Assembly (NCBI GenBank): GCA_013154135.1
Contig: JAADDB010000282.1
Location: 1-34,319, forward strand
Origin: Chloroflexota bacterium
GTDB taxonomy: Bacteria; Chloroflexota; Anaerolineae; JAADDB01
Length of the DNA stretch: 34,319 nt
Reading direction: 5' to 3'
Part shown: positions 1-34,319 of the stretch, piece after piece
How positions within the stretch are numbered: position 1 is the stretch's first letter
Layout: every line of letters starts with the position of its first letter
Made by a program: the position numbers and the translations under genes
Notes under the pieces: model-generated
What the model saw: the letters and a program-made list of their open reading frames with translations, nothing else
What the model was told of the DNA's origin: nothing
Databases searched by the model: none

Positions 1-16
1 GGGTTCTTTGGGTATT

Positions 17-44
17 TTGTCGGATGGAGGGCGGGGAATATAAT
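17..44 (+). promoter_or_regulatory. candidate sigma70-type promoter upstream of the M23 peptidase/trmD pair
   Basis: -35-like TTGTCG (17-22), 16-nt spacer, perfect -10 TATAAT (39-44). Sequence-only prediction. Confidence 0.3.
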
Positions 45-118
45 GGGGTCCTGAGTTGCAATGACGTTCACTCTGCAGGAGTATGCCAGCACGGGCGACA
101 GTGCAGGTCTGCTAACAG

Positions 119-1345
119 GTGTCCGTGTCCATCGTCGATGGTCTGTCATCCATGAGCCAACATCTAAGCCGAACATCCTTCACCATTCCATCCTATCCGC
201 TGGGCTGGCAGGGCGGTCTTTTGCTCTTCCTCCTGGCCCTGAGCGTCTTTCTCGCCCCATCGTCTCCATGGTTATCTGAACTCATTCCCCCAAGCCCAAC
301 CCCAACCCCCACTCCCACGCCGACCCCTTCCCCCACGGCCACTCCGTCCCCCACCCCTAGCCCGTCCCCTACTTCAACACCAACGCCCACGCGCACGCCC
401 ACTTCCACCCCCACCTGGACACCCAGCAGAACTCCCACAGCCACCCCGTCGCCCACTTCCACAGCCACCCGGACCCCATTTCCCACCGTGACGGTTACCC
501 CTATGTCTTCCCGTGTCCCTGCCGTCACACCAACGCCCACGCCCTATTTGAGCGCTCACCGCTGGCCCACGCCCGCTCCCCATCCTCCTCTCCATTATTG
601 GTTGACCCGTCCTTTCCGGCCCCCAGCCCAGGTTTGGGCCAGTCCGTATTATCCCTACGGCAGCAACGGCGATGGGAGGTATCTGGTCCACCACGGGGCG
701 GATTTTCCCAATCCGGAGGGGACCCCGATTTTGGCCGGGGCGGAGGCAACGGTCGTCTTCGCGGGCCCGGACACGCGCGAGGTGTTGGGCCCTTGGGCCC
801 ACTTTTACGGCCGTGCCGTGGTCCTCCGGCTGACACGCCAATACCAGGGACGCCCCGTCTACGTGCTTTACGGTCACGTGCGAAGGACGTTTGTGCGCAA
901 GGGGGATCGCGTCCACCAGGGCCAGGTCATCGCGGAGGTGGGGCAGGAGGGGATTGCCATGGGCCCTCACTTGCACTTGGAGGTGCGGTTGGGGGAAAAT
1001 GATTACAACGCCACGGTGAATCCGGAGTTCTGGTTGACGTACATGCCCGGTCACGGCACCCTTATCGGCCGGTTGGTCACGCCGGATGGTCGGGCCTGGA
1101 TGGGGGCGAGGATTCTGCTGTACCGGGTGCAGAAAGGGCAACCGCGCTATTGGACGACCGTGCCCACGTATCTGGAGGCGCCGGGCATACAGCCCGATCC
1201 CCTGTGGGGGGAGAACTGGCTTCTCACCGACGTGCCCGAAGGGGAGTATGTGTTGGAAGTGGCCGGCGTCTCCCCGCCCCTGCGTCGCCGGGTCCACGTT
1301 CACGCGGGGGAAACGTTGTTTGTTGAATTTGTCGTACCCCGGTGA
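119..1345 (+). CDS. M23 (LytM-type) metallopeptidase with N-terminal membrane anchor, ~85-aa Pro/Thr linker and C-terminal carboxypeptidase-regulatory-like domain
   Basis: M23 zinc motifs HxxxD (HHGAD) and HxH (HLHLE). Hydrophobic segment [15 protein letters not shown]. Long PTPTPS tract. Start is ambiguous (GTG 119 or ATG 152) with no clear SD. Confidence 0.85.
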
Positions 1346-1354
1346 GGAGGCACG

Positions 1355-2101
1355 ATGCACATCGACATTATCACGCTATTCCCTCACATGTTCCAAGGGC
1401 CCTTCGAGGAAGGGATTCTCCGGCGGGCCCGGGAAAAAGGGCTGTTGAGCATCGCGCTGCACGATTTGCGCGCCTTTGGTGTGGGGAAACACCGTCAGGT
1501 GGATGATGTGCCTTACGGCGGGGCCCCGGGGATGTTGCTCCGGCCTGAGCCCATTGTCGCCGCGGTGGAGAGTATTCTGGACAGGCCTGTGTTCCGCGGG
1601 GCGGATACCGCGGTGGAAGTGGAAACGCTGCCTCCCATCATCCTTTTGACCCCTCAGGGCCGACCGTTGACACAGGCGGTGGTGAAGGAGCTGGCCCGAC
1701 ACGACCGGCTTGTTCTCATTTGCGGGCGATACGAGGGGGTCGACGAACGGGTGCGGGAGTTTTTGGTGACGGATGAGATCTCCATTGGCGATTATGTGCT
1801 TTCGGGCGGGGAACTGGCCGCGATGGTCCTGGTGGATGCGGTGACTCGGGTGTTGCCGGGTGCGTTGGGGTATGAACGAGGGGCGGAGGAGGATTCCTTT
1901 GCCAGCGGGCTTCTGGAAGGGCCGCAGTACACCCGGCCTCCTGAGTTCCGGGGGCGACAGGTGCCGGATGTGCTCCTTTCCGGTCACCATGAGCGCATTG
2001 CGGCCTGGCGCCGGGACCAGGCCCTCAAGCGCACTCGCGAACGCCGCCCGGATTTGCTGGAAAAGCGCACATCTTCAGAAGACCCCTCTTCCGGGGAATG
2101 A
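1355..2101 (+). CDS. trmD: tRNA (guanine37-N1)-methyltransferase
   Basis: N-terminus [13 protein letters not shown], plus [11 protein letters not shown] and [10 protein letters not shown]...[12 protein letters not shown], all typical of TrmD. SD GAGGAGG lies 5 nt upstream and overlaps the TGA stop of the preceding gene. Confidence 0.97.
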
Positions 2102-2205
2102 CCGCTCGGTAAATCCCCAAGCGGCGGGTTAATACGCCTGCCCGAAAAGGACTCAAGAGTCCGACGGAAGCCCCCCGGGGGCTCTGGTAGGACTCATAAC
2201 CAGAC

Positions 2206-2358
2206 GAGCATCGCCACAGCCGAGCCGAGATGGGCGCTCCCGCCCCTCTTACTCGTTACTTGTTATGCGTTAAGCTCTTCGTCCATCCCGGCCGACCTCC
2301 CCCTTCAGCCAACCCCCTTAATCGTTACTCATTAATCGTCAATCGTTTTGGTAATCGG
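2206..2358 (+). repeat. intergenic ~150-nt repeat element, copy 1 (two 7-nt-periodic TCGTTAC/TAATCGT blocks)
   Basis: About 90% identical by eye to 2488-2636 over the first ~120 nt (gagcatcgccacagcc...ctcttactcgttac...catcccggccgacctc...cccttaatcgt). Heptamer blocks at 2248-2274 and 2318-2358. Confidence 0.85.
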
Positions 2359-2408
2359 CCCTCACTCCACCCCTCGGGGGTTGGCGGGAAAAGCTCGCAG
2401 GCATTTCG

Positions 2409-2444
2409 CCCCTCCTCTCTCCCAATGCTGGGAGAGAGGAGGGG
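2409..2444. other. perfect 16-bp stem / 4-nt loop hairpin between the two tandem repeat copies
   Basis: cccctcctctctccca-atgc-tgggagagaggagggg. No flanking T-run on either strand. Confidence 0.8.
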
Positions 2445-2487
2445 GCCAAGGACGTTATGCGAGACACGGGTGGAAGTGCATGACCGG

Positions 2488-2636
2488 CCGAGCATCGCCA
2501 CAGCCGGGCCGAGATTGGCGCTCCCGCCCCTCTTACTCGTTACTCGTTATGCGTTAGACCTCACCCATCCCGGCCGACCTCGCCCTTCAGCCACCCCCCT
2601 TAATCGTCAATCGTTAATCGTTACTCCTTACTTCCC
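2488..2636 (+). repeat. intergenic ~150-nt repeat element, copy 2
   Basis: Starts 282 nt after copy 1. Heptamer blocks at 2531-2557 and 2600-2636. Ends 4 nt before the stop of the convergent beta-helix gene. Confidence 0.85.
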
Positions 2637-2640
2637 CCCC

Positions 2641-3816
2641 TCAATACACCACCGGCACATACCCGCGCTTCTGCAGCACGCCGGACGGGACATACTCGTA
2701 AGCCCCGATGTCGCACCTGCGCCGGCCATCGCCGTCCCCATCCCAGCGGCCCATGCCCCGCTGATCCGTGGGTGGACACACGGCGTCATCCCCCGCGTCG
2801 ATGGCCGGACTTCCCTGCCGCAGCGCGTGGGTCTCCCCCAGGCCCCCGTTGTGCGCGAGGGCCGCGAGTTGGGGGTCCGTGTTCGTCACATCCGTGCTGT
2901 GCGTCAACCCACACGTATTCCCCTTCTCCAGATTGTGGCCCTGGGACACCACACTCCCCGCCCCTCGACACTCGCCCAAAATCAACGTATTCCGCAGCGT
3001 AACCATCCCATCGACGTACAAATCGATCATGCGATGTGCCGGGGAAGACACCGTATTATTCGCCAGCGTCACATTCGTCAGGCGGAGCGTGCCATCGTTA
3101 TCGATGCCGCCCCCACCGTAGGTGGACGCGTTCCCGCTGATCGTCACATTGACCAGGTCCGCGGTGGTACCGCCCTGCACCCGAAGCGCGCCGGCCAGGC
3201 CACTGGTCAGCGCGCGGTTGCGGGCCAGCGTCACATTGCGTAAATACACCCTCCCCGACGCCCGGATGCCCCCGGTGGTGTACGACGCCACATTCTCCAC
3301 CACCGCGCTGTTCGTCATCGTCAGCACCCCACTGGAGGAAATCCCACCTTCCGATCCCTCATTGTGCTCAACAATCACATGGTCGAGCACCAGCGTCCCC
3401 CAGTTGACAATTCCCCCGGCCCAATCCGGCGAATCCGTCTTCCCGTTGCGGATGGTCATGTTCCGGAGGGTCACAAAGGCCTCGCTGAAAACGGTGAAGA
3501 CCGTGTGCTCCTTCTTGCCGTCGATAATCGTCCGGTTGGGGCCCGCGCCGATGAGCGTGACCCGATTACCGAGCACATTGGTCTCCCGGAAGACCCCCGG
3601 GCCGATGTGAATCGTCCCGACCGCGTCGGCTTTGTCATACGCGGCCCGGATGGTGCGGCACGCGGTCGCCCAGGATCGACAATCGTTCGTGTCCTTCCCC
3701 CACGTGGCCACATACCAGTCAGACCCCGTGCCCGCCACCGCGCGCGGGGCCATCATCATCCCCCACAGCAGTAGCAGAACAGCCACCCCTGCCACATACG
3801 TGATCACACGCCTCAT
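2641..3816 (-). CDS. secreted right-handed parallel beta-helix protein (choice-of-anchor-Q-like C-terminus)
   Basis: Signal peptide MRRVITYVAGVAVLLLLWGMMMAPRAVA. Repetitive N/G/T-rich beta-helix turns. C-terminal DQRG...CDIGAYEY motif. SD AAGGAGG lies 6 nt before ATG 3816, so the ORF-track start 3858 is probably an over-extension. Confidence 0.8.
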   Translation of the reverse strand: MRRVITYVAGVAVLLLLWGMMMAPRAVAGTGSDWYVATWGKDTNDCRSWATACRTIRAAYDKADAVGTIHIGPGVFRETNVLGNRVTLIGAGPNRTIIDGKKEHTVFTVFSEAFVTLRNMTIRNGKTDSPDWAGGIVNWGTLVLDHVIVEHNEGSEGGISSSGVLTMTNSAVVENVASYTTGGIRASGRVYLRNVTLARNRALTSGLAGALRVQGGTTADLVNVTISGNASTYGGGGIDNDGTLRLTNVTLANNTVSSPAHRMIDLYVDGMVTLRNTLILGECRGAGSVVSQGHNLEKGNTCGLTHSTDVTNTDPQLAALAHNGGLGETHALRQGSPAIDAGDDAVCPPTDQRGMGRWDGDGDGRRRCDIGAYEYVPSGVLQKRGYVPVVY

Positions 3817-3873
3817 GGCCCGCCTCCTTTCCCCGTTCTCGGTCCCATCACGATCCATCCGTCCCCCGCCCCC

Positions 3874-5763
3874 TCATCGCCCTACCGTCACAAACCCCAC
3901 ATACTGCCGGTAATTCCCCCGTTGGACCGGCGTGGGGCCCCACCAGTCCACGTACAGACTGCGATGATCCGTGGTCACCGGCCACATCTCCGCCAGATTC
4001 TGCAGGTTGATCACCCAGATGGTACGCCCCAGGCGGCCGGGGCCACGACGATCGAACGCGACGAACTTCCCATCCGGCGAGACAGCGGGGGATCGCACGG
4101 CCGCGCCGAGCGGGGCCAGTGCCGGGTCATCGTGCAGGTTCAGCGCGGTCAACTGGACACGACGGCCCGTCCCCAGGTCCAGGTAGAACAAGTCCTTCCC
4201 GTCGGAGTACACAATGCCCGACCCGTCCGGCATCCAATCGAAATCCTGGATGGAAAGCATCCCCCCCTGGACCACCGGAGTCCCCCGTCCCCCGCCCTCG
4301 CGCGTCCGGTACAGACCGGTAGGGGCCGTGTAGAGAATGGTGCCATCCCCCGTGGGCGACCACGCCCAGCGCACCACACCCGCCACATCCGTGTCGAAGG
4401 GGAAGTCCAGACGCCCCCGGTCATCGACCACGCCCGGCACCCCGTCGACCACAAACCCCACCCGTCGGCCGTCCGGCCGCCAGACCGGATATGACGCCTC
4501 GTACTTCTTGCACGAGGCATCGCCGTCGAACGTGATGGTGCCCACATCCACCGTCTGCCCCGCGCGCACATCCACCAGCGCGCCGGCATGGGACAGGCTG
4601 CCCGTGCAGTCCTTGTCCGGCACCCCATCCCCATTGCTGTCCACCCGTCCACTCCAGACAAAGGTGATGTACTGCCCCACGTTGGGCCCCAGGTCGGCCA
4701 CGTTGGGGAGCGTGAAGGACACCGAGTCCCCCCGCTGGCCGGGGTTCACGGATCCCAGGGGCTGGTCCGCGCCCTGGATGTAGATGATGAACGCGGTCAC
4801 CGGTCCGAAGTTGTTGTAGATGCGGCCGGTGACCGTGCCCTTGCCGTAACCGCCTGCCTGGATCTCCGCGCGACCGGGGGGATGGGTCAGGCGCCGCGTG
4901 CGACCGTCGCTCACCCGCACGCTGAAGATGTCCGACCGGAACCGGGAGTAGGGGAACTCGTGATTGCTCGCGAACGCGATGGCCTCGCCGTCCGGACGCC
5001 AGGCCAGGCCGAACACCGTCGACCCCGCGTCCGGCGCGGTCCACACCGGGCGCGGGGCCGACCCGTCCGGCCGGGCCACCACGATGCTCGTGTGCCCCCG
5101 GTCATCCACGTGACCGAAGGCCAGGCGGCCGGACATATCCGGGTACACCATTGTCCCGCTCAGCCTGAGGGAGACGTTGTCCACATACGCGGTGTATTCC
5201 AGGTTGGACTGGACCTGCAGGATGAGGTAGACGAAGGACCCACGGTCGCGCGCGGCCTGGAGTTTCCCCACCTCCGACGGGGTCAACGTGTGCTGGAACG
5301 TGCGCCAGCCCGTGTCCCCGGACACGTTGGACAGCACGGCCCACGCCATCAGCGGGGTGGTCTGCCGGCCGTCGAACTGGTAGAGGTGGACGCTGAAGGC
5401 CCCCACACTGCCGGGGTTGACCGTGCTCAGCCGGTAATCGAGGGACAGCCGTCCGCCGGTGATGCGGGTGGGCAGGTAGATCTGCTGCCACGCGTACTGG
5501 TTGCCCTGCCCACCCATCTGCACAATGGCCAGCACCGGGTCGGTGGCCGCGCCCACGTTCTGCGTCTCCAGCCAGCCGGACGTGCCCCCCGCGCCCCAGT
5601 CGTCGAACTTCACATCAAACGTCCCGTTGCGGACGAATTCCCGGTCGGTGAAGGCATCCTCAGGCATTGCCCGGGCCCTTGTCGTGGTCATCCCGAAGAA
5701 GAGCAGGACAAGAAGTCCCACCCCTGTGGTCAAACGCTTCCAGGGAATATGTGGCCCCCACAT
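3874..5763 (-). CDS. secreted protein: N-terminal CBM-like jelly-roll plus PD40/TolB-type beta-propeller
   Basis: Signal peptide WKRLTTGVGLLVLLFFGMTTTRARA. FVRNGTFD...YVDNVSLRL is CBM4/9-like. Repeated PD40-like motifs: RPDGEAIAFAS, WRPDGRRVGFV, WMPDGSGIVYS, SPDGKFVAF. SD AGGAGG lies 7 nt before ATG 5763. Confidence 0.8.
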   Translation of the reverse strand: MWGPHIPWKRLTTGVGLLVLLFFGMTTTRARAMPEDAFTDREFVRNGTFDVKFDDWGAGGTSGWLETQNVGAATDPVLAIVQMGGQGNQYAWQQIYLPTRITGGRLSLDYRLSTVNPGSVGAFSVHLYQFDGRQTTPLMAWAVLSNVSGDTGWRTFQHTLTPSEVGKLQAARDRGSFVYLILQVQSNLEYTAYVDNVSLRLSGTMVYPDMSGRLAFGHVDDRGHTSIVVARPDGSAPRPVWTAPDAGSTVFGLAWRPDGEAIAFASNHEFPYSRFRSDIFSVRVSDGRTRRLTHPPGRAEIQAGGYGKGTVTGRIYNNFGPVTAFIIYIQGADQPLGSVNPGQRGDSVSFTLPNVADLGPNVGQYITFVWSGRVDSNGDGVPDKDCTGSLSHAGALVDVRAGQTVDVGTITFDGDASCKKYEASYPVWRPDGRRVGFVVDGVPGVVDDRGRLDFPFDTDVAGVVRWAWSPTGDGTILYTAPTGLYRTREGGGRGTPVVQGGMLSIQDFDWMPDGSGIVYSDGKDLFYLDLGTGRRVQLTALNLHDDPALAPLGAAVRSPAVSPDGKFVAFDRRGPGRLGRTIWVINLQNLAEMWPVTTDHRSLYVDWWGPTPVQRGNYRQYVGFVTVGR

Positions 5764-5792
5764 GCTCATTCCTCCTGCCCCGGCGTTTTCGG

Positions 5793-8177
5793 CTACTTTT
5801 GCACCATCGGCACGTACTGCCGACGCGCGGGCTGCCACAAGGACACACGCAAGGTATAGGGATGGTTGGGATCATGGGCGCCCTGATAGCCCACCACCCG
5901 CAGTCGGTACGTACCGGCCACGGACGCGACATGGAGAACACGCTCGGACGCGGTGCCCGATTCCTGGGAAATCTCCACGAGGGTCCCCGACGGGTCGTAC
6001 AAGAACAGGTCGTAATCGTCGGGCAGGTCTGTCAGGAGGGCCTCGATGACCCGGTCGACGCCCACGTTGAAGGCGTACCAGTCCTCATCGTCGGCCGTGC
6101 AGATGTAGCCCTTGATGGGCACATCGAACCCGATGCTCGCGGCACTGGCGAAGTCGTCGTTGGGTTCGTACTGCGCGTCCGCGCAGGATCCCGGGGTCGG
6201 CCGGGGCGTGGGCGAAGGCGTGGGGGTGGGATTGGACGCCGCGCTCACGGTGATCTGGAGGGCATACCCGCTGCTGGGATGCCAGTCCGACGCGGATCCC
6301 CCCATGACCCGCAGTTGGTACTTGCCCGTTGTGCGGGCCTCGTGGGTGATGGACTCGTCCGTGGTGCCCCCCTGCTGGGAGGTGCCCACCAGGTGACCGT
6401 TGGGGTCGAAGAGGGCGATGTCGTAATCCGCGGGCAGTTGGCTGAGCGCGATGTCGATGGTCTCCCCCGCCGCGGCTGGGATGAGGAACCAGTCCACGTC
6501 CCGACTGGGGCAGATGTACGCGTCGTCCTCGGTCTGGAACCCACCGAACTGGCGGAAGTCGTTCTCCGTGTCATACGCCGTGCTCGCGGTGTCATTGGGC
6601 TCGTAGGCGTCGTGAGCACAGACTACAGGGAGGACCGCCAGAGTGTAGCCGAAGTTATCGCCCACCTCGGGGATGCCGGGCACGCCCGGACTTCCCTGGT
6701 CCCACCTCTCCCCAGCACTATGCTGTACGCCCCGCTGATCGCCGTAGTAGACGTACACCGCGCCGCGGTCATCCCGGTACATGGGGGCACCCACGGCCAG
6801 GTCGTCGTAGCCGTCGCCGTTGAAGTCGCCGCTGGTCAGCGCCTGGCCGAAGGCCAAATCCCGTTCGAGGCGGTGCACCAACTGGTCCTGGGGACCGTAC
6901 AACCGGTTGGCCGATCCCTGGAGGATGTAGACGATGCCGGCATCGGGGTAAGTGCCGAGCACGTTCTCCCCGGGCGTGCCGATGGCCAGGTCATCATAGC
7001 CATCGCGGTTGAAATCCCCGGTAGCCAGCGCGGCCCCAAAGGTGTTGTAGGCCGCGGCCCGTCCCCAAATGGCGGGCTTGTCCTGATCCCATATCTGGCT
7101 GTTCTCCGCGGTCAGGCCGTTACGCGACCCGTGGATGACTTGCACGGCCCCCGCGTCCTGCACGTTCCCCACGTCCTCATAGGGGATGCCGATGGCCAGG
7201 TCGTCGTAGGTATCGCTGTCAAAGTCGCCCACGGCCAGGGCCGCGCCGAAACTGTCCCCGGTTTCCGCGCCGCCGTCCATGTGAGGCTGGTCCTGGTGCC
7301 AGATTTGGGTCTGCGAGGCGTCAAGCCCCCGGTCGGAACCATAGATGACGACCACAGAACCCGCGGCCGGGTGTCCACCGGTGTCATCCCCCGGTACGCC
7401 GATGGCCAGGTCCGCGTAGCCGTCGTGGTCGAAGTCCCCCACGGCCAGGGCCGCGGCGAAGCGATGGCCGTGATAGTACCCGCTGGGATACCCGATGGAC
7501 GCGATGTCCCACCACTGGACGCGTCGGGTGTTCAGGCCCTGGGCCGATCCGTAGATGATCTCCACGCCCCCATCCTGTTTCGGTGGGTTGGTGGAAGTCA
7601 ATTCCGAGGGGTCACCGACGGCCAGGTCGTCATACCCGTCGTTGTCGAAGTCCCCCACGGCCAGGGCCGCGCCGTACTCCACGTTGTTGTCCGGGCGCAC
7701 GACCGGCGTGAGGATGGTGTCCTGATGCGCGGTGATGCCGACCGCGGCCCCGTAGAAGAGGTGCACGGATCCGGTGGTCCCATCGCCGGGCACGCCCACG
7801 GCCAGGTCGGGATACCCATCGCCGTTGAAGTCCCCGCTGACCACCGCGTCTCCGAAGTACGCGTCCTTTTGGGGTGACCCCTCCACGCCGGGCGCGCCCC
7901 GATCCCAGCCCTGGGCGTGGTTGCCCGTCAGGCCGCCGGGGGACCCGGGGATGATGTTGACCGCGCCCGCGTCCTGGATGTCCCGGATGTCCTCTTTGGG
8001 CACGCCCACGGCCAGGCTCTCGTACACGACGACCGGGGTGACCGCGTGGGAGCCGGATGTGTGTGGATTCAAACCGTCCCCCGCCCCCGCAGATGGAGCT
8101 CCCACCACGGTCACCAAAAGCCACAGGATGAAGATGCCTCGGATAAGACGCCTAACAGGCTGACGTTGTGTGTGCAT
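5793..8177 (-). CDS. secreted FG-GAP/VCBS repeat protein with two C-terminal pre-peptidase (PPC) domains
   Basis: Signal peptide. At least 6 FG-GAP repeats (GDFNGDGYPDLAVGVPG, GDFDNDGYDDLAVG, GDFDHDGYADLAIG and others). Two YEPND...D(V/E)DW(F/Y) PPC-type modules joined by a [13 protein letters not shown] linker. SD AAGGAGG lies 8 nt upstream. Confidence 0.88.
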   Translation of the reverse strand: MHTQRQPVRRLIRGIFILWLLVTVVGAPSAGAGDGLNPHTSGSHAVTPVVVYESLAVGVPKEDIRDIQDAGAVNIIPGSPGGLTGNHAQGWDRGAPGVEGSPQKDAYFGDAVVSGDFNGDGYPDLAVGVPGDGTTGSVHLFYGAAVGITAHQDTILTPVVRPDNNVEYGAALAVGDFDNDGYDDLAVGDPSELTSTNPPKQDGGVEIIYGSAQGLNTRRVQWWDIASIGYPSGYYHGHRFAAALAVGDFDHDGYADLAIGVPGDDTGGHPAAGSVVVIYGSDRGLDASQTQIWHQDQPHMDGGAETGDSFGAALAVGDFDSDTYDDLAIGIPYEDVGNVQDAGAVQVIHGSRNGLTAENSQIWDQDKPAIWGRAAAYNTFGAALATGDFNRDGYDDLAIGTPGENVLGTYPDAGIVYILQGSANRLYGPQDQLVHRLERDLAFGQALTSGDFNGDGYDDLAVGAPMYRDDRGAVYVYYGDQRGVQHSAGERWDQGSPGVPGIPEVGDNFGYTLAVLPVVCAHDAYEPNDTASTAYDTENDFRQFGGFQTEDDAYICPSRDVDWFLIPAAAGETIDIALSQLPADYDIALFDPNGHLVGTSQQGGTTDESITHEARTTGKYQLRVMGGSASDWHPSSGYALQITVSAASNPTPTPSPTPRPTPGSCADAQYEPNDDFASAASIGFDVPIKGYICTADDEDWYAFNVGVDRVIEALLTDLPDDYDLFLYDPSGTLVEISQESGTASERVLHVASVAGTYRLRVVGYQGAHDPNHPYTLRVSLWQPARRQYVPMVQK

Positions 8178-8222
8178 GTTCTCTGCCTCCTTATGGGTCC
8201 ACGGACTTCCGGCGGTGTTCGA

Positions 8223-10580
8223 TCACTTGGACGTGCCCGCGAGATACGCGTGGATCTGGGCCAGGGTGCTCGCGCTCCAGTAGCTTTCCAGGGCCTCCAA
8301 CTGTTCTTCCGGCGACCCTTGTCGCTTGAGGCGCGCGGTCTCGTAGTAGAGAACCGCGATGACCGGCACGTCCTCGCCGCTCATGTTGATGGTCTCCTTG
8401 GCGCGGCGGTCGGCCAGGTCCAACATGTCGGCCAGGGCCCGCTCCCGATCAATGCGCACGATGTTCCCCTCCTCGTCCAACTGTGCACCCAGGGAGTAGT
8501 ATTTGGCGACCAGGGTGGCGGATTGGGCGTAGTTGCTGATGCTGTTGCCCAGGATGAGGGCCATCTGCTGATCCCGGTCGACTAACTGGCCGGCCAGGGC
8601 CTTGGCCCCGTGTTCCGCGGCGACGGTGAGGAGGTAGCCGGTGTCGTAGTTCATGAACATGGCCCGCATGCGATCCGGGTGCACGCCAAAGGCCTTGGCG
8701 TACTCGTCTATCACGGTGGCTTCGAAGTAACGAACGTTGGCTTCGGCCGCGCGGCGGAGGAGCGCTTCCATTGCCGCGACTTTCTCCGGGTCATCGACCA
8801 CAGTGGTGCCGTACCCAAAGCCGATGTCCACGCTGTCCCGCGCCAGTTGGACCAGGTTGTGGGCCAGGACGTAGTAGGCGGAGAGTTGGACGAGTTCGCC
8901 CAGGATCTCCTCCTCGCTCATGTTCTCCGCCTGTTGGTTCAGGGCCCGAAGCCGGTCGGTCGCGATGACGACCAGGCCCTGGGCCTGTCCGATGGACATG
9001 TACGCGTCGAAGAGCGCGATGTAGTCCCCCGCGGTCCGGGGCTGTTCAGTGCCCAGGAGGTCGATGACCGCGTCCAATTCGCTCAGGGAGGACTGGTTGG
9101 AGAGGAGGTAGTCCACCGCGGCGTCGAGTCCGCCGGTGGCGTAGCGTTCCAGCATTTCCGCGGTGAGGAGCCAGATGTGCGCGCCGGTGGCGGCCTGGAC
9201 GGATCGCTGGTACGCGACCGCGGCCAATCCCTGTTGAAGCGCGCTCTGCGACCGGGACGCGGTGTCGTCGGCTTCGGCCATGACGTCCTGGAAGTACTGG
9301 GTGATCTCTTCGGGCAGGCTGTTGAACCGGTTGCGCGCGTTTTCGTACCGGGAGTACCATTCCTGAGCCTTGGCCCGGGTCCGGTCAAAGGCTCGGGCCG
9401 GGAGTTGGGGCGCGCTCATGCTCACCTGGGGCCGTGGCAGCGGTGTGCCGGTGAGGATTTCGTAGGCCTCGAAGATGGTGCTCACTTCCCGCACCTGGAC
9501 GCCCAACCGCTTGCCCACGTCGTACACGTCTACCGGTTTCCCCTTGTTCTGGTCGTAGTCGTAGCGCTGCCCCGCGGGGATGAGGACGAGGGTGGCGCCG
9601 TGGTCCACTGCCCCCTGGATTTTGTGGGGGATGCCGCCCACAGGGCCTACGGTGCCGTCGGGGTTGATGGTGCCGGTCATGGCTACGTCCTCACGCAGGG
9701 GATGGCCCAACAGCGCGGCGAGGATGCCCACGGTCATGTACGCGCCCGCGCTGGGCCCGTCGATGCGCCCGCCCACGGAGAAGGAGAATTCGTAGTCCCG
9801 CGGGTCGATGCCCAGTATCTGACTGGCTACGACCACGGCCATCCAGCCGGCCGAGTGCCACATGTTGCCGGTGCCGGCCACTTCTTCCTCAAAGAACCCC
9901 ACCCGAAGTTCACCTTTCTGCGCGGCGGGTTCGACCCGAATGCGCACGGGGGAGACGCCGCCCACGGCTTTCTCCTCCTGGGGGTCGAAGGCGTAGTAGA
10001 GCGCGTTGATGGTCACGTCCCCCGAGGCGGTAGGCGCTTGGGTGGCCGCGGCGGGCGGGGTGGTGGGCTGGGCAGGCGCGGCTTCAGCCGGACGTTGGGC
10101 GCTTTCCCCGAGGATTTTGAAGGTGTAGACGCCGATGAGGTCGTCGTTCACGTAGACTTTGGCTTTGTAGTCATCGCCCGGGGGTAGGGGGACTTTGGGT
10201 TTCAGGGTGAAGCCCACGTAGGTGTTGCCCCCCACCGCGACGATGAGCCCCTGCATTTCCTTTTCCAAATCGACGGTGACCGTGGCGAATTCTTCGCTGC
10301 CCTTGAGGAAGACGGCTTTCACCCGACCGGTCTTTTGCACGCCTTTGAGTTTGACGGAGAGGTAGACGGTCTCGTCGGGTTGGAATTCGTTGCCCGGGTC
10401 CACCGGGGCCATTTCCTCGGTGAGCCCGTGCGCGAAGGTGACGTTCAGCACTTCGAGGTGGGGCGCGGTGGGCGTTGCCGATGCGGTGGTGTCGGGACTT
10501 TCCTTGCCACCACAGGCACCGACCAGCAGGGCCACCAGGGTCACGATGATCAGCAGGTTCAACCAGGTACGGTTACGCAT
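8223..10580 (-). CDS. S16 (Lon C-terminal proteolytic domain) serine protease lipoprotein with N-terminal Ig-like domain and ~380-aa C-terminal helical domain of unknown function
   Basis: Lipobox LLVGAC. Catalytic-Ser motif DGPSAGAYMTVGILAAL and Lys motif GGIPHKIQGA. No AAA+ module. The start overlaps the upstream small ORF by 8 nt (ATGCGTAA). Confidence 0.85.
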   Translation of the reverse strand: MRNRTWLNLLIIVTLVALLVGACGGKESPDTTASATPTAPHLEVLNVTFAHGLTEEMAPVDPGNEFQPDETVYLSVKLKGVQKTGRVKAVFLKGSEEFATVTVDLEKEMQGLIVAVGGNTYVGFTLKPKVPLPPGDDYKAKVYVNDDLIGVYTFKILGESAQRPAEAAPAQPTTPPAAATQAPTASGDVTINALYYAFDPQEEKAVGGVSPVRIRVEPAAQKGELRVGFFEEEVAGTGNMWHSAGWMAVVVASQILGIDPRDYEFSFSVGGRIDGPSAGAYMTVGILAALLGHPLREDVAMTGTINPDGTVGPVGGIPHKIQGAVDHGATLVLIPAGQRYDYDQNKGKPVDVYDVGKRLGVQVREVSTIFEAYEILTGTPLPRPQVSMSAPQLPARAFDRTRAKAQEWYSRYENARNRFNSLPEEITQYFQDVMAEADDTASRSQSALQQGLAAVAYQRSVQAATGAHIWLLTAEMLERYATGGLDAAVDYLLSNQSSLSELDAVIDLLGTEQPRTAGDYIALFDAYMSIGQAQGLVVIATDRLRALNQQAENMSEEEILGELVQLSAYYVLAHNLVQLARDSVDIGFGYGTTVVDDPEKVAAMEALLRRAAEANVRYFEATVIDEYAKAFGVHPDRMRAMFMNYDTGYLLTVAAEHGAKALAGQLVDRDQQMALILGNSISNYAQSATLVAKYYSLGAQLDEEGNIVRIDRERALADMLDLADRRAKETINMSGEDVPVIAVLYYETARLKRQGSPEEQLEALESYWSASTLAQIHAYLAGTSK

Positions 10581-10821
10581 GTTCGTTTTCCTCCTTCCAC
10601 GGCATCGGATCGGGTCGGTGGGAAGGTGTGATCTCGTCGTGGGGCAACGAGGAGGCGGGATCCCGCAAGTAGGTGAGGATCACGTCTGTGGCCTCTTCAA
10701 CGGATCGCACGGGCACACGCTCCCCCGAGTGGACGTGGATGACCACGCCCCGCCATTGTTGATCCCGCGCGTGTCGTGTTTCCTGCCAAAAGCGGACGAT
10801 GAATGTGCCTCCGGGACTCAT
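10573..10821 (-). CDS. small (82 aa) hypothetical protein with F-x-V-R-x-W ... WRG ... H-x-x-SGE motif and no export signal
   Basis: Strong SD AAGGAGGAGG lies 4 nt before ATG 10821; the ORF-track start 10917 has none. The stop overlaps the S16 gene start by 8 nt, implying translational coupling. Confidence 0.7.
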   Translation of the reverse strand: MSPGGTFIVRFWQETRHARDQQWRGVVIHVHSGERVPVRSVEEATDVILTYLRDPASSLPHDEITPSHRPDPMPWKEENEHA

Positions 10822-10927
10822 CCTGCCTCCTCCTTGCGCTTGAGACATTGACCGACGACCGTACAGCCGGGCATGCCAAGGCCCGCGGCCGCGGACCACG
10901 GATTCTCTCGGGATCATCTTAGCGGGG

Positions 10928-10947
10928 AAGTGTCTCTCAAGTGTCTC
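10928..10947. promoter_or_regulatory. direct repeat AAGTGTCTC x2 with 11-nt period, a candidate operator upstream of the small-ORF/S16 operon
   Basis: gaAGTGTCTCtcAAGTGTCTCc, about 110-125 nt upstream of ATG 10821. Confidence 0.3.
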
Positions 10948-11044
10948 CTACGGCCCCTCCAGGGCGCGACAAGGGGTGGTCACGAAGGCATTTCAGGGGA
11001 AATGGAGGAATGGAAAAAGGCGCGATACTTCGAGGTTTTTATGC

Positions 11045-11056
11045 TTTGATATCAAA
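11045..11056. promoter_or_regulatory. perfect 12-nt palindrome TTTGATATCAAA in a locally AT-rich stretch, a candidate operator
   Basis: Self-complementary. Related half-sites: cATATCAAAg at 11079-11088 and TGATATGA near 11100. Lies in the only clearly AT-rich intergenic stretch of the window. Confidence 0.35.
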
Positions 11057-11139
11057 TGGGAGTGGATTGATTGACCGACATATCAAAGTTCTTGTACTCT
11101 GATATGAGCGAGGCGTAGAGATTTCGGGTGATTGACTGC

Positions 11140-11184
11140 TTTTGTGGTTGGTGGGTAGGCTTTGTCTACCCACCAACCACAAAA
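11140..11184. other. 19-bp perfect hairpin (7-nt loop) 35 nt downstream of the biotin-carrier gene
   Basis: ttttgtggttggtgggtag-gctttgt-ctacccaccaaccacaaaa. The T-tract is 5' and the A-tract 3' on both strands, so it is not a canonical intrinsic terminator. Confidence 0.75.
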
Positions 11185-11219
11185 AACTCTTTGGTTTGCC
11201 AACAGGGTCCCAGCGACTC

Positions 11220-11627
11220 CTACTTACTCCTCAACTCGACCAGGGGCGCGTTGTAGGCCACTTGTTCCCCCGGTGTCACGTGCACGGCCACGACTACGCC
11301 CTCCATGGGCGCCCGGATGAGGTTCTTCATCTTCATGGCCTCCAGGACCAACAGGGGCTGGCCGTAGGCCACTTCCTCGCCCGGGGCCACTTCGACGCTG
11401 AGCACCGTGCCGGGCATGGGCGCCCGGATGAGCCGTTCTCCCTCCCCCTCCGCGGGAGCCGTTGCCGTGGCTTGGCTGGACGTGACCTGAATGGCCTGCT
11501 CCTCCGAGGGGACAAAACGCACCTGATAGGTCTGTTCCCCTATTTGCACCTGATACGTGTTCTCTTCCAGCGTCTCCACTTCCACGCTGTAGCGTTCACC
11601 GTCGACTTCAAAGGTGTAACGTGTCAT
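11220..11627 (-). CDS. biotin carboxyl-carrier (biotinyl/lipoyl domain) subunit
   Basis: Biotinylation motif EAMKMKN in a C-terminal biotinyl domain. ATGA overlap with the upstream OadG-like gene. Confidence 0.9.
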   Translation of the reverse strand: MTRYTFEVDGERYSVEVETLEENTYQVQIGEQTYQVRFVPSEEQAIQVTSSQATATAPAEGEGERLIRAPMPGTVLSVEVAPGEEVAYGQPLLVLEAMKMKNLIRAPMEGVVVAVHVTPGEQVAYNAPLVELRSK

Positions 11628-11962
11628 TCCTCACCTCGTCTGGGATGCCAGGATTGAAGCTGTCGTACACGGCCGACGACCGTCCAGAGCCCTTGGACGT
11701 GCCCTTCCACCGCGGGGAGGGACACCTCTGTGCCTTCCTCTTCACCCCGGTGGCGCAGGATGGCCAGGGCGATGAGCGCTTTCTCCACAGCGCCCGGCGT
11801 CTCCACCTGCGTAACCCGCGCGGGCACTTCCTCCTCCGTTTCCTCGACCACATCCACCTTCAGCAGAAGGGCCATGAGCCCCCACAGGAAGGCCAGTACT
11901 ACAAAGACCAATCCCGTGCCGAAGAGGGTCAACTGTAACCCAATGCTGATGTTCTCCCACAT
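11624..11962 (-). CDS. OadG-family small membrane subunit of a biotin-dependent decarboxylase
   Basis: N-terminal single TM segment LQLTLFGTGLVFVVLAFLWGLMALLL followed by an acidic linker. SD GGAGGG lies 5 nt upstream. Sits between the carboxyltransferase and the biotin carrier. Confidence 0.7.
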   Translation of the reverse strand: MWENISIGLQLTLFGTGLVFVVLAFLWGLMALLLKVDVVEETEEEVPARVTQVETPGAVEKALIALAILRHRGEEEGTEVSLPAVEGHVQGLWTVVGRVRQLQSWHPRRGEE

Positions 11963-11971
11963 GGTACCCTC

Positions 11972-13522
11972 CTACACCGGCATGAGTCCGTGCTTCTTGG
12001 GTGGATTGGTCTGCACTTTGCTGCGGAGGACATGGAGCGCGCGGATGAGCCGACGTCGGGTTTCCTTCGGTTCGATGACTTCGTCAATGTAAAAGAGTTC
12101 CGCGGCCACAAAGGGGTTGAGGATCTTCTCCCGGTAGTCCGCTTCGAACTCCTGAGCCAACTTCTGGGGATCCTCTGCCTGGGCCAACTCCCGTCGGTAG
12201 AGGATGCGCACCGCACCTTCCGCACCCATCGTCGCAATCTGCGCGGTCGGCCAAGCCAGGGCCAAGTCTGTCCGCATCTCCTTCGAACTCATGGCAATGT
12301 ACGCGCCGCCGATGGCCTTGCGCAGGACGATGGAGATCTTGGGGACGGTGGCTTCCACATACGCGTACACCACCTTCGCTCCGTGGCGGATAATTCCCCC
12401 GTGCTCCTGGCCCACTCCGGGGAGGAACCCCGGGCAATCGATGAACGTGATGACCGGCAGGTTATACGCGTCGCACAGGCGCACAAAGCGGGCGATCTTA
12501 TCACTGCTGTCGATGTCCAACACGCCGGCCAGAAACGCGGGTTGATTGGCCACAATCCCCACGGGCCACCCATCCAGCCGGGCAAATCCCACCACCGCGT
12601 TGCGGGCAAAGTGCGGTTGGACTTCCAAAAAACTGTCCGGGTCCACGATCCGGTTCAACACATCGTGGATGTCGTACGCCTGGTCCTCCTCTTCCGGGAT
12701 GACGTGGTTGAGCCCTTCCACGAGCTCTGCGGGAGGACTTTTCGGTTGGGCTCGCGGGGGCATTTCCGCGTTGTTGGGGGGGAGATAGGAGAGGATCCGG
12801 CGCACCAGTTGGAGGGCTTCCTCCTCGTTCGCGGCAATGAAGTGGGCCACCCCACTCTTCTCGTTGTGCACACGCGCGCCGCCCAACTCCTCAAACGTGA
12901 CATCTTCGCCGGTGACGGTTTTGATCACATCCGGGCCGGTGAGAAACATGTGGCTGGTCTTGTCCACCATGATGATGAAATCCATGAGCGCGGGAGAGTA
13001 GACAGAGCCCCCCGCGGCCGGGCCCATGACCACGGCAATCTGCGGGATGACGCCGGAGGCCAACACGTTGCGGGTGAAAAGTCGGCCGTACCCGGCCAGC
13101 CCTCGCACGCCCTCCTGGATGCGGGCCCCTCCCGATTCGATCAGCCCGATAAAGGGAATGCCCGCCTCCCGGGCCAGGTCCAAAAGCCGGCTGATCTTGT
13201 TCGCCTGCATTTCCGAGAAGGACCCCCCAAGCACGGTGAAATCCTGGGCGTAGACGGCAACCCGTTGTCCTTCGATGGTCCCGAACCCGGTGACAACCCC
13301 ATCGCCGGGGAATCGCTTGTCATCCATGCCGAATTCGTGGATGTGGTGCGTGGCCAGGGAGCCGATTTCATCAAAGGAATGGGGATCGAGGAGTTTCTCA
13401 ATGCGTTCACGAGCGGTGAGCTTGCCTTGGGCGTGTTGTTTGGCGATGCGTTTTTCACCGCCGCCCAGGCGAGCCCTCTCGCGGCGGGTGCGCAGTTCTT
13501 CTAGGGGTGTTTTCCGACTCAT
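11972..13522 (-). CDS. acyl-CoA carboxyltransferase (methylmalonyl-CoA decarboxylase alpha / propionyl-CoA carboxylase beta family)
   Basis: Full-length carboxyl_trans pattern (GGARIQEG, MGPAAGGSVYSPALMDF, FIDCPGFLPG). ATG 13522 (MSRKTPLEEL) follows AGAGGAG. The ORF-track start 13666 adds an implausible 48-aa extension. Confidence 0.92.
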   Translation of the reverse strand: MSRKTPLEELRTRRERARLGGGEKRIAKQHAQGKLTARERIEKLLDPHSFDEIGSLATHHIHEFGMDDKRFPGDGVVTGFGTIEGQRVAVYAQDFTVLGGSFSEMQANKISRLLDLAREAGIPFIGLIESGGARIQEGVRGLAGYGRLFTRNVLASGVIPQIAVVMGPAAGGSVYSPALMDFIIMVDKTSHMFLTGPDVIKTVTGEDVTFEELGGARVHNEKSGVAHFIAANEEEALQLVRRILSYLPPNNAEMPPRAQPKSPPAELVEGLNHVIPEEEDQAYDIHDVLNRIVDPDSFLEVQPHFARNAVVGFARLDGWPVGIVANQPAFLAGVLDIDSSDKIARFVRLCDAYNLPVITFIDCPGFLPGVGQEHGGIIRHGAKVVYAYVEATVPKISIVLRKAIGGAYIAMSSKEMRTDLALAWPTAQIATMGAEGAVRILYRRELAQAEDPQKLAQEFEADYREKILNPFVAAELFYIDEVIEPKETRRRLIRALHVLRSKVQTNPPKKHGLMPV

Positions 13523-13803
13523 TCTGGTTGTGCTCCTCTGTGCGAGTTCGGCTATCTCTGGGGGATGGGGGATGAGTTTTCCTGGAACAAGGGCCATATC
13601 CCCCCAGACAACTCGACATCTGATGTCTGACATGTGAAGGCCCGACGAATCCCGCCATTTGGACAAGGGATTGGACGTCGGATAACAGGTACTGGTCTAC
13701 CTTCGACAGTGTCCAAGAATTCCTCTATGCCAGAGCGCGTATCACTGCACGGCGGGGGACCGTCTTCGTGGTAGTCGGGGGATCTCCGTCGATTTGAGTG
13801 TAC

Positions 13804-13833
13804 ATTATACCGGGAGGGGAGAGGGAATGCCAA
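13804..13833 (-). promoter_or_regulatory. candidate promoter for the carboxyltransferase operon
   Basis: On the minus strand: -35 TTGGCA (13828-13833), 18-nt spacer, -10 TATAAT (13804-13809). Implies a ~275-nt leader. Confidence 0.4.
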
Positions 13834-13883
13834 ATCGGCGAGAAAATCTCGCGACGATCAGCCGTCGGAGGTGTTGTTACTTA

Positions 13884-14029
13884 GATAAGTAAGGAGTAAC
13901 GATTGACGATTAACGATTAAGGGGATTCGGCGGGAGAGGGGATCGGCTTGGATGGGCGAGGTCTAACGCATAACGAGTAACGAGTAAGAGGGCGGGAGAC
14001 CATCATAAGCCGTGTGGGGTGATGCTCGG
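13884..14029 (-). repeat. intergenic ~150-nt repeat element, copy 3 (inverted relative to copies 1 and 2)
   Basis: Its reverse complement aligns with 2488-2636: ccgagcatc..., ctcttactcgttactcgttatgcgttagacctc identical, then ...ccccttaatcgt...gttactccttactt. Heptamer blocks at 13886-13922 and 13964-13990. Confidence 0.85.
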
Positions 14030-14236
14030 CCGTTCACGAACGGTAGTGGCGCACGGCTGTGCGCCCTGTTCAGCAGCCGGATGAATCCGCCTGCTGAACA
14101 GGAACCGTCCCTTCGGGACGGGGATACGTCGGCCAGGCGTCCACCCCGCGCCCCGAAGGGGCGCTCCCTGTTCAACGGGCCCATTCATTGGGCCGCAACT
14201 GAGCCCGAGGGTTCAGCCCCGGGCTACCGCACATGA
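14029..14236. other. cluster of at least 7 consecutive GC-rich hairpins (candidate structured RNA or REP-like array)
   Basis: Hairpins: ccgtt/aacgg; ggcgcac-ggct-gtgcgcc; ctgttcagcag...ctgctgaacag (11 bp plus inner cgga/tccg); ccgtccc-ttc-gggacgg; gcgcccc-gaa-ggggcgc; ggccc-attcatt-gggcc; agcccg...cgggct. The module (GC hairpin)-CCTGTTCA occurs twice. Confidence 0.6.
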
Positions 14237-14258
14237 CCACACATCGCCGTTGCCTGCC

Positions 14259-14310
14259 TTAATCGTCAATCGTTACTCGTTACTCGTTAGCTGGCCCCGT
14301 CCGCCGCCAA
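14259..14310 (+). repeat. short member of the heptamer repeat family (first of a direct pair)
   Basis: ttaatcgtcaatcgttactcgttactcgttagctggccccgtccgccgcc, repeated at 14366-14412. Confidence 0.8.
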
Positions 14311-14365
14311 TGGGGATTTTCTCTCGCCACCCCGGCATCGAAGGGCCATGCCGGCATTTAGCTCT

Positions 14366-14412
14366 TTAATCGTCAATCGTTACTCGTTACTTCACGGACC
14401 CGTCCGCCGCCG
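14366..14412 (+). repeat. short member of the heptamer repeat family (second of a direct pair)
   Basis: ttaatcgtcaatcgttactcgttacttcacggacccgtccgccgcc, 107 nt downstream of the first copy. Confidence 0.8.
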
Positions 14413-14462
14413 AGATACTACCAAATTCTGTCCGTCAAGCGAGGCCCGTGGGCTATCACCTA

Positions 14463-14497
14463 CAAAAAAGGGCCCCCTTGTTCCCAAGGAGGCCCTT
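14463..14497 (-). terminator. rho-independent terminator of the oxidoreductase operon
   Basis: On the minus strand: gggccucc-loop-gggggccc (8 bp with one G-U pair) followed by TTTTTTG, about 25 nt after the beta-subunit stop. Confidence 0.7.
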
Positions 14498-14521
14498 TGT
14501 GCATATCCGTGGTCGTGCCGA

Positions 14522-15493
14522 TCACGCCATGGCCAAATCTTCAAAAATGGGCGAAAGATCGGTCAACGTCACACCCTTCTCATCCGCAACCGGCCGCTTA
14601 GCCGGAGGTGCGTCGAAGTAATTCGGGATCCGCTGCTTCAACCGCTCCTCATAAGAGGAAACATTCCGGTTCACCAGGAAGACCCCCGTGGGAATGCGGT
14701 CACCCCACTCGTGCGCCTTCTCAATGAACTGGAGCAGCTTCGCGTCCACCGTCGCTTCATCCGCACCATCCGGGATCACCGGGTCGTACCCTTCCTTCTG
14801 CAAGTCATAAATGCGCGGCCGCCCAATGTCCTTGCCCGAGAACCACTCTTGCGTGTGCAAGTCGTTGTAAGTGGGGCAAGGTTGCAGGATATCCAAGAAG
14901 GACAGACCCGGATGCTCGATGGCCTGCATAATCAAGTCCACCAGACGCCGCACATCATACGCGTACCCCCGGCCGATCCACGTGTACCCCACGGTCATGG
15001 CCAACATGAGAGGGTTCACCGCGCCGTTCATGTTCGGCTCGGGAAGGCTCTTAGTCTGCAGGCCCAAGGGCAACGTCGGTCCTGCCTGTCCCTTGGTCAG
15101 GCCGTACACTTCGTTGTTGAACATGAGGTGGGTGAGATTGGTGTTCCGGCGCCCCGCACCCACGAAGTGCCCCGCGCCGATGGCCATGCTGTCCCCATCC
15201 CCGCTGACCACAATGACCCGCATCTCCGGGTTAGCCAACCGGATGCCCGTGGCATAAGTGAGGGGACGACCGTGCAGAGTGTGCACACCGTACGCGTTCA
15301 CGTGATATTGGGCCTTGCCGGAACAGCCGATACCACCGACCACCGCGACCAAATGTCGCGGGATCTGCAACTTAGCCAACGCCTGCTGGAGTGCGTTCAG
15401 AATACCGTAATCCCCGCACCCCGGGCACCAGTCAATGGGAAACGCTGTCTTATATGTCTTGGGCGTGATCTTGCCCTTAGTTGCCACTGCCAT
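14522..15493 (-). CDS. 2-oxoacid:ferredoxin oxidoreductase, beta (TPP-binding) subunit
   Basis: CPGCGDYGIL and GGIGCSG motifs, TPP-binding GDGD. SD GAGGAGGG lies 5 nt upstream, 13 nt after the alpha-subunit stop. Confidence 0.93.
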   Translation of the reverse strand: MAVATKGKITPKTYKTAFPIDWCPGCGDYGILNALQQALAKLQIPRHLVAVVGGIGCSGKAQYHVNAYGVHTLHGRPLTYATGIRLANPEMRVIVVSGDGDSMAIGAGHFVGAGRRNTNLTHLMFNNEVYGLTKGQAGPTLPLGLQTKSLPEPNMNGAVNPLMLAMTVGYTWIGRGYAYDVRRLVDLIMQAIEHPGLSFLDILQPCPTYNDLHTQEWFSGKDIGRPRIYDLQKEGYDPVIPDGADEATVDAKLLQFIEKAHEWGDRIPTGVFLVNRNVSSYEERLKQRIPNYFDAPPAKRPVADEKGVTLTDLSPIFEDLAMA

Positions 15494-15506
15494 TGGTTCC
15501 CTCCTC

Positions 15507-17450
15507 TTATTCCATCGGGTTGCGCACGATAATGCGCGGTTCTGCTTCGCCGCTGAGGATCTTCTTGAACGCGTCGTACAACGCCTCGCCGGAGAAGGGC
15601 CGTCCGCTGTACTTGAGGACCTGGTAGTCCACCGGCCGACACGCGGTCTCCCGCAGCAGACGGTCCAGATGCCCGGAGTACGTCAACTCCGCGAGGACCA
15701 GCGGTTCAGCGGAATCCAGATAGGGCTTCAACGGCTTAGCCGGGAAGGGCCACAACATGCGGATGTGCAGGAATCGAGTGGGGATCCCCTCCTTAGCCAG
15801 CCGTTCCATCGCGTCCAAGACGGCCCCTTTTGTGGAACCCCACCCGATGATGGTGAACGGGGCATCGGGGTCACCGTAGACCCGGAACTTCTCCTCCTCG
15901 GGGATCTCCGCGCAGGCCGTCTCCAGCTTGCGCATGCGCTTTTCCATCATGCCCTCCCGGGTCACCGGGTCCTCGGTCACCCGACCGATTTCCGTGTGCT
16001 CCGCGCCCGTCAACCAGTGGGTATGACCGGGCTGTCCGTGGAAGGGACGGGGCGAAATGCCCGATTCGGTCATCCGGAAGCGAGGGAAGGGAGGTGTCCC
16101 GTTCGCGTCTTCCACCGGCTCGGCCAGGATGCCCCGGTCAATGCGCACATTGGAGAGGTCGAAGATATCCACCGTCGCGGTGGCACTGGAGAGGGCCTTG
16201 TCCACCAGGTGGATGACCGGCATTTGATAGCGCTCCGCGTAGTTCAAGGACCGGGCCGCATCGTAGAAGGCCTCCTCCACATCCCCCGAGGCCAGGACGA
16301 TGCGCGGGAATTCGCCGTGTCCTCCGTGGACCGCGAAGAGCAGATCCGCCTGGTCCGTGCGCGTGGGCATACCCGTGGAGGGTCCGCCTCGCATGTAGTT
16401 GGTGACGACCACGGGGACTTCGTTGATGCCCGCCCAGCCCAGGGCTTCGGTCATCAAGGAAAGACCGGGCCCCGAGGTAGCCGTTGCCACACGAGCACCG
16501 GTGAGGGCCGCGCCCGCGGCCATGCCAATGGCCGAAAGCTCATCTTCCGTCTGCACGACGACCACGGACCCCATCTCCCCGTTGCGCAGGGGGAAGGTGC
16601 TGTGGGCTTCCAGGAACACACTCTCATCGGTGGCCGGGCTGATGGGGTAATACGTCTGCATCGTCAGGCCGCCGGCCAGTTTGCCCAAGGCCACAGCCTG
16701 GTTCCCGTTGAGCAGGAGGCGCTTGACCGGCTCCTTGGACACGTCCATCCGGAACTCGAAGTCCTCCGTGTCGAAGTTCGTGTGCACGTAGTCGTACGCC
16801 AAGTTCACGGCCTCGATGTTCAAATCGATGACCTTCTCCTTGCCCTTGAAGATCTTCTTGAGCCCGCGGATCACATATTCCGCGGGGAAGTCCAACAGGG
16901 CAGCGGAGATGGCCACGGCAATGGTGTTTAGCGTGCGGTCCGCAATCCCTTTCGGGATGCTCAAACGTTCGGCCAAGGCCTTTGTGATCTCGTCGTACGG
17001 CACGCCGTACGTCTGAACACCCCGCTTACGCGCGTCTTCCAACAAGCCCGCGCTGGTCAGGGGCAAGCCATGGGCTTCGAGAAAGGCTTTCAAATCCTCG
17101 CGCAACCGAGGATCGAGGAAGATCATGCGGTCCAGGGGGGTGTTTTCCGACTTGGTGTTGTAGATGATCGCGCCGCCCGGCACCACGGCCATGGCATGTC
17201 GCACCAGACTTTCGGCCTCAAAGGTCGTCAACAGGTCCACACTCTCCCGGTGGGAGGTCACCGGATGGTGGGCTACCCGGACGTCATAATAGCTATGGCG
17301 CCCTTTGATGTTGGAGTAGTACTCGCGGCGGCCGTAGACGTGCAGACCACCGATGGCGCACGCCCGTTGGAAAATGCCGGCCGCGGTGTCGACCCCGCTT
17401 CCCTGGGGGCCACCGACTCGCCACGCTAGTTCTTCTCGTTGTTTGACCAT
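15507..17450 (-). CDS. 2-oxoacid:ferredoxin oxidoreductase, alpha subunit (two-subunit OFOR type)
   Basis: N-terminus MVKQREELAWRVGGPQGSGVDTAAGIF and a full-length OFOR alpha pattern. ATG 17450 is preferred; the ORF-track start 17672 adds 74 non-conserved residues. Confidence 0.92.
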   Translation of the reverse strand: MVKQREELAWRVGGPQGSGVDTAAGIFQRACAIGGLHVYGRREYYSNIKGRHSYYDVRVAHHPVTSHRESVDLLTTFEAESLVRHAMAVVPGGAIIYNTKSENTPLDRMIFLDPRLREDLKAFLEAHGLPLTSAGLLEDARKRGVQTYGVPYDEITKALAERLSIPKGIADRTLNTIAVAISAALLDFPAEYVIRGLKKIFKGKEKVIDLNIEAVNLAYDYVHTNFDTEDFEFRMDVSKEPVKRLLLNGNQAVALGKLAGGLTMQTYYPISPATDESVFLEAHSTFPLRNGEMGSVVVVQTEDELSAIGMAAGAALTGARVATATSGPGLSLMTEALGWAGINEVPVVVTNYMRGGPSTGMPTRTDQADLLFAVHGGHGEFPRIVLASGDVEEAFYDAARSLNYAERYQMPVIHLVDKALSSATATVDIFDLSNVRIDRGILAEPVEDANGTPPFPRFRMTESGISPRPFHGQPGHTHWLTGAEHTEIGRVTEDPVTREGMMEKRMRKLETACAEIPEEEKFRVYGDPDAPFTIIGWGSTKGAVLDAMERLAKEGIPTRFLHIRMLWPFPAKPLKPYLDSAEPLVLAELTYSGHLDRLLRETACRPVDYQVLKYSGRPFSGEALYDAFKKILSGEAEPRIIVRNPME

Positions 17451-17677
17451 TTTGGATACCCTCGCCTCTTTCCACTTCGAGAAGTGTGATGGAAGATACG
17501 CCGCGCTTCCACCATAAGACGACCAGACCCGCGTCTGTCGTCCCTTATCCATTGTCCATTCATTCCCGGGCCAAGAAAGCATTTTGCGTGCGTGGCAGGC
17601 TTCCCCCACCGCGCACGCAATACACTTCTTCCCGGGAGAAAACAGACAAAGCGAGGGCCAAAGGACCCTCATCCCTC

Positions 17678-17707
17678 ATTTTACTGTAATTAAATCCCGA
17701 GAGGCAA
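17678..17707 (-). promoter_or_regulatory. candidate promoter for the oxidoreductase operon
   Basis: On the minus strand: -35 TTGCCT (17702-17707), 18-nt spacer, -10 TAAAAT (17678-17683). Implies a ~220-nt leader. Confidence 0.3.
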
Positions 17708-17774
17708 ACGGGGGCCCAATTCTTGCGTGTGAGATCGCTTGGAAATGCGGGGTGCGCAAGGGGAACGATGGTTC

Positions 17775-17801
17775 TTGGCTGGGGGCATGTTGGGCTATAA
17801 T
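17775..17801 (+). promoter_or_regulatory. candidate promoter for the GT39 gene
   Basis: Perfect -10 TATAAT (17796-17801). -35-like TTGGCT (17775-17780) with a short 15-nt spacer. Confidence 0.35.
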
Positions 17802-17834
17802 GGAGAACCCGGTTGGGTGGCGGGGACAAGGAGA

Positions 17835-17918
17835 CGAACGACGAACGACGACCGACGACCGACGAACGACGAACGACAACCGACCAACGACCAACGACGA
17901 CCGACCACCGACGAACGA
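17835..17918 (+). repeat. tandem array of 12 heptamers (CGAACGA/CGACCGA/CCAACGA), with no T on the plus strand
   Basis: Strict 7-nt register with invariant terminal CGA. About 95 nt (17834-17928) contain only A, C and G. Lies between the TATAAT box and ATG 17946. Confidence 0.9.
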
Positions 17919-17945
17919 CCACACCAAACTCTTTGGCAATGAGAT

Positions 17946-19634
17946 ATGGATATGACTCGATGGCGTGAACGCTTCGGCGTTCTCTTGCTCTTGTTGATAG
18001 GCATGGGATTGGCCATGTGGGCGGCTTCCACCCAGGCCGGGACGTACGATGAGGTCACGTTCCTGGGGGTGGGCCGCTATCTCTGGCACACGGGGGATTT
18101 TGACATCCAGCACGCGCGCTTTCATCCCCCGCTGATGTATTACGTGAACAGCCTGTTCCTCGAGCTGGGACCCGGCCGATGGGACCTGGGACGTGATGCG
18201 TCCGGGCATTTCACGTACTTCGCGGGGCGCGGTTACCTCTACCACAGCGGACAATCCCCCGATGCGGTGCTGCTCCTGGCCCGCTATCCCTTCATCCTCC
18301 TGTTCGTCCTCCTGGGCAGCGTGCTCTACCGGTGGGGCAAGGAAGTCCACGGTCCGGGAGGAGCTCTGTTGTCCCTGGCCCTCTACGTCTTCTCCCCCAC
18401 GGTGTTGGCCCACGCGTCCATCGCGGGGAACGATTTCCTCCTCACCACCCTGTACACGCTCACCCTCTTCGCCCTGTGGCAGGCCACCCGACGGGGGGGA
18501 ATCGGTCGTTGGGCCCTGGTGGGCGTCCTCTGGGGGGGCACATTGCTGACCAAGGCCACGGGCATGGTGCTTTGGGCCCTCATCCCCGCCCTGGTGATGT
18601 GGAGTTGGTGGTTGGCTCGAAAACAGGCCTGGCCCCGGCCCCTCGCGCTGAAACGAATTCTCGTGGAAACGGCCGGCGCGGGCGTGCTGGCCGTTGTCAC
18701 GGTCATGGCCGGATACGGGTTCCACGGGCTCTACGCGTTCTCGCCCCAGTACCGACCGCATCGCTGGGTCGACCGGTTGGTGGGGTGGATGGGACCGGGC
18801 GTGCGGGATGCGGTGTACGCGCTCATCGAACGCCCCATCCCCGGATACCGATATGTGACCATGCTCCTGCGCCAGTTCGGTCACGTGACCCAAGGACACG
18901 AGGCGTTTTTGCTGGGCCATCGTTCCCGCACGGGCTGGTGGTATTTCTTCCCCGTGGCCATGAGTGTGAAAACGCCGGTAGGCACGTTGCTCCTCTGGCT
19001 GGGGGGACTCGGACGGAGTGGGTGGATGGCGTGGCGGTCGTCGGGGCGTGAGCGATGGCAGACGTGGGGCTGGATAGGGTGGTGGGGGCTCCCGATCCTC
19101 TTCATCGCGGGACCGGCCATGTGGGGACGGGCGAACATGGGCGTCCGGCTGATCTTGCCCCTGTATCCTTTTCTCTTCCTCTTCGCCGGTGCCCTGACTT
19201 CCTCCCGTGCCCCCCTGAAAAGGGGCCGCTGGGTGGTGTGGCTTCTGGTAGGATGGACGGCCGTGAGCGTGCTCCTTCAGGCCCCGCGCTACCTCTCCTA
19301 CGTCAACGAACTCTGGGGAGGCCCGGAGGCCGGTTGGAGGTATGTGGGTGATTCCAACTATGACTGGGGGCAGAGTTTGAAGGAGCTCCGGGAATACCTG
19401 GAGGAGGAGGGGATTCAGGAGATCTACTTGGCTTATTTCGGCGGCGAGTTGCCGGAGATGCGGGGGATTCGCTATCGTCCGTTGCCTTGTCATCCGGTGC
19501 GAGGGGTTGTGGTGATCAGCACCACGTACTTGCAGGGGCTGTATTTGGACAACCCCGAGTGTTACGCTTGGCTCCGAGCGTACAAACCCGTCAAGCGCCT
19601 AGGGCACACCCTGTGGGTCTTCCGAATCCGATGA
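17946..19634 (+). CDS. GT39/PMT-family (ArnT-like) integral membrane glycosyltransferase
   Basis: Multi-pass membrane protein of 562 aa. A DE motif in the first extracytoplasmic loop (GTYDEVTFLG) is typical of PMT/ArnT-like GT-C enzymes. The long minus-strand ORF across it is an antisense artefact. Confidence 0.8.
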   Translation: MDMTRWRERFGVLLLLLIGMGLAMWAASTQAGTYDEVTFLGVGRYLWHTGDFDIQHARFHPPLMYYVNSLFLELGPGRWDLGRDASGHFTYFAGRGYLYHSGQSPDAVLLLARYPFILLFVLLGSVLYRWGKEVHGPGGALLSLALYVFSPTVLAHASIAGNDFLLTTLYTLTLFALWQATRRGGIGRWALVGVLWGGTLLTKATGMVLWALIPALVMWSWWLARKQAWPRPLALKRILVETAGAGVLAVVTVMAGYGFHGLYAFSPQYRPHRWVDRLVGWMGPGVRDAVYALIERPIPGYRYVTMLLRQFGHVTQGHEAFLLGHRSRTGWWYFFPVAMSVKTPVGTLLLWLGGLGRSGWMAWRSSGRERWQTWGWIGWWGLPILFIAGPAMWGRANMGVRLILPLYPFLFLFAGALTSSRAPLKRGRWVVWLLVGWTAVSVLLQAPRYLSYVNELWGGPEAGWRYVGDSNYDWGQSLKELREYLEEEGIQEIYLAYFGGELPEMRGIRYRPLPCHPVRGVVVISTTYLQGLYLDNPECYAWLRAYKPVKRLGHTLWVFRIR

Positions 19635-19731
19635 CCCCTCGGGCTGCCCAAACCGGAATCCCTCTCCGCGGGCCTTGATAAGGCGCATGACCGGCCCAGA
19701 AGCATCAAAACGCCCCACCATCGACATCCCC

Positions 19732-20976
19732 TCACTTCGCGAACAGGCCGACTTCTGCGGCCATGGATTTGTAGTTGTGCCCGGAAGCATACACCCGGAT
19801 CTTGTGCAGAACCGCGGGGCGGGTGTTGGCCTGTTGCCATAGGGTGATCAAGTTCGGACTCTCGTACGGCCACCAGACCTTCGGCGGGATCTTCTCTCCG
19901 TTCGGCGTGGGCCACCCCGTTTCCGGATCGCGGAAGTAAAACCCGTGCACCCAAAACCGGTCCTTGCCGTACACATCCGTGTAGTCGATGCGCACCATAA
20001 GGGGGTATTCCGAGCCCAGGATGCCGCCCCCAGGCAGACTCTGGTACAAAAGCCGCACATCCATGCGCAGCACCAGGGAATCCACATCGCGCACATCCTG
20101 GTTCAACTTCTGCTCGATCCACACCTCCGTGTGCACCCCCTCCTCGGCCATGCGGCTGAACTGGACCGCGCGGCGCCCCCCCACATCCACCACAGAAATG
20201 GTCCCGGGGGTAGCGACCGCGGGTTGGAGGAAGCCGATATCCCACGTGGAACGCAACGGCTGGGTGAAGTTCCCATTCCGCACCAAATTCCGTTCCGCGG
20301 ACACGGGTTCCTGTGGAGGGCGGGAGAGGGGAACCCACGTGCGCTCGTCGGCCTTCACCACCACATCCAGCCCGCGCGCGCTGACCACCACCTCCCCCTG
20401 GCGTACCGTGACATCCATCCCCTGGTTGCTCACATACACGGAAAAGGACGCGACCTGAGCCCGCACCGTCCCGTGGGGCGTATCCACCCGGATGCGCAGG
20501 GGACGGCCGTCGTACGTGCCGCCGACGATCCGGACTCGCCCCTGCTCCACCCGCAAAGCCACCCGAGCGGGGTCCGGGCTCCAGCGGAGAAAGCGGGGAC
20601 GTTTGGCCTCCAGCAGGCGCACTTCCGTGTTCGTGTACATGAGCACGCTCATGATCTCCGCCTGCGACCCGTCCTCCTGTTCCCCGTAGACGGTGAGGGC
20701 CGCGACCGCGGTGTCATCTGTGCGCAAGGCCTGGCCCGGTTTCAGTTGGCGGGGTCGGGTGACCGCGGTCAGCTCGGTTTGTCCCGGCAGCTCCAGCAAC
20801 GCGGTGCCCTGCAAGGGCTGGACGGTGACCGTCATGGTCTGGGTCGCATGTTGCACAAATGCCCGGACCGTCAAGGGTGTTCCCACGGCCAGGAGTATGC
20901 AGAGGAAAAAGGAGACCAGCATGACAACCCACGCGACTCGCTCCGGGTTCTCACGCCAGACATGCTGGATCATCAT
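19732..20976 (-). CDS. membrane-anchored hypothetical protein with FecR-like beta-sandwich and C-terminal CBM-like domain
   Basis: N-terminal TM segment VAWVVMLVSFFLCILLAVG. FecR-like stretch VDTPHGTVRAQVASFSVYV...VTVRQGEVVV. NLVRNGNF start of a jelly-roll domain. SD GAGGAGGGG at the start. Confidence 0.75.
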   Translation of the reverse strand: MMIQHVWRENPERVAWVVMLVSFFLCILLAVGTPLTVRAFVQHATQTMTVTVQPLQGTALLELPGQTELTAVTRPRQLKPGQALRTDDTAVAALTVYGEQEDGSQAEIMSVLMYTNTEVRLLEAKRPRFLRWSPDPARVALRVEQGRVRIVGGTYDGRPLRIRVDTPHGTVRAQVASFSVYVSNQGMDVTVRQGEVVVSARGLDVVVKADERTWVPLSRPPQEPVSAERNLVRNGNFTQPLRSTWDIGFLQPAVATPGTISVVDVGGRRAVQFSRMAEEGVHTEVWIEQKLNQDVRDVDSLVLRMDVRLLYQSLPGGGILGSEYPLMVRIDYTDVYGKDRFWVHGFYFRDPETGWPTPNGEKIPPKVWWPYESPNLITLWQQANTRPAVLHKIRVYASGHNYKSMAAEVGLFAK

Positions 20977-20994
20977 CCCCTCCTCGGACTCGCC

Positions 20995-21549
20995 TCACGT
21001 GGACGTCTCCTCATCAGACGTAGAGGAGGGGGGCTCTGGTTCCTCTTCGGGTGGGGCGGAGAGTTGGGCTTGGATCTTCTGGACGTAGTACTGGGCATCC
21101 TTGTCCGCGGGGTTCACCTCCACCGCGCGTTGGAAGTGGGCCAACGCGGTGGGGAGATCCCCACGCTGGAGGTAGATGAGCCCCAGGTTGTAGTCCACAT
21201 TGGGCGCTTGGGGGTCGGCCTGGAGCGCGCGCTTGAACGCGGCAATGGCCGCGTCCTGCTGTTCCTGCCCCGCGTGTTCCAGATGTCCCAAATACGCGGC
21301 TGCCAAGTTTGTCCAGACCATGGGATTATCGGGCGCTTGTTGTGCGGCTTCCTCCAGGATGGGAATCGCGTCGTTGAAGCGCCCTTGCATGATGTAAGCT
21401 CCGCCCAAGTTGATCTTCACATCCACATCATCCGGGGCCATGTAATAAGCCTTTTCCAGGACGACTGCCGCCTCTTTGGCCTTGTGTTGGGAAAGCAGTT
21501 TCGCCCCTTCGTTGATCAACTCGTGTAAGGTGCGTTTATCCTCACTCAT
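20995..21549 (-). CDS. TPR repeat protein with acidic C-terminal tail
   Basis: Four to five 34-aa TPR-like units (A-x-x-x-Y/F-x-x-A-L-x-x-x-P pattern). Confidence 0.85.
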   Translation of the reverse strand: MSEDKRTLHELINEGAKLLSQHKAKEAAVVLEKAYYMAPDDVDVKINLGGAYIMQGRFNDAIPILEEAAQQAPDNPMVWTNLAAAYLGHLEHAGQEQQDAAIAAFKRALQADPQAPNVDYNLGLIYLQRGDLPTALAHFQRAVEVNPADKDAQYYVQKIQAQLSAPPEEEPEPPSSTSDEETST

Positions 21550-21653
21550 AAGTTCACCCCCACTTCTCTGTCACAGGAAGAACATCAGATTTGCTCGTTA
21601 TCAAAAGCTCTTTCACTTTTCCAAGCCGCCAGGTTTTGTCCAAAGTCCAATTG

Positions 21654-22562
21654 TCAACCGATGAGCAGGGAAAGGAGAACCGTCAACGTCACCACGCTCA
21701 CCGCGGTGGTCACGAAGACCACTTCTGCCACATATTCCGGCTCGCAGTCAAATTCCGTGGAGAGCACGGTGCTCATCACCGCGGTGGGCATACTCGATTG
21801 TACGATGGCCACGGCCCGGAAGGTTCCACTCATCCCCAAATAGCCGGAAAGAAACCAGGCCAAAATGGGCCCCACAATGAGCTTCAGGCCCGTCACGGGC
21901 AACACATCACGCCAATGGATCTTCCCCCCCAGACGACTGAGCTGAATGCCCAAGATGACCAACAAAACGGGAACCGCGGCTTGGCCGCTCAGGTGGAGCG
22001 CCTTGTACACGGGTGCGGGGACGTTCCACCCCTGCCAGTTGGCCAAGAGGGCCAAAAGGGTGGCGTAGACCAGGGGCGTCTTCAGCACATTCTTCAAGGC
22101 CTGAAGGGGATCGGCCCGCCCGGTGGAGGCAATGTAGACGCCCACGCTGTTCGCCAGGAGCGCGTTCATCACAAAGAACAGGATGGCGAATTGGAGACCC
22201 GTGGGGCCAAACGCGAACTGATTGAGGGGCAATCCGTAATTCCCTGTGTTGCTGTTCAGCAACGTCAACAACGTCGCACTGGTGTGAACCCGAGAATAGT
22301 GCCCCAGACGGGCGATGAGCAGGCCCGCTGCGAGCATGAAAAGCGCGATCATGCCGGCCAGGGCAATGGCCTTGAACAGCCCTTTCTGGTCCATGTGGAG
22401 GGTGTACAGGCCGGTAAAGGCCAACGCGGGGGAAAAGACATAAAACACGGCCCGGGAAAGAGGTTGGGGGTCCAACCGAACCGTCCGGTGGAGCAACGCG
22501 CCCATCCCCGCGACCAGGAAAATGGGCAATACCACATTCCAGAGCACGTATAAGAGCAACAC
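21654..22562 (-). CDS. AEC (auxin efflux carrier) family membrane transporter
   Basis: About 10 TM segments, ~300 aa, with an N-terminus ...VLPIFLVAGMGALL typical of AEC/PF03547. GTG 22562 lies 5 nt after the upstream stop. The ORF-track start 22673 would overlap the upstream gene by about 100 nt. Confidence 0.8.
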   Translation of the reverse strand: MLLLYVLWNVVLPIFLVAGMGALLHRTVRLDPQPLSRAVFYVFSPALAFTGLYTLHMDQKGLFKAIALAGMIALFMLAAGLLIARLGHYSRVHTSATLLTLLNSNTGNYGLPLNQFAFGPTGLQFAILFFVMNALLANSVGVYIASTGRADPLQALKNVLKTPLVYATLLALLANWQGWNVPAPVYKALHLSGQAAVPVLLVILGIQLSRLGGKIHWRDVLPVTGLKLIVGPILAWFLSGYLGMSGTFRAVAIVQSSMPTAVMSTVLSTEFDCEPEYVAEVVFVTTAVSVVTLTVLLSLLIG

Positions 22563-22567
22563 GGTGG

Positions 22568-22888
22568 TCAGTCGCCCTCGTCGTCTTGGGTTCGGGTGAA
22601 GTAGAGGTACGTGTCCAAGTCCGGGGCAAAGAACTCGATCACGTAATCCTCGGGCATGCCCGACGGCTCGCACAGATCCTCAACCAGGGCCTCCACAAAC
22701 TCCTGGATTTGTTCCACATCCCACCCTTCCACCGCGGCCTGCCAGAGGAGGAGGGTGCCGTACACCCCATCATCGGTGTAGTGGAGATCGATCTTCCCCA
22801 CGGTCTCCACCTCATCGTCCACATCCCGGTAGAGGGTAAACTGTTCCGAGTAAGGGGTGCGCACAAGCCGGCGCAGGCGCAAATCCAT
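22568..22888 (-). CDS. small acidic hypothetical protein (106 aa)
   Basis: SD AAGGAGG lies 6 nt before ATG 22888. Tightly followed by the AEC gene. No recognisable domain. Confidence 0.65.
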   Translation of the reverse strand: MDLRLRRLVRTPYSEQFTLYRDVDDEVETVGKIDLHYTDDGVYGTLLLWQAAVEGWDVEQIQEFVEALVEDLCEPSGMPEDYVIEFFAPDLDTYLYFTRTQDDEGD

Positions 22889-23039
22889 GACGGCCTCCTT
22901 CATATGAGTTTTGCGTGGCGGATGGTTCCACTCGTTGCGCAATCGATTTCGACAGGACGCCCACGTTTTCGCCCCCTGGCTTTGGAAAGCCAACCGTGTC
23001 CTTCAGCCGAGGGCTTGCCCGGGGGCATTCGCGGTTTTC

Positions 23040-24002
23040 CTATTCTACCCCGTCATCCAGGTCTATGTCGAAATCCAAGAGAGGCGGGAGATAGACGTCA
23101 TCGCTCATAAAGCGCAACTCATCCAGGGCGGTCTCCGCGCTGAGGGAAATGAAATCCTCGGGAGCTTCCATGAGCCGCAGGAGGATGCGCTCCGATTCCG
23201 GGCCCCCGATGCGGCCCAACGCTTCAATAGCCGCCTGCCGGATCTGGGGGTCTTCCTCTTCCTCTTCGGCCATGAAGCGAAGAAGGGGAATCGCGTCCAG
23301 CAGGGCCAGCTCCCCTGCAGCCAAAGCAGCCTCGTACCGGAGTTCGGGGTCGGGACTCGTCAGCTCGGCCAGGATCAAGGGCCCCCACCGTTCGTTCGCG
23401 TTGCGGCCCATGGAGAAGACCGCGCTGGCCTGCATGCGCAGGTCGGGGTGGTAATACGCGGCCTCGATGAGATCCCGGATGTGGGGTTCGTCGATGTAGG
23501 AGACCGCTTCCAGTGCGCGGCGTCGGACTTCCACGTCCTCCTGCTCGTCGTGGGCTGCGCGGATGAGCGCGTTGATGGCCGGGGTCACCTCCCGCTCGGG
23601 GATTTCCCCCAACTCGGAGAGGAGCACAAACCGGCCCAGGGCCGTCGCGGCCGCGGCCCGCACATGGGGGTCCGGGTCATGCTGGAACATGTACAAAAGG
23701 GGGCTGATGAGCGCGGGCGATTCATCCTCCCACAACCCCTCGATGGCCTGGGCGCGCACATGGGGATCACTGTCCCCCAGAAGCCAGCGGAAAATAGGCC
23801 GGAGGTCGTACTCCACGTGATCCTCCACCTGCTCCACCAACGCGTCGATGACATCCTGGCGTCGTGGGGGGGGGAGTTCCTCCCACACCTGTTGGAACGC
23901 CTGCAGTGTCTCCGGGCTTGGGTCCGTCAACAGCGGCCCCAAGTGCCACAAGCGTTCCTCTTCGATGAGTTGTCGCAAACGGGAAGCCAAAGATTCGTTC
24001 AT
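23040..24002 (-). CDS. HEAT-repeat (PBS-lyase HEAT-like) protein
   Basis: At least 6 repeats of D-P-x-V/I-R-x-x-A-x-x-A-L-G (DPHVRAQAIEGL, DPHVRAAAATALG, DPELRYEAALAAG, DPQIRQAAIEALG). Confidence 0.88.
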   Translation of the reverse strand: MNESLASRLRQLIEEERLWHLGPLLTDPSPETLQAFQQVWEELPPPRRQDVIDALVEQVEDHVEYDLRPIFRWLLGDSDPHVRAQAIEGLWEDESPALISPLLYMFQHDPDPHVRAAAATALGRFVLLSELGEIPEREVTPAINALIRAAHDEQEDVEVRRRALEAVSYIDEPHIRDLIEAAYYHPDLRMQASAVFSMGRNANERWGPLILAELTSPDPELRYEAALAAGELALLDAIPLLRFMAEEEEEDPQIRQAAIEALGRIGGPESERILLRLMEAPEDFISLSAETALDELRFMSDDVYLPPLLDFDIDLDDGVE

Positions 24003-24025
24003 CTCAATAACCTACCCTTATGGGG

Positions 24026-24238
24026 AATAACGAGTAACAAGTAACGATTAACGATTAAATCTCCTCCCACACAGCCTCACCCCTCCAAGCCAACCTCGTC
24101 CTCCAACCAACCCCTTAATCGTTAATCGTCACTCCTCAATCGTTACTCCTCCCACACAATCTCGCCCCTCCAAGCCAACCTCGCCTTTCCCCTTAATCGT
24201 TAATCGTTACTCCTTAATCGTTACTCCAATCGTTACTC
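24026..24238. repeat. compound heptamer-repeat locus filling the whole S8/HEAT intergenic gap
   Basis: One GTAACGA-orientation block (~24026-24058) faces two TCGTTAC-orientation blocks (~24115-24149 and ~24193-24238). gtaacgattaacgattaa has an exact inverted partner ttaatcgttaatcgttac. An ~86-nt tandem unit ctcctcccacaca..cccctccaagccaacctcg occurs twice. Coordinates are +/-1. Confidence 0.85.
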
Positions 24239-25538
24239 ACCGCCCGAACAGGCCCAACAACAGGCCTAAGAGACATCCCGCGGGTTGGCGGGATGGAGGC
24301 CCGGGTGGTGTGGGTTCCGGAGGGGGAGGAGGCGTGGGTTCGGGCGTGGGTGGGGACGGAGGCTCGGGCGTGGAGATGTCCGTTTCCGGCGCCTTTGTCA
24401 CCGGAGCTTGGGCCACCGCCGCGTACACATCCCCCCGTCCTGCCCCTTGCAAATTGGCATCCAGCCCCAGGTCCACGGCCGTGTCCATGAGCCGCTTCTT
24501 GATGTCCGAAGGCGTCAGGTGGGGTTCCGCCTCCAGGAGGAGGGCCACCGCGCCCGTACAGTGGGGCGTTGCCATGCTCGTGCCCGACGCGGCCGTGTAA
24601 TAGGTGTTCACCGGAGTCCCCATATCCGTGCCCTGGGCCCGGGCAGCCACAATCCCCTCCCCGGGGAAACAAATATCCGGCTTCACCCGGCCATCCGCTG
24701 TGGGCCCGCGGCTGCTGAAGAGGGCCACCTGATCGTTATCCGTGGTCGCGCCCACCGTGATCACCTCGCGGGCACACCCGGGAGACCCGATGGTCCCCCG
24801 TCCCGGGCCGCTATTTCCCGCGGCCACGCAAACCACGATGCCCTCCTTCACCAGGGCATCGCACGCGGTGCTGAGAGCATCCGTGCCGTCGCAGGCCACC
24901 TCCGCGCCCAAACTCACATTGACCACGTGGACTTGCTGGGCCAGGGCCCAATCCAGCCCCGCGATGACATCGCTCATATACCCACGACCGCGGTCATCCA
25001 AAGCCTTCGCGATGTACAACTCCGCTTCGGGTGCGACCCCGCGATACGTGCCGCCGGACGCGGCGCCGCTGCCCGCGATAATGGACGCTACATGCGTGCC
25101 GTGTCCGTCTCGGTCTTGCACACTGCCGGAACCGCTGAAATCCGCGGTGGCCACAATGCGGTCCTCCAAATCCGGGTGATGGAGGTCCACGCCCGTATCC
25201 ACCACAGCCACCCGGATCCCCTCACCGGTCCATCCCAACTCCCACACGCGCGGCGCGCCGATCTTGGGCACCGACACATCCAGCAGGGGGTAGACGGGCA
25301 GATCTTCCCACACCCGCTTCACATAGGGCTCTTGTGCCAGCTCCTCCACCTGAGCCGCGGGCAACTCCAGAGTCATGAAGGGCAAGACGCGGGCCACCCG
25401 CAGTGGACGCCAACGACGGGCAGCCACGTGGGGAGCAACCGCGGTGGGCTCGTACTCCACAATGACCCGTACCGGCTGGTCTGACCGGAGGGTGCGCAAC
25501 CGGGCCAGCAAGCCGGGATGAACGCGGTGTGTGCTCAT
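24237..25538 (-). CDS. S8 subtilisin-family serine peptidase with Pro-rich linker and C-terminal Cys-containing hydrophobic tail
   Basis: Asp/His/Ser triad motifs VAVVDTGVD, HGTHVASI and GTSMATPH. I9-like propeptide at the N-terminus. Tail ...PPSRQPAGCLLGLLLGLFGR. SD AAGGAG upstream. Confidence 0.92.
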   Translation of the reverse strand: MSTHRVHPGLLARLRTLRSDQPVRVIVEYEPTAVAPHVAARRWRPLRVARVLPFMTLELPAAQVEELAQEPYVKRVWEDLPVYPLLDVSVPKIGAPRVWELGWTGEGIRVAVVDTGVDLHHPDLEDRIVATADFSGSGSVQDRDGHGTHVASIIAGSGAASGGTYRGVAPEAELYIAKALDDRGRGYMSDVIAGLDWALAQQVHVVNVSLGAEVACDGTDALSTACDALVKEGIVVCVAAGNSGPGRGTIGSPGCAREVITVGATTDNDQVALFSSRGPTADGRVKPDICFPGEGIVAARAQGTDMGTPVNTYYTAASGTSMATPHCTGAVALLLEAEPHLTPSDIKKRLMDTAVDLGLDANLQGAGRGDVYAAVAQAPVTKAPETDISTPEPPSPPTPEPTPPPPPEPTPPGPPSRQPAGCLLGLLLGLFGR

Positions 25539-25666
25539 GGTTCAACTCCTTGTACACCCATCCAACGCGCGGACATCCTTCCGGCGCCCCGCGGACACGC
25601 CATCCCCCGAAAAGGACATTCTCCGGGCCGTCCGCGACACCGAAACCGCGCGCGTACACCCATCCT

Positions 25667-25687
25667 GGGGCGTCCTGCGGACGCCCC
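25667..25687. other. 9-bp GC hairpin downstream of the ECF S-component gene (possible U-tract-less terminator)
   Basis: ggggcgtcc-tgc-ggacgcccc. Confidence 0.4.
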
Positions 25688-25780
25688 TCACGAGTTCCCC
25701 CCCATTCCCGGGGAGAACCGGCCGACGGTCATTCTACCACGCGATGGGGCAGAATGGCCACCGGCCGGTGTTGCAAGGGC

Positions 25781-26341
25781 CTAGACGGAGGACTTCCCCC
25801 GGCCCCCTGTAATGCGCTTCCATCCGCCGACAACCACGACCGTGATAATGGCCGCGATGATCAACTCCGCGATGGCCTGCGGGATAATGGAAGGGATCAC
25901 CTCCACCGGGAGCAGTTTGACCAACACAGCCATGCCCAGCACCAGGACCGTGTTCGTCAGGGTGCCCAACACACCGGCAATGGCCAAGGCCGGAATCTCA
26001 CCGAAGACCTTGCGGCTGGCCACGTAGGAGTAGTAGGCCACCACACCGATCCAGATGCGCGGGAAGATGGAGACCAACGGGTTCTTGAAGAGGGGTGAGG
26101 AAGCCTGGAGGAAGCTGAACAGGCCGAAGATGGCGCCGATCAGGGCTCCCACTATTGGTCCTTCCAGCACCCCGCCCAGAATCGCGGGCACGTGCATAAT
26201 GGTGGCAGACCCGGAAACGTTGGGCACGGGAATAAATCCGATGCGGGTGATCCCCAACAAGATGGCGATGGCTGCCAAAATCCCCGTAATGACGATTTTG
26301 CGAATGGATAAGACCGATTCGTTGACTGAACGTTCCATCAT
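25781..26341 (-). CDS. ECF transporter substrate-specific (S) component
   Basis: About 185 aa with 5-6 TM segments and a Gly-rich ...HVPAILGGVLEGPIVGALIGAIFG segment typical of ECF S components. Last gene of the ECF operon. Substrate class not recognisable. Confidence 0.8.
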   Translation of the reverse strand: MMERSVNESVLSIRKIVITGILAAIAILLGITRIGFIPVPNVSGSATIMHVPAILGGVLEGPIVGALIGAIFGLFSFLQASSPLFKNPLVSIFPRIWIGVVAYYSYVASRKVFGEIPALAIAGVLGTLTNTVLVLGMAVLVKLLPVEVIPSIIPQAIAELIIAAIITVVVVGGWKRITGGRGKSSV

Positions 26342-26396
26342 GCCCTCCTTATTGGTGTGGTTACAACGTGGGGGATGTGTTTTTCCACTGCGCTAC

Positions 26397-27365
26397 TTAA
26401 CCGCGGGCCGCGGGCACTCCGTGCAAGGAAGTCGCGGCACGGATGGCCCGGACCACCGCTTCGGCCAACACATCCGCGGCTGCGGCGCCAATGGCCGTCA
26501 CATTGCCCTTCCGGTCCCCGGTGGACAGGGCAAAGACCGTATCCCCATCCAAGAGCGTGTGAACCGGACGGATGGCACGTGCTAAGCCATCGTGAGCCAT
26601 GGTGGCCAGCGCGTTCACCTCTGCTTTGGTGAGCCGCGCGTCCGTGGCGACCACAGCCAGCGTTGTGTTCTGCCCCATCCTGTTGAGTATGGTCTGACCC
26701 AGGTTGCCCCGCAACGCCTGGGCTGTGTTCAAGAACCCGCCCACTACGGGCTTGCGCGCGCCCGCGAGGATCTTCCCCGTGTCCGGGTCCACCACATCGC
26801 CCAGTGCGTTTACCGCGACAAGGGCGCCCACAGTAATGCCCCGCCCGATCTTCACGCTGGCGCTGCCCAGGCCTCCCTTCATCATGTACCGGGGCCCCAA
26901 CAACTTCCCCACCGTGGCTCCGGTTCCCGCGCCCACATTTCCCATGGGCACGGGATCCCGCGACGCGGCATCACACGCGAGGTAGCCGGCCTGGGCATCG
27001 GGCCGGGCCTTGGGATCGCCGATCATCAAGTCGAACAGCACCGCGGCGGGGACAATGGGCACCCGCCCGAAACCTGTGTCGAAACCGTAATCATGCTCGG
27101 CCAGCCAGCGCATCACCCCATCGGCCGCGGCCAGGCCGAACGCGGAGCCACCGGTGATGAGGACCGCGTGGACTTCCTGGACCATGCGCTCCGGCCGGAG
27201 CAGATCCGTCTCCCGGGTTCCGGGTGCGAACCCGCGCACATCCACCCCCGCGCGGGCGCCCTCCGGGGTCAGCACCACCGTACAACCGGTCGCCCCTTCC
27301 ACGTTTGTGTAATGTCCTACCAGCAAGTTGGGTACGGCTGTTATCGTGTCGTTCATCGTCCTCAC
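26397..27365 (-). CDS. S58/P1-family (DmpA-like) aminopeptidase
   Basis: GATGCTVVL, GFAPGTRETDLL and the autoprocessing-site-like GQNTTLAVVATDA. The GTG start overlaps the M20 stop (GTGA). ATG 27356 is an alternative start. Confidence 0.85.
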   Translation of the reverse strand: MRTMNDTITAVPNLLVGHYTNVEGATGCTVVLTPEGARAGVDVRGFAPGTRETDLLRPERMVQEVHAVLITGGSAFGLAAADGVMRWLAEHDYGFDTGFGRVPIVPAAVLFDLMIGDPKARPDAQAGYLACDAASRDPVPMGNVGAGTGATVGKLLGPRYMMKGGLGSASVKIGRGITVGALVAVNALGDVVDPDTGKILAGARKPVVGGFLNTAQALRGNLGQTILNRMGQNTTLAVVATDARLTKAEVNALATMAHDGLARAIRPVHTLLDGDTVFALSTGDRKGNVTAIGAAAADVLAEAVVRAIRAATSLHGVPAARG

Positions 27366-28588
27366 TCGGCCACGCCCAAATATCGCATGGCAGCCACCAC
27401 GTACAGCTTGGCTGCTTCGATCAGCTGGTCGATGTCAATGTACTCGTCCACGTGGTGGGGGATGTACACGTCGCCGGGGCCGCACGTCACAATGGGCACG
27501 CCGGCCTGGGTTGCCAGTATTGTACCATCAGTGGACCCGGGAACGCCACCGTAGACGGGTTCCCGCCCTGCCACATCCCGGGTGGCACTGGCCAGGGCCT
27601 GGACAACGGGTTCCTCCCGGGGGGTGTCCGTGGGAGGCCGCGCGTCGAGCAAGTCCATGTGGAAGCTCAAGCGCTCCTCTTCTGCTTCCAGTTGAGCGGC
27701 CAGGTCCTTCAGGTCCTGGAGGGTTTTCTCCACGTCCTGACCGGGGATCATGCGGATGTCCAGGATGGCGCGGGCCGTTTCGGGGATGACGTTGTTGGTG
27801 CCGTGTTCGTCCAGGGGCGCGTGGAACCGGGTGGGGCTGAGGCTGGGTGTGCCCAGGAATTCGTGGGAGCCGTAGAGTTCCACGTAGGCCTTTTCCATCT
27901 CGTAGACAGAGGAGATGAAGCGGGAGAGGTAGGTGATGGGGTTGACGCCGGTGTAGGGCATCGCGCCGTGGGCCATGACCCCTTTTGCGGTCACGTCGAC
28001 CCACATGACCCCTTTCTGCGCGATGCAGAGTCGGTTGTCTTCCGGTTCGCAGATGATGGCCGCGGTCACGGTGTCGGCCCATCCCCGACGCACGAAGTCC
28101 TTGACTCCCAACATCAGCCCTTCCTCATCGGCCAGCGCGCCCAGGAGGATGTCCCCCTTCAACCGGATGCCGCTGTCCACGATGGCTTTGATCGCGGCCA
28201 TGGCCGCGGCCAAGCCGCCCTTCATGTCGTTGGCCCCCCGACCGTAAATGCGGCCGTCCACAATCACCGCGGCAAAGGGGTCGTACGTCCACGCGTCCCG
28301 GTCCCCTTCGGTGACCACGTCCGTGTGTCCTTCGAACATGAGCCGCTTGTCCCCTTCACTTCCGTGGAGGATGGCAATGACGTTGGGCCGACCAGGGGCC
28401 GCCCACTCGAAGTGGGTCTCCAACCCCATTTCCTGACATCGGTCCTCGATCCAACGGGCGGCAGGGGTTTCCACGTCCTTTTTGCCCGGCCGGGGAACGG
28501 TGTCAAACCGCACCAGTTCCTGGGTCCAGCGGACGAGGAGGTCTTCATCCAGGTGTGAAAGGGCTTTCTGTTCCAGTTCTGTGAGCAT
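27362..28588 (-). CDS. M20-family metallohydrolase (ArgE/DapE-type deacylase)
   Basis: Metal-ligand motifs GHTDVV, GANDMKGG and ADEE. SD GGAGG lies about 5 nt before ATG 28588. Confidence 0.88.
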   Translation of the reverse strand: MLTELEQKALSHLDEDLLVRWTQELVRFDTVPRPGKKDVETPAARWIEDRCQEMGLETHFEWAAPGRPNVIAILHGSEGDKRLMFEGHTDVVTEGDRDAWTYDPFAAVIVDGRIYGRGANDMKGGLAAAMAAIKAIVDSGIRLKGDILLGALADEEGLMLGVKDFVRRGWADTVTAAIICEPEDNRLCIAQKGVMWVDVTAKGVMAHGAMPYTGVNPITYLSRFISSVYEMEKAYVELYGSHEFLGTPSLSPTRFHAPLDEHGTNNVIPETARAILDIRMIPGQDVEKTLQDLKDLAAQLEAEEERLSFHMDLLDARPPTDTPREEPVVQALASATRDVAGREPVYGGVPGSTDGTILATQAGVPIVTCGPGDVYIPHHVDEYIDIDQLIEAAKLYVVAAMRYLGVAE

Positions 28589-28644
28589 ATCCGCCTCCGA
28601 ACGGGTTGAGAGTACACGCGCGCGTGAGATGCACGCCGCGTGGG

Positions 28645-29499
28645 TTACCAAGGCCAAGGGGTCAAGAGGACGATGAGGGCCAGGAGGAGGGCGATGAGGA
28701 CGGCCGCGTAGTCACTCCACTGGCTGTGGAGCTCGGTGTAATGCGTTCGGCCTTTTCCTCCCACATAACAGCGCGCCTCCATGGCCAAAATCAAATCCTC
28801 GGCCCGCCGGAACGCCCCCATGAAGAGGGGGACGAGCACGGGCAGGATGGCTTTCGTCTGCTGGATGAAGCGAAAGCGTCCTCGTTGGCCCAGATCCGCG
28901 CCACGGGACACTTGGGCCTTCATGATGCGCTCCAGTTCTTCGGCAAAGGTGGGCACAAAGCGGAGCGCGATGGTGATGATGAGGGCCAGCTCGTGCGCGG
29001 GAAAGTTGAACCAGCGCTGTAACGGCGAGAACAGACGCTCAATGCCGTGGGTCAGCTCGGTCGTCGTCGTCGTCAGGGTGAGCAGGCTGGTGAGCATGAG
29101 CAGTTCGATGAAGCGGGCCGCGGAGACCAGGGCCAACTTCACGCTACACGTGGTCGCGTGGATGAACCACGCATCGAGCAGGTGGTAACAGACCCCCATG
29201 TTCTTCGCGAACCCCTCGGTGTAAAACGCGATCTGCATGGCCATGAGGAAGAGGAGGAAGGGCAACGCGGGCCGCAGACCGCTAAGCGCGTACGGGATGG
29301 GAACGCGCGCGAGGATGAGCAATCCCGTGAGCAGGAGAAGGAGCACGATGTTCCCTATGTACGTGGCCGTGAAGGTGATGGCAATCACCAAAATGGTGAA
29401 GGCCACCAGCTTGAACCGGGGGTCCAAGCGGTGGATGGGAGAGTTCAGGGGGAGATATTGGCCGATGGTGACATATCGGAGCAGTTCGAATTCTTCCAT
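28645..29499 (-). CDS. ecfT: ECF transporter transmembrane (T) component
   Basis: CbiQ/EcfT-like multi-TM protein with the conserved ARG-type coupling helices (...AMEARCY). The start overlaps the ATPase stop by 1 nt (TAATG). Confidence 0.88.
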   Translation of the reverse strand: MEEFELLRYVTIGQYLPLNSPIHRLDPRFKLVAFTILVIAITFTATYIGNIVLLLLLTGLLILARVPIPYALSGLRPALPFLLFLMAMQIAFYTEGFAKNMGVCYHLLDAWFIHATTCSVKLALVSAARFIELLMLTSLLTLTTTTTELTHGIERLFSPLQRWFNFPAHELALIITIALRFVPTFAEELERIMKAQVSRGADLGQRGRFRFIQQTKAILPVLVPLFMGAFRRAEDLILAMEARCYVGGKGRTHYTELHSQWSDYAAVLIALLLALIVLLTPWPW

Positions 29500-31289
29500 T
29501 AGTGCACCCCCTCCTGCAAAACTCGTCCGATCTCTTGAACCGCTTCATCTACGGTCAGGCAATCCCGGCGCACGGGCATCCCCGCGTCCGCCAGCGCGTG
29601 CATGAGTTGTGTGACTTGAGGGATGCCTAGGCTCAGGTCGTACAACACTTGAGGCCGGGAGAAGAGATCTCGCGGTGTGCCGGATGTGATGGTGCGACCG
29701 TCCGCGATGACAAACCCCCGGTCCGCGAGCTCCGCGACCTCGTCCATGTTGTGGGAGACGACAACAAGGGTGAGGTGCCATTCCTCCTTCAACCGCTGGA
29801 TGAGGGAGAGGAGGTGACGCCGCCCTTGGGGGTCCAACCCCGCGGTGGGCTCGTCCAGGACCAGGATTTCGGGGCGCAGGGCCAGGATGCCGGCCAACGC
29901 GGCGCGACGTTTTTCCCCACCGCTGAGGGAGAACACGTAACGGTCCTTGTACGTCTCAAAATCCAATCCCACCGCGTTCATGGCATCGCGCACCCGTTCC
30001 CGTATTTCCTCCGGGCTCAGTCCAAGCTGACGAGGACCATAGGCCACGTCGTCACCCACGAATTTCTCGAAGAGTTGGGCTTCGGGGAATTGGAACACCA
30101 GGCCCACGCGACGCCGAAGTTGGCGCACGTCCACCTTGGGCTGGGTCAGATCGTACTCCAACACCCGCACCCGGCCCTTGTGCGGCCGCAGGAGCGCGTT
30201 GAGGTGTTGGATGAGGGTGCTCTTCCCGCTCCCCGTGTGCCCCAAGATGGCCACTTTCTCCTCGTTCCCCACATCGAAGTCCAAACCGTGAAGGGCCTCC
30301 ACTTCCAGGGGTGTGCCCCGCATGTAGTAGTGGACCAAACCCCGTATTTCCACGCTCAGATCGTCCGGCACAGGGGAGAGGGGGGTGTACGTGTCGGGCA
30401 GGTGGGAGGTGTCCACTTCCGCGAAGGGGTCGCGTTCGTGCACGGGGGGCGGGAGTTTGCCCGTCAGCGCGTAGACGAGTTCGGGGACGGTGAGCACATC
30501 GGGGGAGATGTCGGGGCGCAAGGAGCGCAGTGCTTGGGCCACCTCGGTCACGGGCGGGACGTCCAGGGCCAGGGAGCGCAACCGCTCCGTCTGGGAGAAG
30601 ACTTCCCTCGGGGTCCCCTCGAGCACGATTTGTCCCTTGTGCAGGACAACCACCCGGTCCGCGAAGATGGCTTCTTCCATGAAGTGGGTGATGGCGACGA
30701 CCGTAACCCCTTCTTCCTTGTTCAACCGCCGGGCAATGGCCAGCACATCCCGTCGCCCCACCGGGTCCAGCAGCGCGGTGCTCTCGTCCAGGACTAGGAC
30801 TTCGGGGCGCATGGCGATGATGCCGGCAATGGCCACCCGTTGTTTCTGCCCCCCGCTCAACAGGTGGGGAGGACGATGGCGGAACGCGGTCATGCCCACC
30901 ACATCCAGGGCCCAGTCCACCCGCCTGCGGAGTTCGTCGTGGGGCACCCCCAAATTCTCCGGGCCAAAGGCCACATCCTCCTCCACCACCGTGGCCACAA
31001 TCTGGTTATCCGGGTTTTGGAAGACCATGCCCACGGTCTTGCGGATGTCCAGAATGTGGTGGTCGTCCTTGGTGTTCCAGGATTTGACCCACACGTCCCC
31101 ACGTGTGGGGAGGAGAAGGCCGTTCAGGTGTTTGGCCAGGGTGCTCTTTCCACTGCCGTTATGGCCGAGAATGACCAGGTACTCGCCGGGATGGATGTGG
31201 AGGTCGATGCCACGCAGTGCCTCAATCGGCGTGGATGTATCCGACTGATACACATGCCAGAGATTTTCAATGCGGATAATTGGCGTCAT
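29499..31289 (-). CDS. fused double ECF/ABC ATPase (EcfA-EcfA')
   Basis: Two complete ABC cassettes. Walker A GHNGSGKST and GHTGSGKST. Signature motifs LSGGQKQRVAIAG and LSGGEKRRAALAG. Confidence 0.93.
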   Translation of the reverse strand: MTPIIRIENLWHVYQSDTSTPIEALRGIDLHIHPGEYLVILGHNGSGKSTLAKHLNGLLLPTRGDVWVKSWNTKDDHHILDIRKTVGMVFQNPDNQIVATVVEEDVAFGPENLGVPHDELRRRVDWALDVVGMTAFRHRPPHLLSGGQKQRVAIAGIIAMRPEVLVLDESTALLDPVGRRDVLAIARRLNKEEGVTVVAITHFMEEAIFADRVVVLHKGQIVLEGTPREVFSQTERLRSLALDVPPVTEVAQALRSLRPDISPDVLTVPELVYALTGKLPPPVHERDPFAEVDTSHLPDTYTPLSPVPDDLSVEIRGLVHYYMRGTPLEVEALHGLDFDVGNEEKVAILGHTGSGKSTLIQHLNALLRPHKGRVRVLEYDLTQPKVDVRQLRRRVGLVFQFPEAQLFEKFVGDDVAYGPRQLGLSPEEIRERVRDAMNAVGLDFETYKDRYVFSLSGGEKRRAALAGILALRPEILVLDEPTAGLDPQGRRHLLSLIQRLKEEWHLTLVVVSHNMDEVAELADRGFVIADGRTITSGTPRDLFSRPQVLYDLSLGIPQVTQLMHALADAGMPVRRDCLTVDEAVQEIGRVLQEGVH

Positions 31290-31318
31290 AACGTCGGCCC
31301 CCTGAGTGGTTAGCGCCT

Positions 31319-31347
31319 ATTGTAGGCCCAGGACGGCTGCTCGTCAA
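31319..31347 (-). promoter_or_regulatory. candidate promoter of the ECF-peptidase operon
   Basis: On the minus strand: -35 TTGACG (31342-31347), 17-nt spacer, -10 TACAAT (31319-31324). Leaves only a ~20-nt leader, so there is no room for a riboswitch. Confidence 0.5.
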
Positions 31348-31419
31348 ATCAAGTGGGCGCCAGACGGTCGGCCATGACATCCGCCCGGCCTTGCCCCTTC
31401 TCCCAAGGAGGGAATATCG

Positions 31420-31428
31420 TGATAGAAT
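31420..31428 (+). promoter_or_regulatory. candidate extended -10 promoter (TGaTAGAAT) for the arginase operon
   Basis: TG-n-TAGAAT with no convincing -35. Would give a ~210-nt leader containing a heptamer block. Confidence 0.25.
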
Positions 31429-31602
31429 GGAGGGGTGACGCGAGGCAGGGGGTTGGGTGAAAGAGCGGGGAAGGGATAGGTCTTCCCTATTTTCCCACCT
31501 CCGAGGCGAGCTGTTTTTTGTGGGCGCCCCACCAAGGTGCGGACCCGTCCGCGGCCAAGGGGAACTTTCTCTGACCCGCTCGGCGTCGAAGGGCCATCCC
31601 TC

Positions 31603-31630
31603 TTAATCGTCAACCGTTACTCCTTACTTC
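31603..31630 (+). repeat. heptamer-family block directly abutting the arginase SD
   Basis: cttaatcgtcaaccgttactccttacttcc followed by AGGAGG-caaact-ATG. Same ...gttactccttacttcc end as element copy 2. Confidence 0.75.
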
Positions 31631-31643
31631 CAGGAGGCAAACT

Positions 31644-32540
31644 ATGAGGAAGCGAGTTCACATTATCGGTGTGCCCATGGATTTGGGACAGAGCCGGCGC
31701 GGGGTGGATATGGGGCCCTCCGCGCTGCGCTACGCGGGCCTGGGCCCCACTCTGGCCGCGCTGGGCTATGAAGTGGTGGACGGCGGGAATATCCCCGTAC
31801 CCGTGCCCGAGGAGGAGGTGGAGGAACCCAACACCCGCGCACGCCATCTCAAAGCCGTCGCGGCCACGGCCCAGGAGATTTACCGCCGCGCTCGCGCCTG
31901 CCGGGAACAAAACGCGTTCGTCCTCTTCCTCGGCGGCGATCACTCCATCAGCATCGGCACCGTGGCCGCAGTCTCCGAAGGACGCGACATCGGCCTCATC
32001 TGGATCGACGCACACGGGGATTTCAACACCCCGGAGACGTCCCCCACCGGCAACATCCACGGCATGCCCGTCGCGGTCATCACCGGCCGAGGCCCAGAAC
32101 CCCTCGTCCAGGTGGGATATCCCGGCCCCAAAGTCCAACCCGCGCACATCGTCCTGGTGGGCACCCGCGACTTGGACCCAGGAGAACGGGAGGCGTTACG
32201 GCACAGCGGCATTACCGTCTTCACCATGCGGGATATCGATGAGTTCGGCATGGCCACGGTGGCCCGCCGCATCATCACTCAGCTCCACGGTCTGGAATAC
32301 GTCCACGTGAGTCTGGACATGGATAGCCTGGACCCAGATGTGGCCCCAGGGGTGGGCACGCCGGTCAGCGGCGGACTCACGTACCGGGAGGCCCATCTTC
32401 TTATGGAAATCCTGGCCGAATGGGGTAAAATAGGGTCCTTGGACATTGTAGAGGTGAACCCAATTTTGGACCGACGCAACCAGACGGCCCGGATCGCGGT
32501 GGAATTGAGCGCTTCCCTCCTGGGCAAACGCATTCTGTAA
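31644..32540 (+). CDS. rocF: arginase (ureohydrolase family)
   Basis: [28 protein letters not shown]-terminus. Mn-binding motifs [15 protein letters not shown] and [17 protein letters not shown]. Confidence 0.9.
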
Positions 32541-32589
32541 ACCGGGAAGCCCACGGGCCCGGCTGGTTCGTCCAATGTGAGGGGGACCG

Positions 32590-33225
32590 ATGACACATGT
32601 GGATTACCGACAACAGCTGATTGACTCACTGGTCCGACGATTGCATGACCTGTCGGAGGAGAGTTTGGCCCAGCTGAGCCAGTTCATCGCTTACCTGAAG
32701 TGGCAGGAGGAGCAATGGCGTTCCATTGTGGGCGATGAGGAACACCCGGAACGACACATCGTCTGGCAATATGATTTCATCGAACACTTTGACCAAGCAT
32801 CCAAGGCGAGCACCGGCTCGCCCGAGGGGATGGAGATTAAAGTGGGACCGGCCCAGTGCGGCATGGTCCTGAAACCGGCCATCTGGCAACATCCCCCCCT
32901 CAAGGGAGAAGCTGTGGTGGAATATCAACCCACCATCCCACTGAACGTGGAGATCTTGCAACTCCGCTTCGCCATCGGCATCCGAGATGGCGCGATTCTC
33001 AGCGAGGATAACCCGGTGGGATTCCGCATCCGGCTCAACGGCCGGCGCATTTGGAGCCGTCTCAAGCACACTAACGAGTGGGAATACTTCATCGTCGACC
33101 TGCCCAACCTGGCCGGCATGACCCCCACCATCCAGTTCATCACCGACGCGCTGGGCCAGCATCACTGGAAGTGGGCTGTGTGGGGCGAACCCCAGCTGTT
33201 GGGGTTTGTGGAAAAGTCGGAGTAG
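32590..33225 (+). CDS. hypothetical protein (N-terminal helical segment plus C-terminal beta-rich domain)
   Basis: SD GAGGGGG lies 5 nt upstream. Coherent non-repetitive sequence. 12 nt upstream of the LysM gene. No recognised domain. Confidence 0.75.
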   Translation: MTHVDYRQQLIDSLVRRLHDLSEESLAQLSQFIAYLKWQEEQWRSIVGDEEHPERHIVWQYDFIEHFDQASKASTGSPEGMEIKVGPAQCGMVLKPAIWQHPPLKGEAVVEYQPTIPLNVEILQLRFAIGIRDGAILSEDNPVGFRIRLNGRRIWSRLKHTNEWEYFIVDLPNLAGMTPTIQFITDALGQHHWKWAVWGEPQLLGFVEKSE

Positions 33226-33237
33226 GATGAGGCGCTC

Positions 33238-34224
33238 ATGAGACGGGGATACGTGGTCGCCTGGGGAATCCTCATCCTCTTCCTGATGATGACCGGATGT
33301 GGCCGCGTCATCACCCGGCCCACACCCCTGCCCCCCACCCCAACGCCCACGGTCACGCCGACGCCGACTCCCACACGTCGGCCCGCGACACCCACCCCCC
33401 GTCCTTACACGCCTCCTCCCACGCCGACGCCCACAGCTACGCCCACGCCCCTCATCTACACCATCCAGAAGGGGGATAACCTCATCAGCATTGCCCGACG
33501 CTTTGGCGTCAGTGTCCAGGCCTTGCAGGACGCCAACGGGATTGTGGACCCACGGCGATTGCAGATCGGGCAGCCCCTGGTCATCCCCGTCGGCGGGGAG
33601 GTGAAAGGGACGCCCACGCCCACGCCCACCCCTATCCCACTGCACATCCAGGGACTCTACGTCCGCCCAACGCGGTTGGGGGATGTGTGGATCTTGGGAG
33701 AGGTGGTGAACACCAGCGGGATGGATGTGGAACAGGTGCAGGTGGAGGGCTCCCTCCTGGATGAGCACGAGCGCGTGTTGGCCGTGGCCCACGCGCGGGC
33801 TATTTTGGACTTTCTTCCCGCGGGGGAACGAGCTCCCTTCGCGCTGCGCTTTCGGGATGCCCCCTCGTCCTTCACCTCCTATCAGGTGACGGTCCACCAA
33901 GCCTTGCCCGGCTTTGTGGGCGGGTATTATCTGGACCTGAGGGCCGAGGAGGTGCAAGGGGAGGGGGAAGGGTATCACACGTATTTTCTCGATGGGCTCG
34001 TGCGCAATGTGGGAGATGCGGATGTGGTGGGGGTTGTGGTGGTGGCTACGCTGTACGATGCGCAACAGCGGGTCGTGGGCATTCGCAAGGGAGCGCCTGT
34101 ACACAATGTCATCCCGCCGGGGGGAACGACCCCGTTCCACCTGGAGATCCAACTCCTGGGCGGACCTGTGAAAACTTGGCGCATCGTGGTCCAAGGCCAC
34201 AGGCCGGTGGAAAGTAACGATTAG
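33238..34224 (+). CDS. LysM-domain lipoprotein with PT-rich linkers and two FxLYD-like beta domains
   Basis: Lipobox LMMTGC. LysM domain YTIQKGDNLISIARRFGVSVQALQDANGI...GQPLVIP. PTPTP linkers. VVVATLYDAQQRVVG resembles the FxLYD motif. The last codons and the stop lie inside a heptamer block. Confidence 0.85.
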   Translation: MRRGYVVAWGILILFLMMTGCGRVITRPTPLPPTPTPTVTPTPTPTRRPATPTPRPYTPPPTPTPTATPTPLIYTIQKGDNLISIARRFGVSVQALQDANGIVDPRRLQIGQPLVIPVGGEVKGTPTPTPTPIPLHIQGLYVRPTRLGDVWILGEVVNTSGMDVEQVQVEGSLLDEHERVLAVAHARAILDFLPAGERAPFALRFRDAPSSFTSYQVTVHQALPGFVGGYYLDLRAEEVQGEGEGYHTYFLDGLVRNVGDADVVGVVVVATLYDAQQRVVGIRKGAPVHNVIPPGGTTPFHLEIQLLGGPVKTWRIVVQGHRPVESND

Positions 34225-34240
34225 AGTAACGATTAACCCA
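34213..34240 (-). repeat. heptamer-family block (GTAACGA orientation) overlapping the LysM gene stop
   Basis: aaGTAACGATTAGAGTAACGATTAAccc. The TAG stop (34222-34224) is part of the repeat. Confidence 0.7.
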
Positions 34241-34257
34241 GATTTTGCGCAATCAGC

Positions 34258-34286
34258 GGGCGAAGCACGAAAAACGCCCTTGTTTT
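34258..34286 (+). terminator. weak candidate intrinsic terminator after the LysM gene
   Basis: gggcg-11 nt loop-cgccc followed by TTGTTTT. The stem is only 5 bp. Confidence 0.3.
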
Positions 34287-34319
34287 GGCACCTTACCAAC
34301 TGAACCCGAAATGCTTTAT

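Follow-up and report, generated by a model that had tools for sequence, protein, structure and literature searches.

The convergent interval between trmD (1355-2101, +) and a beta-helix gene (2641-3858, -) in a Chloroflexota MAG contains two similar, heptamer-bearing repeats, which raises the question of whether they are simple-sequence DNA that grew where it stands or members of a dispersed family and, if the latter, how the copies spread and where they are tolerated. The window analysed here, a stretch of 34,319 nt, had been described in a first-pass annotation, made from the letters alone, as holding the type locus of a dispersed intergenic repeat. In our preferred reading, to which we assign a probability of about 0.55 as a whole, the gap holds two neighbouring members of a non-coding, high-copy, species-specific mosaic repeat of an uncultured Chloroflexota, in which an STRR-like heptamer array lies within a BIME/BOX-like composite that is turned over by slippage and recombination between copies, with effects that would depend on the context of each copy. 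The family is a new one within a known kind of repetitive DNA, and its function is putative.

Two neighbouring copies in the trmD gap

The interval measured 539 nt, in agreement with the ~540 nt first given for it, and contained copies A and B (Table 1), which were ~90% identical at an offset of 282-284 nt. The pair, announced as ~90% identical copies 282 nt apart, was recovered both as direct repeats, D9 (2195-2272 vs 2479-2556, 92%, offset 284) and D5 (2283-2347 vs 2565-2629, 88%, offset 282), and with a profile of 22 family members (E=2e-50 and 4e-50). Copy A runs in the order leader 1, heptamer block 1 (2249-2272, TTACTCG TTACTTG TTATGCG TTA), C-rich leader 2 and heptamer block 2 (2318-2345, TTAATCG TTACTCA TTAATCG TCAATCG). 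In copy B the blocks occupy 2533-2556 and 2600-2634, and the stop codon of the beta-helix gene (2641) lies 7 nt from its right end.

Table 1. Repeat elements and associated modules located in the window
Feature	Position	Strand	Evidence or remark
GC-rich hairpin module AGCCC-CCCGG-GGGCT	2169..2183	+	left of copy A; read from sequence
Copy A, composite element	2188..2351	+	nhmmer E=2.3e-50, alignment A2, repeats D5/D9
Left module of copy B, long form	2355..2472	+	recurs with copy B elsewhere
Copy B, composite element	2473..2636	+	nhmmer E=4.2e-50
Copy C, full composite, inverted	13881..14042	-	nhmmer E=1e-43
Partial element E	14256..14393	+	profile; repeats D13, I12, I19
Variant array (GACGAAC) x 12.4	17833..17919	+	TRF period 7, score 111
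Element cluster D, three arrays	24021..24238	mixed	profile; repeats D11, I5, I8
Partial element F	31485..31630	+	profile search; strain comparison
Truncated array	34213..34240	-	repeat I13; strain comparison

The short hairpin module to the left of copy A has equivalents, the AAGCCCCCTTCGGGGGCT hairpins, upstream of many copies elsewhere. The left module of copy B includes a perfect hairpin, CCCCTCCTCTCTCCC-AATGC-TGGGAGAGAGGAGGGG, at 2409-2444, and together with copy B forms a unit of ~280 nt, window 2355-2631 being matched by two other loci (L126 and L127) with 87% identity over 275-278 nt. The A/B pair is not a simple tandem duplication: the left modules differ and the long form of B recurs at two other loci. 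The element, first put at ~150 nt, is thus larger, consisting of ~165-nt cores plus left hairpin modules. The statement that there is no terminal inverted repeat, ORF or transposase was correct for the trmD-gap locus.

A dispersed composite family

A 24-mer probe taken from block 1 (TTACTCGTTACTYGTTATGCGTTA) found 37 further contigs in the metagenome Ga0256835, which represents the same population, so that the repeat is not confined to the window and the claim of a dispersed family held; within the window the profile detected three full members (A, B and C) and six partial ones. The order of modules was conserved in 41 copies, and 22 full copies could be aligned with a mean column identity of 80%. 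The profile built from these 22 members (alignment A2) gave 77 matches in ~170 kb of this population's DNA, and paralogous copies were 80-90% identical. Most copies were located at contig ends.

Each member begins with a GC hairpin module of variable type, followed by two and sometimes three units, each consisting of a C-rich leader of ~45-55 nt and 3-5 degenerate heptamers with the pattern T-N-A-N-T-C-N (TTACTCG/TTATGCG in the first block, then TTAATCG/TCAATCG/TTACTCC). Positions T1, A3, T5 and C6 of the block 2 heptamer were invariant over the 22 copies, and the leaders were as well conserved within the family as the arrays. At the left end the core is joined to varied hairpin modules, including GTAGGGGCGGGTC..GACCCGCCCCTAC, some of which are GTAG-tagged and REP-like; the right end is sharp, …CAATCGTTACTC (…TTACTC) plus a C-run.

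The KTAACGA motif, reported to recur in a 7-nt register, was present 23 times in the window vs 3.0 expected, a number reached in none of 100 shuffles, and in-register arrays of at least three units gave 10 rows (8 distinct arrays) vs 0.05 in shuffles. TRF assigned a period of 7 to the repeats at 2533, 2600, 13897, 13971, 14259, 14362, 17833, 24028, 24115 and 24193. The intergenic enrichment proposed as a check was observed, with 22/23 of the KTAACGA matches in intergenic DNA and all the in-register arrays in non-coding sequence, which makes up 11.8% of the window. Chance low complexity, or microsatellites that expanded independently in each gap, is scarcely credible as an explanation: slippage does occur, as 7-nt indels between strains show, but the arrays and the motif far exceed the shuffles, and the reading is refuted by the order of the heptamer variants and the non-repetitive leaders, both of which are conserved over dozens of loci. 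The aligned copies show the heptamer blocks to be inherited as parts of a ~165-280-nt composite, not grown in place.

Several other classes of element were rejected. The core has no ORF, which dismisses a protein-coding reading. Copies A, B and C have no inverted repeat within them or at their ends, inverted arrays being found only between separate elements, and a MITE was discarded, as was a CRISPR array, since the 'spacers' (the leaders) recur in conserved form from locus to locus and the 'repeats' consist of degenerate heptamer blocks; no cas domains were detected among the scanned ORFs of the window. A structured RNA was likewise rejected, the core folding no better than shuffles on either strand (consensus energy of -2.6 kcal/mol forward and -13 reverse; single-sequence z-scores from -1.4 to +0.8); strong folds were obtained for the inverted arrays (z=-5.4 and z=-8.1). 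Rfam 15 yielded nothing at gathering thresholds, with only sub-threshold generic hairpins at E<=1, and the heptamer dimers appeared in no paper of a full-text literature search, which is consistent with the view that this is not a named family. The composite 24-mer was absent from IMG/VR, and therefore no link to phages was drawn; a generic three-unit array occurred there on only 7 viral contigs.

Other elements in the window

All the sites listed at first pass for related copies were found to contain them (13881-14042, 14256-14291, 14364-14393, 24021-24238, 31593-31630 and 34213-34240). The number of gaps with the motif, given as at least 7, was revised to six, because POR-beta, on the minus strand, is the real gene at the site of the spurious ORF 14348-15532(+), and the copies at 13884-14029 and 14259-14412 consequently lie in one gap. 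Copy C, whose blocks 1 and 2 are complementary to the arrays of element E, ends ~50 nt upstream of a promoter-like TTGGCA-18-TATAAT (13833-13804, -; 11/12 in the promoter scan) of the acyl-CoA carboxylase beta gene, and its orthologue was found on another contig (L151). Element E is composed of an array (14256-14291), a 60-nt module (14293-14352) that is 80% identical to the module of element F (31541-31600), and a second array (14364-14393), and is located just past the POR operon terminator (14491-14473, -).

Cluster D takes up all 234 nt between the stop codon of an S8 peptidase gene and the start of a HEAT-repeat gene, with two 85-nt leader-plus-array units on the plus strand (24075-24150 and 24162-24238) and an inverted array (24021-24058) that stops 22 nt short of the HEAT ATG. 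The last heptamer of the cluster contains the S8 stop codon, and in the fold of the minus-strand RNA the arrays pair (z=-5.4). The array of element F (31603-31630) directly precedes the SD AGGAGG and the ATG (31644) of an arginase gene, at 14 nt from the start codon. At the LysM gene (33238-34224) the TAA stop is supplied by the first heptamer of the truncated array, and a related strain carries a full inverted composite element at this 3' end. The variant array first placed at 17835-17918 does exist, between the divergent genes for POR-alpha and a PMT_2 glycosyltransferase, although its kinship with the heptamer family is limited to the 7-nt period and a TCG/CGA core.

Position relative to genes and stop codons

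The right-hand gene was convergent in 19/29 copies with a called gene on that side, and in 10/19 of these convergent cases the stop codon lay between -6 and +9 nt relative to the array end, a flush contact for which the binomial P ranges from 4e-6 (per-copy chance 0.1) to 4e-11 (per-copy chance 0.03). A heptamer itself supplies the stop codon at four loci outside the window (L120, L131, L134 and L143) and at the S8 and LysM genes within it. Ten of the 29 copies point at co-directional right-hand genes, and the left-hand gene was divergent in 9/15 copies with a called left gene. The complementary strand carries a stop triplet in 343/372 heptamer units and, because 7 = 1 mod 3, a run of three units brings a stop into every reading frame; an insertion or slippage event at the 3' end of a gene therefore costs at most a few codons.

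The copies were shown to persist where they are harmless, namely flush at the 3' ends of convergent genes, just upstream of promoters and in short intergenic spacers. The flush stop contact exceeds what passive tolerance predicts, and may reflect targeted insertion or a function in the 3' UTR. Several copies stand directly before SD/ATG or promoter-like sequences, a placement that a regulatory role would also explain. Promoter UP elements were rejected, the distance from array end to -35 box ranging from ~8 to 52 nt without fixed geometry.

The same distribution bears on a Rho-dependent terminator or insulator, in which a rut-like plus strand would halt, for example, read-through from trmD before its antisense entry into the convergent gene. 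Such a function was judged very unlikely, given that termination would silence the right-hand genes at the ten co-directional copies, that no obvious transcript enters the element at the 9/15 copies because their left gene is divergent, and that the same gaps contain canonical intrinsic terminators, even though the plus strand is C-rich and G-poor (38% C, 17% G; 56% C and 14.5% G in leader 2), has a UC dinucleotide in every heptamer and no stable conserved structure, and runs into the 3' end of a convergent gene in 19/29 copies.

Variation between strains

The strains compared were 99.3-99.6% identical in genes, and all the indels listed here fall in repeat-bearing gaps. Cluster D varied by one heptamer (7 nt) and by one unit of ~85-91 nt, a 41-nt indel was present at 21600, and ~139-141 nt of element F were absent in a related strain, whose empty site retains a single TTACTCC. 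The trmD gap showed a 282-nt indel, and strain L002 has one copy with an A-like left and a B-like right part, a hybrid that bears the mark of recombination of A with B. Three populations had three different continuations downstream of POR-beta, with differences in gene order, and the continuations leave the window sequence inside the element-rich gap, one at an array and one at the start of a core. Part of the differences between strains could be assembly joins through repeats; the window join at 14030-14196 falls in a module common to two other contigs. Element F provided the single filled/empty pair found, and its junctions have CTT or one TTACTCC heptamer in common, with no clear target-site duplication.

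Transposition would account for some of these observations, if a single-strand transposase of the HUH type (RAYT or IS200/IS605/IS91-like) acted in trans on a non-autonomous element, whose precise end …CAATCGTTACTC would insert next to stop-codon-like targets and whose other end would be imprecise. The sharp right end, the variable left end and the lack of TIRs and of a clear TSD are consistent with it, as is the presence or absence of ~139-141 nt of element F, and copy-and-paste spread is implied by the 80-90% identity of the paralogous copies. GTAG-tagged palindromes, typical of RAYT substrates, adjoin many copies (cf. PMC3733652, PMC2817692). We nevertheless consider this route distinctly improbable: the L002 hybrid and the changes of 85-nt units resemble homologous recombination, the junction of element F could equally be a deletion between short repeats, and subterminal hairpins are missing from the right end of the core.

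The changes between strains were observed directly, and from them and the mosaic structure of the repeat we infer how copies would spread under the preferred reading of a slippage- and recombination-driven mosaic. Replication slippage would alter the blocks in steps of 7 nt, and unequal or ectopic homologous recombination, together with gene conversion between dispersed copies, would add, remove or swap units and elements and sometimes rearrange the flanking genes. Mobilisation in trans by an HUH/RAYT-type enzyme may possibly contribute, as hinted by the adjacent GTAG-tagged palindromes and the one sharp end. Copies in direct arrangement, as A and B, would present an unstructured, C-rich and G-poor segment, and the inverted arrangement of the S8-HEAT gap a stem of ~35 bp that would set the stop of the upstream gene and the start of the downstream one at its foot and could serve as a processing or translational-coupling hairpin.

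Comparison with known repeats

The named STRR units are CCCCAGT, TTGGTCA and similar heptamers, and their hosts are cyanobacteria. The likeness to the STRRs of heterocystous cyanobacteria extends to tandem 7-nt arrays, usually of 2-6 copies, in many intergenic gaps, to occasional inverted pairs, to length variation between close relatives and to the lack of an assigned function. Head-to-tail 7-nt arrays (TRF period 7, 3-5 in-register units) and dispersal (six window gaps and 37 further contigs) are both found here. The units differ, being TTAATCG, TCAATCG, TTACTCG, TTACTCC and TTATGCG in a Chloroflexota host, with the pattern T-N-A-N-T-C-N, AT-rich and not G-rich; in addition, the arrays are degenerate, with several unit variants in fixed order, and are embedded in a ~165-280-nt composite that is copied whole with its leaders. 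The analogy with STRRs drawn at first pass was apt, dispersed intergenic heptanucleotide arrays being a recognised class (PMC4679880, PMC4692102). Such arrays, on record since the first descriptions of STRRs, are the commonest long simple-sequence repeats of bacteria, with origin and role unexplained (PMC4679880, PMC4692102), and the wider class of heptanucleotide intergenic repeats appears in Mrazek 2007, as cited in PMC4679880, and includes GGGAATC of Xanthomonas/Nostoc (PMC4692102).

Direct TAACTGA repeats are found in marine Beggiatoaceae, some Cyanobacteria and Bacteroidetes (MacGregor 2015, PMC4679880), where they occupy the interval between stop and start codons, with no obvious SD (PMC4679880). 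They resemble the present arrays in being stop-containing heptamers in 2-6 copies, intergenic, often just before start codons and also in ribosomal-protein operons, with a patchy phylogenetic spread. In contrast, only 5/7 positions match, and only on the strand opposite to the pre-start one here, no composite element is described around TAACTGA, and the commonest site here is flush with the stop codon of a convergent gene.

With REP, BIME and REPIN sequences the family has in common high copy number, intergenic location, a mosaic of short modules and placement in 3' UTRs and between convergent genes, as well as GTAG-tagged GC-rich palindromes beside the element and different left modules joined to the same core. 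The core itself contains neither a conserved fold nor the 20-40-nt imperfect palindrome, usually tagged with GTAG or CGTC, of REP sequences, and heptamer blocks are not known from any described BIME. With hairpin modules attached, the composite stands nearer to BIME-type mosaics than the STRR analogy had implied. BOX elements of Streptococcus pneumoniae, built as boxA-(boxB)n-boxC, are modular intergenic repeats of ~100-300 nt with a variable number of internal units, present in more than 100 copies, without an ORF and with copy-number differences between strains, all of them features that liken them to this family. They are predicted to fold stably, whereas the core described here does not, and they have an unrelated sequence without heptamer periodicity.

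The family links heptamer arrays with a composite that is copyable and sharply bounded on one side, and adds to them a recurrent stop-codon contact and a measurable turnover between strains 99.3-99.6% identical in genes; the questions of spread and tolerance therefore become testable by comparative genomics. The repeats also fragment metagenome assemblies of this lineage and may join pieces wrongly, gene order differing at arrays between assemblies.

Heptamers in other lineages

A second Chloroflexota MAG, Anaerolineae S143_38, carries blocks of TTAATCG, TTACTCG and TAATGCG in series, with leaders unrelated to those of the window family, and this common vocabulary beside unrelated leaders hints that the heptamers are recognised by something conserved. 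Homology of the leaders to loci of other taxa was rejected, only the heptamer arrays matching. A conserved position upstream of an HtrA-like protease gene in both genomes (54-60% identity) was also rejected, as the number of PDZ domains differs, so that the proteases may be paralogues, and the density of the elements makes coincidence likely.

The heptamer blocks might be a platform for an RNA- or ssDNA-binding protein, with one site per 7 nt, and the elements would then form a post-transcriptional regulon; candidates would be OB folds of the S1/Csp type or a HutP/TRAP-like ring protein, which bind two clusters of spaced triplets. The layout would be sense before SD/ATG and antisense, (UAACGAN)n, directly after stops. 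Heterogeneous positions, some upstream of promoters or past terminators and perhaps untranscribed, make this unlikely, as do the occurrence of either orientation relative to neighbouring genes, leaders that equal the arrays in conservation and presence or absence that varies among near-identical strains. Its merits are the four invariant positions of block 2 in 22 copies, the two blocks of 3-5 units ~45 nt apart (HutP sites have the same layout, with two blocks at such spacing), the recurrence of heptamer types in the Anaerolineae MAG with unrelated leaders, the arrays 14 (F) and 22 nt (D) before start codons, and arrays of other phyla that span stop to start without an obvious SD.

Taken over both of its forms, a reading in which the blocks are the functional handle of a hitherto undescribed system common to several Chloroflexota was regarded as rather improbable. 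In the first form, a one-ended, HUH-mobilised, non-autonomous element would target stop codons with its precise terminus …CAATCGTTACTC plus C-run; in the second, protein sites, one per 7 nt, would link 3' and 5' UTRs, dozens of them, in a single regulon. The heptamer vocabulary across unrelated leaders and the flush stops would then be signatures of machinery rather than of neutral turnover, and a dedicated enzyme or binding protein, if real, would add a new system, of mobile elements or of regulation, to a phylum that has been little studied.

The pattern TTAATCGTNAATCGT, which has 14 specified bases and low specificity, matched at least 114 loci from many phyla. Arrays of TNAATCG occurred in many phyla among the matches listed, and in places similar to those of the TAACTGA repeats.

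A dispersed composite repeat family

The gaps between genes in the window carry a dispersed composite repeat family that is real, has no coding capacity and has no conserved fold. The two copies proposed by the first-pass annotation in the gap between trmD and the beta-helix gene were recovered as one sequence present twice, at 88-92% identity and an offset of 282-284 nt (direct repeats D5 and D9), each with two blocks in a strict 7-nt register. The KTAACGA motif occurred 23 times in the window against 3 expected, and the tally of in-register heptamer arrays of at least three units was 10 rows (8 distinct arrays), compared with 0.05 in shuffles; every one lay within the non-coding 11.8% of the window. 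A protein reading this 7-nt register is one of the main rival explanations. Tandem-repeat, direct-repeat and profile searches of the window found the remaining proposed sites to be genuine; two figures had to be revised, as the elements reach further than about 150 nt, and the motif-bearing gaps number six instead of at least seven, because the ORF at 14348-15532 (+) is spurious, the actual gene there being POR-beta on the minus strand.

Copy B (2473-2636) with its left hairpin module (2355-2636) had 87% identical counterparts at two other loci; A (2188-2351) and B are therefore adjoining elements of different subtypes and no simple tandem duplication. ORF and repeat analysis of the window agreed with the annotation that the element lacks an ORF and terminal inverted repeats. 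The Rfam search returned no family for it, and no conserved RNA structure was found for the core, i.e. the leaders and two heptamer blocks (RNAalifold, -2.6 kcal/mol forward and -13 reverse; single-sequence fold z-scores, -1.4 to +0.8).

Modules and copy number

The block 1 24-mer TTACTCGTTACTYGTTATGCGTTA matched 37 further contigs, from one metagenome only and mostly at contig ends, as expected of an assembly-breaking repeat. The copies share a fixed module order (Table), and 22 full ones were aligned with a mean column identity of 80%; the composite amounts to two related units, in each of which a leader precedes a heptamer block. A third unit is present at some loci (contigs L119 and L123), and unit-2-type repeats recur at 85-nt intervals (direct repeat D11) between the S8 peptidase and HEAT-repeat genes. 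The alignment profile detected three full and six partial copies in the window, and 77 matches in the roughly 170 kb of DNA from this population. On the plus strand C is abundant and G scarce (38% C vs 17% G overall; 56% vs 14.5% in leader 2), and a Rho loading site is another main rival.

The element has one sharp end contacting stop codons, while the other end is a mosaic, with different hairpin modules attached to one core; a one-ended transposon is also among the main rivals. REP-type, GTAG-tagged GC-rich palindromes adjoin many copies, which suggests that the organism may possess a RAYT-type system. A second repeat family of the same organism consists of 51-nt perfect palindromes, GTTTTGTGTGCGTGGTGGGCGGGC-TTC/GAA-GCCCGCCCACCACGCACACAAAAC, with stems of 23-24 bp between conserved flanks (GAAAGA|…|AGTTC); the stems vary among copies with complementarity remaining perfect, a striking compensatory variation.

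Table. Features of the repeat families and compared regions (window coordinates unless an L-numbered contig from another assembly is given).
Feature	Location	Strand	Description
trmD	1355-2101	+	left gene of 539-nt gap
beta-helix gene	2641-3858	-	right gene of 539-nt gap
Module 1, leftmost			GC hairpin module, variable type
Module 2			CATGACCGGCCGAGCATCGCCACAAACGGCC..GATGG..CTCCCGCCCCTC
Module 3			block 1, TTACTCG TTACTCG TTATGCG TTA
Module 4			C-rich leader, ~44 nt, GRC(TC)TTCGCCCATCCCGGCCGACCTCGCCCTTCAGCCAACCCC
Module 5			block 2, TTAATCG (TTACTCA) TTAATCG TCAATCG TTACTCN
Module 6, rightmost			C-run
Left module variants			AAGCCCCCTTCGGGGGCT; GCCCGGGGCTGAACCCCCGGGC
Left module variant	2409-2444		36-nt hairpin
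Left module variant			GTAG-tagged palindromes, e.g. GTAGGGGCGGGTCTGAGACCCGCCCCTAC
GTAG-tagged palindromes	L122 91-119; L123 150-178; L134 2382-2414; L151 3039-3067		
GTAG-tagged palindrome	about 14044-14066		minus-strand reading GTAGTGGCGCACGGCTGTGCGCCC
51-nt palindromes	L120 3841-3891; L125 241-289, 456-506; L136 149-199, 423-473; L154 2173-2223, 6941-6977; L164 about 3440-3490		
51-nt palindrome family	about 31497-31520		degenerate half copy
Predicted promoter	after window copy C		TTGGCA-18-TATAAT, 11/12
Predicted promoter	after L136 element		TTGACA-16-TATAAT, read from sequence
Predicted promoters	after elements in L139, L140		
Regions compared downstream of POR-beta	14030-14300; L162 4960-5520; L164 3150-4340; L151 2900-3281		
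Other-phyla hairpin loci	L024 620-840; L036 4580-4760, 7800-7970; L044 340-560; L101 3960-4150; L030 3560-3760; L060 2400-3060		
S143_38 block loci	L025 5380-5760; L049 150-450, 1280-1520		

Stop codons at the right end

The element ends sharply on the right, with …CAATCGTTACTC(N) and then the C-run. Among the 29 copies with a called right-hand gene, that gene is convergent for 19, its 3' end towards the element, and in 10 of these 19 its stop codon lies at -6 to +9 nt from the array end (P = 4e-11 to 4e-6 under uniform placement, for a per-copy chance of 0.03-0.1). A heptamer itself supplies the stop codon in L120, L131, L134 and L143. In the window, 7 nt separate copy B from the stop codon of the beta-helix gene, the TGA of the S8 peptidase gene falls inside a TTACTCA unit and the TAA of the LysM gene inside a GTAACGA unit. 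A stop triplet (TAA, TGA or TAG) was present on the complementary strand of 343/372 heptamer units, and three units stop all three frames because 7 = 1 mod 3; a gene entering the right end is therefore shortened or lengthened by a few codons only, and 7-nt slippage there is harmless.

For the remaining 10 copies the right-hand gene is co-directional and 74-530 nt distant; in several cases a strong predicted sigma-70-like promoter comes straight after the element. In our own reading, promoter-like TTGCCC…TGATAGAAT (extended -10) lies at 31391-31420; the arginase ATG follows ~220 nt later, and use of this promoter would place partial element F (31485-31630) in the arginase 5' UTR. The last heptamers of F (CUCCU) can pair with the SD (AGGAG).

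Turnover between strains

The window, which spans an entire 34,319-nt contig of a Chloroflexota MAG and whose genes include those for TrmD (NCBI protein NPA91705.1), acyl-CoA carboxylase beta (NPA91713.1), ECF ATPase (NPA91727.1) and arginase (NPA91728.1), was compared with independent assemblies of the same or near-identical populations: JGI 3300005095 (L001, L163), ENA ERZ27262658 (L002, L154, L162) and JGI 3300026531, or Ga0256835 (L117-L153, L164). Element length varies rapidly between strains, by heptamer, unit or whole element. Identity to L154 was 99.3-99.6% over about 14.6 kb, except for a 2.6-kb block at 97.8% spanning repeat-bearing gaps, and every length difference fell inside such gaps. 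The S8-HEAT gap differed by 7 nt (one heptamer) and ~85-91 nt (one unit). At 21600 (compared over 21550-21653) a 41-nt difference was found, the longer allele having an extra second CTCGTTA unit and an inverted-repeat arm (…TTTGGACAAAAG… / …CTTTTGTCCAAA…). At element F, ~139-141 nt are missing in L154, whose empty site, GGTC-TTACTCC-CAGGAGG, retains one heptamer.

After the LysM stop, L154 carries a full inverted element and the window two heptamers only. The terminal 85 nt of the window (34235-34319) had no match in L154 and instead matched the flank of an L137 element, which there joins an array of opposite orientation; either the arrays were the site of an inversion or the contig end is an artefact. 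The trmD gap of L002 holds a single copy whose left part resembles A and whose right part resembles B, the product that A x B recombination would be expected to leave.

Downstream of POR-beta, gene order differed among three near-identical populations, owing to genuine rearrangement or else to an assembly join. Array E1 is where the ENA contig parts from the window, running on to an ABC transporter. For Ga0256835, the contig departs at the element-core start, within the repeat-rich gap, with 164 nt extra between the arrays of E (14256-14393), then a paralogous (80%) element and a different gene. The window join at 14030-14196 lies within a ~166-nt module common to L151 and L164, where the JGI assembly breaks, and part of the strain variation may represent assembly joins instead of biology.

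Slippage and inter-copy recombination would drive spread and turnover, perhaps aided by a HUH/RAYT-type enzyme. Copies would survive where harmless, helped by the three-frame stops, and side effects would depend on context, a direct arrangement giving an unstructured C-rich segment and an inverted one a long hairpin.

Inverted arrangements and arrays in other taxa

In the predicted fold of the minus-strand transcript of the S8-HEAT gap, the first arrays pair with the last in a ~35-bp stem (z=-5.4), near whose base the S8 stop and HEAT start would lie. The arrays of E and of inverted copy C (13881-14042) were predicted to form nested pairing over about 560 nt (z=-8.1); with a terminator on one side and a promoter on the other, this region may be untranscribed.

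Loci from other phyla were by-catch of a genome scan with an over-broad pattern. Among the matches listed, the order stop, array, 20-45 nt, inverted array, ATG was recurrent, and such hairpins without an obvious SD were seen in Acidobacteriota/Pyrinomonadaceae, Pseudidiomarina and Chloroflexaceae MAGs. The Pyrinomonadaceae MAG case is apparently inside a ribosomal-protein (S10-type) operon, judged from translated N-termini; in the Chloroflexaceae MAG, heptamer arrays lie between tRNA genes. Anaerolineae S143_38 (WGAA01) carries the series (TAATGCG)n, ~45 nt, (TTAATCG)4, ~20 nt, (TTACTCG)4, with the same heptamer types as the window family in a fixed order and unrelated leaders and spacers. An HtrA-like protease gene follows a heptamer element in both S143_38 and L125 (54-60% amino-acid identity, possibly paralogues).

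Relation to known repeats

Intergenic heptamer arrays are a recognised, unexplained class, represented by STRR and by those of Mrazek's survey (as cited in PMC4679880). GGGAATC arrays occur in Xanthomonas and Nostoc (PMC4692102). TAACTGA arrays occur in Beggiatoaceae, where they were noted immediately ahead of start codons and within ribosomal operons; binding of S1, Csp or CsrA-type proteins, or rearrangement, has been proposed as their role (PMC4679880). A full-text search of a literature library for the heptamer dimers of the present family retrieved no paper. The initial interpretation was sound and the finding genuine: this is a new family from Chloroflexota, with heptamer arrays embedded in a mosaic of BIME/BOX-like type, and a novel form within a kind of bacterial repetitive DNA already known. 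Its interest would grow if dedicated machinery proved to lie behind the shared heptamer vocabulary or the contact with stop codons.

The window also has coding repeats of an ordinary kind, with no relation to the heptamer element: Pro/Thr-rich low-complexity repeats (CCCACG-type) at 288-486 and 33331-33650, in the M23 peptidase and LysM genes, and seven ~200-nt repeats at 6771-8031 that encode the FG-GAP domains of a 794-aa protein.
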